A stretch of 64,000 bases of DNA, from the NCBI GenBank assembly GCA_963736255.1, contig CAVTOI010000003.1, positions 1,684,400 to 1,748,399 on the forward strand, written 5' to 3'. Source of the DNA: Candidatus Aminicenantes bacterium. GTDB taxonomy: Bacteria > Acidobacteriota > Aminicenantia > Aminicenantales > Saccharicenantaceae. This document shows positions 1 to 64,000 of the stretch, in pieces (within the stretch, counting starts at the first letter, position 1; every line of letters begins with the position of its first letter). A model generated the notes under the pieces. It had not been told where the DNA came from, searched no databases, and saw nothing but the letters and a program-made list of their open reading frames with translations. The translations under genes and the position numbers were made by a program.

Positions 1-16
1 GATCGGACGGCCGCCG

Positions 17-400
17 TCAGGCCCCGAGGACCTGGCAGGCCCGCTCGATGTTGGAGACGTCCATGATGATCGCGACGCCGTTCCCCTTCCGGGAGAGGGT
101 GCCATAGCAGTATTCGATGTTGATGCCTTCGTCCCCGAGCTTGGACGTGAGCTCGGCCAGGGCGCCCGGGCGGTTCTCGAGATCGACCCTGAGGACGTCG
201 CGCAGCTCGGTCGTGTAATTCAGCTTGGCCAGGAGCTTGACGGCCTTGTTGAGCTGCTGGACGACGATCTTGGCCGTGTCGTGGAAGACGCCTATCGCGT
301 CGACATTGATCTCGTTCTCGGCCAGGAAGCTGCACAGGTCCCCCAGCTGGGACGGCTTGTTCTCCAGGATGACGTAGATCTCGGTGATCCGTTCGATCAT
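17..400 (-). CDS. ACT-domain protein with two ACT repeats, likely a small regulatory or ligand-binding protein
   Basis: 127-aa ORF with two ACT-like beta-alpha-beta-beta-alpha-beta halves; sits downstream of the glcD-like gene on the same strand. Confidence 0.7.
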   Translation of the reverse strand: MIERITEIYVILENKPSQLGDLCSFLAENEINVDAIGVFHDTAKIVVQQLNKAVKLLAKLNYTTELRDVLRVDLENRPGALAELTSKLGDEGINIEYCYGTLSRKGNGVAIIMDVSNIERACQVLGA

Positions 401-482
401 GCATGACCCCCTGTCAGGTCAGGATTTCATAAACCCCTCGGCCCTATTATTAGCACGATTCCCGGTCCTGCGCAAACGGCCT

Positions 483-1901
483 TCAATCGAAGATCTTGCC
501 CGGGTTCATGATCCCGTGAGGGTCGAAGACGCGCTTGATGCCGCGCATGATCTCGATCTGCCGGTCGTCCAGGACGACCGAGAGGTAGGGCTTCTTGACC
601 AGCCCGATGCCGTGCTCGCCCGAGATGACCCCGCCGCGCGCCTTGCAGTCCCGGAAAAGCTCCTCGCGGATGCGGTCGGCGTGGGGCCGCCACTCGCTCT
701 CCGGGACGGGGACCATCGTCCCGCTCTCATAACGGGCCTTCATGATGTGGGTATGGACGTTCCCGTCGGCGGCGTGACCGAACGTCGGCAGCCACATGCC
801 GTACCGGGCCGCGACCTCACGGACCTTGTGGACGTGGCCGGCCACTTCGGCCCGGGGCACGGCGATGTCCAGGATCTCGACCGTGCCGGACTTGATGGCG
901 TCGTAGATCTTGGAGCGGATGGCCAGCACCTCGTCCTGCTTGCTGGGGGTGTCGGCGATGAAAACGTCGATGGCGCCCTTTTCGACGCAGACCTCCGCCA
1001 CGGCTTGGGACAAGCGGTCCATCTCGTCGTCCGAAGGGGCGTCGAGGATGATCAGGAGGTGGGTTTTGCCGAGCTTCGTCGGCCACTTCTTGTGGATGTG
1101 CTCCTCGGTCAAGGTGATGGGCTCGATCTCGAGGAACTCGACGGCGAGGGGGACGATGCCCCGCTTCATAATGAGGGGGACGGTCTCGAGGGCCGGCTCG
1201 AGCGCTTCGAAGGGCACAACGAGCGAGCGCATGTTGCCGGGCCTGGCCTGGAGATGCAGGACGACTTTCGTGACGACGCCGAGGGTCCCCTCCGAGCCGA
1301 CGACGAGGTGCATCAAGTTGTACCCGGTGCTCGATTTCTCGAGCTTGCCCCCCAGCCACAAGACGTCTCCCGTCGGGGTGACAAGCTCGAGCCCGCGGAC
1401 GTAGTTGCGGATGGTGCCATACTTGACGGCCCGGCTGCCCCCGGCGTTGGTGGCAACGAGGCCGCCCATCATGGCGCTTTCGTCGCCGGGGTGGGGCGGG
1501 AAGTAGAGCCCCCCCTCTTCGACCGCCTTGGTAAAATCGGAAAGGCGGACGCCGGCCTCGGTCACGGCCATCTGATTGTCGGCGTCGATCTCGAGGACAC
1601 GGCTCATCCTCTCGAGCGAGAGGACGATGCCGCCGCAGACCGGAACGCACCCGCCGCAGAGGCCCGTCGCACCGCCCCTCGGGGTCACCGGGACGCCTTG
1701 GGCATCCGCGATCCTGAGCACGGCGGCGACCTCGGCGGTCGTCCCCGGGCGGACGACCACGTCAGGCTGCCGGGCGATCTCCGCGAGCGAGAACTCGTCG
1801 TGGCCGTAATCGAAGGTCCTGTCGGCGTCGGAAAAGACGTGGCCGGGACCGACGGCCCCTTCGAGAGCGGCGCGGACGGCGGGCGTGATCTTCGAGGCCA
1901 T
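483..1901 (-). CDS. glcD: FAD-linked oxidase of the GlcD / D-lactate dehydrogenase family
   Basis: 472-aa ORF with an FAD-binding PCMH-type N-terminus (GGATGLCGG) and the C-terminal FAD-oxidase domain ending ...RVFDPHGIMNPGKIF, which is typical of GlcD/Dld. Confidence 0.85.
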   Translation of the reverse strand: MASKITPAVRAALEGAVGPGHVFSDADRTFDYGHDEFSLAEIARQPDVVVRPGTTAEVAAVLRIADAQGVPVTPRGGATGLCGGCVPVCGGIVLSLERMSRVLEIDADNQMAVTEAGVRLSDFTKAVEEGGLYFPPHPGDESAMMGGLVATNAGGSRAVKYGTIRNYVRGLELVTPTGDVLWLGGKLEKSSTGYNLMHLVVGSEGTLGVVTKVVLHLQARPGNMRSLVVPFEALEPALETVPLIMKRGIVPLAVEFLEIEPITLTEEHIHKKWPTKLGKTHLLIILDAPSDDEMDRLSQAVAEVCVEKGAIDVFIADTPSKQDEVLAIRSKIYDAIKSGTVEILDIAVPRAEVAGHVHKVREVAARYGMWLPTFGHAADGNVHTHIMKARYESGTMVPVPESEWRPHADRIREELFRDCKARGGVISGEHGIGLVKKPYLSVVLDDRQIEIMRGIKRVFDPHGIMNPGKIFD

Positions 1902-1913
1902 GGCGGACTCCTT

Positions 1914-2702
1914 TCAATCGATGCGCTTGATCTGGAGAGGCACGCCGATCATGATCTGCGGGCGCCCCTGATAGAGCTCGATGAGCCCCGACGCCTCGAT
2001 CGTCTGGCCTTCGAGATCGAGCAGGCCGGGAAGCGACCGGTAGACCTCGAGGGGGATGGCCGCGTCGAAGGCCGCGCCATCGGCCTCGAGGATGCGGAAC
2101 CCGCCGCGCCGGAACGACCGGAGGCAGCGGAAACGGACGGTCAGGAGACCTCCGACCCGTCGGCCCGCGTCCGCGGCGTCGATCACGGGATACGGCTCCC
2201 GCCCCCAAAGGCCCTTCCCGTTCTGGCGGGCTTCGGTCTCGGCCGCCTTGAGCTCCTTCCTCAGCGTCTCGTCAAAGGGGAACTTGAGGTAGGCAAAGGC
2301 ATAGCCTTCCCGGACGAGGGTCACGTTGAACACTTCGCCGTCCGGGAGGCGGACGAAGGCGAGCAGCCGTCCGTACGAATCCCTCTCTTCGGGCCCGGGA
2401 AGGAGCTCGACCTGGGCCCGGTAGAGCCGGGTGAAGGCGAACCGCTTGGCCAGGAAGGCCATGAGCCGGACGCGCTCCCGGGCGTCGTCGAGCTCCTGGC
2501 TGTCGATCCCGATGAGGCGGACCTTCTCGTTGCCGCCGCCAGCCAACCGGACCCTGATCGTGTCCCCGTCGGTGACGGCGGTCACGGTGCCTTTTAGGGT
2601 TTCCCCCGGGGCGGTGGGGGCGGGCAGGGACGCGGCCGGGAGCGCAGCTGCGGCGAGGATCACCGCGAGCGTCAGCGCAGCGGAACGGGGGCGCGTTCTC
2701 AA
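1914..2702 (-). CDS. secreted nuclease of the thermonuclease (SNase-like) family
   Basis: The C-terminal ~260 aa of ORF 1914..3236 carry a signal peptide (LTLAVILAAAALPAAS) and an SNc-like core (GDTIRV...RLIGID...). The start is placed at a TTG that overlaps the tkt stop (TTGA), so the start is uncertain. Confidence 0.65.
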   Translation of the reverse strand: MRTRPRSAALTLAVILAAAALPAASLPAPTAPGETLKGTVTAVTDGDTIRVRLAGGGNEKVRLIGIDSQELDDARERVRLMAFLAKRFAFTRLYRAQVELLPGPEERDSYGRLLAFVRLPDGEVFNVTLVREGYAFAYLKFPFDETLRKELKAAETEARQNGKGLWGREPYPVIDAADAGRRVGGLLTVRFRCLRSFRRGGFRILEADGAAFDAAIPLEVYRSLPGLLDLEGQTIEASGLIELYQGRPQIMIGVPLQIKRID

Positions 2703-4528
2703 CGGCCGCAGAGCTCCCGCGCCGCCCGGGCGATATGCGAGGCGCTGATCCCGAACCGCTCCAGGAGCTCGTCCGGCTTCCCGGAGCGGGGAAGCTCGCG
2801 GATGCAGAGGTGGCGGAGGGCCGCCTGTCCGGCCAAGGCCTGGGCGACGGCCTCGCCGAGCCCGCCGGCGGCGTAATGGTCTTCGACGACGACCGCCCGG
2901 CCGCCGGTCCCGGAGACCTCCCGCAGGATCGTGGCCTTGTCCAGGGGCGCGACCGAATACGCGTCGATAACGCGGAGGCCGAGGCCCTCCTTCTTGAGAG
3001 CCTCGAACGCCTTTAGGGCTTCGTGAACGGTGATCCCCGCGGCGATGACGGTGACCGCGTCCCCCTCCCCTTTCCGCAGCACCTTGGAGCCGCCGATGGG
3101 GAAGGTCTCGTTGGCGGGATAAAGGACCGGCGTCGCCGGGCGCGAGGCGCGGATGTAGCACATCCCTTTGTGGGCCGCGGCGGCCGCGACGCAGGCCTCC
3201 GACGAGACCGCGTCGCTCGGGTAGAGCACGACGCATCCCGGGATGGGCCGGAACATGGCCAGGTCCTCGAGACCCATCTGGGACGGCCCGTCCTCGCCGA
3301 TGCTGACCCCGACGTGAGAGCCGCAGATCTTGAGGTTGGAGAACGAGTAGGCGGCCATCCGGATCTGGTCGTGGGCCCGGGTCAGGAAGGCGGCGAAGGT
3401 GGCCATGAACGGCAGGTAGCCTTTGGCGGCGAGCCCCATGCCCACGCCGACCATGTTCTGCTCGGCGATGTAGGATTGGAAGGACCGGCCCGGGAAGGCC
3501 TCGAAGAATTTGTCGGCGTAGGTCGAGTTCTTGACGTCGCCGTCGATGGCCACGACCTTGGCGTTGACCTTGCCCAGGCTGAGCAGGGCGTTGCCGTAGG
3601 CCAGTCGCGTCGCCGTCTTCTCGGTATAGGCCGTGCGGGGGAAATCGAGGGCCGCCGCGACCTTCTTTTTGACGAAGGGCTTGGGCCTATGGACGAACCG
3701 CTTGGAATCGACGTCGGGAAGGCAGCCGGTCTCCTCGAGGGCCCGGGCCAGCTCGTCGGCCTTGAGGGGCTTGCCATGCCAGCCGTTCTTGTCCTCGATG
3801 AAGCTCACGCCCTTCCCTTTGAGCGTCCGGGCCAGGATGACCGTCGGCTGGCCCTTCTTGCCGGTTAGCTTGAGGGCCGCCAGGATCCTGTCGATCTTGT
3901 GGCCGTCGACGATGAGGGCGTCCCAGCCGAAGGCCCGGAACTTGCGGGCCAGGGCGGGGAGATCGTGCTGGTGCATGGTCCGGTCCGACTGGCCGAGCCC
4001 GTTGACATCGACGACGGCGACGAGATTGCGGAGTTTCCAACAAGCCGCGGCGGCGGCCGCCTCCCAGACCTGGCCTTCGGCGCATTCGCCGTCGCCCATG
4101 AGGACGAAGGTCCGGGCCGGGGATCTATCGAGACGCTGGGCGAGGGCCATCCCGACGCCCACGGAGAGCCCCTGACCGAGCGAGCCCGTCGCGGCCTTGA
4201 CCCAAGGCATTCGGGGGGTCGGATGGCCCTCGAGGTCGCTCGTGATCTTCCTGAGATCGAGAAGGCTCTCGAGCGGGATTATGCCGGCCTCGGCGTAGAC
4301 CGCCCAGAGGAGGGGGGCGGCATGGCCCTTGGAGAGGACGAATTCGTCGCTCCCCGGGTCGCCCGGGTCCTTGGTATTCCAGCGCATCTCCGAGAAGAAC
4401 AGGCAGGCGGCGAGGTCGGCCGCGGAGAGGCAAGTTGTCGGGTGTCCCGAGCCGGCCACGGTGGTCTGGCGCAGGGAATGGATGCGGAGGCGGGTGGCGA
4501 TTTTGCGGAGATCGTCGATCTTGGCCAT
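2699..4528 (-). CDS. tkt: transketolase
   Basis: Full-length transketolase: thiamine-diphosphate-binding region GHP...GDG, pyrimidine-binding domain and C-terminal domain. Start taken at MAKIDDL, preceded by GAGGAG. Confidence 0.9.
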   Translation of the reverse strand: MAKIDDLRKIATRLRIHSLRQTTVAGSGHPTTCLSAADLAACLFFSEMRWNTKDPGDPGSDEFVLSKGHAAPLLWAVYAEAGIIPLESLLDLRKITSDLEGHPTPRMPWVKAATGSLGQGLSVGVGMALAQRLDRSPARTFVLMGDGECAEGQVWEAAAAAACWKLRNLVAVVDVNGLGQSDRTMHQHDLPALARKFRAFGWDALIVDGHKIDRILAALKLTGKKGQPTVILARTLKGKGVSFIEDKNGWHGKPLKADELARALEETGCLPDVDSKRFVHRPKPFVKKKVAAALDFPRTAYTEKTATRLAYGNALLSLGKVNAKVVAIDGDVKNSTYADKFFEAFPGRSFQSYIAEQNMVGVGMGLAAKGYLPFMATFAAFLTRAHDQIRMAAYSFSNLKICGSHVGVSIGEDGPSQMGLEDLAMFRPIPGCVVLYPSDAVSSEACVAAAAAHKGMCYIRASRPATPVLYPANETFPIGGSKVLRKGEGDAVTVIAAGITVHEALKAFEALKKEGLGLRVIDAYSVAPLDKATILREVSGTGGRAVVVEDHYAAGGLGEAVAQALAGQAALRHLCIRELPRSGKPDELLERFGISASHIARAARELCGR

Positions 4529-4624
4529 GGTGTGATGCTCCTCAGTGATCGTGGGACATGTTCCCCGAGGGAGGCATGATAACACGAAAGCCGGAGCGGG
4601 CAAAGACGGAGCGGGGCTTGGCGC

Positions 4625-5965
4625 TCAGCGCTCGAACGGCGTGTCGGGGAAGACGATCCGCGCCGGTTTCGGCTTGTCGACGGCCGCCATACGCAAGAGA
4701 AACGTCCCGATCCCGGCGGCGCCCTGCATGTAGCCGGTCTGGGCGAAAACATAGTCGGGTCGGGTCCGGTGTTCGGCCTGGACCCAGAACATGCGGCCAT
4801 CTTCCACGGTCGCCTTGGCCAGTAGGCGCGACGCGACTCGTTTCGAGAAATCGAGATACGCCTTATCGCCGAGCTCCTTGTAGAGGTCCAGGAAGAATTC
4901 CCCCACTCCGGCCAGGCCGCAACAGATGCCGGCGTTGTTCCAGAACCCGGGGGTCTCCTGCTCGGGAATGCCGCTCTGGATGAGTCCGTTGGCGGACCTG
5001 CGGACCCAGTCGAGCCACGACGCATCGCCGGTTACGCCGGAGAGCATGAAGAACAGCCGGGCCGTGCCGACCGGACCGTGGCACCAGCCGAGATAAAAGA
5101 GGTCCCTGTTGTCGGGCTCGTCGTGAAAGACAAGACAGCTGTCCGCATCGGTTTTAGCCACCGACAGAAGATACTTCGCCCCGGCCAGGGCCGCCTCGAG
5201 GAATTCTTTTCGCCGGGTCTCTTTGTAGAGCGCGGCCAGGAAATAGGCGATCCCCGCCGTGCCGTGCGAGAAGTTCGGCATGAGCCGGGGAAAATCCGGG
5301 TCCATGGCCCACTTCAGGCCGCCGTTCTCCGGCCGCCCGAGCTCGATGAGCCGGGTCCCGGCCCGCGCGGCGAGATCGAGCCAGACCCAGTCGCCCGTTC
5401 TGCGGAATGCGTGGATCAGGAAGAGGCCGGTGCCGGCGTTGCCGCTGATGATATCGGTCGTCGGGCTCCATTCGACCCCGCTCCCGGTTGCGGCCGCGCC
5501 TGAGGCGATCCGCTCCAGACAATCGCGAAATCCGCGACGGTATTTATCATCCTTGGAAGCGTCATAGGTTTCTTCGAGAGCGAAGGCGATCCCCGAGAGA
5601 CCCTCGTAGAGGCCAAAGCTGTCGACGGAGGCGGCCCTGGCCAGGAGATGATCGGCGCCGGCCCGAGCCTGGTCGAGATAGGCGGGCTCCCCCGTTATAC
5701 CGTGGAGCTGAAGAAGGAAGAGGATGACGCCGGGGACCCCGCTGTAGAGATCCAAGCCGACGGTCTCGCTGTCCTGAGGGGTGGCCGGCCAGGACAAGCC
5801 CTCCGGGCTGCGGATCTCGACGGACTTGACCCAGGCCGCTGACTTCACCGCGGCTTCAACGTAATACCTGTCGACCCCGGGCTTGCAGGACGCTGCGGCG
5901 GAAAGGATGAGAATCCCCGCCAGCCCGTCGCGCAAGATCCTTGAAGCGTGCTTATCCTGGCACAT
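4625..5965 (-). CDS. LanC-like lipoprotein (lanthionine synthetase C-like fold)
   Basis: Lipobox LSAAASC; repeated GxxG helix-hairpin motifs plus the LanC signature triad context SHG (NFSHGTAG), WCHG (GWCHGPVG) and CxG (NAGICCGLAGVG). Confidence 0.75.
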   Translation of the reverse strand: MCQDKHASRILRDGLAGILILSAAASCKPGVDRYYVEAAVKSAAWVKSVEIRSPEGLSWPATPQDSETVGLDLYSGVPGVILFLLQLHGITGEPAYLDQARAGADHLLARAASVDSFGLYEGLSGIAFALEETYDASKDDKYRRGFRDCLERIASGAAATGSGVEWSPTTDIISGNAGTGLFLIHAFRRTGDWVWLDLAARAGTRLIELGRPENGGLKWAMDPDFPRLMPNFSHGTAGIAYFLAALYKETRRKEFLEAALAGAKYLLSVAKTDADSCLVFHDEPDNRDLFYLGWCHGPVGTARLFFMLSGVTGDASWLDWVRRSANGLIQSGIPEQETPGFWNNAGICCGLAGVGEFFLDLYKELGDKAYLDFSKRVASRLLAKATVEDGRMFWVQAEHRTRPDYVFAQTGYMQGAAGIGTFLLRMAAVDKPKPARIVFPDTPFER

Positions 5966-5981
5966 GATGCGCTCCCGGAAT

Positions 5982-7013
5982 CTACAGGATCGGCCAGGCC
6001 TTCGGCAGGAAGATCTGCTCGTAGAGGGCCATGGCGTAGCGGTCGGTCATGCCGGCGATGAAGTCCCCGGCGCGGACGATGACCGGGTCGCCCGGGGGAT
6101 AGGGGCGGATGTAGTCCTCGGGACGCTCCATGATATAGCCAAAGAGGTCGGTGATGATCTTTTCGGTCTTGCGCAGCTCGTCGCGCGCCGCCGAGTTGAA
6201 ATAGACTTTCTGATAGAGATATTCCCGGAGCTCGACGACGGCCTTCATGATCCTCTCGCTCATGGCGATCCGCTCCAGGTCTGTCGCCAGGCTGGCCTCG
6301 ACGACGTCCATGACCATCCGGTCGATCCGCGTCGCGTGCCACTTGCCCAGGACCTTGACAAGGCCGGCCGGAATGTCCTCGTCCTTGATGATCCCGGCCC
6401 GGAGGGCGTCGTCAATGTCGTGGTTGACGTAGGCGATGACGTCGGAGACGCGGACGATCTGGCCTTCGAGCGTCAAGGGCATGTCCTCGACGTCCTCGTC
6501 GAAGATCTCGCCCCGGCCTTTGGAGTGTTTCTGGATGCCGTCGCGGACTTCGAAGGTCAGGTTGAGTCCCTTGCCGTCGTACTCGAGCTTCTCGACGACG
6601 CGCAGGCTCTGGTCGGCATGGTGGAAGCCGTGCGGCAGGAGCTTTCGCAGCGTCTGCTCGCCGGCGTGGCCGAACGGGGTATGGCCGAGATCGTGGCCCA
6701 GGGCTATGGCCTCGGTCAGGTCCTCGTTGAGGCGGAGGGCCTTGGCGATCGTCCGGGCGATCTGCGAGACCTCGAGGCAATGCGTCAGCCGCGTCCGGTA
6801 GTGGTCGCCGAACGGAGAGAGGAAGACCTGGGTTTTGTGCTTGAGGCGACGGAAGGATTTCGAGTGGATGATGCGGTCGCGGTCGCGCTGGAAGTCCGTC
6901 CGCAGGACGTGCTGAGCTTCGGGGCGGACGCGGCCCCTCGACTTGGCGCTGAGGCAGGCCTTGGGCGACAGGAACTGCTGCTCGGTATTCTCCAGCTCTT
7001 CGCGGATGGTCAT
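5982..7013 (-). CDS. dgt: dGTP triphosphohydrolase-like HD-domain phosphohydrolase
   Basis: 343 aa; HD motif ([10 protein letters not shown]...[11 protein letters not shown]) with the architecture of short Dgt-like dNTPases. Confidence 0.85.
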
Positions 7014-7065
7014 CGATTCTCTCCCCGGACGCGGCCGATTATAGCAGACGGGGGGCGTCGGGCGC

Positions 7066-7169
7066 CAGCCAAGACGGGGTCAAACCTTAATTCTTATAAT
7101 TTTATCCCCCGCCGATTGATAGCAATCCTAAGTTGCCAGGAAAAATTATAAGAATTAAGGTTTGACCCC
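7066..7169. repeat. AT-rich perfect hairpin: 28-bp stem, 48-nt loop, termini GGGGTCAAACCT / AGGTTTGACCCC
   Basis: Arm 7066-7093 is the exact reverse complement of arm 7142-7169. It lies between the divergent dgt and yggS starts and shares its termini with the hairpin at 50081-50172. Confidence 0.8.
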
Positions 7170-7189
7170 TTCTTTGATAAAATGAAGCG

Positions 7190-7852
7190 ATGAGCGGAAC
7201 GATCGCCTCGAACGTCAAGGCCATCCTGGCGGAGCTGCCGCCGGGGGTCGAGCTCGTCGCCGCGGCCAAGACCCGCTCCGCCGCCGAGATCCTCGAAGCC
7301 GTCGACGCGGGCGTCAAGACGATCGGCGAGAACTACGTCCAGGAGGCGGACGTCGTCTTCTCTGCCGTCGGCCATCGGGCCCGCTGGCATTTCATCGGCC
7401 ATCTCCAGACGAACAAAGCCAAGAAGGCCGTTGAGATCTTCGACCTCGTCGAGACCGTGGACTCGATCGCGCTCGGACGCGAGCTCGACAAGCGCGCAGC
7501 GGCGGCCGGAAAGACGATGGAGGTCCTGGTCGAGGTCAACAGCGGCCGCGAGCCCCAGAAAGCCGGCGTGATGCCCGACGAAGCGGAAGCCGTGGTCCGA
7601 TCCCTCGCAGCCCTGCCCCACCTTCGCGTCCTTGGCCTCATGACCATGGGCCCGTTCGAAGGCGATCCCGAGGATTCGCGGCCTTATTTCAAGGAGACGA
7701 AGCGCGTCTGGGACACGGTCAAGGCCCTGGCCATCCCCGGCGTCGAGATACGGCATTTATCCATGGGCATGTCCCATTCTTGGAAGATCGCCATCGAAGA
7801 GGGGGCCACCATGGTCCGCATCGGAACGGCCATCTTCGGACCGCGTCCCTAG
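7190..7852 (+). CDS. yggS: YggS-family pyridoxal-phosphate homeostasis protein
   Basis: 220 aa; alanine-racemase N-terminal-like PLP barrel (AAKTRS...IGHLQTNK...). Confidence 0.9.
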   Translation: MSGTIASNVKAILAELPPGVELVAAAKTRSAAEILEAVDAGVKTIGENYVQEADVVFSAVGHRARWHFIGHLQTNKAKKAVEIFDLVETVDSIALGRELDKRAAAAGKTMEVLVEVNSGREPQKAGVMPDEAEAVVRSLAALPHLRVLGLMTMGPFEGDPEDSRPYFKETKRVWDTVKALAIPGVEIRHLSMGMSHSWKIAIEEGATMVRIGTAIFGPRP

Positions 7853-7873
7853 CCGAGATCATTCACGAGACTG

Positions 7874-7907
7874 AGAAAACCGGCGTTTTTATGAATAGTC
7901 CAGGCTA
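7874..7907 (-). other. 3'-UTR element beginning at the rmuC stop codon (TAGCCTGGaCtATTCATAAAAACGCCGGTTTTCTC), also found after the OMP gene at 22049
   Basis: ~34 of 35 nt identical to 22049-22083 on the opposite strand. In both places it begins exactly at a TAG stop codon. Confidence 0.55.
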
Positions 7908-9140
7908 GTCCGGCTGTTCCTTGTCTTCGCCCGCCCCGAGCACGATGATCTCGGCGTCGCAAACGGCCGGTTCGGTCCCAATGCCCTTCAGCTGCTGCAG
8001 GTCCTCGATCTTCTGGATGGACTTGTCCAGCTTGTCGTGGCGCGTCGTCGTCATCTTCCGGTATTCCTCCCGGGCGCCGTCGAGCTTCTCCCCCATCTTG
8101 GACATGGACTCCGCGAACTTCTCCCATTCCTTCTTGAAGCCCTTGACGAGCCCCAGGATCTCGCCGGCCGTCTTCTCCATGCTGAAGTTGTCGAGCGACT
8201 GGCGGATGATGGCCAGGATGGCGAACAGGGTGAACGGCGAGCAGAGGATGACCTTGTTCTTGAGGGCCTCGTCCATGAGCCCCGGGTCGTTCTGGTTGAT
8301 GAAGGCGTAGACCTGCTCGTTGGGGATGAAGACGAGGACATAATCGAGCGTCTGCTCCTCCGGGTTGATGTAGTCCCGAGTCGTGACCTCCTTGATCCGC
8401 GTCCGGACGTCCCGGAGGAACTGCGTCCTGTGGGTCTCCCGGGCCGTATCGCTGTCGGACTCGAGATAGCGGAGGTAGCTGTTGAGGGGGAACTTGACGT
8501 CCATGTTGACCTTCAGGCCCTGCGGCAGCCAGAAGGTGTAGTCAGGCCGCGAGGCGGCCATGTCGAGGACCGTCTGTTTGATGTAGTTGACGCCTTCGAT
8601 GAAGCCGGCCAGCCGCAGGACGTCCTCGGCCATCCGTTCGCCCCACTGGCCGCGGGCCTTGGTGCTGACCAGAGCCTGGCGGAGGTGGTCGGCCGTGTCC
8701 TGGAGCCGCGACGTCTCCCGGGCTGCGGTCTTCAGCTGGACGTCCAACTCCCCGTATTGGCGGGACCGCTCGCTTTCGAAGCGCGACACGAGCTCCTGCA
8801 TCTTGTGGATGTCGCCCTTCATGGTCGCGAGGTTCTGGTCGATGAGCTGCTTCTTTGTCTCCAGGTCTTTCTCGCCGAGGTGGACCCGGCCGTCGAGGTT
8901 CTCCCGGGCCAGCTTGAGGAGCTCGTCCGTGCTGGCCTTGAGCGCGTCCTGCGACAGGGCCCCGAAGCTGTCCCTGACCCTGCCCATGAGGGCCTCGAGG
9001 TCCTGGACCTTTTCAGCCTCGGTCTCGCTGACCAGGGCCCGGGCGATCTCCCGCGAGTCCTTCTTCCGAAGGACATGGACGATGAGCACGACCAGGGCGC
9101 CGAAGACGACGCCGCCCGCGAAAAGCAGGATCTCAGTCAT
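7905..9140 (-). CDS. rmuC: DNA recombination protein RmuC
   Basis: 411 aa; N-terminal TM helix, long coiled-coil and RmuC C-terminal domain. Confidence 0.85.
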   Translation of the reverse strand: MTEILLFAGGVVFGALVVLIVHVLRKKDSREIARALVSETEAEKVQDLEALMGRVRDSFGALSQDALKASTDELLKLARENLDGRVHLGEKDLETKKQLIDQNLATMKGDIHKMQELVSRFESERSRQYGELDVQLKTAARETSRLQDTADHLRQALVSTKARGQWGERMAEDVLRLAGFIEGVNYIKQTVLDMAASRPDYTFWLPQGLKVNMDVKFPLNSYLRYLESDSDTARETHRTQFLRDVRTRIKEVTTRDYINPEEQTLDYVLVFIPNEQVYAFINQNDPGLMDEALKNKVILCSPFTLFAILAIIRQSLDNFSMEKTAGEILGLVKGFKKEWEKFAESMSKMGEKLDGAREEYRKMTTTRHDKLDKSIQKIEDLQQLKGIGTEPAVCDAEIIVLGAGEDKEQPD

Positions 9141-9489
9141 CGTCGCCCCCCTCGCCGGCTTCCTCGTCCCGCTCCGCGTCCTCCACGGCCTTGTCGACTT
9201 CTTCTTCGAAGGACTCGCCGGCCTCCTCCCCCATCTCCTTGCCCATTCTCTTCATCCAGCGGGCGACGCTTTTCGGATCGTTCTCGTCGAGCCCGCTCAA
9301 GGCGGACGGATCGGCCAGGCCCTCGAGCCGGCTTTCCTCGGACTTCCTGACGGCGACGCGCGAGACGAGCTTGGTCAGGTTCCGGCCGCCGCAGTGGCTG
9401 CAGACCGGATCGACAGCCACGCTCACCGCGAGCGTCACCACCGTCGTCTTCCTGCGGCAGTCGGCGCAGCGGTATTCGTAGATCGGCAT
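9133..9489 (-). CDS. FmdB-family zinc-ribbon protein
   Basis: MPIYEYRCADC...CSHCGG CxxC/CxxC ribbon followed by an acidic tail. Confidence 0.7.
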   Translation of the reverse strand: MPIYEYRCADCRRKTTVVTLAVSVAVDPVCSHCGGRNLTKLVSRVAVRKSEESRLEGLADPSALSGLDENDPKSVARWMKRMGKEMGEEAGESFEEEVDKAVEDAERDEEAGEGGDDD

Positions 9490-10398
9490 CTAGATCAGGA
9501 TCCCCTCGTCCCAGCCGAGCTTGACCAGCTCGATGCGGGCCGGGTCGCTCACGCCCAGATGATGGCGCGTGTCGGCCAGCTGGATGTGGTGCGGCGTCAT
9601 AGGGAGGGGCCGATCGTCGCCGAAGAAGGCCTTCCGCTTGGCCTGGATGATGCGCAAGCCCGTGGCGTCGGCCGCGACCGGGTCCCGGCTGACGATGAGG
9701 CCTTTGTACTCCCAAACGTATTCCTTGGCGTAGTTGTGCGGCCCGACGCTGTTGAAAAGCGGCGTGAACATGACCAGCACGTTAAGCCGGGTCTTGCCCT
9801 TGACCTCGGGCAGGCTCCAGATCGTGGCCAGGTCGGCGCAGGTGTCGCCGTGGTAGGCCGAGGGCTGGGGCACGAACATGATGTAGTTCTTGATCAGGCT
9901 GCCCACGCCCGACCAATGGTGGCTGCGCATCGGCCTGGCGTTGATGAGGGCCGTGGACTTCTGGAACACGGGATTACGGAGGACGCCGCGGTCGTCGATG
10001 CCGATCCTGTCCTCGGCGACGCCGGCGTCCATGACCCTCCGTTTGAGGGCCTGTTCGACCTCGGCCGTCGTCGGGATGTAGCGCCAGGCGTTCGTCTTGA
10101 TGCCGACAACATCCTCGGGCCTTATGAGCGTCTTCCAGGCCTTGGCGATGTCCTTCTCGCCGAGCAGGGCCCGGACGGCGTCGTCGAGCATCCTCTGGAC
10201 GACTTCGGCCGGCGGCGCGCCGCCCGAACCGAGCGGCGACGGATCGCGGACAAGCACGACTCGGACCTTTTCTTCCGCTGCGCCCGCCGCCTTCGACGGT
10301 CCCGGCGCTCCCTTGAGCGCGGGAACGAGCGCCCCGGCCAGCGGCGCCGCGGACGCGACCTTCAGGAAATCCCGGCGCGTGATCGTTCTGTTGCTCAT
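9490..10398 (-). CDS. Tat-secreted protein of unknown function, possibly DUF362-like
   Basis: Twin-arginine signal RRDFLKVASAAPLAGA; no recognisable catalytic motif; 4-bp overlap with the upstream gene. Confidence 0.6.
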   Translation of the reverse strand: MSNRTITRRDFLKVASAAPLAGALVPALKGAPGPSKAAGAAEEKVRVVLVRDPSPLGSGGAPPAEVVQRMLDDAVRALLGEKDIAKAWKTLIRPEDVVGIKTNAWRYIPTTAEVEQALKRRVMDAGVAEDRIGIDDRGVLRNPVFQKSTALINARPMRSHHWSGVGSLIKNYIMFVPQPSAYHGDTCADLATIWSLPEVKGKTRLNVLVMFTPLFNSVGPHNYAKEYVWEYKGLIVSRDPVAADATGLRIIQAKRKAFFGDDRPLPMTPHHIQLADTRHHLGVSDPARIELVKLGWDEGILI

Positions 10399-11327
10399 CG
10401 TTCTTTCCTCCCATCGGCGGACTTGGCCAACAGGGCCTCGAAGGCATCCAGGCGCTTGCCGGCCTTACCTTCACTCTCTTCATCGAAGACGACGGCGACA
10501 TGCCGGCCGCGGATGCGCACGGCCGTCCACTTGCCGTTCTCTGCCTTGACCTCGGCCTTCCCGCCGGCGTCGGGCATGTAGGCCCCGGCGAATGATGCAC
10601 CGGCCCTGCCCGCTTGGCCGGGATCGGCGTATTCGACGACGAGGAGCCGGCTCCGGCCGCTGCCGCTTCCCTTGTATTCGGCCAGGACCGCGGCGGCCGT
10701 CTGCCCGAGGAGCAGGATGTCCGCGTCGGCGACGAAGAAATGATAGTTGAGTACCGAGTGATTGTGGAAGAAGCGGACGCGCCCCGCCTCCACTCCCTCG
10801 GACGGCAGGAGCTTCAGCAGGCCGGGTTTCGGCCCCTCGCCGGGGATCGCTGCGGCGATGGCCCGGCCCAGCTCGAGCACCAGTTCCTTCGTCTCGGCGG
10901 TCTCCTCCTCGGCATAGACCGACAGGAAATAGCGGTCCTTCCAGAACGACAGGAGCCCGGCCTTGTACGTCGAACCCTGGCCGACCGCCGCGTCATCCCC
11001 GTCGAGGTCATGGGTGAAGACGCCGAAGGCATCCTCGGACGACCCCATGTCGAAGGCGTCCACCACCACGTCGGGCTTGCCGTCCTTGTGGAACCGGCGG
11101 GCCACGAGGATCTTCATATTGTAGGACCGGTAGACCTCGCCGGCCCCGTCGATGTAGTCGAAGATCGTCTCCGCATCGAAGACCTGGTCGGCCTCGGAGA
11201 GCCAAGGTCCGGCCGCCGTCGGGACATAGGAAGCGAGGACGCGGGCGTCGGGAGCTTTGGGTTGGCTCATCAGGGCGGGTCCTCCTAACCAGGCCAGGGC
11301 GGCGGCGAGAACGACGACCTTCTTCAT
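10395..11327 (-). CDS. secreted hypothetical protein
   Basis: Start chosen at MKKVVVLAAALAWLGG, a signal peptide, inside ORF 10395..11396; translationally coupled to the 9490..10398 gene. Confidence 0.55.
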   Translation of the reverse strand: MKKVVVLAAALAWLGGPALMSQPKAPDARVLASYVPTAAGPWLSEADQVFDAETIFDYIDGAGEVYRSYNMKILVARRFHKDGKPDVVVDAFDMGSSEDAFGVFTHDLDGDDAAVGQGSTYKAGLLSFWKDRYFLSVYAEEETAETKELVLELGRAIAAAIPGEGPKPGLLKLLPSEGVEAGRVRFFHNHSVLNYHFFVADADILLLGQTAAAVLAEYKGSGSGRSRLLVVEYADPGQAGRAGASFAGAYMPDAGGKAEVKAENGKWTAVRIRGRHVAVVFDEESEGKAGKRLDAFEALLAKSADGRKER

Positions 11328-11437
11328 TCCGCCCGATTGTACCATGCCCTTTCCGGAGTGACAAGGAAACGAACCGGGCGCCGCCTGCGTTTGCAAATTA
11401 GGAGCATTCCGTGAATAATATCCCGCAGGAGAGATGT

Positions 11438-12805
11438 ATGTCTGAGCGCCACTCGTTCGTTCCCGCCCTGATCGTCCTGGCCCTGGCCGTCATTCTCGGC
11501 GCGTGTTCCGCCAATAAGGACGGAGACGTGGTGACGCCGGTCGACATCCCCGCCGCTTCGATGTCCTATATCGTTCTCGCCTGGAGCGAGACGGGCATGC
11601 ATTTCATGAACCCGACCTATACCGCCGAGGTCCTCAGCCCCCCCTACAACACCATCCTCGCCCAAGTCGTCAGGCGGGGCGACCCGCCCGAGATCGTGAC
11701 GACCGGCGTCACGCTGGAATACACGATCGTCGGCAATACCTATTCGTATGGCAAGTCCACGGCCGCCCCCGACCCGGTCCGCGCCTACGCGCCCTTCTGG
11801 GACAATTCCCTCACTCTCTTCGGCGTCGACCTCGTCCATGACACCGGCCTCAATTTCGTCGATCCGGGCGTCCACAACGGCCTCTCCGGAACGATGCTCC
11901 TCAAGGGGGACCGCTTCGAGGTCGACGGCGTCCCGGTCGTCCCGATCACGGACCCGACGGTCGCGAACCCGGCGGGGGTCTGGGACCCCTATCAGGTCGC
12001 GGAGATCACGGTGCGCGACGCCACGACCGACGAAGTGCTGGCCACGACCCGTACGACCGTGGAAACCTCCGACGAGATCAACTGCGCCAAATGCCACGGT
12101 CAGACGGTCAACGACGTGGAGATCGGCTCCGTCCTTAGCGAGCACGACGAATCCCACGAGACGACGTTCGCCGCCGACGGCCAACCCGTGTTCTGCGCCT
12201 CGTGCCACGACAGTCTCGCCCTGGGGCGGACGGGCTCGACCACGGCGGAGGAGACCTTCTCCTACGCCATCCACATCTTCCACTACGATCAGACGATCGC
12301 CTGTTACGACTGCCATCCCGGAGCCACGACCAAGGCGAACCGGAGTACGGCGCACACGGCGGACGACGGCAGCTGCACGAACTGCCACGGCAACCTGACC
12401 AACCTGGCCGCCACCATCGCCGGCGGCCGCGTGCCCTGGCAGAACGAGCCCAAGTGCGTCGATTGCCACACCTTCGTGGCCGAGGTCGACACGGGGACGG
12501 CCCTGTACCGGAACGGCGTGGGCCACGGCGATCTGTCTTGCCCGGCCTGCCACGGACCGGCGCACGCCCAGGTCCCCTCCGGCAAGGATTCGGATAACTA
12601 CCAGGCAGTGCAGTACCAGAGCAAGGCCCTCTCGATCGGCAGCTGCAGGGTCTGCCACAGTACCGCAAAGGGTGGCGGATTATTGGGCGTCGTCGATGCC
12701 CACGGCGGCAGCCGGCCGACGGCCTGCACGGTCTGTCACACGGGGCCGATCACGACGACCAACCCCCTGCATTTTCCCCATCGGTTCCAGCACCGGGACC
12801 GCTGA
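11438..12805 (+). CDS. octaheme c-type cytochrome lipoprotein
   Basis: Lipobox LGACS. Eight CxxCH motifs: CAKCH, CASCH, CYDCH, CTNCH, CVDCH, CPACH, CRVCH, CTVCH. RBS AGGAGAG lies before the ATG at 11438. Confidence 0.85.
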   Translation: MSERHSFVPALIVLALAVILGACSANKDGDVVTPVDIPAASMSYIVLAWSETGMHFMNPTYTAEVLSPPYNTILAQVVRRGDPPEIVTTGVTLEYTIVGNTYSYGKSTAAPDPVRAYAPFWDNSLTLFGVDLVHDTGLNFVDPGVHNGLSGTMLLKGDRFEVDGVPVVPITDPTVANPAGVWDPYQVAEITVRDATTDEVLATTRTTVETSDEINCAKCHGQTVNDVEIGSVLSEHDESHETTFAADGQPVFCASCHDSLALGRTGSTTAEETFSYAIHIFHYDQTIACYDCHPGATTKANRSTAHTADDGSCTNCHGNLTNLAATIAGGRVPWQNEPKCVDCHTFVAEVDTGTALYRNGVGHGDLSCPACHGPAHAQVPSGKDSDNYQAVQYQSKALSIGSCRVCHSTAKGGGLLGVVDAHGGSRPTACTVCHTGPITTTNPLHFPHRFQHRDR

Positions 12806-12820
12806 CGGCCTCGCCCGTAG

Positions 12821-15128
12821 CTATCGTCCCCCCGCGCGGGACATGCGATCGACGTACATCCTCAGGAAGCGCATGGCCTCGTCGGCCCGCCGGAAGACCG
12901 GGATCCCGGCTTTCTCGAGGCGACCGGCCAGCGGGTCGTAGAGCGCGCCGGCGTCGATGTTGGCGATGACCGGCTTGTCCGTCGCCCGGAAGATCTCGAT
13001 CGTCCTCGCGGCGAAGCCCGCCGGGCCGGGTCAGGTCCTCGGAGTGCCCCTCCCCCGCCGGCAGCGTCTGCAGGGCCTTGGTCAGGGGGACGTTGGAGAT
13101 GACGGCGCAATCGACGCCGGGGTCATCAATGAAGGCCCGGACGCTGTCCATGAACGCCGCGTCGTCAGCGACGGGGGTCACGTCGAGCGGGTTGTGGATG
13201 TCGAGGAGGCGGTCGATGCCAAGCGGCCGGAGACTGGCCAGGATCCGCTCCCGAGTCTCCGGGGCGAACGTCGCCAGATCGAGCCCGGCGCCGTCCTTGA
13301 GGTTGTCGGCCATCATGACGCACTCGAAACCGGCGTTGCTGACGAGACCGACCCGCCGGCCCCGGACGACCCGCCCCTCGAGCCAGGCCAGGCCTTTCAT
13401 GAAGCTCTCGAACTCGAAGAGGTCCTCGGCCACGATGGCCCCGGCCTGGGCGCAGACGGCCTTGAAGACGCCATAATCGCCCGCCACGGAGGCGGTGTGG
13501 CTCGAGGTCGCCGAACGTCCCTCGGGGCTGCGGCCGGCCTTGTAGACGAGGACCGAACGGCCGGAGGCGGTGATCTCGCGGATGGCCCGCGCGAAGGCCA
13601 GCCCGTCGCCGGGCTTGAACCCTTCCATATAAACACTGAAGGTCCGGATCTTGGGGTCGTTCTTCAGGGCATTCAGGTAGTCGGAGGCCGTGAGGTCCAG
13701 CTGGTTGCCGAGGGAGACGGAATAGACCGGCTCGATCGCCGGCAGCTTGCTCATGCGGCAGATCATGAAGGCCCCGCTCTGGCTGATCATGGCGGTCGCG
13801 GAGCCGGCCTGCTTCGGGCGAGGCAGCTTGTGGTCGGGGATGAACAGCGTGTCGTAGAGGCCGGGCTTCGAGACGACGCCCAGGCAGTTGCCGCCGTTGA
13901 CGACCGGCGTCGTCCTGCCGCTCCTCCGGCCTTCGGCGAGGAGGTCGCGGATCCGGCCTTCGATCGATGCGCCGCCTTCCTTCTCGCCCATCCCTCCGGC
14001 GATGAGGATGACCGAGCGGGCCTTGCCGTGGTCGACGAGGTCCTTCATGACGTCATAGACTTGGTCGGCGCCGAGAGTCAGGACAAAGAGGTCGACCGTC
14101 CCCGGCATGGCTTCGACCGAGGGGACGCACCGGCAGCCCTCGATAGACTCGGCCCCGGGCTTGATCACGACCACATTGGCGGCCGCAAAACCGCCCTTGA
14201 GAATGTTCTTGAGGATGACGCGGCCGATGTTCATCTTCTCCGAGACGCCGATGATGCCGATCGTCGCCGGCTTGAGCAGGCGGCCGACGGCCTCGATGGG
14301 GCGCGTCGAGGGGGCGGCCTTCGCTCGGGAGAACCGGCACACGCCGTCCAGGGGAACGAGCCGCCCGCGGCGGACAACGAAGGGATTGACCTCGGCTTCC
14401 TCGAGGACGAACGGGGTCTCCGCGCTGAAGGCCGAAAAGGCCGCGGCCAGGTCGCGGAAACGAAGAAGGGTCTCGACCAGGACCTCGGGCGAGACGAGAG
14501 GCTTGCGGCCACGGAACTCCGCGGCGAGCTTGCCATAGAAGGTCAGCGGCGAGATAAGATCTTGGGCTCTAGCGTCGTCCAGGAGATGGGCGGAGGCGAT
14601 GGCCACGGCCCTCCCCTCCTTGAGCCGCGCGTTCATGTATTCGACGTCGAGGCCCCCCGAACCCATGGTCAGCACCGGCCCGAAGTCCTGGGAATTCCGC
14701 AGGCCGAGAAGGATCTCCGAGCCGAACCCGGCATTGTCGAACGCCACCTTCTCGACGAGGAGGAAACCGCGGATGGACCCCCGGACCTCCTTCCTCTTGG
14801 CCGCTGGGGTCCGGGATACGACGGCGCGCATCATGGCCGCGCAAGCCCTCTTCACGGCGGCGGGGTTGGCCTTGGCGAAAGCGACGCCGCCGACGTCGGA
14901 CTTGTGGATGACGAGGGGCGAGACGATCTTGACGACGACCTCGTCCGAGCCCAGCGCGCCGAGCTCCCGGCGGCCGACCGCTCCGCCGGCCTGAACGAAG
15001 AGGTGGCGGGGCGTCGGGATGCCCGCGTCCTTCAGGACCTCGTAGACTTCGGGCTCGAGGAGGACGCTCCGCCCGTCCTTCTCCGCCTTTTCGAGGACGC
15101 GGACCGTCCGGACCCAGGCGGTTTTCAT
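12821..15128 (-). CDS. ADP-forming acetyl/aryl-CoA synthetase (NDP-forming acyl-CoA ligase, fused alpha+beta) with an apparent frameshift near 12995
   Basis: MKTAWVRTV... CoA-binding, succinyl-CoA-synthetase-like and ATP-grasp domains. After ...GEGHSEDL the expected C-terminus (...IEIFRATDKPVIANIDAGALYDPLAGRLEKAGIPVFRRADEAMRFLRMYV) continues in the +1 frame to a TAG at 12821. The start overlaps the iorB stop (ATGA). Confidence 0.7.
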
Positions 15129-15703
15129 GAGCCGAGCGCCGCTTTCCTGCCGAGCTCGAAGGCCCTGAGGTTGGCCTCGAGGACGGTCGGGCCACGCCCA
15201 CGGAAGAGGGTGTCGATCGTTCTGAGGAGGCTCTCCTGTTTGAGGATCAGGAACCCCGCCGCCGCTCCGAGCAGGACGATGTTCTGGGCCTTGACCGTGC
15301 CGGCCTCTTTGGCCAGCTTCTCGGAATCGACGACGATGCTGCGCGGCGCCAGCCGCAGGGCTTCGATGACCTTGTCGACGTCGGGATAGTCGGGGATGTT
15401 CCGGAAAGGGGTCGAGCTGGTGATGACGATCCCGTCCGGCCGGAGATGGTCGATATAGCGCAGGGCCTCGAGCGGCTCGACGCTGAGGATCATGTCCGCT
15501 TCGCCCTTGGGGATGAGGTCGCTCCAGATCGTCCCGTCGGACAGCCGCATGTGGGACTGGACGGCGCCGCCGCGCTGGGCCATGCCGTGGACCTCGGCCT
15601 GCTTGAAGGACAGGCCGTCGGCGAGGGCCGCGTTGTCGATGACGTAAGCGATGGACAGGATACCCTGGCCGCCGACGCCCGCGAGGATGATGTCCTGTTT
15701 CAT
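15125..15703 (-). CDS. iorB: indolepyruvate:ferredoxin oxidoreductase subunit beta
   Basis: 192 aa; pyruvate/ketoisovalerate oxidoreductase gamma-like domain (GVGGQGI...). Confidence 0.85.
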   Translation of the reverse strand: MKQDIILAGVGGQGILSIAYVIDNAALADGLSFKQAEVHGMAQRGGAVQSHMRLSDGTIWSDLIPKGEADMILSVEPLEALRYIDHLRPDGIVITSSTPFRNIPDYPDVDKVIEALRLAPRSIVVDSEKLAKEAGTVKAQNIVLLGAAAGFLILKQESLLRTIDTLFRGRGPTVLEANLRAFELGRKAALGS

Positions 15704-15706
15704 ACC

Positions 15707-17299
15707 CTAGCTCCTTCTCTTCCGCTGTTCCTGGACGCACTCGCGGACGGCGACGACAACGGACAACCCGCGGTAGTCGATCTCGTCTTTGAGGACCTCA
15801 ACGTTCCTGTCGTGGTTCTTCGGCAGCGGCTCGATCGTCCGGATGTGATCCTTGGGGACGCCGAGGCTTTCGACGAGACGGAGCAGGCGCTCGCCGGAGC
15901 CGTAGGTCGGCTGGCCTCCGGTCATGGCCGTCGTGGCGTTGTCGAGGATGATGACGGTCATGTCGGTGTTCGCCGTGGCCGCGCTGAGGAGCGGCGTGAT
16001 GCCCGAGTGGGCGAACGTCGAATCGCCGATGACCGAGACGGCCGGGTGGAGGCCGACATCGGAAGCGCCGCGGGCCATGCCGATGCTCGCGCCCATGCAG
16101 ACGCAGCTATGGATGGCGTTATGGGGCGGCAGGGCGCCCAGCGTGTAGCACCCGATGTCGCTGAAGACGTTGGATCCCGTGCGCCCCTCGAGGGCCTTGT
16201 TGAGCGCCTTGAAGGTGTCGGTATGAGGACAGCCGACGCAGAGCTGGGGGGGCCGGTTCGCGAGCGGCAGCCCGCTCGCCTGAAGGGACGGGAGTGGATC
16301 GCGGCCGAGGGCCCGGCGGACGATGTCGGGCGTCAGCTCGCCGGAGGCCGGCAGGGCCCCGCTCATTTTGCCCCGGACGGTCTTCCCGGGGATCCCGAAA
16401 AGGCCCTGGATCTGCCGCTCGATGAAAGGATAGCCGTCCTCGAGGACGAGGATCGTGTCGACATGGCCGACGAGCTTGCGGATGAGCCCTTCGGGCAGCG
16501 GATAGGTCGAGATCTTGAGAAAGGACGGCGGGGCCGCGTCGCCGGCGACGGCCTCGCGAAAATAGTTGTACGCGATCCCCGAGGCGATAACGCCAAAGGA
16601 GCGGTCCTTATCGTCGAGCTTCAGGATGTTGAAGCGGGATTCGTCGGAGAAGCGGACCATCTCGCCCTGGCGGTCGAGGAGCTCCGTAAAGCGCCGGCGG
16701 GCGTTGACGGGAAGGAGGATCCAGTCCTTCCCGGCGCCCTTCTTCAGCTCGTTCTGCGGCCTCGGCTCCCGGGTCTCCACGGCCGAGCGGCTGTGGGACA
16801 GGCGCGTCACCAGGCGCATGAGCACGGGCAGACCGAGGCGCTCGGACAGGTCGAAAGCCTCCCGGGTCATGTCATACGCTTCCTGATGGTCGGACGGCTC
16901 ATAGCCGAAAATCTGGGCGAACTGGACGTAGAAGCGGCTGTCCTGCTCGTTCTGCGAGCTGTGCATGCCGGGGTCGTCGGCGCTGACGACAAGGAAGCCG
17001 CCGTTGGCGCCGGTGATGGCGGAGTTCATGAAGGGGTCCGCGGCGACGTTGAGGCCGACGTGCTTGAACGAGACGAGGGCCCTCTTCCCGGCGAACGAGG
17101 CGCCGAGGGCCTCTTCGTAGGCGACCTTCTCGTTCACCGACCAGACTGCAGGGAAGGCCTTGGTCTCGGCGGCCAGCCGCACGAGGTACTCGAGGATCTC
17201 GGACGCGGGCGTGCCGGGATACGAATAGGCCGCCGAGAGCCCGGCGTGAACGGCCCCCAGGGCCACGGCTTCATCTCCGAGGAGGATCTGACGGGGCAT
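15707..17299 (-). CDS. iorA: indolepyruvate:ferredoxin oxidoreductase subunit alpha (no ferredoxin domain)
   Basis: 530 aa; TPP-binding and transketolase-like domains of IorA/2-oxoacid:ferredoxin oxidoreductases (CPGCPH-type motif LCVGCPHTD). Confidence 0.85.
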   Translation of the reverse strand: MPRQILLGDEAVALGAVHAGLSAAYSYPGTPASEILEYLVRLAAETKAFPAVWSVNEKVAYEEALGASFAGKRALVSFKHVGLNVAADPFMNSAITGANGGFLVVSADDPGMHSSQNEQDSRFYVQFAQIFGYEPSDHQEAYDMTREAFDLSERLGLPVLMRLVTRLSHSRSAVETREPRPQNELKKGAGKDWILLPVNARRRFTELLDRQGEMVRFSDESRFNILKLDDKDRSFGVIASGIAYNYFREAVAGDAAPPSFLKISTYPLPEGLIRKLVGHVDTILVLEDGYPFIERQIQGLFGIPGKTVRGKMSGALPASGELTPDIVRRALGRDPLPSLQASGLPLANRPPQLCVGCPHTDTFKALNKALEGRTGSNVFSDIGCYTLGALPPHNAIHSCVCMGASIGMARGASDVGLHPAVSVIGDSTFAHSGITPLLSAATANTDMTVIILDNATTAMTGGQPTYGSGERLLRLVESLGVPKDHIRTIEPLPKNHDRNVEVLKDEIDYRGLSVVVAVRECVQEQRKRRS

Positions 17300-17394
17300 G
17301 GGTGTTCCTTTATCGAAGGGATTTCGGGGCTAGGATACTCATTGCGCGATGAGGGTGTCAAGCCGGCGCCGCCGGGCCTGCGGCCGCTTGAGAG

Positions 17395-17453
17395 TTGACT
17401 AAGTTGATAATTCCCATAGGTCTATGTTGATATTCACCGAAAACCTCTATAAT
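17395..17453 (+). promoter_or_regulatory. putative promoter/operator of the Rrf2 gene: TTGACT, direct repeats GTTGATAaTTCC / GTTGATATTCAC, and a TATAAT -10
   Basis: AT-rich island between divergent iorA and the Rrf2 gene; TATAAT at 17448-17453; the two GTTGATA repeats are 22 nt apart. Confidence 0.4.
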
Positions 17454-17475
17454 ATGAGTGGAAAAGGAGCCGGCC

Positions 17476-17925
17476 ATGATCAGACTCTCGACCAAGGGAC
17501 GCTACGGGACGCGCCTGATGCTGAACCTCGCCCGCCATCACGGCGTCGGCAAAGAAGCTGTCATTCTCAAGAACATCGCCGACGACGAGAGGATCTCGAT
17601 CCGCTACCTCGAGCAGATCATCATTCCCCTCAAGATCAATCGCCTCGTCAAGAGCATCCGCGGCGCCGGCGGCGGCTATACCCTGGCCCGCAAGCCCGAA
17701 GAGATCCGGATCAGCGAGATCCTGACCGCCCTCGAGGGCAACTGCTGTCTCGTCGAATGCATCGAGGACGGGACCTACTGCGAGTTCACGGAATCCTGCC
17801 CGACCCACGACATCTGGAAAGGCGCCACGGTTATCCTGAGGAATTACTTCGACAGCATCAGCCTCAAGGACGCCATGGTCATGGCCGAGAAGAAGGACAG
17901 GAAGCTCAAGGCCAAAGGCCGCTGA
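17476..17925 (+). CDS. Rrf2-family transcriptional regulator (IscR-like; Cys ligands present)
   Basis: MIRLSTKGRYG... winged-helix N-terminus and a C-terminal Cys cluster (CCLVEC...C...C); RBS AAAGGAG. Confidence 0.85.
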   Translation: MIRLSTKGRYGTRLMLNLARHHGVGKEAVILKNIADDERISIRYLEQIIIPLKINRLVKSIRGAGGGYTLARKPEEIRISEILTALEGNCCLVECIEDGTYCEFTESCPTHDIWKGATVILRNYFDSISLKDAMVMAEKKDRKLKAKGR

Positions 17926-17931
17926 GGTTCA

Positions 17932-18966
17932 TTAGGTCTTTTCCAACCCCCGGAAAAACGCCGGCCAGAACGGGTCCTGCTCCGGGACAGCGAGCGTTTC
18001 CGTCCGGCCGTCCGAACGACGGATCGTCCGGCAGCGGCGGTCCGCAAGGACCCGCCCAACGACCGAGGCGGCGATGCGCTTCCTCTTCAGCCGGGCCAGG
18101 ACGCCGGCGCTCTTCCCCGGCGTAACGGTGATGAGGAGGCTGCCTTCGGCGATGGCCCGGACCGGGTCGATGCCAAAAGCCTCGCAGACCATGCGGACCT
18201 CGTCCGGGTAGACGAAGAGCCGCTCGTCGATCTCCATGCCCACGCGGCTCGCGGCCGCGATCTCGAAGAGCCCCCCCATGACCCCGCCTTCCGTCGCATC
18301 GTGCATGGCCGTGACGCCTCCGGCCGCCGCGGCCGTGAGCGCGTCGTCGACGACCGTGATGGACCGGGCCAGGGCTTTCGCTTTATCGACGAGGGCGGCG
18401 GGATATTTCGCCAGCAGCTCTTCCTCGCGAAGGGCCGCCAGCAGGGCGGCCGTCTCGATGGCCGGGCCCTTGGTCAGGATGATCTCGTCGCCGGGCCGGG
18501 CCCCAGCCGGCGTGACGATGTCCTTCTTGCGTCCCACGGCGAAGACCGTGATGCCGCCGATCGTCGGCGCCGTGAAGCCCGGGTAGTACCCGGTGTGGCC
18601 GCCGATGATGGCGATCCCGAGGTCCCGGGCGGCCCGGTGGATCGCATCGATGATCCGCTTGATATCCTCGCGTGCCGTATCCGGCGGAAGGAGCAGCGAA
18701 TAGGTCATGTACCGCGGCTTGATGCCCATGACCGCGACGTCGCTCGCCCCGATGTGGACGGTGAAGCGGCCGAACATCTCCAGGGGCAGACGGGGCATGG
18801 TGAAGATCGGGTCCTCGGCGACGACAAGGACCCGGCCTCGGCCGAGATCGACGACGCCGGCATCGACGCCGGTCATGGGCGGGACAAGGACGCTCGGGTC
18901 GCGCCGGCCGAACTTCCCCATCACGAGCGAGCGGAAATCGGTTTCATCGATCTTGCCGATCTTCAT
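17932..18966 (-). CDS. AIR-synthase-related (PurM/HypE-like) protein
   Basis: MKIGKIDETDF... with PurM-like N- and C-domains, inside the longer ORF 17932..19302. Confidence 0.7.
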   Translation of the reverse strand: MKIGKIDETDFRSLVMGKFGRRDPSVLVPPMTGVDAGVVDLGRGRVLVVAEDPIFTMPRLPLEMFGRFTVHIGASDVAVMGIKPRYMTYSLLLPPDTAREDIKRIIDAIHRAARDLGIAIIGGHTGYYPGFTAPTIGGITVFAVGRKKDIVTPAGARPGDEIILTKGPAIETAALLAALREEELLAKYPAALVDKAKALARSITVVDDALTAAAAGGVTAMHDATEGGVMGGLFEIAAASRVGMEIDERLFVYPDEVRMVCEAFGIDPVRAIAEGSLLITVTPGKSAGVLARLKRKRIAASVVGRVLADRRCRTIRRSDGRTETLAVPEQDPFWPAFFRGLEKT

Positions 18967-18983
18967 GGCCGAGCCTCGACGGT

Positions 18984-19874
18984 TCAGGGCGCGAGGCCGG
19001 CCTTGCGTTCGGCGGCCTCGATGGTGTTCATCATCAGCATCGTCACCGTCATGGGCCCGACGCCGCCGGGCACCGGGGTGATGGCCGAGGCCTTCTCCTT
19101 GATGGGCTCGAAATCGACGTCGCCGACGAGGCGGAAGCCCTTGGCGCAGGTCGCGTCGGGCACGCGGTTGACGCCGACGTCGATGACGACGCAGCCATCG
19201 GGGACCATCTCGGCCTTGATCGCCCGCGGCACGCCCATGGCGGCGACGAGGATGTCGGCCTGGAGCGTGAACCGGGCGATGTCGGGCGTCGCTGTGTGAC
19301 AAATCGTCACCGTGGCGTTGGCCCCCTTCTTCTTCTGGATGAGCATGGCGGCCAGCGGCTTGCCGACGATGTTGCTCCGGCCGCAGATGACGACGTGCTT
19401 GCCGTCCGGGCCGTAGCCGCCGCGGACGAGGAGCTGGACGACGCCGTACGGCGTGCAGGGCAGAGGGCAGGGCTCGCCACGCAGCATCTTGCCGACGTTG
19501 ACCGGGTGGAAGCCGTCGACGTCCTTGTCCGGGGAGATGAGGTTGATGACCTTCCCGGAGTCGACGTACTTCGGCAAGGGCAGCTGGACGAGGAAGCCGT
19601 TGTACCGCTCGTCCCGGTTGAGGCTGTCGACCTGGCGGAGGATCTCCTCCTCGGACGAATCCGGCGCCATCCGGATCGTCGTCTCGAAGATGCCGATCTC
19701 CTCGGCCGCCTTGCCCTTGGCCGTCACGTAAGACACCGAGGCGGGGTCCTCGCCTACGAGGACGACGGCCAGTCCTGGCACGTGCCCTTTCTCTTTAAGA
19801 CGGGCCGCGCGGCCCTTGAGCTCTTCACGGATCTGGCAGGAAACGTCCCTGCCGCTGATGATCGTCGCCGCCAT
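18984..19874 (-). CDS. folD: bifunctional methylenetetrahydrofolate dehydrogenase/cyclohydrolase
   Basis: 296-aa FolD with conserved ...GRSNIVGKP...PGGVGPMT... Confidence 0.9.
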   Translation of the reverse strand: MAATIISGRDVSCQIREELKGRAARLKEKGHVPGLAVVLVGEDPASVSYVTAKGKAAEEIGIFETTIRMAPDSSEEEILRQVDSLNRDERYNGFLVQLPLPKYVDSGKVINLISPDKDVDGFHPVNVGKMLRGEPCPLPCTPYGVVQLLVRGGYGPDGKHVVICGRSNIVGKPLAAMLIQKKKGANATVTICHTATPDIARFTLQADILVAAMGVPRAIKAEMVPDGCVVIDVGVNRVPDATCAKGFRLVGDVDFEPIKEKASAITPVPGGVGPMTVTMLMMNTIEAAERKAGLAP

Positions 19875-19979
19875 GGTGTCCTCCTATTGAGATCGGTATC
19901 GACGCTCCCCTACCTTAAACAAAAGCGTCAGGACGGTCAAGGCTTGGCCGCGGCGAGGCGTCTGTCCTCTTGGGGCCGC

Positions 19980-20008
19980 TTGAAATGCCGGGACGTCGCG
20001 CGTATAAT
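19980..20008 (+). promoter_or_regulatory. sigma70-type promoter of pfk (TTGAAA, 17-nt spacer, TATAAT)
   Basis: TTGAAA at 19980-19985 and TATAAT at 20003-20008, about 48 nt upstream of the pfk ATG. Confidence 0.6.
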
Positions 20009-20055
20009 TTTTGGGACTTCACGGAGACGATGGACAAAGATCGGAGGTCCCCACC

Positions 20056-21084
20056 ATGAGAGTCGGCATCCTGACCGGGGGCGGCGATTGCCCCGGGCTC
20101 AACGCGGTCATCCGCGCCGTAACGCGCAAGGGCATCGTCTACTACGGTTTCGACATCCTGGGCATCAAGAACGGCTGGCTGGGCCTCATCGAGGGCAAGA
20201 TCTACCCTCTCGATCTCAACGCCATCTCCGGCATCCTGCCGCGCGGCGGCACCATCCTCGGCACGTCCCGCACCAACCCCTTCAAGGTCGAGGACGGGGT
20301 CGGAAAGATATTCTCCCAGGTCGAGAAGTTCGAGCTCGACGCCATCATCGCCATCGGGGGCGAGGACACGCTGGGCGTCGCCAAGAAGCTCTATGAAAAG
20401 GGCCTGCGGTGCCTCGGTGTCCCCAAGACGATCGACAACGACCTTTCGGGAACGGACTACACCTTCGGATTCGACACCGCCGTCTCCGTCGTGGCCGAGG
20501 CGCTCGACCGGCTCCACACGACGGCCGAGGCCCATCACCGGGTCATGGTCGTCGAGGTCATGGGGCGGCACGCCGGCTGGATCGCCATCGAAGGCGGCCT
20601 CGCCGGAGGGGCCGACATCATCCTCATCCCCGAGTTCCCTTTCGATCTCGACGAGATCTGCGCCCAGATCCAGAAGCGCCGGGAGCGCGGCAAGCTTTTC
20701 AGCATCGTCGTCGTGGCCGAGGGGGCCAACCCCAAGGACGCGAGCCTCATCCTCCAGTCGGGAGAGAAGGACGCCTTCGGGCACGTCCGCTTGGGCGGGA
20801 TAGGCAACATGATCGCCCGTGAGATCGAGATGCGCACGGCCATCGACACGCGGGTGACGGTCCTCGGCCACGTCCAGCGGGGCGGCTCGCCGACGGCCTT
20901 CGACCGCATTCTCGCCACCCGCTACGGGATCGCCGCGATCGATCTCGTCAAGGAAGAGAAGTTCGGCTTCATGGTCGGCCTGCGGGGCAACCGCATCGTG
21001 ACGGTCCCCCTCGAGGAGGCCCTGGCCCAGCCGAAGACCGTCGACGCCGAGCTCTACGAGATGGCCAAGGTCTTTTTCGGCTAG
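20056..21084 (+). CDS. pfkA: 6-phosphofructokinase (ATP- or PPi-dependent)
   Basis: MRVGILTGGGDCPGLNAVIRAV... the canonical PFK N-terminus, plus the GGDGS-type and MGR motifs; RBS GGAGG. Confidence 0.9.
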   Translation: MRVGILTGGGDCPGLNAVIRAVTRKGIVYYGFDILGIKNGWLGLIEGKIYPLDLNAISGILPRGGTILGTSRTNPFKVEDGVGKIFSQVEKFELDAIIAIGGEDTLGVAKKLYEKGLRCLGVPKTIDNDLSGTDYTFGFDTAVSVVAEALDRLHTTAEAHHRVMVVEVMGRHAGWIAIEGGLAGGADIILIPEFPFDLDEICAQIQKRRERGKLFSIVVVAEGANPKDASLILQSGEKDAFGHVRLGGIGNMIAREIEMRTAIDTRVTVLGHVQRGGSPTAFDRILATRYGIAAIDLVKEEKFGFMVGLRGNRIVTVPLEEALAQPKTVDAELYEMAKVFFG

Positions 21085-21190
21085 CACCCGCCGGCCCGAA
21101 AAGAGTTGATCTTAAAAGAGTTGGACGCGCCAAGGGATTGACATCCCGGCACGGGCGTGTTAGGCTCCCCTCGCAAGGAGGCCCAGGACC

Positions 21191-22051
21191 ATGACCAGGA
21201 AGCTCGCGTCGCTTTTTGCCCTATTCCTCCTCGTCGGGACCTCCGGTTCTCTCGCCGCGGCCGACATCCGGTTCGAGCTCGGCTTCGGCTGGACCCTGGT
21301 CGCTCCGACCATGAACGCGACCTACGTCAACCAATACCAGCCGACGCTCACACCCCTGGACCGCTACATCGCCAGCGCCGCAGACCAGACGGTCCGTTTC
21401 AAGGCCAAGACGACCTACGGCATGAACGGGTTTTTCAATGTCCTGTTCACGGAGAACGTCGGGCTTCAGGTCCTCGCGGACTACCATCGTCCGGGCATCG
21501 GCGGCTCGAACGCGCCCTATCTCATCGAAATGCAGTTCCGGACCTTCGGTGACACGGTCGAGACGTATGCCCGGTCAGTCCCCTGGGACAACTCGGTCGG
21601 GAATCTCACCGAGACGACGTTCAGTCTCAACGCCCTGGCCCGCTTCCGCGTCGCCGACACGCTCTCGCTGAGCGTTTCGGCCGGGCCGAGCGTTTTCCAT
21701 TTCGAAGGCAAGACCGGCCACATCGGCTACACCTACTTCGACCTCGCCCTCGTCGGAGAGCAGTATCAGCTGACCGGCGGGACCTATCGCATGGTCGTCG
21801 AATTCGGCCCGCAGACGAAGTACGGCATGAACGTGGGCGTCGAGGCGGCCTACGAGGCCTTCCGCCACGTCATCCTGGCCCTCGACCTGCGCTGGTACGG
21901 CGCCGCCAAGACGAACCTGCCGCTCCACATCGTCGAAGACGATATCATCACGGTCCCCCTCGACCAGATCGAGCAGACGATCGGCCTGGGGGGCTTGAGC
22001 GTGAATCCGTCCTATATCCGGGCTGGACTGGCCCTCCGCTTCGTCTTCTAG
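21191..22051 (+). CDS. outer-membrane beta-barrel protein
   Basis: Signal peptide, alternating amphipathic strands and a C-terminal Phe (...ALRFVF); preceded by TTGACA..TAGGCT and an AAGGAGG RBS. Confidence 0.65.
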
Positions 22052-24428
22052 CCTGGCCATTCATAAAAACGCCGGTTTTCTCTGTAAACAGAAGATCCAA
22101 GACCGGCGTTTTTACCCTTCGGGCAAGCCGATCCGGCGCATCGCTCGGCAAGGGTCCAGTCCGGTCGCCCCGCCGGAGCCGGAGGGAGTTGCTCACGACG
22201 GAGACAGAGCTCATGGCCATGGCCGCCGAAGCGATCATGGGATTGAGCAGCACCCCGAAGAACGGATAGAGCGCTCCCGCGGCCACCGGGATGCCGACGA
22301 CGTTATAGACGAAGGCCCAAAACAGGTTCTGCCGGATGGTCCGGATGGTCCGCCGGCTGAGCTCGACGGCGGCGACGACATTCCCCAGGTCCCCCGAGAT
22401 GAGGGTGATGTCCGCCGAGGCCATGGCCACATCTGTGCCCGTCCCGAGAGCGAGGCCGACGTCGGCCTGGGCGAGGGCCGGGGCGTCGTTGATGCCGTCG
22501 CCGACCATGGCCACGCGCCGCCCCTCGGACTGGAGAGCGCGGATGACCGCGGCTTTCTCCCCGGGCAGGACCTCGGCCCGAACCTCCTCGATGCCGGCTT
22601 CGGCGGCAAGAGCCCGCGCCGTCGGGGCGTTGTCCCCTGTCAACATGACCACGCGCCGTCCGGATCCGCGGAGACTATCGACCGCGTCGCGGGCGCCCGG
22701 CTTGAGCGTATCGGCCAGGGCCAGGAGACCGGCGGCCCGGCCGTCGACGGCGACGAAGGCGACGGTCTTCCCCTCCCCGGCCAGCCGTCCGGCAGGCCCG
22801 GTCAGCGCCGATATATCGATGCTCTCGGCCTCGGCGAGCCTGCGGCTGCCCACGAGGACCCGCCTTCCTCGGACAACGCCTTCGACCCCCATTCCTTCGA
22901 GGGCCCGGAAATCCGCCGCGGTCTCGACGGAGAATCCTTCGGCGCGGGCCCTGCGGACGACGGCCTGGCCGAGCGGGTGTTCGGACCCGTTCTCGACGGA
23001 AGCGGCCAGCGAAAGCAGCGTCTCGCGCTCTGTGCCGACGACCGGCAGGACATCGGTCGTCTCGGGCCGGCCGTTGGTCAGCGTCCCCGTCTTGTCGAAG
23101 ACGAACGTGTCGACCTTGTGGACGGTCTCGAGGCTCTCGCCGCTCCGGATCAGGATGCCCCGCTCGGCGCCCCGCCCCGTCGCGACCATGATGGCAGTGG
23201 GAGTCGCCAGACCCATGGCGCAAGGGCAGGCGATGATAAGGACGGCCACGAAATTGAGCAGGGCAAAGACGAGGCGCGGCTCCGGCCCGAACAGCGCCCA
23301 GACGACGAATGTCAGGATGGAGATGGCGATGACGGCCGGAACGAACCGGGCCGCGATGACGTCCGCGAGTCTCTGGATGGGCGCTTTGGAGCCCTGCGCT
23401 TCCTCGACCAGCCGGATGATCCTGGCCAACGCGGTGTCCTCGCCGACGCGGACGGCCCGGAAGCGGAAGCTCCCCCACTTGTTGAGAGTGGCCCCGACGA
23501 CCTCCTCCCCTGGCCCCTTGTCGATCGGCAGGCTTTCGCCGGTGATCATGGATTCATCAACGGACGAGCGTCCCTCGAGAATGACGCCGTCGACGGGGAC
23601 CTTCTCCCCCGGACGGACGACGAGGACGTCACCGGGGCGGACCTCTTCGACGGGAACTTCGCGCTCGATTTCCTTGTCCAGGATATGGGCCGTCCGCGGC
23701 CGCAAGCCCATGAGCCGGCGGATGGCGTCGGAGGTCTTGCCCTTGGCCCCGGCCTCGAGCATGCGTCCGAAGAGGACGAGGACGATGATGACGGCCGAAG
23801 TGTCGAAATAGACCTGGGGCTCGACCCCGGCCCCCCGGAAGAACCCGGGCATGACAGTGGCCGCAACGCTGAAGAGATACGCGGCCGAGGTGCCCACCGC
23901 GACGAGCGTGTTCATGTTGGCCGCACCGTGCCTGAGAGCGCTCCAGGCGCCGCGATAGAACCGCAGGCCGAGCACGAACTGAACGGGCGTCGCCAGGGCC
24001 CAGAGGACGAAGAAATTCTGGAGGAGGGCCGGCATCCAGGGGAACCAATGCCGCATGCTGCCCAGGAAGATGACCAGGGCCAGCAGGCCGCCCCAGATGA
24101 CCGAGGTCCTGAGCGAGCGGTACTCCCGGGCCGCGCCGGCGCCGGCCTCCTCGACCGCCGCGGCGACCCCGTAACCGGCCTCCCGGATGACCCGGACGAG
24201 GTCGGCGCGAGAGGCGAGGCCCGGATCGAAAAAGACCGTGGCGCGAGCGGTGGCCAGATTGACGTTGGCCCGGCGCACGCCTTCGAGAGTCCTGAGGGCC
24301 TTCTCGACGTTGGCGGCGCAGCCCGCGCAGCTCATTCCGGTGATGGACAGGTCGACCCTGGAGGCCTCCTCGTCGCCCACCGCTCTCTTCCCGGCGTCCT
24401 GCCTATCGCTCATCCCCCCGCCTTTCAT
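21948..24428 (-). CDS. copA: copper-translocating P1B-type ATPase; the 3' end is probably over-extended
   Basis: HMA domain GMSCAGC, CPC, DKTGT, GDGIND. The ORF reads ~70 codons beyond the usual ...SNSLRLRR end, through the 22052-22116 terminator hairpin and 100 bp into the convergent OMP gene. A TAA in the +2 frame sits at the hairpin edge. Confidence 0.8.
22052..22116 (+). terminator. hairpin terminator (AAAAACGCCGGTTTT ... AAGACCGGCGTTTTT followed by a T-run) that contains the shared 3'-UTR element
   Basis: Inverted arms 22063-22077 and 22100-22115, then TTTTTA, immediately after the OMP stop codon. Confidence 0.6.
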
Positions 24429-24473
24429 TTCTTTATCGCCTGAAACGGAATCCCGCCTCTCCGGAATTCGCGA

Positions 24474-24707
24474 TCAGACGTCGATCCGGGTCGTTCCGCC
24501 TTTCTTGCCGGGCTCCTTCGTCGAGATCCCGAAGGGCCTGTAAACCGGGCAGAACCCGACAAATGTCGTGATGACGAAGATCGCCGCGATGATGGCCAGG
24601 ATGATGGCCACGGTCCCCTTGAGGACCCCGACGACGAGCAGCACGGCGATGACGGCGGCCGCGGCGAGCCTGAGCGTCCTGTCCCAACGTCCCATATTTT
24701 GCTTCAT
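24474..24707 (-). CDS. DUF2892 (YgaP-like) small membrane protein
   Basis: MKQNMGRWDRTLR... two TM helices and a GFCPVY motif; RBS GGAGG; immediately upstream of copA. Confidence 0.65.
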   Translation of the reverse strand: MKQNMGRWDRTLRLAAAAVIAVLLVVGVLKGTVAIILAIIAAIFVITTFVGFCPVYRPFGISTKEPGKKGGTTRIDV

Positions 24708-24853
24708 GCCAGCCTCCTTTTTGTATCCCGAATTATAACGATATCTTGATTCTACCATAATCCCTACTCTTTCTGTAGGTTATCGCCGCAGCGGTTGCGC
24801 CTGTGGCCCCTTTGTGCTATTCTTTTGGGGCTCGAAAAGACAAGGAGATAAGC

Positions 24854-25609
24854 ATGTCCGGACATTCCAAGTGGGCGTCTATCAAGCATAAAAAGGCCGC
24901 GACCGATTCCAAGCGCGGCAAGATCTTCACCCGGCTGATCCGCGAGATCAGCATGGCCGCCCGGGCCGGCGGCGGGGACCCGGACAAGAACGCCAGTCTC
25001 CGCAAGGCCATGAACGACGCCAAGGCCGCGAACATGCCCGCCGACAACGTCAAGCGGGCCATCTTGAAGGGCACCGGCCAGCTCGAAGGCGCGGCCTTCG
25101 AGGAAGTCTCCTATGAGGGATACGGACCCGGCGGCGTCGCCATCTTCCTCCAGGCCGTGACCGACAACAAGAACCGGACCGTCTCGGAGATCCGCCACAT
25201 CTTCATGAAGAACGGCGGCCAGCTGAGCGAGAAGGGGTCCGTCGCCTGGATGTTCAAGCGCATGGGCTATATCGACGTCGAAAAGGCCAAGGCGTCGGAA
25301 GACATCCTCATGGACATCGCCCTCACCGCCGGCGCCGACGACCTCAAGGATGAAGGCTCCCTGTTCGAGGTCACCACCTCGCCCGAGAAGTACGAGGCCG
25401 TCCTCGAAGCCGTCAAGAAGGCCGAGATCGAGATCGCGACCTCGGAGGTCGGGTTCCTGCCGCAGAATTACGTCAAGGTCGAGGGCAAGGAAGCCCAGCA
25501 GGTCCTCCGGCTGATCGACGAGCTCGAAGAGCACGACGACGTCAATTCCGTGTCCGGCAACTTCGACATCTCGGACGAAGAGATCGCCACCTTCTCTCAG
25601 GCCGGGTGA
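24854..25609 (+). CDS. yebC: YebC/PmpR-family DNA-binding transcriptional regulator
   Basis: MSGHSKWASIKHKKA... the canonical N-terminus; RBS AAGGAG. Confidence 0.9.
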   Translation: MSGHSKWASIKHKKAATDSKRGKIFTRLIREISMAARAGGGDPDKNASLRKAMNDAKAANMPADNVKRAILKGTGQLEGAAFEEVSYEGYGPGGVAIFLQAVTDNKNRTVSEIRHIFMKNGGQLSEKGSVAWMFKRMGYIDVEKAKASEDILMDIALTAGADDLKDEGSLFEVTTSPEKYEAVLEAVKKAEIEIATSEVGFLPQNYVKVEGKEAQQVLRLIDELEEHDDVNSVSGNFDISDEEIATFSQAG

Positions 25610-25624
25610 CCCCCGGCGTATGCC

Positions 25625-26128
25625 ATGCGGGTCCTCGGCATCGATCCCAGCCTCCAGTCCACGGGGTTCGGGATCGTCGAGGAACAGAACGGCCGCCTCC
25701 TCCCCGTCGCCTTCGGCGTCATCAAGCCGACAGCCAAGCTCCCGCTTCATCTGAAGCTCGCCGAGATCAAGAGCGAGCTCGAGGAGCTCATCCGGACCTA
25801 CAGCCCGGAGGAAGCCTCGATCGAGAATGCGTTCTACGCCCAGAACATGAAGACGGCCCTGCTTCTCGGACAGGTCCGTGGGGCGATCCTCGTCGCCGTG
25901 GCCGCGACGGGCTGCGGCCTGGCCGAGTACTCCGCCCTCGAGATCAAGAAGGCCGTCACGGGCTACGGCCAGGCGGACAAAGAGCAGGTCCTGACCATGG
26001 TCCGCTCGCTCCTCGGCCTCGACGACGACCGGATCCCGCTCGATGCCTCGGACGCCCTGGCCACCGCCATTTGCCACCTCAATTGCCGCCTGTACCAGGC
26101 CAAGATCGCAGATAAGGACCCGACATGA
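25625..26128 (+). CDS. ruvC: crossover junction endodeoxyribonuclease RuvC
   Basis: MRVLGIDPSL...; 167 aa. Confidence 0.9.
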   Translation: MRVLGIDPSLQSTGFGIVEEQNGRLLPVAFGVIKPTAKLPLHLKLAEIKSELEELIRTYSPEEASIENAFYAQNMKTALLLGQVRGAILVAVAATGCGLAEYSALEIKKAVTGYGQADKEQVLTMVRSLLGLDDDRIPLDASDALATAICHLNCRLYQAKIADKDPT

Positions 26129-26712
26129 TCGCCTACCTCAAGGGGACCCTCATCGACAAGACTCCGGGACGCGTCGTCATCGACACCGGAGGCGTCGGCT
26201 ATACCGCGGCCATCCCCATATCGTCCTTCGTCCATCTGGGCGAGCTCGGCGGGACGGTCGAGCTCTTCATCCACACCCATCTCTCCGACGACGCCCTGGC
26301 CCTCTACGGTTTCGTCTCGCACGAAGAGAAGGACATGTTCCTCAAGCTCATCGGCATCTCGGGGATCGGGCCCAAGCTGGCGCTGAACATCCTTTCGGGC
26401 ATCGCGCCGGCGGACCTCGAGGACGCGGTCCGGGCAAGCGACCTGGCCCGGATCTCTCTCGTGCCCGGGATCGGCAAGAAGACAGCCCTGCGCATCACCA
26501 TGGAGCTCCAGGACAAGCTGGAGAAGAAGGAGAAGCTCTTGGCGGGCCAAGGCACGCCCGAGAAAGAGGACCTTCTCTCGGCCCTCCAGAACATGGGCTT
26601 CCGGCGCAAGGAGGCCGAGCGGGCCGTCGACCAGACGCTCGCCGCCCTCAAGCCGGGCACGGAGTTCGAGAAGCTCCTTCGCGACAGCTTGACGCGCCTG
26701 GCTAAACTTTAG
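26125..26712 (+). CDS. ruvA: Holliday junction DNA helicase RuvA
   Basis: MIAYLKGTL... with an HhH pair; overlaps ruvC by 4 bp. Confidence 0.9.
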
Positions 26713-26894
26713 ACTCATCATCCGTTTTTGGGCCGTCCGTCTATCGGCTGCGCAACGGATATCGCTCCTTGCCCCCGCGCCCCGGAAACCTCCTTATACG
26801 GTTTCCCCCGCCTTCGGCGGGTCCCCCTTCCCTCACGGGGGCCTTGGAGCGACATCCGTCGCCGCCTCACGACGGACTTGCCCAAAAACAAGAG

Positions 26895-27962
26895 ATGAGT
26901 AGAATAACAGCGATGCCCGCCATTCTCAGCCCGATCAGGACGAAAGAGGATATCCTCTTCGAGGACAGCCTCCGTCCGAGGACATTCGACGAGTTCGTCG
27001 GCCAGGAAAAGGTCAAGGCGAACTTGCGGGTTTTCATCGAGGCGGCCAGGAAGCGCGACGAGCACCTCGACCACGTCCTCCTCTACGGGCCGCCGGGATT
27101 GGGCAAGACAAGCCTCGCCTACCTCATCGCCAAGGAGATGGGCGTCGGCATCAAGCCCACGGCGGGGCCGGTCATCGAGCGGACCGGCGACCTCTCGGCC
27201 ATCCTGACCAACATGCAGACCAAAGAGGTCCTGTTCATCGACGAGATCCACCGCCTCCAGCCCTCGATCGAGGAGATCCTCTACTCGGCCATGGAGGATT
27301 TCAGCCTGGACATCCTCATCGGCCAGGGACCGGGCGCGCGCAGCCACAAGCTCAAGATCAAAAAGTTCACTCTGATCGGGGCGACGACGCGGGCCGGGCG
27401 CATTACGGCCCCCCTGAGGGGCCGGTTCGGCATCATCCACCGCCTCGACTACTACCAGGATGAGGACCTGAAGAAAGTCATCCAGCGCTCGGCCCAGATC
27501 CTCAAGGTCAAGGTCGATGACGCCGGCGCCGGCGAGATCGCCTTGCGGTCACGGGGGACGCCGCGCGTCGCCAACCGCCTGCTGCGCCGCGTCCGCGATT
27601 ACGTTGACGTCAAGGGCGACGGCGTCATAACGGCCAAGGAGGCCCAGCGGGCCCTGGACATGATGGAGGTGGACGCCCTGGGCCTCGACGACGTCGACCG
27701 CAAGATCCTCTCGACCATCATCGAGAACTTCGGCGGCGGGCCGGTCGGGATCGGCACGATCGCCGCGGCCATCGACGAGGAGAAGGACACGATCGAGAGC
27801 ATCTACGAGCCCTTCCTCATGCGCATCGGCTTCCTCGACCGGACGATCCGGGGCCGGGTCATCACGCCGCGGGCCTACGCCCACCTAGGCTATGACCACC
27901 GCGAGCCTGGCACGCGCGGCAAAGCCAAGCCCGACGGGCAGAAGAAGCTGTTCAAGGACTGA
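26895..27962 (+). CDS. ruvB: Holliday junction DNA helicase RuvB
   Basis: Walker [12 protein letters not shown]; start taken at MSRITAM (ATG at 26895). Confidence 0.9.
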
Positions 27963-27981
27963 GAAAGCCCCCCGACCGGCC

Positions 27982-29031
27982 ATGACCTCCGGCAAACCCC
28001 TTCGCGTCTCGGATTTCGACTACGATCTCCCTCCGGAGCTCATCGCCCAACATCCCCTCCCCCATCGCGACGACTCGCGCATGATGATCGTCGACCGGAA
28101 CGCCGGCACGATCCGGCACGGCCGGTTCCGCGAGTTCGCCGATCACATGGACCCCGGCGGCCTTTTGGTCCTCAATGACACCCGCGTCCTGCCGGCCAGG
28201 CTCTGGGGCACGAGCGGCGAGGCCAAGATAGAATTTCTTTTCATCCGCGAGGCCGGCCCGGGGGTTTGGGAGGTCCTCTGCCGGCCGGCGAAAAGGGTCC
28301 ACGAAGGCGGCGCCGTCCGCTTCGCCGTCGGCGTCTCAGCCCGAGTGGCGGCAACCGGAGACGAGGGCCGTCGCATTCTCGATTTCGGAAGGATCGATGT
28401 CCGCGCCCTTCTCCACGAAGCCGGCTATGCCCCCTTGCCTCCCTACATCAAACGCGCCAGGCAAGACGAAAGCGCGAGGCCGGAGGACATCGACCGGTAC
28501 CAAACTGTCTTTGCCAGGAAGGAAGGCGCGATAGCCGCGCCGACCGCGGGCCTTCACTTCACTGAAAAAGTCCTGCGCGGACTCAAGGCCAAAGGCGTCG
28601 ACGTCCGGCGCGTCACGCTCGACGTCGGCCTGGCCACCTTCCACCCCGTCCGTGTGGATCTCGTCGAAGACCACAGGATGCTCGGAGAGACCTACGGCAT
28701 CGCGCCGTCCGCGGCCAAGGCCATCGACGCCGCGAAGTCCGAAGGCCGGCCCGTCACGGCCGTCGGCACTACAGTCGTGCGGGCGCTCGAAAGCGCCTGG
28801 TGGGAGGGCAGAATCCGCTCGGGCCGGCGATCGACGTCCCTCTTCATCCGCCCGGGATCCGAGTTCCATGTCGTCGACCGCCTGCTGACGAACTTCCACC
28901 TGCCCCGATCGACCCTGCTGATGCTCGTTTCCGCCTTCGCCGGCTACGACCTCGTCATGCGGGCCTACCGCGAGGCGGTCAAGGAGCGCTACCGCTTCTT
29001 CTCCTACGGCGACTGCATGCTTCTGATCTGA
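27982..29031 (+). CDS. queA: S-adenosylmethionine:tRNA ribosyltransferase-isomerase
   Basis: MTSGKPLRVSDFDYDLPPELIAQ... a canonical QueA start. Confidence 0.9.
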   Translation: MTSGKPLRVSDFDYDLPPELIAQHPLPHRDDSRMMIVDRNAGTIRHGRFREFADHMDPGGLLVLNDTRVLPARLWGTSGEAKIEFLFIREAGPGVWEVLCRPAKRVHEGGAVRFAVGVSARVAATGDEGRRILDFGRIDVRALLHEAGYAPLPPYIKRARQDESARPEDIDRYQTVFARKEGAIAAPTAGLHFTEKVLRGLKAKGVDVRRVTLDVGLATFHPVRVDLVEDHRMLGETYGIAPSAAKAIDAAKSEGRPVTAVGTTVVRALESAWWEGRIRSGRRSTSLFIRPGSEFHVVDRLLTNFHLPRSTLLMLVSAFAGYDLVMRAYREAVKERYRFFSYGDCMLLI

Positions 29032-29034
29032 CCG

Positions 29035-31386
29035 CTATCTCTCGATGGCCTCGACGGCCCCCATGAGCTTCACCGTCCCTTTGATAACGGGACCGTCCCC
29101 GGCGAACCTGGCCTCGATAGCGACCGAATGTTTCCCTTTCTTCAGGAGCGGCAGGCCCGTACCGATGGATACGTCCTCGATCTTCCGGCCCTTCTCGTCG
29201 TAAATGATCATACGATCCGATCCGTCCCAGACCAGGGATTGCCCCTTGTTCAGCGTCGCAGGGACACTGATCTTGAAGAAGCGATCGACCTCGATCTCGA
29301 TCCTTTGGGCTTGAGAATCTGCCCCTCCCGTCAGCAGGAGATGGAGGTGCAGAGGCTGAGGGCCGGAGGCGTTCTCGAAGGGCCATTCCGATTGGGCCGG
29401 CTGTCCCGGCTGCAGGACTTTTCTGGTGTGCTCGAAGCGGAATTGCTCGTAACTCTGCAGGGTCCACCGGTTCTTTTCATGCCTCTCAAGGTGGAAGTCC
29501 TTCTCGGGATCTTTCAGCCGGGTCCTCTGTTCGTCGCTGAAGATGCCCAGCCGCTTGGCCTCTTCCCAAGTCCTGATGGAGGCGATGATGGCGTCCGTGT
29601 CGGGGTTCTTCTCGAAGGCCTCGGGATCGGCGACGAAAGCGTAGCCGGCCCGATAGCCCGCGGCCCGGGCCAGCATCCATTCGATGTCCTCGAGCCGTGT
29701 GTCGGGCGTCATGAGGAACCAGCCGAGCATGTTGGGCAGGTAGTTGCGCTCGAGGAACGGCTGGTGCTTGAACCGCTGCTCGGACTGGCTCTCCCGGAAG
29801 CTCGCGTACCACGGCTCGCCCCAGTTGATATAGCTGTTGGCATGCCAATAGAAGTGACCGATGTTGCTCGAGCCGTTGACGACCAGGTGATCGACCTGTG
29901 ACAGGAAGGCCTCGACGAAATGATCGTGGCCGTAGTCTCCACGGCCCAGGTAGCAGGTTCCCTCGTGGCCGTCGAAGTCCATGTGGGAGACCCCGGTCTC
30001 GTTGAAGAGTGCGGCCAGGTTCCGGATGAGCTCCTCCTGCATGGGCCAATCGGGGAACAAGGTCTTGTACGGGTGATCCATGAGCTTCTTGGCCGGGTCG
30101 CCCTTGGCGTGGGCCGCCGCGGCTGTCCCGAAAGCCCCCCGGACGCAGTTCGTCAGGGCCCAGGGCCCGCTCCCGGTCACGTCCTGATAACGGATGATCT
30201 CGGCGCCGATAAGCAGGCTGCTGAGGGTCGATCCCTGCCGGAAATAATCTTCGCGGTCCACGACGATCTCGGTCGCCGCGGCGTCGATGTCCTTCTGAAG
30301 CGTGGCGATACCCGCGGCCATCAGCCCCTTGTTGGCCGTGGTCGTCACGAAGGGGTCGTTCGTGGTGATGAAATTCGTCAGCGTATGGACCCCTATCCGG
30401 ATGCCCTTGGCCCGGGCCTTGTCCACGCATAGCTTCATCCCGGCCCTGCCGTTGGGGAACAGGTCCTCCATGAGGTCGAAGTGGCCCCAGGTCTTGAACG
30501 GTCCGCTATGGTAGAGCGAATAAAATCCCAGGCGCCGGGCATATTCCAGCATCTCGTCGACATTCTTTTCGCCGAAATTGGCGATGAGATAGGGCCGGCC
30601 CGTCGCGCCGGAGGTCTTGATCCATTCACCGTCGATCATGGGGTGCGGCAGGCCTTCGGCCAGCTCGATCCTGCCGATCAAGGGCAGCGCGTCGGCCGGA
30701 GCGGAGCCGAAAACGGCCAGGGCGCTCCCCTCCAGGCTGAATCCAGGCAAGGCCTTGACCGGCACTTTCTTGTGCTGCTGCCAGACCGTCATGACCCGGT
30801 CCCTGGCCTGGTTGACGCAGAAGGCCTGGAGGCTCGAGCCGGACCCCTCCTTGGTGGCCGTTGTCATTCCCCCCGTCGTGCCTTCCTCGTTGACCAGCCT
30901 GCCGCCGCACGTTTTCGAATTCAGGGTCTGGATGCCGATGGCGAAATCGGCGTTCCGGACGACTCCGACCACCTCTCCGACGGTCTCGTCGATCGTCGTC
31001 AAGATCGGGCCCCACAAGACCGCGTCGATCTTCTCGGGGTAGGCCACGTCGATTAGCTCAAAACGCAGGTATTCGGGCTTCTGGGCGGCCCGGACCGTGA
31101 GCTCGATCCCGCCATCAAAAGCGAAGGTCAACAGGCCTTTTGTGGCTTTGAACGCCGTCGGCAGGATCTCGGCGCCACCGATGCTCTTGACCCGGACGAG
31201 ATAACCGGGATGGCCATCGGGCGCGTAGTTCCGCTGGCCCTTCAGATCGGCCAGCTTGACGATCTCTCCGCGGCCGTTGATCTCCATGGCGAAACCCGGC
31301 GTCGTGTAGACATGCTGGGCCTGCGCGGCAGCGCTCAGGCCAAGGCCGCAGATGATGGCGATGAGCTGTTTTCTTCTCACGTTCAT
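29035..31386 (-). CDS. large secreted protein of unknown function, possibly a glycoside-hydrolase-like TIM barrel
   Basis: Signal peptide MNVRRKQLIAIICGLGLSAAAQA; 783 aa; it sits in a glycan-degradation neighbourhood. Confidence 0.65.
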   Translation of the reverse strand: MNVRRKQLIAIICGLGLSAAAQAQHVYTTPGFAMEINGRGEIVKLADLKGQRNYAPDGHPGYLVRVKSIGGAEILPTAFKATKGLLTFAFDGGIELTVRAAQKPEYLRFELIDVAYPEKIDAVLWGPILTTIDETVGEVVGVVRNADFAIGIQTLNSKTCGGRLVNEEGTTGGMTTATKEGSGSSLQAFCVNQARDRVMTVWQQHKKVPVKALPGFSLEGSALAVFGSAPADALPLIGRIELAEGLPHPMIDGEWIKTSGATGRPYLIANFGEKNVDEMLEYARRLGFYSLYHSGPFKTWGHFDLMEDLFPNGRAGMKLCVDKARAKGIRIGVHTLTNFITTNDPFVTTTANKGLMAAGIATLQKDIDAAATEIVVDREDYFRQGSTLSSLLIGAEIIRYQDVTGSGPWALTNCVRGAFGTAAAAHAKGDPAKKLMDHPYKTLFPDWPMQEELIRNLAALFNETGVSHMDFDGHEGTCYLGRGDYGHDHFVEAFLSQVDHLVVNGSSNIGHFYWHANSYINWGEPWYASFRESQSEQRFKHQPFLERNYLPNMLGWFLMTPDTRLEDIEWMLARAAGYRAGYAFVADPEAFEKNPDTDAIIASIRTWEEAKRLGIFSDEQRTRLKDPEKDFHLERHEKNRWTLQSYEQFRFEHTRKVLQPGQPAQSEWPFENASGPQPLHLHLLLTGGADSQAQRIEIEVDRFFKISVPATLNKGQSLVWDGSDRMIIYDEKGRKIEDVSIGTGLPLLKKGKHSVAIEARFAGDGPVIKGTVKLMGAVEAIER

Positions 31387-31531
31387 GTTCCTCGGACTCC
31401 CGGCCTGACCGCTCGTTTTGCGGCCTTCGGCCTTTCGTTCCGTCCGTGATGTTATCATAATCGCCCCGGCTGTCCGGACCCCTTTTTTGACAAGGATTTT
31501 CGTTCTGAATTATCATAGGCCCCGATCGATC

Positions 31532-32719
31532 ATGGATATCAACGCCAGAATCGCCAAGGCCGTCGAAGATCGCCGGACCGAGATCCTCGAGCTGAGCCGC
31601 AAGATCCACGCCGACCCCGAGCTTGCCTTCGAAGAGGTACGGACATCGCGCCTGCTCCAAGCGGTCCTTCTGGCCGAGGGCTTCGACCTCTCCCCCGCCT
31701 CCGAAGGGCTGCCGACCTCGTTCCGGGCCGTATTCGGTCCCTCTCCAAACGGTCCCCGGGTGACGTTCACGGCCGAGATGGACGCTCTCCCTGGCCTGGG
31801 GCACGCCTGCGGCCACAACATCATCGGCACGGCCGGGACCTATGCCGCCATCGTCCTGAAATCCGTCCTGGGTTGCGATATCCCCGGGACGATCGAGGTC
31901 GTCGGGACTCCGGCCGAGGAGCGCGGCAGCGGCAAGGTCCGCATGATCCAGGACGGGATCTTCTCCCGATCGGACGTCGTTCTCCAGATCCACCCCCACT
32001 CGATAGACACCGTCATCGGCCAGGCGCTGGCCCGGCGCTCGCTCATCGTCGAGTTCTTCGGCCAGAAGGCCCACGCCGCGGCCGCGCCCCTCCAGGGCCG
32101 GAACGCCCTCGACGCCCTGGTCCTCTTCTATCATTCGGCCGCCCTGCCGCGGACAAAATTCCCGGCGGGAACCCTCTTTCACGGCATCATCGAATCGGGC
32201 GGCGAGGCGCCGAACATCATCCCGGATTACGCCCGCGGCCGGTTCTCCCTTCGCTCCGACACCATGTCCAAGCTCGGGAGCCTCGTCGCCGAGGTCAGGC
32301 GCCTCGCCGAAAGGGCCGCTGAAGAAACCGGATGTCGAGCCAAGATCAGCGAGCCCGGGCCCGGGGTAACGACCTTCCGCCGCAACCGTGTCCTCGAAGA
32401 GATCTTCGCCCCGCTGTTCGTGGAACGGGGCCGGTCCGATCCGGCAAAAGTCCGGGAGACCTACGGCTCGACGGATCTGGCCAATGTCTCCTGGGTCGTC
32501 CCGACGATCGAGCCGATGATCAAGGCCAGCGACTTCCCCATCCACACCGAGGGCTTCGCCCGCGATGCCATAGCGGCCGGCGGCGAGAAGGCCCTCCTCG
32601 ACGGCGTCTACTTCCTGGCCGCCGCGGCGGCCCGCATCCTGACCGGGCCCCCCCTCCTCGAGCGCGTCCGCGCGGATTTCCGGGCCAAGGTAGAGGACGC
32701 CCCGGAAGGGACCGCCTGA
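31532..32719 (+). CDS. M20-family amidohydrolase/peptidase (M20D, aminoacylase or hippurate-hydrolase-like)
   Basis: MDINARIAKAV...; metal ligands HACGHN...E..G; a TTGACA promoter-like box at 31487. Confidence 0.85.
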   Translation: MDINARIAKAVEDRRTEILELSRKIHADPELAFEEVRTSRLLQAVLLAEGFDLSPASEGLPTSFRAVFGPSPNGPRVTFTAEMDALPGLGHACGHNIIGTAGTYAAIVLKSVLGCDIPGTIEVVGTPAEERGSGKVRMIQDGIFSRSDVVLQIHPHSIDTVIGQALARRSLIVEFFGQKAHAAAAPLQGRNALDALVLFYHSAALPRTKFPAGTLFHGIIESGGEAPNIIPDYARGRFSLRSDTMSKLGSLVAEVRRLAERAAEETGCRAKISEPGPGVTTFRRNRVLEEIFAPLFVERGRSDPAKVRETYGSTDLANVSWVVPTIEPMIKASDFPIHTEGFARDAIAAGGEKALLDGVYFLAAAAARILTGPPLLERVRADFRAKVEDAPEGTA

Positions 32720-32732
32720 GGCCTCCGTCCCC

Positions 32733-33650
32733 ATGAGAAGCCTCCTCGATTTCGGCAGGAAGTCCGGCGCGGTCACCGTCGTGATCACGGATTCGGGCCT
32801 CGGCGGCCTCCTCGTCTGCGCCGACCTCGACCGCCGGCTGCGGGAGACCGCCGGGGAAGGCAGCGTCCGCCTCATCTACGTCAACGCCTGGCCTGACGCC
32901 CACCATGGCTACAACGACCTGCCCGATCTCGCCGCACGCGCCGCGGTCTTCGACGGGGCGCTGGCCGCGATGACGGCCTTTCATCCCGACTTCGTCCTCA
33001 TCGCCTGCAACACGCTGTCGGTGATCTACGAGGCCACGGCCTTCAGCCGGGCCCCCGGCGTCCCCGTGACAGGCATTCTGGAAGCCGGCACCGAGCTTTT
33101 CTTCGAGGCCCTGGCCCGGGACCCCGATGGCGTCCTGGCACTGTTCGGGACACGGACGACCATCGGTTCGGGCGAGCACGTCCGGAGGCTGGCCGAGAGG
33201 GGTATCGAGCCGAAGCGGATCGTCGCCGAGCCGTGCCACGGCCTGGCCGCGGTCATCGACAAGGACCCCGATTCTCCGCTGATCCCGGGCCTCGTCGATG
33301 AGTGCGTCCTTCGGGCCGCGCCGAGGCTCCCGACCGCGGCGCTACTCTATGCCGGGCTCGCCTGCACCCATTACGCCTACGTCGCCGAGGCATTCCGGAC
33401 GGCGCTTTGCCGGCACACCGGAGCGGAGATCGAGATCCTCGACCCCGGCCGGCGTCTTGTCGAAGTCCTCATGAGTGGGATCGGCCATCGGCGGACTGTC
33501 AGCGGAGACAGGGACATCGCCGTCGAGGTCGTCTCCAAAGTCGATCTGCCGGAGGCCCAACGGCAGGCCGTGGCGCGGCGCATCGAACCCGTCTCGGCCA
33601 CGACGGCCCGCGCCTTGCTCGAATACCGCCGGATACACGATCTTTTCTGA
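32733..33650 (+). CDS. Asp/Glu racemase-family protein (MurI-like glutamate racemase paralogue)
   Basis: DSGLGGL N-motif with paired catalytic Cys motifs ACNTLS and ACTHY. Confidence 0.75.
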   Translation: MRSLLDFGRKSGAVTVVITDSGLGGLLVCADLDRRLRETAGEGSVRLIYVNAWPDAHHGYNDLPDLAARAAVFDGALAAMTAFHPDFVLIACNTLSVIYEATAFSRAPGVPVTGILEAGTELFFEALARDPDGVLALFGTRTTIGSGEHVRRLAERGIEPKRIVAEPCHGLAAVIDKDPDSPLIPGLVDECVLRAAPRLPTAALLYAGLACTHYAYVAEAFRTALCRHTGAEIEILDPGRRLVEVLMSGIGHRRTVSGDRDIAVEVVSKVDLPEAQRQAVARRIEPVSATTARALLEYRRIHDLF

Positions 33651-33662
33651 GGGAGAACCGCC

Positions 33663-34646
33663 ATGAAGATACTGCTCCTGACCGGCCCCGGCGGCGACGC
33701 CCAGGGCTGGGGCGACATGAAGGTCACCGAATCCATGCGCGAGGCCACGGAATCCCTCGGCCACCCGACCCGGATCGCCCAAGTCGCCGACGAAGCGGAG
33801 TTATTCCGCCTCGTCGACAAGCCCGATTTCGACATCGTCTGGAGCGCCCTCTACCACATCACGACGAACGAAGCGTTCATCGGACGGAACGCCGCCGGGA
33901 CCTGGGTCGCCGACGTTCTCGACGAAAGACAGATCCCCTACATCGGCTCGAACAGCCGGACGATGCGGGCCATGATCGACAAATTCGAGACCCACGAGAT
34001 CCTGGCCGCGGGGGGGGTCGCCGTCCCGGCGCACGTCCTCCTCCATTCGGGCGACGACGTTTCGATGGTCACCTATCCCGCCTTCGTCAAGCCGATCTGC
34101 GAATCGCGGTCGGTCGGCATCTCCGACGAAAGCGTCGTGCACAACGAGGAGGAGCTGAGGCGGCGCGTCGCCTTCATCGAGAAGGAGTTCGACGAGCCGG
34201 CCCTGGTCGAGGAGTTCCTCCCGGGCGACGAATACACGGCCCTCATCGTCGGGAACGGCAAGACCCGAGAGTGCCTGCCCGGCCTGGTCACGGTCGAGGA
34301 CACGCACTACAGGAATTATCGCATCCTGCGGAGCGACCTCAGGGGCGTCGGCCTGACGAGGATCAGCCTGGCCGGGGCGAGAACGGATGAAGCCCGGATT
34401 CTCGGCGACGCGGCGGCCGAGGCCATGGGCTGCCTCGACCACGTCCGCATCGACATGCGCGTCGACCGGACCGGGAAGCTTCGCATCATCGAGGTCAACG
34501 GCATCCCCGGGCTCAAGCCCCACAAGAGCTGGGCGCCGCAGATCTACACGCTCTACCACGGCTCGCCGCTCGGCGAGGGTGAGGATTACCGGCAACTCAT
34601 CGGCGCGATCGTCGATTCGGCCGGCCGGCGCTACGGGTTCGCCTAG
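33663..34646 (+). CDS. ATP-grasp ligase, D-Ala-D-Ala-ligase-like
   Basis: Ddl-like N-domain; ATP-grasp core EEFLPGDEYTALIVG ... IEVNGIPG. Confidence 0.75.
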   Translation: MKILLLTGPGGDAQGWGDMKVTESMREATESLGHPTRIAQVADEAELFRLVDKPDFDIVWSALYHITTNEAFIGRNAAGTWVADVLDERQIPYIGSNSRTMRAMIDKFETHEILAAGGVAVPAHVLLHSGDDVSMVTYPAFVKPICESRSVGISDESVVHNEEELRRRVAFIEKEFDEPALVEEFLPGDEYTALIVGNGKTRECLPGLVTVEDTHYRNYRILRSDLRGVGLTRISLAGARTDEARILGDAAAEAMGCLDHVRIDMRVDRTGKLRIIEVNGIPGLKPHKSWAPQIYTLYHGSPLGEGEDYRQLIGAIVDSAGRRYGFA

Positions 34647-34650
34647 GCCG

Positions 34651-35823
34651 TCAGTTAGCCTTCGGCGTGAGCGGCTTCGTGAGCCACTCGTCGATGAGGC
34701 GGGTCCAGGCCGGCCGCGCGGGGGCCGGTTTCTCGGACATGAACCGCGTCAGGGCGTCGCGCCAGAGCTCGGCGTGCTGCAGGGTCGTGATGCGGTTGCG
34801 GAACATGGCCGCGCCCTTCCGGGGCTCCGAATCCATCTTTTCGAGGATACCGAGGACCTCCTTCTTGAAACCCTCGGGGCCGTAATAGGCAAGATAGGCC
34901 TGCCAGGACTCGGCGACCCCGCGCGCGGTCTTGAGCGGACCGGAAACGCGGCGGAGCGCCTCGCGGAACGAGCGCTCCTCTCCCCTGTCGAGCGGACGGA
35001 GCCCGTTCTCGGCGATGCGATAGGGATGGATCCTGTAAGAGGCCAGACAGCCGGCGCGCACGTCGAGCGAGAGGCAGAACCCGGTCCGGCGGTACTGGAG
35101 CTCGGGCGGCTGGAAGAAGGCGAAGTTCCCCAGGCTGTAGGCGATGAGCCGGCCGCGGCGCATTTCCAGGCCCTGAGGAACATGCGGGTGATGGCCGACG
35201 ACGCAGTCGGCACCGGCGTCCGAGAGGGCCCGGAAGGCCGCGACGACATAAGGCGGCGGGAACGGGACGTACTCGAGACCCGCATGCCCTATGGCGATGA
35301 CGAAGTCGCCCCGTTTCTTGGCCTTGCGGATGAGGTGGGCCAGCCGATCGATCTCCCAGCCGCAGACGCCCGGCCCCCCCGCGGACGCCGTGAGGTCCTC
35401 GCCTTCGCCGAAATTGACGATGGTGAGGCGCGCACCCTTGACGGTCAGTCTCAGCGGGGCTGTGGCCTCCTCGAACGTCATCCCCGCACCGATCGTTCTT
35501 ATCCCATTCCGGCGCAGGACCTCGAGCGTCTCCCGGAATCCGGCCAGGCCATAATCGAAGACATGGTTGTTGGCGAGCGTCGCCACCTCGAACGGGACCG
35601 CAGCGAGAGCCGCGGCGTGGGCCGGGAGCCCCTTGAAGACGGCGCCGCTCTTCCAGACGGGCTTGCGGGCCGCCGTCAGGGCGCATTCGCAGTTGACGAT
35701 CCTGAGGTCGGCGGCGCGAAGGATCGGGAGCACGTCGCCGTAGACAGACTCCGGTTCCCGGGATATGACGGGTTCGAGGGCCCGGATAGGCGCCCAATCC
35801 GAAGCGACAAGGATCCTGGTCAT
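34651..35823 (-). CDS. CapA-family metallophosphatase (poly-gamma-glutamate biosynthesis accessory protein family)
   Basis: MTRILVASDWAPIR... calcineurin-like motifs GNHVFDYG...GHHPH. Confidence 0.8.
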   Translation of the reverse strand: MTRILVASDWAPIRALEPVISREPESVYGDVLPILRAADLRIVNCECALTAARKPVWKSGAVFKGLPAHAAALAAVPFEVATLANNHVFDYGLAGFRETLEVLRRNGIRTIGAGMTFEEATAPLRLTVKGARLTIVNFGEGEDLTASAGGPGVCGWEIDRLAHLIRKAKKRGDFVIAIGHAGLEYVPFPPPYVVAAFRALSDAGADCVVGHHPHVPQGLEMRRGRLIAYSLGNFAFFQPPELQYRRTGFCLSLDVRAGCLASYRIHPYRIAENGLRPLDRGEERSFREALRRVSGPLKTARGVAESWQAYLAYYGPEGFKKEVLGILEKMDSEPRKGAAMFRNRITTLQHAELWRDALTRFMSEKPAPARPAWTRLIDEWLTKPLTPKAN

Positions 35824-35824
35824 G

Positions 35825-37126
35825 CTATTTCATGAGCTCCGCAATTCGCTTGGCATGATCGCCGATGACGGCCAGGGTCGAGGCATCGGCGTCATAGACC
35901 GAGTACCAGCCGGCGGGTTCGTGCGGCGGGTCCCCGACCCACGTCATACCCGGCCTGGCTTCGCCTGCCCAGGCCCAAAAGTTGTCCCCCATCGCCGGGC
36001 CGCCTGACGCGATCGAGTCCATGACGAGCTTGTAGAGGGCCGCATAATAGAGATCCTTATTCGTCGTCGGCGAGGCGGGGTCGAGGTTGTTCTTGCGGGG
36101 CAGCCACTCGCGGGCCAGGCCGAACTCCTCGAGGACGAGGGGTTTCCCCATACCCTTCGCTTCCCTGGCGTGCTCCAGGAAATAGGCGATGGCCAGCGGC
36201 TCGGCGGCCTTGTAGGTCGCGGGGCGCTTCGGATCGTACCAGCCCCAGTTCTGGGGCCAGATGTGGATGGTGACGTAATCGATGCCGGGAGAGCTATGGG
36301 TCCGGACGAAATCCTGCGTCGGCTCGCCGGGCGGCTTGCCCTCCGAGCCCGTCGTCACCATGTGGTTCGGGTCGAGGGACTTGATGTAGGCGGCCGTGTC
36401 GTCGATCCAGCTCTGGGGGTAACGCCGCGGCTCGTTCCCAAGCTCCCATGAGAAGACGGCCGGATCGTCGCGGTATTTGACGCGGGTATAAGGATTGGTC
36501 CGGCCGGTGATCATGGCGATGTGGTCCCGGAACCAGTCCTGGCACTCCGGGTAGGTATAGAACTTCGCCGCATAGGTGATGAATTTCTCGTAATCCCCGG
36601 GATACGGGATGGGCGTCTTCTCGCGCCAGGAGACGTACTGGGCCATGCCGCCCGACCACTGCCAGAAGTTGTTAAGGACCATGACCGCGCGCATCCCTCG
36701 CTTGCCCATCTCGGCCAGCAGGAAGTCGAGGCCGTCGAGGACGCTGCCGTCGTATTCTCCCGGGGACGTCATCAGGGCCGGGACCGTCCGGTAAGGCTCG
36801 GTATTTGGGCCCTCGGAGGAAGCCATGACGCGGAGATTGGTCAGGCCGAGGTCGCGCATACGGTCGAGCTCCCGCAGGAGCCGGGCCCTGTCGCCGCTCT
36901 CGCCGTCGACGCCGAGGTTCATCCCCTGCCAGAAGTTGGCCCCGACGAAGTAATAGGGTTTTCCGGCCAGCACGAATCGGCCGTCCTTGACAGTCACGAA
37001 CGAGGCGGCGGCCGGAGCGTCCGTGCCCGGCTCCTGGCCCTTGGCCGCGGGACCCTGGTCCCGGTCGCCCCGGCAGCCCCAGGCGGCCAGGCTGAACAGA
37101 AGAACGAGGAGGACTGTCTTGCGCAT
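35825..37126 (-). CDS. glycoside hydrolase family 5 lipoprotein (mannanase-like)
   Basis: Lipobox AAWGC; GH5 catalytic motifs WELGNEPR and LEEFG. Confidence 0.8.
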   Translation of the reverse strand: MRKTVLLVLLFSLAAWGCRGDRDQGPAAKGQEPGTDAPAAASFVTVKDGRFVLAGKPYYFVGANFWQGMNLGVDGESGDRARLLRELDRMRDLGLTNLRVMASSEGPNTEPYRTVPALMTSPGEYDGSVLDGLDFLLAEMGKRGMRAVMVLNNFWQWSGGMAQYVSWREKTPIPYPGDYEKFITYAAKFYTYPECQDWFRDHIAMITGRTNPYTRVKYRDDPAVFSWELGNEPRRYPQSWIDDTAAYIKSLDPNHMVTTGSEGKPPGEPTQDFVRTHSSPGIDYVTIHIWPQNWGWYDPKRPATYKAAEPLAIAYFLEHAREAKGMGKPLVLEEFGLAREWLPRKNNLDPASPTTNKDLYYAALYKLVMDSIASGGPAMGDNFWAWAGEARPGMTWVGDPPHEPAGWYSVYDADASTLAVIGDHAKRIAELMK

Positions 37127-37268
37127 GGCGTTTGCTCCCTCCGCGGTCGGATGCCGGAATCATAGACCGCGGCCGAGGAGACTGTCAACCCGATCACGGC
37201 CTTGACTTGGGTCCGGGGGGCCGATACTATCGCGTTGTCCGCATCGAAATCCGCCAAGGAGGCCCTCC

Positions 37269-39678
37269 GTGAATAAAGCCGGAATAGCCCGCGTATCGCT
37301 CTTGGTCGTGATCTTAATGGTTGTCTTGGCTGCGGCCGGTTGCTCCACCGCCGCGTCAACGGGACGCAAGACGACCGGCCCGGAGGTCGTCCCGGCCCCG
37401 GTACGCCTCGAAACCCGCCCGGGGACCTTCGCTCTCGGGCCGTCGACGCGGATCGTCATCCTCGAAAGCCAGGTCGATCTCCTGCCCGTGGCCTCCGCCC
37501 TCAAAGACATGCTCCGTCGTCCGACCGGATACGACTTCGGCATCGATGTCTCGACCGAGCTCGCCGGAGAGATACCGATCGCGGCGGGCTCCATCATCCT
37601 CCACCTCGAGGACCTGGGAGACCGTCTGGGAGACGAAGGCTACCTCCTGGACATTGAGACGGACAAGATCCGGATCCGGGGCGCCGCCCCCGCCGGGATC
37701 TTCTACGGCGTCCAGACCCTCCGTCAGCTCCTGCCCGCCGCGATCGAGGGCGCGGCGGGGGCCGCGGCGACGCCGGCCTGGACGGTCCCGTGTGTCAGCG
37801 TCGAGGACAAGCCGCGGTTCTCCTGGCGGGGAGGGATGCTCGACTGCTCGAGGCATTTCTTCCCCAAGGAATTCGTCAAGCGCTGGATCGACATCCTGGC
37901 CATGCACAAGCTGAACACCTTCCACTGGCATCTGACCGACGACCAGGGTTGGCGCATCGAGATCAAGAAATATCCGAAGCTGACCGAGATCGGCGCCTGG
38001 CGCGTCGACCGTGAGGACCAGCACTGGAACGCCCGGGAGCCTCAGCAGCCGGGCGAGGCCGCGACCTACGGCGGCTTCTACACCCAGGACGACATCCGCG
38101 AGATCGTCGCCTACGCCGCGGCCCGCTACGTGACCGTCGTGCCCGAGATCGAGATGCCCGGTCATGCCAAGGCGGCCCTGGCGGCCTATCCGGAATTCTC
38201 GTGCACTGGCGGACCCTTCACCGTCACGCCGGGCGGCTACTGGCCCATCACGGACATCTTCTGCCCCGGCAACGAGGGCACGTTCGCGTTCCTGGAAAAC
38301 GTACTGGCCGAGGTCGGTCGAGCTTTTCCCGGGCTCATTCATCCACATCGGCGGCGACGAGGCCAACAAGACCGAGTGGAAGCGCTGCCCCCAGTGCCAG
38401 GCCCGGATCAAGGCCGAGGGGCTCAAGGACGAAAGCGAGCTCCAGAGCTATTTCGTCCGGCGGATCGAGAAGATCCTCAACGCCAAGGGCCGGCGTCTCA
38501 TCGGCTGGGACGAGATCCTCGAGGGCGGCTTGGCCCCCCAGGCGACGGTCATGTCCTGGCGCGGCACTGAAGGCGGCATCGCCGCGGCCAAGGCCGGGCA
38601 TGACGTCGTCATGTCGCCGACCTCCCACTGCTACATCGATTACTATCAAGGGAACCCGGCCTATGAGCCCCCGGCCATCGGCGGCTACCTCCCCCTCAGC
38701 AAGGTTTATTCCTTGGAGCCCGTACCCGATGTCCTGACCGAGGCGGAAGCGGCCCACATCCTGGGCGCTCAGGTCAATCTCTGGACCGAGTATGTGCCGG
38801 ACGGGAAGCACGCCGAGTACATGGCCCTGCCCCGCCTGGCCGCCCTGTCCGAGGCGGTCTGGTCGCCGAAGAGTGCGACGGGACTGGAACAGATTCTCAG
38901 CCGGCGTCCAAGGGCTCCTCGCCCGCTATCAGGCCGCCGGCCTGAACTTCGCCCGGAGCGCCTATCTCGTCGGCATCCGAGCCGCCGTGTCGCCCGGCTC
39001 GAAACAGGCCACCATGACGCTCGAGACCGAGATCCCGGGGCTCGACATCCGCTATACGACGAACGGCACCGATCCCGGTCCCTCTTCGAAGCGCTATAAG
39101 AAGCCCATTGTGCTCAGGAAGACGACCGAGATCCGGGCGGCGGCCTTCGACGGGACCGAGCGTCTGAGCCCGGCCGTCGTGACCGAGCGCTTCGTCGTCC
39201 ATGCCGCCTCTGGCCGCACGCCGGTGCTGACAGCGCCGTTCAGCCCGGACCGCGCGGGCGGCGGCGACACCGCCCTCACGGACGGCCTCCTCGGATCGCG
39301 GAATTCCGAGGACGGACGCTGGCAGGGCTTCGAGGGCGTCGACCTCGACGCCGTCGATCGATCTCGGCGCGCCTCGGTCCGTGCGCACGATCGCCGTGAG
39401 GTGCCTGCAGAACATCAACTCATGGATCTTCCTGCCGGCGTCGGTCGAATTCGCCGTCTCTTCCGACGGCCTGACCTACGAGACCGTGGCCGAGGTCAGG
39501 AACGACGTCTCGCCTCGCCTGGCCGAAGCGGTCATCAAGGGATTCGAGGCCGCGCTTCGAGGCGCGCCAGGCCCGATACGTCCGGGTCCGGGCCAAGACC
39601 ATCGGCGCCGTCCCCGACTGGCATTACGGGGCGGGCGGCAAGTCCTGGCTCTTCGCCGACGAGATCGTCGTCGAATAG
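37269..39678 (+). pseudogene. GH20 beta-N-acetylhexosaminidase lipoprotein gene broken by at least four +1 frameshifts
   Basis: Frame 0 runs to ...ENVLAEV at ~38318 (extra G in GAGGTCGGTCGAG). It continues in frame 1 (ELFPGSFIHIGGDE...AVWSPK), frame 2 (DWNRFSAGVQGLL...) and frame 0 (RTIAVRCLQNINSW...), with a further shift at ~39555 before a discoidin-like end ...YVRVRAKTIGAVPDWHYGAGGKSWLFADEIVVE*. Confidence 0.75.
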
Positions 39679-42116
39679 ACGATCTCCTGGCCGGGCCGTG
39701 TCTCGAGCTCGATCATCCCCTGCCGGGGAAGAGCGCTCGACGGGTCCGCGCCGGTGACCTTGACCTCGCGCGCGGCGAAGGGATCGGCCAGCCGCAGCCG
39801 CCCACCCGCCTTCGAACGGACCCGGAGCTCGACGATCCGTCCCCCGCTCCAGTCGGCGTCGAGCTCGAAGCCGCCCCGGGCGCATAGCCCCTTGAACCGG
39901 CCCTCGGCCCAGGCCGCGGGCAGCGCCGGGAGGACCTGGATGAAGCCCCGATGGGACTGGACGAGCATCTCGGCGATGCCGGCCGTCCCGCCGAAGTTCC
40001 CGTCGATCTGGAAGGGAGGGTGGGTGTCGAAGAGGTTCTTGAGGGTCGATCTCCGGAGGAGCGTCAGCAGGTTCCGGTGGGCCGTTTCGCCCTCGAGCAG
40101 CCGCGCATAGAAGCTGACGATCCAGGCCCGGCTCCAGCCGGTCTGGCCGCCGCCATGCTCGAGCCGGCGGGCGATCGTCCGGCGGGCCGCTTCGAAGAGC
40201 TCGGGCGTTTCGGGCGTTATCTGGGCCAGGGGGTAAAGGGCCAGCATATGGGACATGTGGCGATGCCCGGGCTCGGCCTCGTCGTAGTCCCTTGATCCAT
40301 TCACGGAGATTGCCGTGCTTGCCGATCTGGAGGGGCGGCAGCTGCTTTTCGAGCTCTTTCAGCCGGGCGGAGAATTCCGCGTCGACACCGAGGATCCCGG
40401 CGGCGCGAATGCAATTCTCGAACAGGGCCCGGGCGATCTCGACGTCGATCGTCGCGGCGTAGGTCAGCGATTCCGGCTTTGCCCGTCTTCGGGTCGATGT
40501 AGGCGTTCTCCGGCGAATGGGAGGGCGCGGTGACCAGCCAGCCGTCGGGGGACGGGACGAGGAAGTCGGCGACGAATTCGGCCGAGCCCTTCATGATCGG
40601 GTAGGCGACGTTCGCGGAGAAAGGCCGTGTCGCCGGTGAACTCGTAGTGGTCCCAGAGAGGGAAGGTCATCCACGGTCCGGCCATGGGCGAGACGCCCCA
40701 GACGCCGTCGGCGACGCCGGTCCGTCCGAAGGGGTCGGTCAGATGGTGGAGGGTCCAGCCGCGGGTGCCGTAGGTCTTGCGGGCCGTCACGGCGCCGGGG
40801 ACGGTCAGGCGGCCGACGAAGTCCGCCAGGGGTCCGACGGTCTCCGGGAGATTAGTGACTTCGGCCGGCCAATAGTTCATCTGCAGATTGATGTTGGTGT
40901 GGAAGTCGGAATTCCAGGCCGCCTCGAAGTCCTGGTTCCAGATCCCCTGGAGATTGGCAGGAAGCGACGGCCGGCCGGCGCGACGAGCCCATGAGCAGGT
41001 AGCGGCCGTACTGGAAGTAAAGGGCCGCCAGGCCCGGGTCCCCGCCGCCGGCCTTGACCCTCTCGAGCCGTTCGTCGGTCGGCAGGCCGGAGGCGTCCGG
41101 CGAGCCGCCGAGGTCGAGGGAGACGCGATCGTAGAGCGCCCGGTGTTCGGCGATGTGGCGGTCCCGGAGCTCCCGAAAGGAGAAGCGCCGGGCCCGGGCC
41201 AGGGTCTCGGCGGTCTTCGCGACCGGGTCGGCGCCGGCGTCGAAGTCGAGCCGGGCCGGGTCATAGTCCGTCGCCGCCGCCAGGAGGATGGTCACCTCCC
41301 GCGCGCCCTTGACACGGACGGCGTCCCCGTCCGCCTTAACGCGTCCCCCTTTGGTGCGCACGCTGAGCGAAGCCGCGAATCGCATGTGCTCGCCCCCGGG
41401 CCCGCTGAGAGGATCCGCCTTGTCGGCGATGCGGCCGGAAAGGACGATCCCGTTGCGGGAGATCGTCCGGACCGTGGCGTCCCTGGCCCTGGTCAGGCGA
41501 ATGGTCCCCGTGATCCCGGCGCCGCGACCGGCCGCTATCCCGACGGCCAGGACATCGTCCGTCGCCGAAGAGAAGACCTGCCGCTCGATCACGACGCCAT
41601 CCGGCGTCTCGCAGACGACCGAGGCGATGCCGTCCCTGAGATCGAGGTCCCGCTCGTACTCGGCTCCCGCCCGGACGTCCTCGAGATCGATGAGAAGGTC
41701 GGCCAGCGGCTGGTAGGACCTTATCCGTGGCGGCGTTCCGAGCAATGACTTTTCGGCCAAGGCCGAGGCCCGGGCGTGATCGCCCTCGAAAAGGGCCTGC
41801 CGGATGAGGGGTAAGGCCTCGAGGGCCGCCGGGTTGTTGTTGTCGACGGGCGAGCCGGCCCAGACCGTCTCTTCGTTGAGCTGGAGCTTCTCGTGTCCGG
41901 AGTACCCGAAGACCATGGCCCCGAGCCGGCCGTTCCCGACGGGAAGGGCTTCGTCCCAGTCGGCGGCCGGCTGGCGGTACCAGAGCCGGTCCGGACCGGC
42001 GATCCGGCTCATCCCCGTGGTGCCCGTCGGATCGGGCGAGCAGGCGCCGAGGCAAAGGAGCAGCGCGGCGAGGGCAAAACAGGGAGTAGCGAGAAGGCGG
42101 CAGGGTTTGGCGTTCA
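39624..42116 (-). pseudogene. GH95 alpha-L-fucosidase-like lipoprotein gene broken by at least three frameshifts
   Basis: The N-terminal GH95 domain (LWYRQPAADWDEALPVGNGRLGAMVFG), the middle (SLPANLQGIWNQDFEAAWNSDFHTNINLQMNYWPAE) and the C-terminus (DYDEAEPGHRHMSHMLALYP...) lie in three different frames, ORFs 40852..42507, 40464..41264, 40301..40594 and 39624..40304. Confidence 0.75.
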
Positions 42117-42176
42117 TGGCCTCGTTATAACGCCGGCATCCAGGGGTGTCAATCAAGGCGGAGGGCGACAATATTA

Positions 42177-43304
42177 TCAGTCGAGCTTCTTCTGGAAGCG
42201 GGCGACGCTCAGGGCCAGGATGAGCGTCCCCAGGACCATGAGCGCCGCGGCCTGGGGCCAGAGGTGCCGCCAGCCCGCCCCCTTGAGCATGATGCCGCGG
42301 ATGATGACGAAGAAATAGCGGAGCGGGACGATCGTCGTCACCGCCTGGAAGAACTTGGGCATGTTCTCGATGGGAAAGACGAAGCCGCTGAGCATGATCT
42401 GGGGCATCATGAAGAAGAGCGAGGTCAGCATGGCCTGCTGCTGGGTCCGGGAGATCGTCGAGATGAAGAGGCCGACGCCCAGGGTGTTGAGCATGAAGGC
42501 CACGCACAGCGCGAAGAGGAGCGGCACACTGCCCCGGACCGGGACGCCGAACCAGCCTCGGGCTACGGTGATGACGAAGGTCGCGTCGACGAGCCCGATA
42601 AGGACGAACGGCAGGAGCTTGCCGATGATGAGCTGGTACGGACGGACCGGCGTCACGATGAGCTGCTCCATCGTCCCCGCCTCGCGCTCCCGGACGATGC
42701 CGATCGACGCCAGAACCGTGGTCATGATCATCAGGATGAGGCCGAGGACGCCGGGGACCATGAAGTTCCGGCTGCGCAGCTCCGGGTTGTACCAGACCCG
42801 GACCTCGGCCTTGACCAGCACCGGCTTCAGGCCGAGCCCCCGGGCCCGCTCGAACGTCTCCAGGATGATCTTCTGGTTGTGCCGCGCCGCGATCATCGTT
42901 CCGTAGTTGACGCCGATCGACGCCGACTGGCTCTCCGAACCGTCGGCGATGAGCATGAGGGAGGCCCGCCTCCCCGCCGCGAGGTCGTCGCCGAAGCCTC
43001 TGGGGATGACGAAAGCCATGGCCGCGTGGCCGTTGTCGAGGTAGCGATCGATCTCGGCCATGCGCTCGACCCGGGCCGCGACCGTGAAATAGCCGGAATT
43101 CACATACTCGTCGATGAGCCCTCGGCTTTCCACCGATCGGTCCATGTCGCAGACGACCGAGGGGATGTTCTTGACGTCGAGGTTCGCGGCATAGCCCAGG
43201 AGGAGGAGCTGGAGAATGGGCGAGATGAAGATGACCGGAAAGAGCTTCGGGTCGCGGCGAAGCTGGAGGAACTCTTTCCAGAGTATGGACAGGATGGCCC
43301 TCAT
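42177..43304 (-). CDS. ABC-2 type transporter permease
   Basis: MRAILSILWKEFLQLRRDPK... six TM helices; start overlaps the upstream stop (ATGA). Confidence 0.8.
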   Translation of the reverse strand: MRAILSILWKEFLQLRRDPKLFPVIFISPILQLLLLGYAANLDVKNIPSVVCDMDRSVESRGLIDEYVNSGYFTVAARVERMAEIDRYLDNGHAAMAFVIPRGFGDDLAAGRRASLMLIADGSESQSASIGVNYGTMIAARHNQKIILETFERARGLGLKPVLVKAEVRVWYNPELRSRNFMVPGVLGLILMIMTTVLASIGIVREREAGTMEQLIVTPVRPYQLIIGKLLPFVLIGLVDATFVITVARGWFGVPVRGSVPLLFALCVAFMLNTLGVGLFISTISRTQQQAMLTSLFFMMPQIMLSGFVFPIENMPKFFQAVTTIVPLRYFFVIIRGIMLKGAGWRHLWPQAAALMVLGTLILALSVARFQKKLD

Positions 43305-44438
43305 GCGGCCCTCCCCGCCTGCCGCCGTCCCCGCTCGCCGCCCCGGCGGAGCAGGATCACGCTCAAGGCCAAGGTCGACGCGGCGAACGCGGCGAGCAGG
43401 AGCATCTGTTCCCAAAAGGCCTGAAGCCCGGCGCCCTTGAGGATGACCGACCGCAGGACGACGAGAAAATACCGGGCCGGGACGAGATAGGTCACGGCCT
43501 GGACGGCCATGGGCATGTTCCGGATCGGGAAGACGAAGCCGGACAGGATGAAGGTCGGCAGGATCGTCGTCAGGACCGAGAGAAGGAACGCGACCTGCTG
43601 GGTCCGCGTGAGGGCCGAGATGAGGATGCCCTGGCCGAGCCCGGAGATGAGGAACAGGACCATGCCCAGCAGCAGAAGAAGATAGTTGCCTTTGACCCCC
43701 ACGCCGAAGAGGACCCAACCGAGCCCCAGGACGAGATGGGCCGAGAGCGAGGGAGATCACGACGTAGGGAACGAGCTTGCCGACGATGAGCGCCGAGGCC
43801 GGCAGGGGCGAGACGGCGATCTGTTCCATGGTCCCCCGTTCTTTCTCCCTGACGATGGAGAAGGCCGTCGATGTCGTCAGGATGACCATGAGAATGAAGG
43901 CCATCAATCCGGGCAGGAGGAACCGGGCGCTCTTGAGCTCGGGGTTGTACCAGACGCGGACCTCGGTCGCGAGGGGAAGCGTCACGCTGCCCGCCCCGCG
44001 GCGCTCCAGCGCTTCGAGCGTCGTCCGCTGCGAGTAGCTCTGGAGGATGGCCGCCGCGTAGCCCGCGGCCGTCGTCCCGCTCATGGCGTTGGCGCCGTCG
44101 AGGAGGAACTGGACCGAGGGGCTCCGCCCGGCCAGGAGGTCCTCGGAGAAGGTCGCCGGGATAACCAGCGCGGCCTTGATCTTCTCCCGGGCCATGAGGT
44201 CGTCGATGTCCCCGGTCCGGTCAAGCGTCGCCTTGACGTCGAAATACTCCGTCGTCCGGAACTTTTCGGCCAGCTCCCGGCTCAGGCGGCTGCCATCCAG
44301 GTCGACGACGGCCAGGGGGACGTGCTTGATGTCGAAGTTCAGGGCGAAGCCGAATACGATGAGCAGGAAGGCCGGGATGAAGATCATGAAGACGAGCGAG
44401 CGGCTGTCCCTCCTGATCTGGCGGATCTCCTTCCGCAT
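43301..44438 (-). CDS. ABC-2 type transporter permease with an apparent frameshift near 43735
   Basis: The N-terminal part (MRKEIRQIRRDSRSLVFMIFIP...) is in the frame of the 1084-aa ORF. The C-terminal TM helices (...GNYLLLLLGMVLFLISGLGQGILISALTRTQQ...) are in the frame of ORF 43301..43702. Confidence 0.6.
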
Positions 44439-45431
44439 GACCGGACCGATGAAGGCGTGAGGCGCGGTCTTCACGGCGCCGCCTCCGCGCTCGCCCCGTC
44501 CCGGGGTCTGTTCCTCGATCTTGTGAATGAAGACGTCCTCGAGCGACGGGACGATCCTGTCGATCCGGTCAGGCGTGATGCCTTTCGCGGCCAGCCGCTC
44601 GCGGATGAGCCGGCGGCCCTCCTCTTCGTCCGCGACGCCGACGTGAAGGGCGGTCCCGAAGATGGACGTCTCCAGGACCCAGGGCTCCTTCCGGAGGATC
44701 GCGAGGGCGTCGACGGCCCGGTCCGTCGCGACCTCGAGGATGGGATTGCGGATGACCTCCTCCTTGAGCTGGCGCGGGCTCCCGCCGGCCACGATCCGGC
44801 CGGCATGGATGAGCCGGATGTCGTTGCAGTATTCCGCCTCGTCCAGGTAGTGGGTCGTGACGAAGACGGTGACCTTCCGTTCGGAAAGCTCGTTGATGAG
44901 CTCCCAGAAGCGGCGGCGCGAGGCCGGGTCGACCCCGCCCGTGGGCTCGTCGAGGAAGACGATCTCAGGCTCATGGAGGACGGCGCAACCGAGCGCCAGC
45001 CGCTGCTTCCAGCCGACCGAGAGCGTTCGCGTCAGGCTCCGCTCCCGTCCCTCGAGCCCGGCCAATTCGAGGACCCAGGCGAGCCGCGCCTGAATGGCCT
45101 TGGCTGCGAGCCCATAAATCCCGCCGAAGAAGCGGATGTTCTCGAGAACGGTCAGGTCCTCGTAGAGGGAGAACTTCTGGGACATATAGCCGATCACCCG
45201 TTTGACCTTCTCGGGCTCGCGGCCGACGTCGAACCCGCCGACCGTGGCCGTCCCCGAGGTCGGGTCGAGCAGGCCGCAGAGCATACGGATCGTCGTCGAC
45301 TTGCCCGCCCCGTTGGCGCCGAGGAAGCCGAAGATCGCGCCGCGTCGGACGTCGAAGCTGACGGAGTCGACCGCCGTGAAGCCGCCGAACATTTTGGTCA
45401 GCGACTTGACGGTGATCGAATGGTCGGGCAC
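44439..45431 (-). CDS. ABC transporter ATP-binding protein; no in-frame stop before the permease (fusion or frameshift)
   Basis: Walker A GANGAGKST, signature LSVGWKQRL, Walker B IVFLDEP. A TGA in the adjacent frame lies 8 codons before the permease ATG. Confidence 0.75.
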
Positions 45432-45458
45432 GATCCTCTCCTCCGCTCTCCCCTGCTC

Positions 45459-46793
45459 TCAAACCCCCAAAGCCTTTTCCAGCCGGGCCTGAGCCAGGAC
45501 CTGGTCGATCGCGGCCTGGGTCCGGCCGAGCTTGGCCTGGAGGAGAGCCACTTCGGCGTCGAGGACGTCCGCGCTCAAGGCGACGCCCTGCTTGAATCGC
45601 TCGCGTGTCACCCGGAGGTTCTCCTCGGCCTGGCCGACGGCCTGGCCGGCGACGCGGACCTTCTCTCCGGCACGGGCCAGGCTCAGCCGGCACTGCGTGA
45701 TCTCGAGAACGGCCTGGTCCTCGAGGGCCTTGCGGGCGTCGTGGGCCTGGCCCAGCCGGGCCTCGGCCTGTTCCGCCTGGCGCTTCGTCTGCCCCCAATT
45801 CCAGACGTCGAAGGATACGGAGACGCCCACGTCCCAGGTCCCTTTGAAGCGGTCGAGGGCGGGCAGGAAGCGCGGGTTCGGACGCAGGTAGTAATAGTTG
45901 CCGGTCAGGAAGACTTGAGGATAGAAACCGGACCGGGCCGCCTTGACTCCCTGCTCGGCGGCGTTGATCCTGAACTCGGCCGATTTGATCTCCGGGCGCC
46001 TCGTCAGCGCCGTCTCGACCGAGGAGACCTCTGCGATCCCGGCGTCCTCCGGGAGCCGCGACGCCTGGCTCTCGACGGGCGTCGTCAGGTCGACGTCGGC
46101 ATCGAGCGGCAGGCCGATGAGGCTGACGAGCCCGGTCAGCGCGATCTCGGCCGCGTTGCGGGCGTCGATCCTCATGATCTCGGCGTTTGAAAGCTCGAGC
46201 TCGGTCCGAAGCACGTCGTTCCTGGTCACCAGGCCCTGATCGAAGAAGGCCCTGACGTCCTTAAGGTGCTCGGCGACCTGCCGGACGTTCTCCTCGATGA
46301 CCTTCTCGAATTCCCTGGCCCGGGCCAGGCCCCAATAGGCGTTCTTGAGCGCAAAGACGAGCTCGGCCCGGTCCTTGGCGAGGTCCTGGCCGGCCGCGGC
46401 CTCGAGCATCCGGGCGGACCCCTCGCCGGCCTGAAGCCGGAAGCCCATGAACAGCGGCTGCTGGACGCCGAGGCGCAGATTGAAATTGTTGAAATAGCTC
46501 TGCGAGACGACGACCGGGTTGGGAGAGATGGGCAGGGTCACCTGGAAGTCCGGCACTTCGCTCAGCCTGGTGTAACCGCCGCCGAGCTTGAGCGCGGGCA
46601 GGCGGCCGGCGGCGATCTCCCGGGCGTTGGCCGAAGCCGCTTCGAGCTTCAGGCGCGAGGCGTGGAGCCCCGGGCTCGACTCGAGCCCGGCGGCCAAGGC
46701 CTCCTCCAGGGACAGCGGCTTCTTCTGGGCACCCGCCGTGACCGGCAGGGCCAGAGAGATGGCGACGGCAAAGGTGAGGATCCTTTTGGTCAT
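45459..46793 (-). CDS. TolC-family outer-membrane efflux protein
   Basis: Signal peptide plus two OEP repeats; 444 aa. Confidence 0.85.
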   Translation of the reverse strand: MTKRILTFAVAISLALPVTAGAQKKPLSLEEALAAGLESSPGLHASRLKLEAASANAREIAAGRLPALKLGGGYTRLSEVPDFQVTLPISPNPVVVSQSYFNNFNLRLGVQQPLFMGFRLQAGEGSARMLEAAAGQDLAKDRAELVFALKNAYWGLARAREFEKVIEENVRQVAEHLKDVRAFFDQGLVTRNDVLRTELELSNAEIMRIDARNAAEIALTGLVSLIGLPLDADVDLTTPVESQASRLPEDAGIAEVSSVETALTRRPEIKSAEFRINAAEQGVKAARSGFYPQVFLTGNYYYLRPNPRFLPALDRFKGTWDVGVSVSFDVWNWGQTKRQAEQAEARLGQAHDARKALEDQAVLEITQCRLSLARAGEKVRVAGQAVGQAEENLRVTRERFKQGVALSADVLDAEVALLQAKLGRTQAAIDQVLAQARLEKALGV

Positions 46794-47722
46794 GAAAGGC
46801 CTCCGGAGGATTCAGTGGTGATGGAGATGAAGACGTTCTCGAGGGACGGCGTGAGGCGACGTTCCGCGAGGACCGGGATCCCGGCCCCGGCCAGGGCGGC
46901 TTCGATAAAGGGGATTTGCGCTTCGGGATCGTCCACGACGACGTTCAGGCGGTCCCCGAAGAGCTGGACCTCACGGATGCCGGGAAGGGTCTTGAGGATG
47001 CCGAAGGCCCGGCGGATCTCCGGGCAGACGATCTCGACGACCGTCCCCCGCATCAGGGCCTTGACAGCCTGGGGCGTATCCGCGGCGATGAGCCGCCCGC
47101 CGGCGATGAGCCCGACCCGCGACGACCGCTCGGCCTCGTCCATGTAAGGCGTGGACATGACGATCGTGACCCCGTCTTTGAGAAGAGCCGAGAGGATGGC
47201 CCAGAAGTCGCGCCGCGAGACCGGGTCGACGCCCGTCGTGGGCTCGTCGAGGAATATCAGCCGGGGCGTGTGGACGAGAGTGCAGGCCAGGGCCAGCTTC
47301 TGGCGCATGCCGCCCGACAGGCGCTCGGCCAAGCGGCCGCGGAAAGGCGTGAGCCGGGTGAACTCGAGCAGCTCCTCGCGGCGCTTGCGGAAGTCCCGGA
47401 CGAGGTGGATCTCGGCGAAGAACTCGATATTCTCGTCGACGGTCAGGTCGCCGTAGAGGCTGAATTTTTGCGACAGGTAGCCGATGCGGTTCCTGATCTC
47501 CCCGGCCTGCCGGACGAGGTCATAGCCCAGCACCGTGGCCCCGCCCGCCGTCGGCGGCAGAAGGCCGCAGAGCATGCGGATCGTCGTCGTCTTGCCCGCG
47601 CCGTCCGGTCCGACGAGCGAGAACATCTCCCCCTCGCGGACCTCGAGGTCGAGCGAACGGACGGCTTCGACGGACTCGAAGCGCTTCGCGAGTCCGCGGG
47701 TTTCGACGGCGAGCGGGCCCAT
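46790..47722 (-). CDS. ABC transporter ATP-binding protein
   Basis: Walker A GPDGAGKTT, signature LSGGMRQKL, Walker B IFLDEPT. Confidence 0.85.
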   Translation of the reverse strand: MGPLAVETRGLAKRFESVEAVRSLDLEVREGEMFSLVGPDGAGKTTTIRMLCGLLPPTAGGATVLGYDLVRQAGEIRNRIGYLSQKFSLYGDLTVDENIEFFAEIHLVRDFRKRREELLEFTRLTPFRGRLAERLSGGMRQKLALACTLVHTPRLIFLDEPTTGVDPVSRRDFWAILSALLKDGVTIVMSTPYMDEAERSSRVGLIAGGRLIAADTPQAVKALMRGTVVEIVCPEIRRAFGILKTLPGIREVQLFGDRLNVVVDDPEAQIPFIEAALAGAGIPVLAERRLTPSLENVFISITTESSGGLS

Positions 47723-47736
47723 GCCTTGGCGCCCTG

Positions 47737-48714
47737 TTAGCGCCCTTCCGGAGCGGGCCGGAGGACCGCATCGGCGGGCAGGCCCGGCTTGAGCAGCCCG
47801 TCCTTGTTCCCGATCTCGACCTTGACCCCGAAGACGAGCTTGACCCGGTCCTCCTTCGTCTGGACATTCTTGGGCGTGAACTCGGCCTCGGGCGAGATGT
47901 AGGTGATCTGGCCCTCGAAGGGCCTGTCGGGGAAAGCATCGATCCTGATCTCGGCCGTGTCACCGAGCCGGACGCGTCCGAGCTCCTTCTCGGTGACATA
48001 GATCATGACGTAGACGCTGTCAAGGTCGGCCAGGGTGAGGATGGTCGACCCGGGCGTCACCAGCTCGCCCGCCTCGAAGGCTTTGTGGGTGACGATGCCG
48101 CCGGCGGGGGCCGTGACGGTCGAGTCGGCGATCGTCTTGGCCAGGAGATCGGCCCCGGCCCGGGACTGGGCCAGTCGGGCTTCGGCAGCCTGGATCTCCT
48201 CAGGCCGGGCCAGCCGGCGGACCTTGCTCAGCGCTTCGGCGGCGCCGCTCTGCTGGGCCGTGGCGACAGTGAGCCGGGCCTCGGCGTCATCGCGCTGCTT
48301 CGACGTCACGCTCCCCGTCGCGAAGAGCTCGCGCATCCGGCGGGCGTCGTCCGCGGCGGTCTTGAAGGCCGAATCGGCCTGCTTCAGCGCGGCTTCCGCC
48401 TGCCGGATGTCCTCGCTCCTCGCCCCTTTGACGAGGAGGGCCAGCTGGGCTTCGGCCAGACGGACGCCGGCCTCGGCTTGACGGAGCTGGATGTCGGCCG
48501 TCGCGTGATCGACCGTGGCCAGGATATCCCCGGGCTTGACCCTCGCCCCTTCATCGACGGCGAGCGTGAGGAGCTGGCCCGCGACCTTGGAGGCGACGTT
48601 GACCTCGACCGCCTCGATCGTTCCCGATGCCGTGATGACGGCCTTCTCCGACGGGGAGGAGCAGGCCAGGCCCGCTGCGGCGACAAGCGCGAGCGCCGCG
48701 ATCTTCATTCTCAT
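47737..48714 (-). CDS. HlyD-family periplasmic adaptor (membrane fusion protein)
   Basis: Lipoprotein-like signal (LACSS), coiled-coil and barrel-sandwich hybrid domains. Confidence 0.85.
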   Translation of the reverse strand: MRMKIAALALVAAAGLACSSPSEKAVITASGTIEAVEVNVASKVAGQLLTLAVDEGARVKPGDILATVDHATADIQLRQAEAGVRLAEAQLALLVKGARSEDIRQAEAALKQADSAFKTAADDARRMRELFATGSVTSKQRDDAEARLTVATAQQSGAAEALSKVRRLARPEEIQAAEARLAQSRAGADLLAKTIADSTVTAPAGGIVTHKAFEAGELVTPGSTILTLADLDSVYVMIYVTEKELGRVRLGDTAEIRIDAFPDRPFEGQITYISPEAEFTPKNVQTKEDRVKLVFGVKVEIGNKDGLLKPGLPADAVLRPAPEGR

Positions 48715-49397
48715 GACGCGCCCTCCTTTCGGGGCTCGAACAGGCCCGGGGTGCCGGACGAAAAATCGAGACGCCCCTTGTCCGTCAGCACGCCCTGGAA
48801 AAAGACCTTGATGACCGATTCGAACGTTTCGGTGGGGGTCCGCCCCGAGCGGAGCATCTCCGCGGGACTGACGAAGCCCTCGACGAGACGGATGAACATC
48901 GCCACCATCAGATCGTCGTCGACATCGCCCCGGAAAAGCCCCTGCTTATGGCCGTCCGCCAGGAAGGTCTTGAAGTTCGTGAGGAGCTTGTCGCGGCGGA
49001 AGTCCTCGATCTCGCGCCAGATCTCCGGGGCGCTCTTCTGGATGTCGCGAAAGAACACCGGGCCGAGCAGGGAGAGGCGGCCGCCGACGAACGCGAACAG
49101 CGCGACCAGTCTCTCGACAAGGCTCTGCTCCTCGTTTTCGATGATCGCGTCGACGCGGGCGACGATCTCGGCCATGAGGCCGCGGACGACCGCCCTGAGG
49201 ATGTCCTCCTTGCCGGCGAATTCCTTGTAGAGCGTGGCCTTGCTGACGCCGATCTCCGCGGCGATGTCGTCGGCCGTCACCCGGACGAAACCCCGGCTCA
49301 GGAACAGCCCCCGGGCCGCCTCGACGATGCGCGGCCGGAGCAGGGACCGCGCGGGGGCTTCCTGCTTTGAAACTATGGAAACTCTTTTGGTTTTCAC
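48711..49397 (-). CDS. TetR/AcrR-family transcriptional regulator
   Basis: HTH FVRVTADDIAAEIGVSKATLYKEF. The start may be a GTG inside the operator palindrome, so the 5' end is uncertain. Confidence 0.8.
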   Translation of the reverse strand: MKTKRVSIVSKQEAPARSLLRPRIVEAARGLFLSRGFVRVTADDIAAEIGVSKATLYKEFAGKEDILRAVVRGLMAEIVARVDAIIENEEQSLVERLVALFAFVGGRLSLLGPVFFRDIQKSAPEIWREIEDFRRDKLLTNFKTFLADGHKQGLFRGDVDDDLMVAMFIRLVEGFVSPAEMLRSGRTPTETFESVIKVFFQGVLTDKGRLDFSSGTPGLFEPRKEGAS

Positions 49398-49402
49398 AGT
49401 TT
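49370..49402. promoter_or_regulatory. probable TetR operator, imperfect palindrome AAACTATGGAAAC-N7-GTTTTCACAGTTT, next to a TATAAT box
   Basis: The two 13-nt half-sites match at 11 of 13 positions as reverse complements and overlap the 5' end of the tetR-efflux operon. Confidence 0.5.
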
Positions 49403-49494
49403 TATTATAGGCCCGGATCGCCCTTTGTCAAGCGCGTTCCCCATCCCGGTATCGACGGCCCGATCTGGTCCTGTGCTATCATGATGTCACCTCG

Positions 49495-50073
49495 ATGGAC
49501 GCAAAACCGCGGCTGTTCAAGACCAAGCAGGCCTGGCGGGCGTGGCTCGCTGCCAACCACGATAGATCCAACGGGATCTGGCTCGCCTATTACAAAAAGG
49601 GGAGCGGAAAGACTTCCGTTACGTACGAGGAGGCCCTGCAGGAGGCGCTCTGCTTCGGCTGGATCGACTCGTTGGTCCGGAGTCTCGACGAGGAGCGCTA
49701 CGCCCAGAAGTACACGCCCCGGAACTTGAAGTCCATTTGGTCGGCGGCCAACAAGGCCCGCGTCAGCAAGCTCATCGCCGAGGGCCGTATGTCCCCTCCC
49801 GGCCTGGCCAAGATCGAAGCCGCCAAGCGCAATGGTTCCTGGGACCGCCTCAACGACATCGACAGGATCGGCCGGGGCGCGGCCGTTCCCCCGGACCTTC
49901 TCGAGGCCCTGGGCAAGGTGCCCCGGGCCCGAGCCCTCTTCGAGGGACGGCCCCCGTCGGAAAAGAAGCTCTGGACTTTCTGGATCCTCACCGCGAAAAG
50001 GCCGGAGACACGGGCCCGCCGGATCGCGGAAACGGTCCAGCGCGTCCTGGCCGGCCGCCGGCCGGGGATATAA
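49495..50073 (+). CDS. YdeI/OmpD-associated family protein
   Basis: 192 aa; conserved ...ALCFGWIDS... core of the YdeI-like family. Confidence 0.7.
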   Translation: MDAKPRLFKTKQAWRAWLAANHDRSNGIWLAYYKKGSGKTSVTYEEALQEALCFGWIDSLVRSLDEERYAQKYTPRNLKSIWSAANKARVSKLIAEGRMSPPGLAKIEAAKRNGSWDRLNDIDRIGRGAAVPPDLLEALGKVPRARALFEGRPPSEKKLWTFWILTAKRPETRARRIAETVQRVLAGRRPGI

Positions 50074-50080
50074 AACGAGA

Positions 50081-50172
50081 GGGTCAAACCTACACCTTTT
50101 TAGTTTTTAGTTTTTTCCGGCCGGAATTCATCCAGTTGCCCGGCAAAAACTAAAAAGGTGTAGGTTTGACCC
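50081..50172. repeat. AT-rich perfect hairpin: 28-bp stem, 36-nt loop, termini GGGTCAAACCT / AGGTTTGACCC
   Basis: Arm 50081-50108 is the exact reverse complement of arm 50145-50172. It lies between the convergent ydeI-like and GH109-like genes, and its termini and CCCTTCTT flank match the hairpin at 7066-7169. Confidence 0.8.
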
Positions 50173-50180
50173 CTTCTTCC

Positions 50181-51539
50181 CTAGGCCTCGATGATCCCCA
50201 GGGGCGGGTTCGTCTTCCACTTGCCCCTTGTGAAATCGGGGATCTCGATCGGCCGGCCCTTGCCCGCGACGCTTTTCACACTGGCGCCGACGATGGCGCT
50301 CCAGGCGGCGGCGTCGTAGACGTCCTGATCGAGCGGCTCGCCCTTGCGGAGAGACTGGATGAGCCGATAGTCCTCGATGTAGTCCATGCCGCCGTGGCCT
50401 CTCCCCTCGCCCTTCGAAGCGATGGCCTTCCAGAGCGGGTGCTCGAACTCGGCGGCGAACTTCTCGAAATCGTCCCATTGATGGGGTTTCTCCGCCTTGC
50501 CCTCGATGTAGATCCGGTCGGGCCACTTGTGGGCCAGGCCCTTGGTGCCCTGGACGAGGTTGATCCGCGTGTAGGGCCGCGGCAGGTTGGTGTCGTGGAT
50601 GAGGATGATCGTCTTGCCGAGCTTGGTCTTGATGAGGCTGGTGTTGACGTCGCCGAGGACGTAGCGTTCTTTCGCCTGCGGCGAGTCCGCCCCGAACGTC
50701 GCCACCGCGTACTCATGGAGGCCGCGCGTCGGGGAGCTCAGCGAGACGAGATAATCGAAGGCGTCGCCGCGGTTGACGTTCATGCACTGGGCCACGGGCC
50801 CGAGACCGTGCGTCGGATAGAGGTTGCCGTTGAGCTTCTCGGACCAGGCCCGCCGCCACAGCCCCTCGCCGTCGCTCGAGAACTTGACGCCGCGGAGGTC
50901 ATGGAGGTAGCCGGCCTCGCCGTGGAGGACCTCGCCGAGGACGCCTTTGCGGACGAGATTGAGCGTCATGAGCTCGATCCGGTCGTAGCAGCAGTTCTCC
51001 ATCATCTGGCAGTGCTTCTTGTATTTTTCGGCCGCTTCGACGAGGGCCCAACAGTCCTCGATCGACATGGCCGCCGGCACCTCGGTCGCGGCGTGCTTGC
51101 CGTTGCGCATCGCGGCCAGACACACCGGCACGTGCCACTCCCACGGCGTCGCCGTCATGACCAGATCGAGGTCCTCGGTCGCGCACATGCGCTCGAAATC
51201 GCGTTCCCCGTTCGAATAACCGGCAGGCTTCGGCTGCCCGGCCTCGACGATCCATTTCTGGGCCCTTTCCACGTGGGCCGGGCGGATGTCACAGATGGCC
51301 TTGATCTCGACGCCCTCGATATTGAGGTAGTTCTGGACATGGGCCGAACCCATGCCGCCGACGCCGACAAAGCCGACCTTGACGGTGGGGATGGCCGGGG
51401 CCGTGAACTGCGATCGGGCTTCGCCCGGAATGGACGGCTTGGCCTCGAGGCCGAGACCGGCCACCGCGGCGCCCAATCCGGCGGCCGCCCCGATCTTGAG
51501 GAAATCCCTCCGGCTCTGGTTCTTGGTCGATTCGCTCAT
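50181..51539 (-). CDS. Tat-secreted Gfo/Idh/MocA-family oxidoreductase (GH109 alpha-N-acetylgalactosaminidase-like)
   Basis: RRDFLKIGAAAGLGAAVA Tat signal; Rossmann motif GFVGVGGMG. Confidence 0.8.
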   Translation of the reverse strand: MSESTKNQSRRDFLKIGAAAGLGAAVAGLGLEAKPSIPGEARSQFTAPAIPTVKVGFVGVGGMGSAHVQNYLNIEGVEIKAICDIRPAHVERAQKWIVEAGQPKPAGYSNGERDFERMCATEDLDLVMTATPWEWHVPVCLAAMRNGKHAATEVPAAMSIEDCWALVEAAEKYKKHCQMMENCCYDRIELMTLNLVRKGVLGEVLHGEAGYLHDLRGVKFSSDGEGLWRRAWSEKLNGNLYPTHGLGPVAQCMNVNRGDAFDYLVSLSSPTRGLHEYAVATFGADSPQAKERYVLGDVNTSLIKTKLGKTIILIHDTNLPRPYTRINLVQGTKGLAHKWPDRIYIEGKAEKPHQWDDFEKFAAEFEHPLWKAIASKGEGRGHGGMDYIEDYRLIQSLRKGEPLDQDVYDAAAWSAIVGASVKSVAGKGRPIEIPDFTRGKWKTNPPLGIIEA

Positions 51540-51571
51540 AAGTCCTCCTGATGGATCCTAGTATGGCGGCC

Positions 51572-52159
51572 TTAGAAGACCCGGAACTCGAGACCTCCGA
51601 GCACCTGGAAGCCGCCCAGATTGATGCTCGCGTCGGGAAGGGAACTCTCCCCGGTGCGGATGGATTCGAAGCTCCCCGAACAAAACAATGAGACCCGCTT
51701 GAGAACGGCCGCGGAGACGGCGAGAACGATCCGCGGCGATATCTTATGTCCTCCGAAATCGAGATCGACCGTCTGCCAGGTCTCCCGGTATCTGTGGATG
51801 CCGGCTCCCGCCCCGAGTCGGATCGCGACGGGTCCGGCGTCGATCTGATAGAAAACAAGGAGGGGGATGGACGTCCGCCAGAATTCCACCGCGTACGTTT
51901 CCGTGCCCCCGTCCATGGGCTCCGCGACGCCCTTATCGGCCGTCCGGCCGAAGCCGGCGGCGAACCCGATGGGGCCCTTGAGCTTGAGCCAGAGGTCCCC
52001 GGCGAGCGACAGGCTCGATCCGTAGATCTCGCGGTAAGCGCCCTCCGAGGGGAAGAAGACTCCGGCCCCGAAGGATACCGACAGCTCCTGCGCGGGCGCG
52101 GCAGCGGCCAGGCCCCCCACGAAGAGAACCAATCCTGCCGCGAGGCAGCCGGCCTTCAC
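51572..52159 (-). CDS. small outer-membrane beta-barrel protein
   Basis: A GTG start overlapping the upstream stop (GTGA) gives a signal peptide (VKAGCLAAGLVLFVGGLAAAAPA). Amphipathic strands and a C-terminal ...GGLEFRVF. Confidence 0.55.
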   Translation of the reverse strand: MKAGCLAAGLVLFVGGLAAAAPAQELSVSFGAGVFFPSEGAYREIYGSSLSLAGDLWLKLKGPIGFAAGFGRTADKGVAEPMDGGTETYAVEFWRTSIPLLVFYQIDAGPVAIRLGAGAGIHRYRETWQTVDLDFGGHKISPRIVLAVSAAVLKRVSLFCSGSFESIRTGESSLPDASINLGGFQVLGGLEFRVF

Positions 52160-53916
52160 CGGATGCCTCTCAAGACCGGGAAACTGAAGATCGGGACGGC
52201 CAATGACGCCCCTATCGAGGCGGAGCGTGTCGCCGGCCGATCCAGGCGTGCGGCCATCCATTCAGCGTCGCGCGAACGATTGCTCTCGAGCCCCGCCGGG
52301 CCCACGGCCGTGACGGCGTAGGAAAATGTCGGTTCCGACCCGGCATTCGTGTCGGAGAAGGCCGTCCCGGTCACGGGCGTCGTATTGATCTTGACGTAAC
52401 CGAGATGAGGGGTGTTCGTCCTATAGATATTGTAGCTTGTCGCGTCCGTTTGCGCCGTCCAATGCAGCCGGACGGTGTGCAGGGAGTTGAAGAGCGATCT
52501 GTAGACGAACAAGTCGGCGTAGAGGCCGACCGGCGTCCGGGGGTAGCCGTCCTTGATCGGCTGGGCCAGCTCGGCGAGGAGCCCGACGGAGGCCCGCGTG
52601 GCACTGGTGAGGAAGTCGAGGTTGAGCGTGTCGAGCGTATCGGTCGTCCGATGGTAATAGGGATTGGTCAGGGGATTGTCCTCGATGGCCAGTAGGGCCG
52701 GATAGCCGTTGTCCCAGAAGGGCGAGTGATCGGAGTAGACGAACGACTGATCCACGGTCTTCGTCGCCCCGACAACGCCGTAATGCGCGCCGGCGGCCAG
52801 GAAGAGATCGGCCAGCCAGGTCGAGTTGCCGTTGACGATGATCTGGAGGTCTTCGGGCATGGCATCCGCATAGCCGATCATGTCCAGGTTAATGACGCCG
52901 AGGATGTGCTGGCCGCCCAGACGGGCATATCCGGCGTAGGCCCGGCTCCCCCAGAGCCCCCATTCCTCGGCCGAAAAGGCGATGAAGCGGACGGTGTAAT
53001 CCAGCGGATAGGGCGCCAGGACCCGGGCCGCCTCGAGGACCGCAGCTGTGCCGCTGGCGTTATCGTCGGCCCCGGGGGCCAGCGTCAGCCGCGATGGGGA
53101 CGTCGAGTCATAGTGCGAACAGATGATGTAGACGTCGTTCGGGTAGGTCTCGCCCCTCTTTTCGGCGACGACGTTGCGCGATGTATTAGAGCCGGAGAAC
53201 GTGAACGGCTCGAAACGGACATTGTCGAGGCCGAGGGCCGAGAACGCGGCGAAGAGGGCCTCGCCGGCGGCTTCGCAGTTCGTCGTCGAAGCGTAGCGCG
53301 TCTGGAAATCCTGGAGGGTCTGGACGCCGGCGGCCAGGTTGGAGCTCGAAACGAGAGAGACGATCGTCTCGACGAGCGGGTCCTGGGCTGAGGTCGTGTC
53401 CGGGGCAGGAGCGACGGCGGTGCGCGTCCGGACATACGGAAGAACAGAACGGGGCGGGAGGGCCTTGCGCGGCAGACCGGCCGGTACGGCTTCCAGAGCG
53501 CTCCCCTCCTCGGTCCAAAAGACGGCCGTCGAGGGCTCCACGGCCGCGGCGTGGCCGGCGGCGCGGAGGGAGGCCAGGGCGCCCGGAGCGGCGATCCCGA
53601 CGACGAGAAACTCGCGCCGGGCCGCGTTCCGATCGAGGACCGTGAAGCGCACGCCGTTCCGGCGCAGGAGGTCGATATCGTCCCTATCGGCAAAGGCCAG
53701 CAGGCAGGTGGTCAACTCCTGCCGGACGTCGATCTGGAGCCGAGTCAGGAGCTGAATAGGCAGGGCCGGGGTCTTGGCGATGCGGATGAGGGCGAGCGAT
53801 CCGCCGCTTCCCGGGGCGGCCGACCCGGACGTCTCGGACGACGCGACCGGAAGGCCCGCGGCGATGACGAGGCCGCAGACCAGGATGACCGGAAGGACGG
53901 ACCCTGAATGCCTCAT
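52156..53916 (-). CDS. M28-family peptidase with a C-terminal Fn3/Ig-like domain
   Basis: Signal peptide; Zn ligands in HYDS...DDNASG...EEWGLWGS...H. Confidence 0.8.
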   Translation of the reverse strand: MRHSGSVLPVILVCGLVIAAGLPVASSETSGSAAPGSGGSLALIRIAKTPALPIQLLTRLQIDVRQELTTCLLAFADRDDIDLLRRNGVRFTVLDRNAARREFLVVGIAAPGALASLRAAGHAAAVEPSTAVFWTEEGSALEAVPAGLPRKALPPRSVLPYVRTRTAVAPAPDTTSAQDPLVETIVSLVSSSNLAAGVQTLQDFQTRYASTTNCEAAGEALFAAFSALGLDNVRFEPFTFSGSNTSRNVVAEKRGETYPNDVYIICSHYDSTSPSRLTLAPGADDNASGTAAVLEAARVLAPYPLDYTVRFIAFSAEEWGLWGSRAYAGYARLGGQHILGVINLDMIGYADAMPEDLQIIVNGNSTWLADLFLAAGAHYGVVGATKTVDQSFVYSDHSPFWDNGYPALLAIEDNPLTNPYYHRTTDTLDTLNLDFLTSATRASVGLLAELAQPIKDGYPRTPVGLYADLFVYRSLFNSLHTVRLHWTAQTDATSYNIYRTNTPHLGYVKINTTPVTGTAFSDTNAGSEPTFSYAVTAVGPAGLESNRSRDAEWMAARLDRPATRSASIGASLAVPIFSFPVLRGIR

Positions 53917-53981
53917 ACGCCGTTATTAGAACAGATTTCGGCCGCGGCGGTCAACAGAGGTATAATCGGCCGGGAGGGACC

Positions 53982-54470
53982 ATGAAAGCGAAGCCGGCAT
54001 CACCCGAAGGCCGTTTCATGGACAGGGCCATCCGCGAAGCGCGCAAGAACCTCGTCCGGCCGGACGGCGGGCCCTTCGGCGCCTGCATCGTCAAGGACGG
54101 CCGCATCGTCGCCGTGGCCCGGAATACCGTCCTCGCGAGCGACGCCACGTCCCACGCCGAGGTCAACGCCATCCGTAAGGCCTCGAAAAAGCTGGGGACC
54201 TTCGACCTCACCGGCTGCGAGATCTATTCGACGACCGAGCCCTGCCCGATGTGCTTCGGGGCCATCCACTGGGCCCGGATCGGCACGGTCTATTACGGCA
54301 CCGGCATCCGCGATGCGGCCCGGGCCGGGTTCCACGAGCTCAGGATATCGAACGCGCAGATGAAGGCCCTCGGCGGAAGCAAGATCCGGCTCGTGCCGGG
54401 ATTCATGCGCGCCGAGTGCCAGAGGCTTTTCGACGCCTGGCTCGACATGCCGGACAAGAGCCGCTACTGA
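53982..54470 (+). CDS. CMP/dCMP-type nucleoside deaminase (guanine/tRNA-adenosine-deaminase-like)
   Basis: HAE...PCPMC zinc-binding motifs. Confidence 0.8.
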   Translation: MKAKPASPEGRFMDRAIREARKNLVRPDGGPFGACIVKDGRIVAVARNTVLASDATSHAEVNAIRKASKKLGTFDLTGCEIYSTTEPCPMCFGAIHWARIGTVYYGTGIRDAARAGFHELRISNAQMKALGGSKIRLVPGFMRAECQRLFDAWLDMPDKSRY

Positions 54471-54484
54471 GGTCTTTCAAACAC

Positions 54485-54513
54485 TTGACAAAGCCGGCGG
54501 CGGGGCTTATGAT
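54485..54513 (+). promoter_or_regulatory. consensus sigma70 promoter (TTGACA, 17-nt spacer, TATGAT) driving the trp leader and trpB2
   Basis: TTGACA at 54485-54490 and TATGAT at 54508-54513. Confidence 0.65.
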
Positions 54514-54522
54514 GCTTCGGAA

Positions 54523-54609
54523 ATGGACAGCTTGAAGGATCCTCGCGTCACCGCCGTCGTGCTGTCCTCTTGGCTTTGGAACTGGTGGGCGGTCCCAACC
54601 GCCCGATAA
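54523..54609 (+). CDS. Trp-rich leader peptide MDSLKDPRVTAVVLSSWLWNWWAVPTAR (attenuation-type)
   Basis: The ATG lies ~10 nt after the -10 box. Four Trp codons fall within six codons. GC-rich alternative hairpins (GGGCGGTCCCAACCGCCC, CGGGCTTTGACGCGCCCG) follow, before the trpB2 RBS AAAGGA. Confidence 0.55.
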   Translation: MDSLKDPRVTAVVLSSWLWNWWAVPTAR

Positions 54610-54756
54610 GACCGTTCCCCCCGCCCATTCCCTTTCTTGGGACAGGTGCGCTCGCCCGCCTTGTGATCATCGCCGGGCTTTGACGCGCCCGCCCCGAAAG
54701 CCCAGGCCCCCCGCCGGCGACGACGGGGCTGAAGTCATGAAAGGACATTGACCATC

Positions 54757-56049
54757 ATGCGATTCGCATCGAGAAAACCGGAATTCCTCCCCCGGGCCTT
54801 CTACAACATCAAGGCCGATCTCCCCTCTCCGCCCAAGCCACCCCTTCATCCGGGGACGAAAGAACCCCTCAAGCCCGAGGACCTCGAGCCCATTTTCCCC
54901 AAGAGCTTCATCCGCCAGGGGGGCGAGACGGCCCGCGAGATCCCCATCCCCGGGCCCGTCCTCGAGGCCTTCGAGATCTTCCGGCCGACGCCGCTCATCG
55001 AGGCCACCGCCCTGCGGAAGGCGCTCGACACGCCGGCCCGCATCTTCTACAAGTACGAGGGGGTCGGCCCGGTCGGCAGCCACAAGACGAACACGGCCGT
55101 CATGCAGGCTTATCTCGCGGCCCAGGACGGCGTCAGGACGCTGGCCACGGAAACGGGCGCCGGTCAGTGGGGCTCCGCTCTGGCCTATGCCGGCTCGCGC
55201 TTCGGCATCGAAACGAAGATCTTCATGGTCCGCTCGAGCTTCCGGCAGAAGCCCGGACGCCGCGTCATCATGGAGATGTTCGGCGGCACGGTCCTCGAAA
55301 GCCCGAGCCCGACGACGGACGCCGGCCGCAAGTTCTACGATCAGGACCACGATCACCCCGGCAGCCTCGGCATCGCCATCGCCGAGGCGGTCGAGCTCAC
55401 GGTCAAGACCCCCGGCGTCAAGTACGCCCTGGGCTCGGTCCTCGACAGCGTCCTCATGCACCAGACGGTCATCGGGCTCGAGGCCGAAAAGCAGATGGAG
55501 GAGATGGGAGCCGTCCCCGACACGGTCATCGGCTGCGTCGGCGGCGGCTCGAACTTCGCCGGGCTGGCCTTCCCGTTCGTCCGGCATGATCTCGCAGGCG
55601 AAAGAAAGACGCGCTTCATCGCCGTCGAGCCGGAGGCCTGTCCCTCGCTGACGCGGGGCAAGCTGTGCTACGACTTCGGCGACAGCGTCGGGATGACCCC
55701 TCTCCTCTACATGCACACGCTGGGCATGGACTTCGTGCCGCCGCCGCTTCACGCCGGGGGCTTGCGCTACCACGGCATGGCCCCGCTCGTCAGCCACCTT
55801 GCAGACATGGGGATCGTGGAGGCGCGGGCGGTCGACGAGAAGACCGTCTTCGAACGGGCCGTCCTGTTCATGAAGACGGAAGGCATCCTGCCGGCCCCTG
55901 AATCCTCCCACGCCATCTCCGTCGCCGTCGACGAGGCCCTGGCGGCGAAAAGGGACGGGCGCGCGCGGACGATCCTCTTCAATCTGAGCGGACACGGCTT
56001 CCTCGACATCAGCGCCTACGCCCGGAACGGCCAAGGCGGGAAGACTTAG
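54757..56049 (+). CDS. trpB: TrpB2-type tryptophan synthase beta-like PLP enzyme
   Basis: Long TrpB2 N-extension (FYNIKADLPSPPKPPLHPGT...RPTPL...) and the PLP-lysine region GSHKTNTA. Confidence 0.85.
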   Translation: MRFASRKPEFLPRAFYNIKADLPSPPKPPLHPGTKEPLKPEDLEPIFPKSFIRQGGETAREIPIPGPVLEAFEIFRPTPLIEATALRKALDTPARIFYKYEGVGPVGSHKTNTAVMQAYLAAQDGVRTLATETGAGQWGSALAYAGSRFGIETKIFMVRSSFRQKPGRRVIMEMFGGTVLESPSPTTDAGRKFYDQDHDHPGSLGIAIAEAVELTVKTPGVKYALGSVLDSVLMHQTVIGLEAEKQMEEMGAVPDTVIGCVGGGSNFAGLAFPFVRHDLAGERKTRFIAVEPEACPSLTRGKLCYDFGDSVGMTPLLYMHTLGMDFVPPPLHAGGLRYHGMAPLVSHLADMGIVEARAVDEKTVFERAVLFMKTEGILPAPESSHAISVAVDEALAAKRDGRARTILFNLSGHGFLDISAYARNGQGGKT

Positions 56050-56150
56050 CGGACCGGGCCGGGGCCCGGACCGGGCAGGCGGGGAACATGTTGCCAGATG
56101 CCGCCGTAGTGTATTAAGGTGTCTCCGGACTTACAGGAGGTCGTTCACAT

Positions 56151-57854
56151 ATGACAAAACGCATGTCCCTGCCGGTTCTCGTCCTTCTCGCCCTCGCGCT
56201 CTCCGGTTTTTCGCCCCGGGCCTCGACGGCCGGACAGGCGGCCACGGCCAACGACAGCGCCCTGCCCGCTAAGATCGACGCCGTCATGGCCGAGATCTAC
56301 AAGCCCGGCGAACCCGGGGCGGCCGTCATCGTCCGCAAGGACGGGCAAACGATCTTCCGCAAGGGCTACGGCATGGCCGACCTCGAGCTCGGCGTGCCGG
56401 TGGATCCGGACATGGTCTTCCGCCTCGGCTCGATCACCAAGCAGTTCACGGCCGTGTCCATCCTCATGCTGGCCCAGGACGGCAAGCTCAAGCTCCAGGA
56501 CGAGATCACGAAGTTCCTGCCGGACTATCCGACCCAAGGCAGGAGGATCACGGTCGAGCATCTCCTGACCCACACGTCCGGCATCCAGAGCTACACGGAC
56601 ATGCCCGAGTGGCTGCCGCTCTGGCGCAAGGATTTCACGGTCAAGGAGCTCGTCGACCTCTTCAAGGACAAGCCCATGCAGTTCGAACCGGGACGGAGCT
56701 GGGCCTACAATAACTCCGGTTACGTCCTGCTCGGGGCCATCATCGAGAAGACCTCGGGAAAGACCTACGAGGACTTCGTCGCGGACAATATCTTCAAGCC
56801 GCTGGGCATGAAGGGCTCCTGTTACGGCAACACCGACCCCGTCATCCCCCGGCGCGTCCCGGGCTATCAAGCCGCCAAGGGCGGCTTCGTCAATGCTCCC
56901 TACCTCAGCATGACCCAGCCCTATGCGGCCGGATCGCTCCTCTCGACGGTGGACGACCTGGCCATCTGGAGCGACGCCGTCTTCGCCGGGAAGCTCGTCC
57001 GCAGGGAATGGCTCAGCAAGGCGTTCACTCCCTACAGACTTCAAAACGGGGAGCTGTCGGGTTACGGCTACGGGTGGTTCGTCGGAGATCTCGCCGGCCA
57101 CCGCTCGATCGAACACGGCGGGGGCATCAACGGCTTCACAAGCTACGAGATGACCTTCCCGGAGGACGGCATCTTCATCGCCATTCTGACCAACAGCGCC
57201 ATCGCCGGCCGCGATCCTGAACCCCGGGCGGTCAAGATAGCCTGGCTCACGCTCGGCCTGACGGAGCCGGAACGGAAGACGGCCACGCTTGCGGCCGGTG
57301 ATCTCGACAAGGTCGCCGGCGTCTACGTCAACGAAAGGAAGCAAGAATATTATTTCAGCCGTGAGGGCACGAAGCTCTTCGCCCAAAGGCAGGGCGGCTC
57401 GAAGAACGAGATCTATCCCGCCTCGCCGACGGAATTCTTCCTGAAGGATAACCCGGCCCGCTTCATGTTCGTCAAGGACGCCGGAGGCCGCGTGAACGGC
57501 CTGAGGATCAAATCCCGCATCGGCCCCGCCCAGGTCTTCACGAAGTCCGACAAGCCCCTCCCTGCGGCGCGCGAAGAGGCGGCCGTCGACCCCAAGCTTT
57601 ACGATCGCCTGACCGGGGACTATGAGCTGGCGCCTCAGTTCATCCTCACCATCCTCCGGCGGGGCGACAAGCTCATCTCCCAGGCCACGGGCCAGCCCGA
57701 AGTCGAGCTCTTCCCCGAGTCCGAGACGAAGTTTTTCCTCAAGGTCGTCGATGCCCAGGTCGACTTCATCATCGACGCCTCGGGCCTCGTGACCGGGCTC
57801 GTCCTCCATCAGGGGGGACAGGACCTGCCGGCCAAGAAGATCCGGAGGCCCTGA
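56151..57854 (+). CDS. secreted serine hydrolase (class-C beta-lactamase-related) with a DUF3471-like C-terminal domain
   Basis: Signal peptide; SITK (SxxK), YNN-type (YNNSGY) and HGG motifs. Confidence 0.8.
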   Translation: MTKRMSLPVLVLLALALSGFSPRASTAGQAATANDSALPAKIDAVMAEIYKPGEPGAAVIVRKDGQTIFRKGYGMADLELGVPVDPDMVFRLGSITKQFTAVSILMLAQDGKLKLQDEITKFLPDYPTQGRRITVEHLLTHTSGIQSYTDMPEWLPLWRKDFTVKELVDLFKDKPMQFEPGRSWAYNNSGYVLLGAIIEKTSGKTYEDFVADNIFKPLGMKGSCYGNTDPVIPRRVPGYQAAKGGFVNAPYLSMTQPYAAGSLLSTVDDLAIWSDAVFAGKLVRREWLSKAFTPYRLQNGELSGYGYGWFVGDLAGHRSIEHGGGINGFTSYEMTFPEDGIFIAILTNSAIAGRDPEPRAVKIAWLTLGLTEPERKTATLAAGDLDKVAGVYVNERKQEYYFSREGTKLFAQRQGGSKNEIYPASPTEFFLKDNPARFMFVKDAGGRVNGLRIKSRIGPAQVFTKSDKPLPAAREEAAVDPKLYDRLTGDYELAPQFILTILRRGDKLISQATGQPEVELFPESETKFFLKVVDAQVDFIIDASGLVTGLVLHQGGQDLPAKKIRRP

Positions 57855-57924
57855 GAGGGAACCCGGCGCCTGGCGGTTTCGTATATTGGGGTGAACGTAT
57901 CATTCCATCGAGGGAGGCCTGGCC

Positions 57925-58665
57925 ATGTCATTGATTCGCATGAAGGTCGGTATCGCCATCCTTTGCCTGGTCGGTTTCCTCGCCGCCTGCGACGACTTCC
58001 GGGATGACCGGAACAGGATGACGGAAACTCACACGGTCGCCCTCGAGGGAGCGGCCCGGGCCGAGGTGGGCGTGCATATGGGGACCGGCGAGATGAAGCT
58101 CCGGGGCGCCGTCCAAGAGGCGCTGCTCGAGGCCTCGTTCTCTTTCAACCGGGAGCGCAATCGCCCTGAAGTCGACTACCGCATGTTCGGCGACAAGGGC
58201 ATTCTGGAGGTCCGGCACGCCCGGCGGCGCGGCATCAACTTCGGCGGCAGCCGGAACAACTGGGACCTCGTCCTGGGCAACTCCGTGCCGATCGACCTCA
58301 AGGTCGATCTCGGCGCCGGCCGGAGCGAGATCGACCTGCGGGGCCTCACGCTCGAACGGGTCGAGATCGACATGGGCGTCGGTGAGACTGAGCTCGATCT
58401 GCGCGGCCCGCACAAGACGGGATTCCTGGTCAAGATCGACGGCGGCGTCGGCAGCGGCAAGATCGTCCTGCCCGCCGAGGTCGGCGTCCGGGTCAAGGTC
58501 GACGGCGGCCTCGGCTCGGTCGACGCCCACGGCCTGACCAAGCAATCCGGCGCCTGGGTCAACGACCTTTACGGGAAAAGCCCCATCACGATCGAGGTCG
58601 ACATCGACGCCGGCATCGGCAGCCTCGACCTCCGGGTCGAGCCCTCCTCGCAAATCCGGACATGA
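57925..58665 (+). CDS. lipoprotein of the DUF4097/toast-rack beta-helix family
   Basis: Lipobox LAAC; repeated (I/V)DLxxGxGxxELDLRG units. Confidence 0.6.
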   Translation: MSLIRMKVGIAILCLVGFLAACDDFRDDRNRMTETHTVALEGAARAEVGVHMGTGEMKLRGAVQEALLEASFSFNRERNRPEVDYRMFGDKGILEVRHARRRGINFGGSRNNWDLVLGNSVPIDLKVDLGAGRSEIDLRGLTLERVEIDMGVGETELDLRGPHKTGFLVKIDGGVGSGKIVLPAEVGVRVKVDGGLGSVDAHGLTKQSGAWVNDLYGKSPITIEVDIDAGIGSLDLRVEPSSQIRT

Positions 58666-58671
58666 CCAGTA

Positions 58672-58738
58672 AATGGGGACGCTTCTATTCTTTAAATTAA
58701 TGCAATTTTTTTAAAAATAGAAGCGTCCCCATTTTTTC
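58672..58738. terminator. bidirectional rho-independent terminator: 18-bp stem AATGGGGACGCTTCTATT, AT-rich loop, T-run
   Basis: Arms 58672-58689 and 58716-58733 are perfect complements, flanked by A/T runs, between the convergent toast-rack and tnaA genes. Confidence 0.7.
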
Positions 58739-58883
58739 CCCCATTATTTTCCTGTCTCGCCAATCGTGAGCGCATTCAGCTGATCCTGCAAAGGCGCCGG
58801 AATGAGGCCGCGGAAAAAGGGGCGAGGGTGATCCTCAGCGAATAGAGATGAGCCCCGAGACCCCTCAGCGACCGTTATTGGAC

Positions 58884-60266
58884 CTAGACTTCTTCGAGCC
58901 GGGCGGTGAAGTGCCGCAGGAACGGCGATTCGCGGACGATGCGCAGCCCCCTGACCTTGTCGCGGTTCTTGTAGAGCTCGATCAGGGCGTCCGCGACGTA
59001 GCGGAGATGCGAGGCCGTATAGACCCGGCGCGGGATGGCCAGCCGGACAAGCTCCAGCTCCGGAAAGGTCTCGGCCTTCCCCTTTCCCGACTTCTGCCCG
59101 AACATGACCCCGCCGATCTCGACGGCCCGGATGCCGTATTCCCGGTAGAGCGCCACCGTCAGGGCCCAGCCGGGATATTGAGCCCGGCGGATGTGCGGCA
59201 GGAACCGGTCGGCCAGGATATAAACGGCGTGTCCGCCGAAAGGCTTGAAGACGGGCACGCCGGCCTGATCGAGCAACCCGCCGAGGTAGGCCGTCTGGGC
59301 CATCCGGTGATCGAGGTAGTCCTCGTCGAGCACTTCCTTCAGTCCCCGGGCCATGGCCTCGAGGTCGCGGCCGGCCAGGCCGCCGTAGGTCGGGAAGCCC
59401 TCGCTGATGATGAGGTTGTTCTTGATCTTCTCGGCCAGCGCGTCGTCGTCGAGGGTGACGAAGCCGCCGATGTTGACCAGGGCATCCTTCTTGCCGCTCA
59501 TCGTCGCCCCGTCGGCGTAGGAGAACATCTCCTGGGCGATCTCCAGGACGCTCTTCTTGGCGTAGGCCTTCTCGCGCTTCTTGATGAACCAGGCGTTCTC
59601 GGCGAAGCGGCAGGCGTCGAAGAAGAACGGGATGCCGTAGTGGGCGCAGACCTCGCTCGTCTCCTTGATGTTCTTCAGCGAAACGGGCTGCCCGCCGCCG
59701 CTGTTGTTGGTCACGGTCATCATGACCAGCGGGACCTTCTCCGCGCCCCGCTTGTCGATGAATCTCTTGAGCTTGGCCACGTCGATGTCGCCCTTGAAGG
59801 GCAGGTCGGAGTCGGGGTCGTAGGCGGCAGCGGCGGCCAGGTCCTCCGCGCGGGCCTCGAGGACCTCGATGTTGGCCCGGGTCGTGTCGAAGTGGATGTT
59901 GCTCGGGACGCTGTCCCCTTTCCTGAGGATCGAGCCGAAGAGGATCCGCTCGGCCGCCCGTCCCTGGTGCGTGGGGATGACGTGGCTGAAGCCGAAGATC
60001 GCCCGGACGGAATCCTCGAGGTGATAGAAGTTGCGCGCCCCGGCGTAGGACTCATCACCGGTCATGATGCCCGCCCATTGGTCGTCGCTCATCGCCGAAG
60101 TCCCGGAGTCCGTCAGGAGGTCGATCGTGACCTTCTCGGCCGGAATGCCGAAGGGATTGAAGCCCGACTGCTTGAGGAGCGTCTCCCTCTCCCGTCGTGA
60201 CGTCGAGCGCAGCGGCTCGATCATTTTGATGCGGAAAGGCTCCATCGGCGGCTTGATGTCTGCCAT
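58884..60266 (-). CDS. tnaA: tryptophanase / tyrosine phenol-lyase family beta-eliminating lyase
   Basis: EPFRIKMIEP...LLTDSGT...IPTHQGRAAE... is canonical TnaA/TPL; the PLP lysine context SGKKD is present. Confidence 0.85.
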   Translation of the reverse strand: MADIKPPMEPFRIKMIEPLRSTSRRERETLLKQSGFNPFGIPAEKVTIDLLTDSGTSAMSDDQWAGIMTGDESYAGARNFYHLEDSVRAIFGFSHVIPTHQGRAAERILFGSILRKGDSVPSNIHFDTTRANIEVLEARAEDLAAAAAYDPDSDLPFKGDIDVAKLKRFIDKRGAEKVPLVMMTVTNNSGGGQPVSLKNIKETSEVCAHYGIPFFFDACRFAENAWFIKKREKAYAKKSVLEIAQEMFSYADGATMSGKKDALVNIGGFVTLDDDALAEKIKNNLIISEGFPTYGGLAGRDLEAMARGLKEVLDEDYLDHRMAQTAYLGGLLDQAGVPVFKPFGGHAVYILADRFLPHIRRAQYPGWALTVALYREYGIRAVEIGGVMFGQKSGKGKAETFPELELVRLAIPRRVYTASHLRYVADALIELYKNRDKVRGLRIVRESPFLRHFTARLEEV

Positions 60267-60313
60267 GCATATCCTCCCTGGCCGGCCCCGGCCTCGCCGG
60301 AGCGGCGCGTATC

Positions 60314-61213
60314 TTAGAATGTCATCAACTTGCGGAACTGCCGGAACCGGGCCTCGACGAGGTCCCTGTCAAGCGACAGGAAGCGGCCGATGCCGAAATC
60401 CTCGATGGCGAACGAGGCCATGACGCTGCCGTAGACCGCCGCGCGGCGGACGTCCCGAGCGGAAAGGCCCGGCTTCTTGTCGAGATACCCCAGGAAGCCG
60501 CCGGCGAAGCTGTCCCCCGCCCCGGTCGGGTCGATGACGTGTTCGCAGGGATGGGCCAGGACGCCGAAAACGAAATCCCGGCCGAATACGAGGGCGCCGT
60601 GCTCGCCCTTCTTGAGCAGGACGAGCGAGGGGCCGAGCCCGACCAGGGCCTTGCCGGCACTGATGAGGTTCATCTCGCCGGTGATCAGCCGGGCCTCTTC
60701 GTCGTTGGCGAAGAAGATGTCGACCCGGCCGAGCTCCTTGAGCAGGGCCTCCCGCTTCGTGTCGATCCAGAGGCGGATCGTGTCCATGGCCACGACAGCC
60801 GGCTTGCGGAACTGGTCCAGGACGAAGCCGTGATGCTCGGGATTGAGGTTGGCCAGATAGACGATGCGCGAGCCCCGGTACGGCGCCGGGACCTTCGGCC
60901 GGAAGTCGGCGAAGACGTTGAGGTCCGTCCGCAGGGTCGTCCGGCGGTTGGGGTCCTCCTCATATTTCCCTTCCCAATGGAAGGTCTTTCCGGCCTTGAT
61001 CTTGAGGCCCGTGAGGTCGACGCCGCGCGAGCGGAGGAGAGTCAGGGTCTTGCGCGGGAAATCGCGGCCGATGACGCCGACGATGCGGGGCCGGGTGAAA
61101 TAGCTGGCCGCGAGGGAACAGTAGGTGCCCGACCCGCCGACGATCTTCTCCCGGTCGCCCCACGGCGTCCGGATGGTGTCAAAGGCGACCGACCCGACGA
61201 TGACGAGACTCAT
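60314..61213 (-). CDS. PfkB-family (ribokinase-like) carbohydrate or nucleoside kinase
   Basis: GG N-motif GGSGTY; C-terminal DPTGAGDSFAGGF anion-hole motif. Confidence 0.8.
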   Translation of the reverse strand: MSLVIVGSVAFDTIRTPWGDREKIVGGSGTYCSLAASYFTRPRIVGVIGRDFPRKTLTLLRSRGVDLTGLKIKAGKTFHWEGKYEEDPNRRTTLRTDLNVFADFRPKVPAPYRGSRIVYLANLNPEHHGFVLDQFRKPAVVAMDTIRLWIDTKREALLKELGRVDIFFANDEEARLITGEMNLISAGKALVGLGPSLVLLKKGEHGALVFGRDFVFGVLAHPCEHVIDPTGAGDSFAGGFLGYLDKKPGLSARDVRRAAVYGSVMASFAIEDFGIGRFLSLDRDLVEARFRQFRKLMTF

Positions 61214-61228
61214 GAAGATCCCCCGAGG

Positions 61229-62119
61229 TTAGCGCAGGTATTTGTCGACGAGGAGCCCCAGCTTTTTCCGGGTCGCGGCCGGGATCGCGGACGGGGCCGT
61301 GACGATCGTGTTCTTGAGCGCGGCGCCGCAGTCGCAGCCCGGCGCTTCTTTCTTCCCCATCTCCGCCAGGGCCTTTTTGATGACCGCCTTGGCATTGGCG
61401 ATGTTGTAAGACAGGTTCTGGAGGACGAGCTCGACCGTGACGGGCTCCTCTGTCTCATGCCAGACGTCGTAATCCGTGGCCAGGCTCAAAGTGGCATAGC
61501 AGATCTCGGCCTCGCGGCAGAGCTTGGCTTCGGTGGCGCTTGTCATGCCGATGACGTCGCATCCCCAGGTCCTGTAGGCCAGCGACTCGGCTTTCGTGGA
61601 AAAGGCCGGTCCGTCGATGCAAATGTAGGTCCCGCCGCGATGGGCCCTCAGCCCGAGGCCGACGGCCGTATCGTACAGGGTTTTCGCGAGAGACGGACAG
61701 ACCGGCTGTCCCAGGCTGACATGGGCCACGATCCCGCCGCCGAAGAACGTGTTCGGCCGCCGGGTCCGATCGAAGAACTGGTCCGGGAGGACGATGTCCC
61801 GCGGGTGAATGTCCTTACGGAGCGAGCCGACGGAGTTGACCGAGATCAGGCTATCGACTCCCAACTTCTTGAAACCGTAGATGTTAGCCCGATAGTTGAC
61901 CTCGTCCGGAAGCAACCGATGCCCTTTGCCGTGGCGGGCCAGGAAGGCCACCCGTCGGCCTTCGAGCGTGCCGACGACATAGGCGCAGGACGGGTCGCCG
62001 AAGGGCGTGCGGAGCCGGACTTCCCGCTTGTTCTTGAAGCCCTCGATCTCGTACAGCCCGGTCCCGCCCAGGATGCCGATCGTCGCTTTGGGCAGTCTGG
62101 TCGTCTTGTTCCCGGCCAT
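61229..62119 (-). CDS. mtnP: S-methyl-5'-thioadenosine phosphorylase
   Basis: IGILGGTGLY...GMTSATEAKLCREAEICYA... is canonical MTAP; RBS GGAGG. Confidence 0.85.
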   Translation of the reverse strand: MAGNKTTRLPKATIGILGGTGLYEIEGFKNKREVRLRTPFGDPSCAYVVGTLEGRRVAFLARHGKGHRLLPDEVNYRANIYGFKKLGVDSLISVNSVGSLRKDIHPRDIVLPDQFFDRTRRPNTFFGGGIVAHVSLGQPVCPSLAKTLYDTAVGLGLRAHRGGTYICIDGPAFSTKAESLAYRTWGCDVIGMTSATEAKLCREAEICYATLSLATDYDVWHETEEPVTVELVLQNLSYNIANAKAVIKKALAEMGKKEAPGCDCGAALKNTIVTAPSAIPAATRKKLGLLVDKYLR

Positions 62120-62212
62120 GGATCCTCCTCGATTCCATATACCTTTTTCGGCGAGGTGGGTCAAGGGCCGGTCTTTGCATTTTTCCGACGAAAACGATAT
62201 TCTAAATGAACT

Positions 62213-63382
62213 ATGAAGTACGTCTATCTCGACGCATCCTCGGGGATCAGCGGAGACATGTGTCTCGGCGCGCTCCTCGACCTGGGGGTCGATCCGGCCC
62301 TCTTTAAGGAGAGGATGGCCGGTCTCCGCCTGCCCGTCGAGATCGCCGTCCGCCGGGTCCGACGGGGCGGGTTCGCCGCGGTCAAGGTCGACGTCGAGAT
62401 CCACGGCCACGAGCACGTCGAGCGCAATTTCGGCGACGTCGAGCGCATCATCCTCAAGGGCCGCTTCATGCCCGCCGTCAAGGACCGGGCCCTGCTCATC
62501 TTCCGGCGGCTTTTCGAGGCCGAGGCCAAGGTCCACGGCCGGACGTTCAAGGCGGCGCACCTTCACGAGGCCGGGGCGGATGATGCCCTGGTCGACATCG
62601 TCGGAACGGCCTTTCTCCTCGAGGAACTGGGCGTCTCCGAGGTCTATTGTTCGCCGCTCAACGTCGGCTCCGGCTGGGTCCAGACGTCCCACGGCCGGCT
62701 GGCCGTCCCTCCCCCGGCCGTTGCCGAGCTCCTGAAAACGGCGCCGGTCTATGCGGCCTGGGTCGAATCGGAGCTCGTGACGCCGACCGGGGCGGCCATC
62801 GTCGCGGCCCTGACGAAGCGGTTCACGAAGCTGCCCGAGCTCGTCTACGAGAAGATCGGACGCGGCGCCGGGTCGAAGGAATTCCCCGAGATCCCGAATA
62901 TCCTGAGGATCTACTACGGCGACGCCGCGGCCTTCGATGAAGCGAAGAGCGTCTTCATCGTCGAGGCGACGGTCGACGACGCTTCGCCGCAGCTTCTGGC
63001 CCACTTCCTCGAGCGGGCCCTCGAAGAGGGCGCCCTCGACGCCACCCTCTCCCCCGTCGTCATGAAGAAGAACCGCCTGGGGACGAAGCTTTCGCTGCTC
63101 GTCGGTGCCGACCGCATGGATGCCCTGATCGAGGCCGTGTTCCGGGAGACGACGTCGATCGGCGTGCGTTACTATCCCGTCGGCCGGCGGGTGCTCGAGC
63201 GCGAGTTCCGGACCGTCCGCGTCGGCGGCGAGAAGATCGGCATCAAGATCGCGGCCCTCGGCGGAACGACGGTCAACGTCCAGCCGGAGTACGAGGACGT
63301 CCTCAAGGCGGCCCGCAAGACCGGCAAGCCTCTCAAGGAGATCGCCCACAAGGCCGTCTGCGAGTTCCACAGGAAGCGCTAG
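62213..63382 (+). CDS. larC: LarC-family nickel-pincer cofactor insertion protein (DUF111)
   Basis: [26 protein letters not shown]-terminus; 389 aa. Confidence 0.8.
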
Positions 63383-63408
63383 CGGCGGCCGGGGGCGGAA
63401 GGATCACG

Positions 63409-63990
63409 ATGGACACCAAGAAGATCGAAAAGGGCGTGAGCCTCATCCTCGAGGGCGTCGGCGAGGACATCCGCCGCGCCGGCATCCGGGCCACCCCCCG
63501 CCGCGTGGCCCGCATGCTGGCCGAGATCCTCGGCGGCTCCGAGAAGGAGGCGACGCGCAACCTCCGGACGATCGAGGACGAGAAGCACGACGAGATGGTC
63601 CTCATCAAGAACATCCCCCTCTACTCGATGTGCGAACATCACCTCCTCCCCTTCGCGGGAGTGGCCCACGTGGCCTATATTCCAAAAGCCGGGCGCATCG
63701 TCGGCTTGAGCAAGATCGCCCGTGTCGTGGAGGCCCTGTCCAGGCGGCTCCAGGTCCAGGAGCGGTTGACGAAACAGATCGCCGACCTGCTCGACAAGCA
63801 CCTGCAGCCCCTGGGCGTCATGGTCGTCATCGAGGCCGAGCACATGTGCATGTCGATGCGCGGGGCGAAGAAGCCCAAGTCGATCACGGTGACCTCGGCC
63901 GTCCGCGGCTCGTTCCGGAAGAACCCGGCGACGCGGGCCGAGGCCATGATGCTCATCCGGGGAGGACCCATCAATGTCAACGAACGCTAA
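63409..63990 (+). CDS. folE: GTP cyclohydrolase I
   Basis: ...[12 protein letters not shown]...HMCMSMRG... is canonical FolE. Confidence 0.9.
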
Positions 63991-64000
63991 GAAAACATTC

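Follow-up and report, generated by a model that had tools for sequence, protein, structure and literature searches.

The window (the whole 64,000-nt stretch of Candidatus Aminicenantes DNA that we analysed) carries a long hairpin, copy 2, at 50081-50172, between a YdeI/OmdA-like gene and a GFO_IDH_MocA/Glyco_hydro_109 gene (Table 1). Its left arm, GGGTCAAACCTACACCTTTTTAGTTTTT, is followed by a 36-nt loop and by a right arm that is the exact reverse complement of the left, and an inverted-repeat search returned the same pair of 28-nt arms, 100% complementary and with 36 nt between them. The initial annotation had described a 28-bp perfect stem, a 36-nt loop containing CCGGCCGG and a position between convergent genes, and all three descriptions agree with what we read there; the element and its flanks occupy nearly all of the 107-nt intergenic gap. 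The loop can form an extra small stem of 5 bp (CCGGC/GCCGG). Folded as DNA, copy 2 reaches -34.3 kcal/mol, compared with -11.4 +/- 2.6 for shuffled sequences (z = -8.9), and folded as RNA it reaches -53.4, compared with -23.1 +/- 3.2 (z = -9.4); in each case 0/200 shuffles were as good, and the fold is far beyond chance. Two independent assemblies (L117 and L118) contain copy 2 with at most one base change, and it is therefore not an assembly artefact; near-identical independent assemblies contain both copy 1 (described below) and copy 2. In one of the two (assembly ERZ25039513; L117 3634-4691) the GFO_IDH_MocA gene beside copy 2 was called as two shorter genes, which likely reflects long-read frameshift errors or a pseudogene.

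Table 1. Positions of the hairpins, their parts and their neighbouring genes in the window
Feature	Position	Strand	Description
HD-domain gene	5982-7013	-	divergent neighbour of copy 1
Copy 1	7071-7174	.	AAGACG and GGGTCAAACCTTAATTCTTATAATTTT, 38-nt loop, reverse-complement arm, then CTTCTT; arms 7071-7103 and 7142-7174
yggS	7190-7852	+	divergent neighbour of copy 1
YdeI/OmdA-like gene	49495-50073	+	left neighbour of copy 2
Copy 2, left outer flank	50075-50080	.	ACGAGA; degenerate compared with AAGAnG, 3/5 specified positions
Copy 2, left arm	50081-50108	.	foot GGGTCAAACCT (50081-50091) and variable AT-rich inner arm ACACCTTTTTAGTTTTT (50092-50108)
Copy 2, loop	50109-50144	.	36 nt, GC-rich, sequence unique to copy 2
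Copy 2, right arm	50145-50172	.	reverse complement of left arm; terminal foot AGGTTTGACCC
Copy 2, right outer flank	50173-50178	.	CTTCTT; 5/5 specified positions of CnTCTT (AAGAnG inverted)
GFO_IDH_MocA/Glyco_hydro_109 gene	50181-51539	-	right neighbour of copy 2
Gene before third hairpin	57925-58665	+	
Third hairpin	58671-58734	.	different family, GGGG-type foot; AAATGGGGACGCTTCTATTCTTTAAA, 12-nt loop, complement

A related hairpin, copy 1, separates an HD-domain gene from yggS; the two genes diverge, and copy 1 is located between their extended -10 boxes. It had been placed at 7066-7169, about 5 nt away from where we find its arms, which are 33 nt long, 97% complementary and separated by a 38-nt loop. 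The termini and flank that had been reported as common to the two hairpins are indeed shared: both begin with GGGTCAAACCT, end with AGGTTTGACCC and have CCTTCTT on the right, and their orientation is identical. All four exact occurrences of GGTCAAACC in the window are the arms of copies 1 and 2. A third hairpin, with 26-nt arms that are 92% complementary, directly follows the stop of its upstream gene and is itself followed by a T-run; it has a more terminator-like look. It probably represents a sister family of end-dimers, its GGGGAC foot being the one feature that suggests kinship with the GGGGWSAS-type ends discussed below.

Copy 2 had also been proposed to serve as a bidirectional terminator. 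A terminator consensus scan of 49800-50450 gave 0 terminator-like sites, there is no T-run, the stem is AT-rich and copy 1 occupies the promoter region of two divergent genes rather than a place behind a gene. Termination is thus unsupported as the reason for the element or as a general function of it; a side effect of copy 2 on transcription at the convergent site may exist. A promoter scan at copy 2 found one weak promoter-like match, TTGACC-N18-GATGAT, reading out of the right arm. At gathering thresholds Rfam gave 0 hits in the whole window, and at permissive E-values 50030-50230 gave sub-threshold miRNA-precursor matches only (best 37 bits, compared with a threshold of 83). A tRNA/tmRNA scan found none, and a literature search with the foot sequences returned unrelated primer matches only.

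The layout of the hairpins bears on whether they could be integron attC sites, CRISPR-like repeat-spacer units or retron msd hairpins. They do have a superficial likeness to attC in their conserved ends, variable paired middle and length of 60-140 nt, and to CRISPR in the repeat-36 nt-repeat spacing. However, copies 1 and 2 stand 43 kb apart amid housekeeping genes rather than in an array, their repeats are inverted and not direct, and neither copy has an integrase, cas or reverse-transcriptase gene next to it. The stems are also perfect, whereas attC has extrahelical bases, and GTCAAAC/GTTTGAC at the ends departs from RYYYAAC/GTTRRRY. The layout rules these readings out, and we regard their probability as negligible.

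A hairpin family with a fixed foot

Scanning one genome per species for GGTCAAACC-N60-85-GGTTTGACC yielded at least 116 loci. Among the matches listed, about two thirds were true relatives with extended pairing, while the rest shared the 9-mers only. The matches listed, the orthologous yggS loci and the window together gave a set of 106 unique elements whose stems measure 18 bp or more. The family with conserved termini that the initial annotation had seen in two copies is much larger than the window shows: at least about 100 further hairpins with the foot of copies 1 and 2 occur in public genomes, mostly Candidatus Aminicenantes/Acidobacteriota MAGs, with other carriers among Desulfobacterota, Actinomycetota, Verrucomicrobiota, Syntrophorhabdus, Auribacterota and MAGs labelled 'Eubacteriales'. 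The foot, GGGGTCAAACC(T), is 97-100% conserved across 98 elements, and conservation in the family is limited to this foot and to the flank AAGAnG/CnTCTT. On the left, directly before GGGTCAAACC, the position weight table of the 106 elements reads A66 A69 G72 A72 n G91; the outer module is symmetric, with AAGAnG to the left and CnTCTT to the right, and its 'n' is not reliably paired. On two occasions this 'n' is the sole difference between otherwise identical 200-nt stretches (window 7075 and L119; L143 and L144; C/A, A/G), and this base may mark a hot spot where cleavage or joining is presumed to occur.

Inside the foot, the arms vary. The inner arms are 15-18 nt long and AT-rich (27% GC), often with two tandem TnnAC-like boxes 7-8 nt apart, and 83 distinct inner arms were found among 98 elements; the loops, across 106 elements, range from 1 to 121 nt (median 32, mean GC 55%). 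The initial annotation had raised both compensatory stem changes and a conserved loop signature as features of such a family, and the first of these is evident in the alignment: variable arm positions match their own partner at 14.1/16, as opposed to 7.0/16 when paired with the arms of a different element, each of the four Watson-Crick pair types is used at stem positions 12-23, and a single compensatory pair separates the orthologues L141 and L143. The second did not hold up, as a k-mer and common-substring analysis of 106 loops found no conserved loop motif and similarity only in orthologues and nested copies; ATCC.AGTTGCC, common to both window loops, is not general in the family. With arms and loops nearly all individually unique, the copies therefore did not arise by recent duplication of one another, and in this they differ from a family that is actively spreading.

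Empty, filled and re-used sites

Comparison of 80 loci orthologous to yggS (61-89% amino acid identity) showed that its upstream site differs between lineages. The site is empty in L121 (86%), L124 (84%), L134, L139, L148, L153, L155 and more distant loci, and in L120 and L122 it holds a hairpin with the same stem and loop as in the window. Hairpins whose arms differ occupy it in L123, L125, L128, L129, L137, L138, L140-145, L147, L162 and L180, a chimeric-arm hairpin in L132, and hairpins with other feet, flanked by AAGAAGG/CCTTCTT as in the family, in L126, L131 and L146. At the site of copy 2, two syntenic orthologues (77-79% amino acid identity) have a short GGGGACACGTAC...GTACATGTCCCC hairpin instead of the window's element. 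The family often shows insertions nested in one another, solo ends in tandem and solo arms, and it behaves as mobile DNA, with hairpins gained and lost at orthologous sites.

Hairpins of other families, of the form GGGACCTGGTCTTCGCA...TGCGAAGACCTGGTCCC and GGGGACACGTAC...GTACRTGTCCCC, were seen at orthologous intergenic sites (L126, L131 and L146 upstream of yggS; L227 1867-1913; L228 2580-2613), several of them with AAGAAGG/CCTTCTT and some nested in one another. Upstream of yggS itself, two extended -10 boxes that point away from each other are conserved: GATTATAGCA (TGCTATAATC when read on the other strand) and TGATAAAATG. In the window (7013-7190) and in L120-L199 these stand back to back as TGCTATAAT and TGATAAAAT, about 12 nt apart in empty sites, and the hairpins insert exactly between them, at the would-be -35 regions, apparently harmlessly.

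Pairs of empty and filled sites allow the insertion boundaries (slashes) to be compared. The empty site of L148 reads CAGCTAAGA/CTTGCAA and the filled site of L147 reads ...CAAGA/GGGGGTCAAACC...GACCCCCTCTGAG/CTTGCAA; likewise, empty L134 has ...GAAGAAGG/TGCTAGAATG and the filled window has ...AAGACGG/GGTCAAACC...GACCCCTTCTT/TGATAAAATG. Diverged as these sequences are, they suggest that AAGA(n)GG is present before insertion and that the element brings the inverted CnTCTT. We found no target-site duplication at offsets of 0-8 nt in 103-106 elements, where direct repeats were no commoner than in shuffled controls, as is expected for Y1 transposition.

Copy 1 is also unexpectedly well kept. Compared with its orthologue in L120 it has 0/56 arm changes and 3/38 loop changes, and compared with L122 again 0/56 arm differences, with more loop differences than to L120. 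Four-fold sites of the adjacent yggS differ by 24% and 29%, respectively, and the flanking intergenic DNA is scrambled. Copy 1 has been kept in place far above neutral expectation, which hints at host-level constraint, something from which a purely selfish element would not benefit.

Such conservation could mean that the hairpins are primarily host-functional and selected at each site, with the likeness to transposon ends reflecting distant origin only; as host roles, RNA 3'-end or stabiliser hairpins, transcription roadblocks between convergent genes and nucleoid-protein binding sites can be proposed. The conservation island at copy 1 fits this proposal, as do the single compensatory pair between L141 and L143, the way in which one intergenic site can hold different hairpin families from lineage to lineage, as though the site called for a hairpin, and the known secondary host roles of REPs (PMC3733652). 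At the same time, the surroundings of copies 1 and 2 are opposite (a divergent promoter for the former, a convergent gene pair for the latter), there is neither a T-run nor a terminator-like call, and the close orthologues L121 and L124 do without any hairpin at the yggS site. Nor does any Rfam family apply, the only matches being sub-threshold and to generic miRNA hairpins, and conservation is confined to a foot that elsewhere brackets transposase genes. We therefore consider a primarily host-functional origin improbable, while noting that a host function and a mobile origin are compatible and not exclusive.

Transposase genes between the same ends

In a Syntrophaceae MAG (L053), a full hairpin on one side and a solo arm on the other enclose a 337-aa gene. 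Its product matches Pfam Y1_Tnp (6e-15) and, below Pfam's own cut-off, Bac_DnaA_C (7.5e-6). When reverse complemented, the solo arm equals the left arm and loop start of two neighbouring hairpins, and these hairpins are therefore internal-deletion derivatives of the gene-bearing element. Homologues of the L053 protein number more than 6,400, many of them named 'REP element-mobilizing transposase RayT' by JGI, and H72, H74 and Y114 are invariant in the 26 that we aligned. A profile of these 26 homologues matched DnaA domain IV structures in the PDB over residues 237-336 (E = 1.2e-6); a PDB sequence search with the Y1 domain, including the profile, gave no match other than that of the C-terminal DnaA-like domain.

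Four homologues in other genomes (P0054, P0010, P0120 and P0081; L200-L215, L216, L223) are bracketed by the ends in the arrangement GGGGTCAAACCT..[gene]..AGGTTTGACCCC. The ends read GGGGTCAAACCTTAACTGTTGAC..ATG...TAG TAAATAGTTAAGGTTTGACCCC for P0054, GGGGTCAAACCTAAACTATTGAC...TAGTAAAGGTTTGACCCC for P0010, GGGGTCAAACCTCCACTATTGAC...GAAGTGGAGGTTTGACCCC for P0120 and GGGGTCAAACCTTGAGTATTGAC...AAGGTTTGACCCC for P0081, the last of which has its stop codon supplied by the end. P0099 and its neighbour have the variant feet GGGTCAGCCG and GGGGTCAGGTC. The P0054 gene was found with four different neighbour combinations and is therefore multicopy.

Two further observations concern the layout of the full-length elements. 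In P0081 (L223 9045-9057) the right end overlaps the gene, so that the TGA within GGTTTGACCCC is the transposase stop. Across L200-L223, T(A/G)TTGAC is conserved in the left ends, some 17-23 nt in from the tip, with -10-like hexamers about 17 nt beyond it and before the transposase start; the inverted repeat of the full-length elements probably holds the -35 box of the transposase promoter.

RAYT-like genes with long terminal inverted repeats have been termed TIRYTs, and the units that they form TIRtrons (Di Nocera et al. 2013, PMC3733652). In a later classification TIRYTs make up TnpA-Y1 subclass 2.1, the second largest subclass, with Bac_DnaA_C/HTH tails (Quentin et al. 2018, PMC6006769); a full-text literature search for TIRYT found it mentioned only in these two papers. 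The enzyme encoded between our ends, a Y1_Tnp HUH protein of about 340 aa with a DnaA-domain-IV-like HTH, is of this TIRYT, or subclass 2.1, type. The inverted repeats of TIRYTs share the motif GGGGWSAS (PMC3733652), and the family foot GGGGTCAA agrees with it at 7/8 positions, the last being A and not C/G; in the foot of copy 2 the first G is also replaced by A (AGGGTCAA). Two sister feet fit the motif fully, GGGGTCAG (L125, L218) and GGGGACAC (L131, L227, L228).

Searches with tblastn and the family HMM found no Y1/TIRYT gene in the 64-kb window, so that for this genome the link to a transposase is one that we infer. The same searches found no Y1/TIRYT gene with the ends of copies 1 and 2 in about 1.3 Mb of mostly Aminicenantes DNA; on the window and all fetched loci they returned only the gene in L053 and an unrelated Y1 gene in L107.

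The L107-type Y1 family (about 250 aa, common in Aminicenantes and the sole Y1 family seen among the Aminicenantes loci) was considered as a partner and rejected, as its ends differ in three further contexts (L224-L226). Its Y1_Tnp genes lie at L107 7467-8000, L224 10001-10708, L225 10001-10783 and L226 7249-8001, and its inverted ends (CAGCYTGGCTG...TATTGATA upstream and CAGCCAAGS downstream, ..CCTTGGCTG..) are unrelated to the GGGGTCAAACC foot.

The gene within the ends also bears on whether the hairpins are classical MITEs, that is, internally deleted DDE transposons moved by cut-and-paste via their terminal inverted repeats. Long terminal inverted repeats, absence of coding capacity and presence/absence polymorphism would all suit a MITE, as would the loops in the Syntrophaceae MAG, which keep the start of the parent element's interior. 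However, the enzyme between these ends is a Y1 HUH protein and not a DDE transposase, no target-site duplication was seen at boundary offsets of 0-8 nt, and the inner repeats and loops vary from copy to copy, unlike those of MITE families. We give this explanation very little credence.

Proposed mechanism and relation to known systems

We consider it probable that the copy 2 hairpin is a gene-less miniature mobile element, consisting of two inverted TIRtron-type IS ends joined head to head, whose full-length relatives encode a TIRYT. Since such ends bracket Y1 genes elsewhere, the most likely reading of the hairpin in this genome is a dimer of TIRYT ends that resembles a REPIN and is mobilised as single-stranded DNA. 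The window hairpins are best read as bacterial repeats of a kind that is known but has received little study, and not as purpose-built terminators.

Y1 HUH enzymes of the IS200/IS605 and RAYT type act on folded single-stranded DNA substrates and leave no duplication behind. By analogy with IS200/IS605 and REP/REPIN-RAYT, our element would be handled as single-stranded DNA, with the single strand folding into the long hairpin. The transposase would then recognise the conserved foot (the GGGGTCAAACC/GGTTTGACCCC duplex together with the AAGAnG/CnTCTT flanks) and is predicted to cut and rejoin at the hairpin base, with insertion occurring beside a pre-existing AAGA(n)G(G) and the inverted copy, CnTCTT, presumably supplied by the element. 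For the inner stem pairing alone would matter, and the loop could vary freely; a foot that is read, a stem that is merely paired and a loop that is free would explain the fixed foot, the co-varying arms and the unrelated loops. For the stem or foot, the DnaA-IV-like domain is a putative reader of double-stranded DNA. The enzyme in this genome could act in trans from elsewhere, or the copies could now be immobile relics, and we leave room for such relics as well as for host-level retention of the kind argued for REPINs.

More tentatively, the hairpins may be single-hairpin Y1 substrates in which only the 11-17 nt foot of the paired ends is read; in miniatures these paired ends would amount to a hairpin, and in full-length elements to a panhandle. 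Selection would maintain pairing along the long stem, the copies would be individually unique, and those in Aminicenantes would be retained by host-level selection and not by continued copying. We regard this combination as rather unlikely. To our knowledge, single-hairpin substrates of a Y1 transposase have not been described. The basis for host retention is the 0/56 arm changes, as opposed to 24-29% at neutral sites, and the re-use of intergenic sites by different families; if true, the host-retained Aminicenantes hairpins would be domesticated structural elements.

We know of nothing reported on the DNA acted on by subclass 2.1 Y1 enzymes (TIRYTs). About 100 hairpins from several phyla now form a large natural data set that separates fixed bases (foot, outer flank) from merely paired ones, and this pattern is a direct, testable prediction of the TIRYT substrate. 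It also extends the REPIN-type picture, in which long-lived hairpin repeats go with tyrosine transposases, to an uncultured phylum. For annotators the hairpins are a warning, because they can pass for terminators or small RNAs and they disrupt assemblies.

TIRtrons are one of three known systems that come close to the family. The family's ends begin with GGGG(W)(S)A but depart from the consensus at its last position, and inverted ends flank a Y1 (HUH plus Tyr) gene in other genomes, though none was found in the window or in the searched Aminicenantes DNA. The transposase is long, with a C-terminal DnaA_C/HTH tail (Bac_DnaA_C, HTH_23 or HTH_28 in subclass 2.1). Repeats of TIRYTs form moderately abundant families and occur as singles, dimers or clusters (PMC3733652), and here they occur as dimers (the hairpins), solo ends and nested or tandem clusters; the sharpest TIRYT group is in Acidobacteria (PMC3733652), the lineage within which Aminicenantes fall. 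On the other hand, the window arms are 28-33 nt long, compared with 17-22 nt for the repeats on full-length elements, the inner arms and loops of the window family are nearly unique to each copy, and the outer AAGAnG/CnTCTT module is a feature of this family. A further difference is that Quentin et al. found no REP-like repeats near subclass 2.1 genes (PMC6006769).

With REPIN-RAYT systems (Bertels and Rainey 2011, PMC3116915) the family shares short gene-less hairpin doublets dispersed in intergenic DNA, a tie to a Y1 transposase of far lower copy number, a loop or spacer less conserved than the arms, and long persistence at orthologous sites. The arm of a REPIN is, however, a REP palindrome with a GTAG (or CGTC) tag, while the window arms are non-palindromic and lack GTAG/CGTC: the palindrome in the window is formed only by the two arms jointly, a single arm not being self-complementary. 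Because they have no GTAG tag and their arms are not palindromic, the window hairpins fail the definition of a REP. RAYTs are also short and single-copy, whereas the TIRYT homologues are about 340 aa long, carry an HTH tail and are multicopy in some genomes at least. By this comparison the window hairpins would be functionally analogous to REPINs. Finally, IS200/IS605 elements and the miniatures derived from them (PATEs) have in common with the family Y1 HUH chemistry, the absence of target-site duplication, insertion beside a short specific sequence (as the empty and filled sites suggest here) and the use of DNA hairpins as recognition structures. At the same time, the ends of IS200/IS605 are two separate small subterminal hairpins without terminal inverted repeats, whereas the two ends of the window element pair with each other into one long stem.

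Follow-up and report, generated by a model that had tools for sequence, protein, structure and literature searches.

The trpB2 locus and its promoter

In the window, by which we mean the whole 64-kb stretch of Candidatus Aminicenantes DNA analysed here, a gene for a TrpB-like PLP enzyme lies downstream of a leader containing a promoter, a short ORF rich in Trp codons and several hairpins (Table 1). The gene product scored 641.7 bits with the TrpB2 model NF009057 (cutoff 366) and 598.7 bits with TIGR01415 (cutoff 518.85), but only 139.5 bits with the TrpB1 model TIGR00263 (cutoff 392.45). These scores are above the TrpB2 equivalog cutoffs and below the TrpB1 cutoff, and the gene is thus assigned by sequence to TrpB2. 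Its neighbours in the window encode a deaminase, an M28 peptidase and a beta-lactamase-family protein, none of which is tied to Trp metabolism. The description of the gene as a stand-alone TrpB2 in an earlier note on this DNA is therefore borne out by both its scores and its surroundings. At the related loci, the genes flanking trpB2 change from clade to clade and are frequently convergent, which leaves trpB2 as the sole plausible target of the leader; the unit consists of the leader and trpB2 alone.

The earlier note had also pointed to a near-perfect sigma-70 promoter. In the promoter scan of the window, this site matched 11 of the 12 consensus positions of the two hexamers and was the sole promoter-like site between 53.5 and 56.5 kb, where 0.3 sites were expected, in agreement with that claim. 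The pattern TTGACA-N17-TAnnnT was found at the equivalent position in 47 of 53 related loci.

Table 1. Features of the trpB2 leader and gene, with positions in the window
Feature	Position	Strand	Remarks
Sigma-70-type promoter	54485..54513	+	TTGACA 54485-54490, 17-nt spacer, TATGAT 54508-54513; 11/12 consensus
Leader ORF MDSLKDPRVTAVVLSSWLWNWWAVPTAR	54523..54609	+	28 codons and TAA; ATG 9 nt past the -10 hexamer; predicted transcription start near 54520-54522
P1 hairpin inside the leader ORF	54525..54567	+	GGACAGC 54525-54531 / GCUGUCC 54561-54567; 7 pairs, two with compensatory changes
Candidate anti-SD UGUCCU	54563..54568	+	Complementary to AGGACA 54742-54747; 3-8 nt 5' of the first Trp codon
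Four regulatory Trp codons (TGG)	54571..54588	+	At 54571, 54577, 54583 and 54586; 1-4 Trp codons in relatives, always W-A at the hairpin
P2 hairpin	54587..54604	+	GGGCGG 54587-54592, loop UCCCAA, CCGCCC 54599-54604; from comparison of 51 sequences
Leader stop codon TAA	54607..54609	+	2 nt past P2; position kept in relatives
Spacer	54610..54741	+	C > G; second CCGCCC 54621-54626, P3 UCCC/GGGA 54629-54642, GC-rich variable hairpins
trpB2 Shine-Dalgarno (SD) AGGACA	54742..54747	+	Within GAAAGGACA; GAAAGGA invariant in the clade
trpB2	54757..56049	+	TrpB-like PLP enzyme, 430 aa, regulated gene; family models; N-terminus agrees with homologues

A Trp-rich leader ORF with a predicted leaderless start

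The 28-codon ORF, with four Trp codons in six positions, was found as the earlier note had described it, at a distance of 148 nt from trpB2. A run of six codons with at least four TGG occurs only once in the six frames of the 64-kb window (simulated mean 0.09). Since the ATG lies only 9 nt past the -10 hexamer, which leaves no room for an SD, the ORF is probably translated from a leaderless 5' end, and the promoter geometry would place the transcript start at the ATG or 1-3 nt before it. In 43 of 44 related leaders, 5-10 nt separate the -10 hexamer from the ATG. Furthermore, among the 47 loci with a recognisable promoter, the first ATG located 3-13 nt past the -10 hexamer was in frame with the hairpin-fused Trp codon in 45, where chance alone would give one third, and the leader frame remains open through its 23-45 codons even in AT-rich genomes.

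Two further sites in the window combine a promoter-like sequence with a closely spaced start codon. On the minus strand (49397-49431), TTGACA-16-TATAAT is followed by a GTG 6 nt past the -10 hexamer (ORF 48711-49397), and on the plus strand (31487-31534), TTGACA-18-TATCAT is followed by an ATG 15 nt past the -10 hexamer, without an SD. Messenger RNAs that are leaderless or have only a very short leader may be frequent in this organism.

Conservation of the leader in Aminicenantes

The closest relatives of the TrpB2 protein (65-98% identity) all come from Candidatus Aminicenantes metagenome-assembled genomes and from metagenomes. A W-rich micro-ORF was present at every Aminicenantes-type trpB2 locus for which upstream DNA was available, corresponding to about 50 non-redundant loci, so the comparison with related genomes upholds the micro-ORF proposed in the earlier note. 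The cassette was found at none of about 100 trpB2 loci from other phyla (<63% identity), where the matches to W-rich micro-ORFs upstream of the gene were sporadic and not conserved.

The layout of the leader was drawn from 44 non-redundant leaders, and that of P2 from 51 distinct sequences. The order of the elements is a consensus promoter, a leaderless-type ATG, 20-45 codons ending in W(x)WW-A, the hairpin GGGCGG-N6-CCGCC(C), the stop codon, a G-depleted spacer and the trpB2 SD. The 44 leaders contain one to four Trp codons, the last of which is always followed by Ala and has its TGG fused to the hairpin. The stop codon either comes 3 nt or 0 nt past the GGGCGG-N-CCGCC motif, at most 2 nt beyond the P2 stem, or falls in the P2 loop. 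A stretch of 63-171 nt, with the SD close to its end, separates the hairpin from the trpB2 start codon, and some of the related leaders are only about 140 nt long. The N-terminal part of the leader peptide is free to vary, and the tail after WWA is also variable (AVPTAR, AASPAR, APSRAL, AGPSA or AA); the stop codon may even follow WWAA directly. To judge from these alignments, it is the reading frame, the Trp codons and the RNA hairpin that are conserved, with no conserved arrest peptide.

The leader at L009:2839-2997 has a single Trp codon (MLTQEGQAIHRDLSCLLRGCWAGSPAL) and retains P2; it also has the best predicted match of all between the stretch preceding the Trp codon and the trpB2 SD, with nine contiguous pairs (CCUCCUUCG with CGAAGGAGG). 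A search for additional copies of the W-hairpin motif in the window and in the flanks of 160 loci returned only chance or coding matches, and a match at locus L133 was rejected as an extra copy because it falls inside an upstream gene. Two 586-aa ORFs of the window (31115-32875 and 52156-53916) were considered as possible paralogues and found not to be paralogous.

Several other elements were observed upstream of trpB2 in relatives. At loci L013, L014 and L016, a long tandem-heptamer inverted repeat (CGTAATT.../...AATCACG) is present about 150-300 nt upstream of trpB2, and L015 has in the equivalent place a repeat of different sequence with the same symmetry (TAGACGT.../...ACGTCTA). In these four loci, the repeat is flanked by the trpB2 promoter on one side and, on the other, by an upstream gene ending ...YFKKKNWL, and may correspond to a structured element or an unusual terminator. 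Two complete Aminicenantes chromosomes have a tRNA gene about 1.3 kb ahead of trpB2, and one of them, at locus L010, also gave an int-alpA RNA match (40.7 bits, gathering score 35.8), which hints at an integration hot spot nearby; these features map to L010:1436-1502 and 1661-1733 (minus strand) and to L009:1610-1682.

Hairpins and folding of the leader

P1 lies entirely within the leader ORF, and other clades have at the equivalent position a hairpin of different sequence (for example ACGUGUGC/GCACACGU in L007). P2 begins within the last Trp codon, its first two G residues being the final two bases of that codon. All 51 distinct sequences retain its six core pairs, three of them with a GC-to-CG compensatory change in one pair, whereas the loop varies freely; the sequence of the stem is more invariant than stability alone demands. 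A pyrimidine-G pause dinucleotide was noted by eye 7-10 nt past P2 in about 60% of the sequences, and was set aside as not decisive.

In the window's clade, the consensus fold consists of P1, P2, P3, a variable insert closed by P4 (five compensatory cells) and P5 just before the SD, the only long-range contact being a 3-bp UCC:GGA pairing. Taken as a whole, the leader has an unremarkable fold energy (z = -1.31). The earlier note had described several mutually exclusive GC-rich hairpins before trpB2; this was not confirmed, as the downstream hairpins are mutually compatible in the consensus fold, and the only mutually exclusive pair found was the 5' hairpin P1 and the pairing of the anti-SD with the SD.

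Two additional observations concern the spacer. The second CCGCCC of the window, which could pair with the GGGCGG of P2, is located 17 nt past the P2 3' arm within a CCCCCCGCCC run, and is only partly conserved within the clade. Directly 5' of the trpB2 SD, a hairpin ACGACG-loop-CGUCGU is conserved in the window's clade (columns 226-252 of alignment A1, corresponding to about 54704-54735 of the window). Its loop (GGGAAAGA) is SD-like in several relatives, and the window's own copy is degenerate.

Predicted pairing of the trpB2 Shine-Dalgarno sequence

The candidate anti-SD of the window overlaps the 3' arm of P1, whose other strand, the 5' arm AUGGACAGC, resembles AAGGACA of the SD region. The free RNA is predicted to leave the SD open at equilibrium (0.94 unpaired), since P1 is favoured over the anti-SD:SD helix by about 4.6 kcal/mol. 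When the 5' 18 nt were masked, at a cost of 4.6 kcal/mol, the SD changed from 0.94 to 0.12 unpaired, and the probability of its pairing with the anti-SD was 0.88. Across the window's clade, the anti-SD:SD helix is paired in 89% of cells and shows no compensatory change. SD sequestration is thus possible in the window, but only conditionally; it could hinge on whether a ribosome occupies the 5' end, or on the kinetics of folding.

Equilibrium folding of the 44 leaders predicted that the SD core is paired with the 25 nt immediately preceding the Trp cluster (P > 0.5) in 22 of them; in 13 leaders the SD was predicted to pair with the spacer instead. A mask representing a stalled ribosome raised the mean accessibility of the SD from 0.23 to 0.32 (Wilcoxon p = 0.007). 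However, only the SD core responded, and the accessibility of the whole initiation region showed no consistent shift under ribosome masks in equilibrium folding. In the L015/L114 group (relatives of L013-L016), the masks had no effect.

The predicted duplexes end at or include the first TGG and track the lineage-specific flanks of the SD. Thus, CCUUUUCUGG pairs with CCAGAAAAGG and CUGCUGUG with CACAGCAAGG, in addition to the L009 duplex mentioned above, and further lineages combine UUUCCUCCUGG with CAGGAGGAAA and CUGUCCU with AGGACAG. The pairing was better than in shuffles of the same locus (p < 0.05) for 11 of the 44 loci, 2.2 being expected. Pairing of each SD with its own pre-Trp stretch was also better than pairing between loci, with values as low in only 1 of 5000 permutations, or in 29 of 5000 when the permutations were confined to GC quartiles; by contrast, a per-locus test of own pairing against pairing with other loci was not significant (p = 0.27). 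The best-pairing window along the leader was the pre-Trp one in 19 of the 44 loci (about 7 expected). The translational attenuation by sequestration of the ribosome binding site that the earlier note had considered is therefore supported in part: for about half of the loci, folding predicts a helix abutting the Trp codons that would sequester the SD, but the SD of the window itself is predicted to be open at equilibrium.

Terminators, RNA families and composition of the spacer

No hairpin followed by a U tract was found on the plus strand in the window, and terminator-like hairpins were detected in only 2 of the 44 related leaders, at unrelated positions. The earlier observation that no U-tract terminator is visible thus holds in the window, and canonical terminators are absent from 42 of the 44 leaders. 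Three 20-kb scans of window positions 1-60000 yielded 12, 11 and 13 terminator-like sites, against 11.2, 10.5 and 12.2 in shuffled controls, which suggests that this organism relies little on canonical intrinsic terminators. For this reason, the missing U tract says little about transcriptional control in general.

An Rfam search of the window with E values up to 10 gave only a spurious miRNA match, with no hit to the T-box (RF00230) or to Trp_leader (RF00513), and at gathering thresholds nothing matched the leader in the window or in 19 related loci. The covariance-model check suggested in the earlier note accordingly leaves the leader claimed by neither a T-box nor any other known family. 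A reading of the UGG run as a T-box was dropped in the absence of a T-box match, and a G-quadruplex reading was also dropped, as the short forms have too few G runs.

The first 60 nt of the spacer in the window have a G content of 0.23 and a C content of 0.40. Across the 44 loci, the spacer contains 0.18 G, compared with 0.30 for the surrounding locus (p = 1e-13), and 0.34 C, compared with 0.31; it is depleted in G and richer in C than in G in every one of them. In the GC-rich clade, the spacer is folded into hairpins. This composition would fit a site for Rho loading, and would fit equally well a spacer that leaves the pyrimidine-rich anti-SD with no partner other than the SD.

Proposed mechanism

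The conserved micro-ORF, the preservation of its frame in all but two of the loci with a recognisable promoter and the lack of a match to a known RNA family support the earlier proposal of a ribosome-mediated attenuator sensing charged tRNA-Trp. We consider that the element is very probably an attenuator sensing Trp codons. That it responds to charged tRNA-Trp and controls monocistronic trpB2 mainly at the level of translation, through pairing of the SD, seems to us probable, though by no means secure. As for the output taken separately, we lean only slightly towards the SD sequestration predicted by folding as the main one.

According to this model, a 70S ribosome would load on the 5' end of the leaderless transcript. 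If Trp-tRNA were plentiful, the ribosome would pass the Trp codons, unwind P2, terminate at the stop codon just behind it and leave; the pyrimidine-rich anti-SD 5' of the Trp codons would then pair with the trpB2 SD, resulting in low trpB2 translation. If Trp-tRNA were scarce, the ribosome would stall on the Trp codons with its footprint over the anti-SD and the 5' arm of P2, so that the SD would stay open and TrpB2 would be made. The untranslated trpB2 RNA behind the C-rich, G-poor spacer might perhaps also be cut short by Rho. The weakest step concerns the window's clade, in which the anti-SD doubles as the 3' arm of P1, and the off state would therefore require either an occupied P1 5' arm or a kinetic trap.

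P2, the most conserved part of the leader, has no necessary role in this model. Our best guess, by analogy, is that it may act as an RNA polymerase pause hairpin resembling hairpin 1:2 of the trp leader, or as an insulator hairpin, tying the decision to the first ribosome; the likeness to the trpL hairpin is one of placement, the Trp codons falling within the 5' arm of P2 or beside it. More speculatively, P2 and the leaderless start could together form a new decision module located only on stand-alone trpB2, in which P2 would pause the RNA polymerase until a single 5'-loaded 70S ribosome reached the Trp codons. The outcome, an anti-SD:SD lock or an open SD, would then be decided co-transcriptionally and only once for each transcript, without a terminator. 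We propose this tentatively and regard it as rather doubtful at present.

Alternative explanations

The same Trp-sensing leader might regulate premature termination, by Rho or another factor, in the C-rich, G-poor spacer, with SD pairing being secondary. The spacer composition, which is rut-like from right past the leader stop codon in all 44 loci, is consistent with this possibility, as are the lack of an excess of intrinsic terminators in the genome, from which factor-dependent termination is probably common, and the absence of equilibrium sequestration of the SD in the window. The same idea has been put forward for terminator-less Cys leaders (Seliverstov 2005, PMC1262725). However, a ribosome stalled at the Trp codons would sit 5' of the spacer and expose it as much as a released ribosome would, and we found no ribosome-dependent means of hiding the rut site. 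The shorter spacers (47-60 nt) are also marginal for Rho loading, and the G depletion is equally explained by keeping the pyrimidine-rich anti-SD free of competitors. Termination as the regulated step is therefore unlikely in our view, although it deserves more weight than the three explanations that follow. A classical attenuator of the trp operon type, with terminator and antiterminator hairpins and an intrinsic terminator before trpB2, would fit the tandem Trp codons found in the short leader ORF; in the window, GGGCGG has two possible CCGCCC partners (54599-54604 and 54621-54626), and many relatives have U-rich runs 15-30 nt past P2. Nevertheless, a stem with a U tract is absent from the window and present in only 2 of the 44 leaders, the U runs adjoin no stem, and Trp_leader gave no Rfam match. 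Pairing of the P2 GGGCGG with the second CCGCCC as a terminator was rejected, since this second copy is not maintained even among members of the clade and adjoins no U tract. We thus consider a classical attenuator highly improbable.

If the ORF were untranslated, the conserved UGGUGGGCGG...CCGCCC hairpin and the pyrimidine tracts might constitute a riboswitch, a T-box-like tRNA sensor or a protein-binding RNA, and the invariance of the P2 stem beyond the needs of stability, together with the lack of conservation of the N-terminal peptide sequence, would be understandable. This is nonetheless very unlikely, given an ATG at a fixed distance from the -10 hexamer and in frame with TGG in 45 of 47 loci, a frame that stays open for 23-45 codons in AT-rich genomes as elsewhere, a stop codon always in or within 2 nt past the P2 stem, and no match to a T-box or any other Rfam family at E values up to 10. 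Alternatively, a TnaC-like arrest peptide might sense free L-Trp and stall the ribosome at the stop codon, for which the conserved position of the stop codon relative to P2 and the C-rich tract directly past it, as in tnaC, could be invoked. However, the C-terminal tail varies, down to one residue after WWA, and the stop codon may follow WWAA directly or fall within the loop of P2; the count of Trp codons likewise ranges from one to four. The leader peptides have neither conserved residues comparable to W12, D16 and P24 of TnaC nor a fixed distance to the stop codon, and it would make little physiological sense for free Trp to induce a Trp-forming enzyme. An arrest peptide is accordingly the explanation to which we attach the least credence.

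Relationship to known attenuators

The closest known systems are the leaderless attenuators of the mycobacterial Ms5788A type, and the element is not a member of the trpL family. Ms5788A is a leaderless polycysteine sORF of M. smegmatis (Canestrari et al., bioRxiv 10.1101/834739; Shell et al. 2015, PMC4633059) in which base pairing joins the codon tract to the SD; compensatory mutagenesis established translational attenuation, and translational regulation with polarity on the downstream genes was described (bioRxiv 10.1101/834739). Both systems have a leaderless sORF as the first cistron (predicted in the case of Aminicenantes), a run of codons for the pathway amino acid near its 3' end, and a codon tract or flank that pairs with the SD of the next gene (here predicted, in 22 of 44 relatives). 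Both also lack an intrinsic terminator, and the proposal for both is that stalling of a ribosome on the run of codons releases the SD. However, Ms5788A senses Cys, whereas the Aminicenantes leader, which belongs to another phylum, would sense Trp, with a single stand-alone trpB2 as its target. The Aminicenantes leader does not form one long duplex, and its anti-SD has, in the window's clade, a second pairing partner in the 5' end of the RNA. The invariant GC hairpin fused to the last regulatory codon has no counterpart in the Ms5788A description consulted here.

With E. coli trpL (RF00513) and the actinobacterial trp attenuators (Seliverstov et al. 2005, PMC1262725), the leader shares a short ORF with tandem UGG codons, codons embedded in the 5' arm of a hairpin analogous to hairpin 1:2 of trpL, and a logical coupling of expression to tRNA-Trp charging. 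It differs from them in having no U-tract terminator, no antiterminator, no SD of its own (its start being predicted to be leaderless) and no covariance-model match, and in regulating trpB2 rather than trpE or a trp operon. In the erm and cat leader peptides, which act by translational attenuation and have their own SD, stalling results from a drug and the nascent peptide in the exit tunnel and not from a shortage of charged tRNA. The tnaC-tnaA system, which is Rho-dependent and senses free Trp, resembles the Aminicenantes leader in its Trp-linked leader peptide, its C-rich tract by the stop codon and its lack of an intrinsic terminator. However, TnaC is a conserved peptide that senses free Trp at the stop codon, whereas the tail of the Aminicenantes peptide is variable and the codon run would be the sensing unit. 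Our literature search found no published description of this trpB2 leader element.

Implications for stand-alone TrpB2

The predicted leaderless attenuator would extend amino acid-sensing leaderless sORFs beyond the Cys genes of mycobacteria, to a different phylum and a different amino acid, and suggests that this design may be general in bacteria in which leaderless mRNAs are numerous and intrinsic terminators scarce. Classical models do not predict an invariant hairpin joined to the regulatory codons, a feature that is easily testable. The roughly 50 aligned examples could also seed an Rfam or uORF family for the annotation of Aminicenantes metagenome-assembled genomes.

The physiological role of stand-alone TrpB2 is debated, and its selective function has been described as 'not identified yet' (Merkl 2007, PMC1854888). 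The presence of a Trp-codon sensor before the gene throughout the lineage argues that TrpB2 is wanted when charged tRNA-Trp is short, which would fit a role in Trp supply or in indole salvage. Should the decision module proposed above prove to be true, it would provide the first regulatory evidence that orphan TrpB2 serves tryptophan supply in vivo, since the module is located only on stand-alone trpB2.
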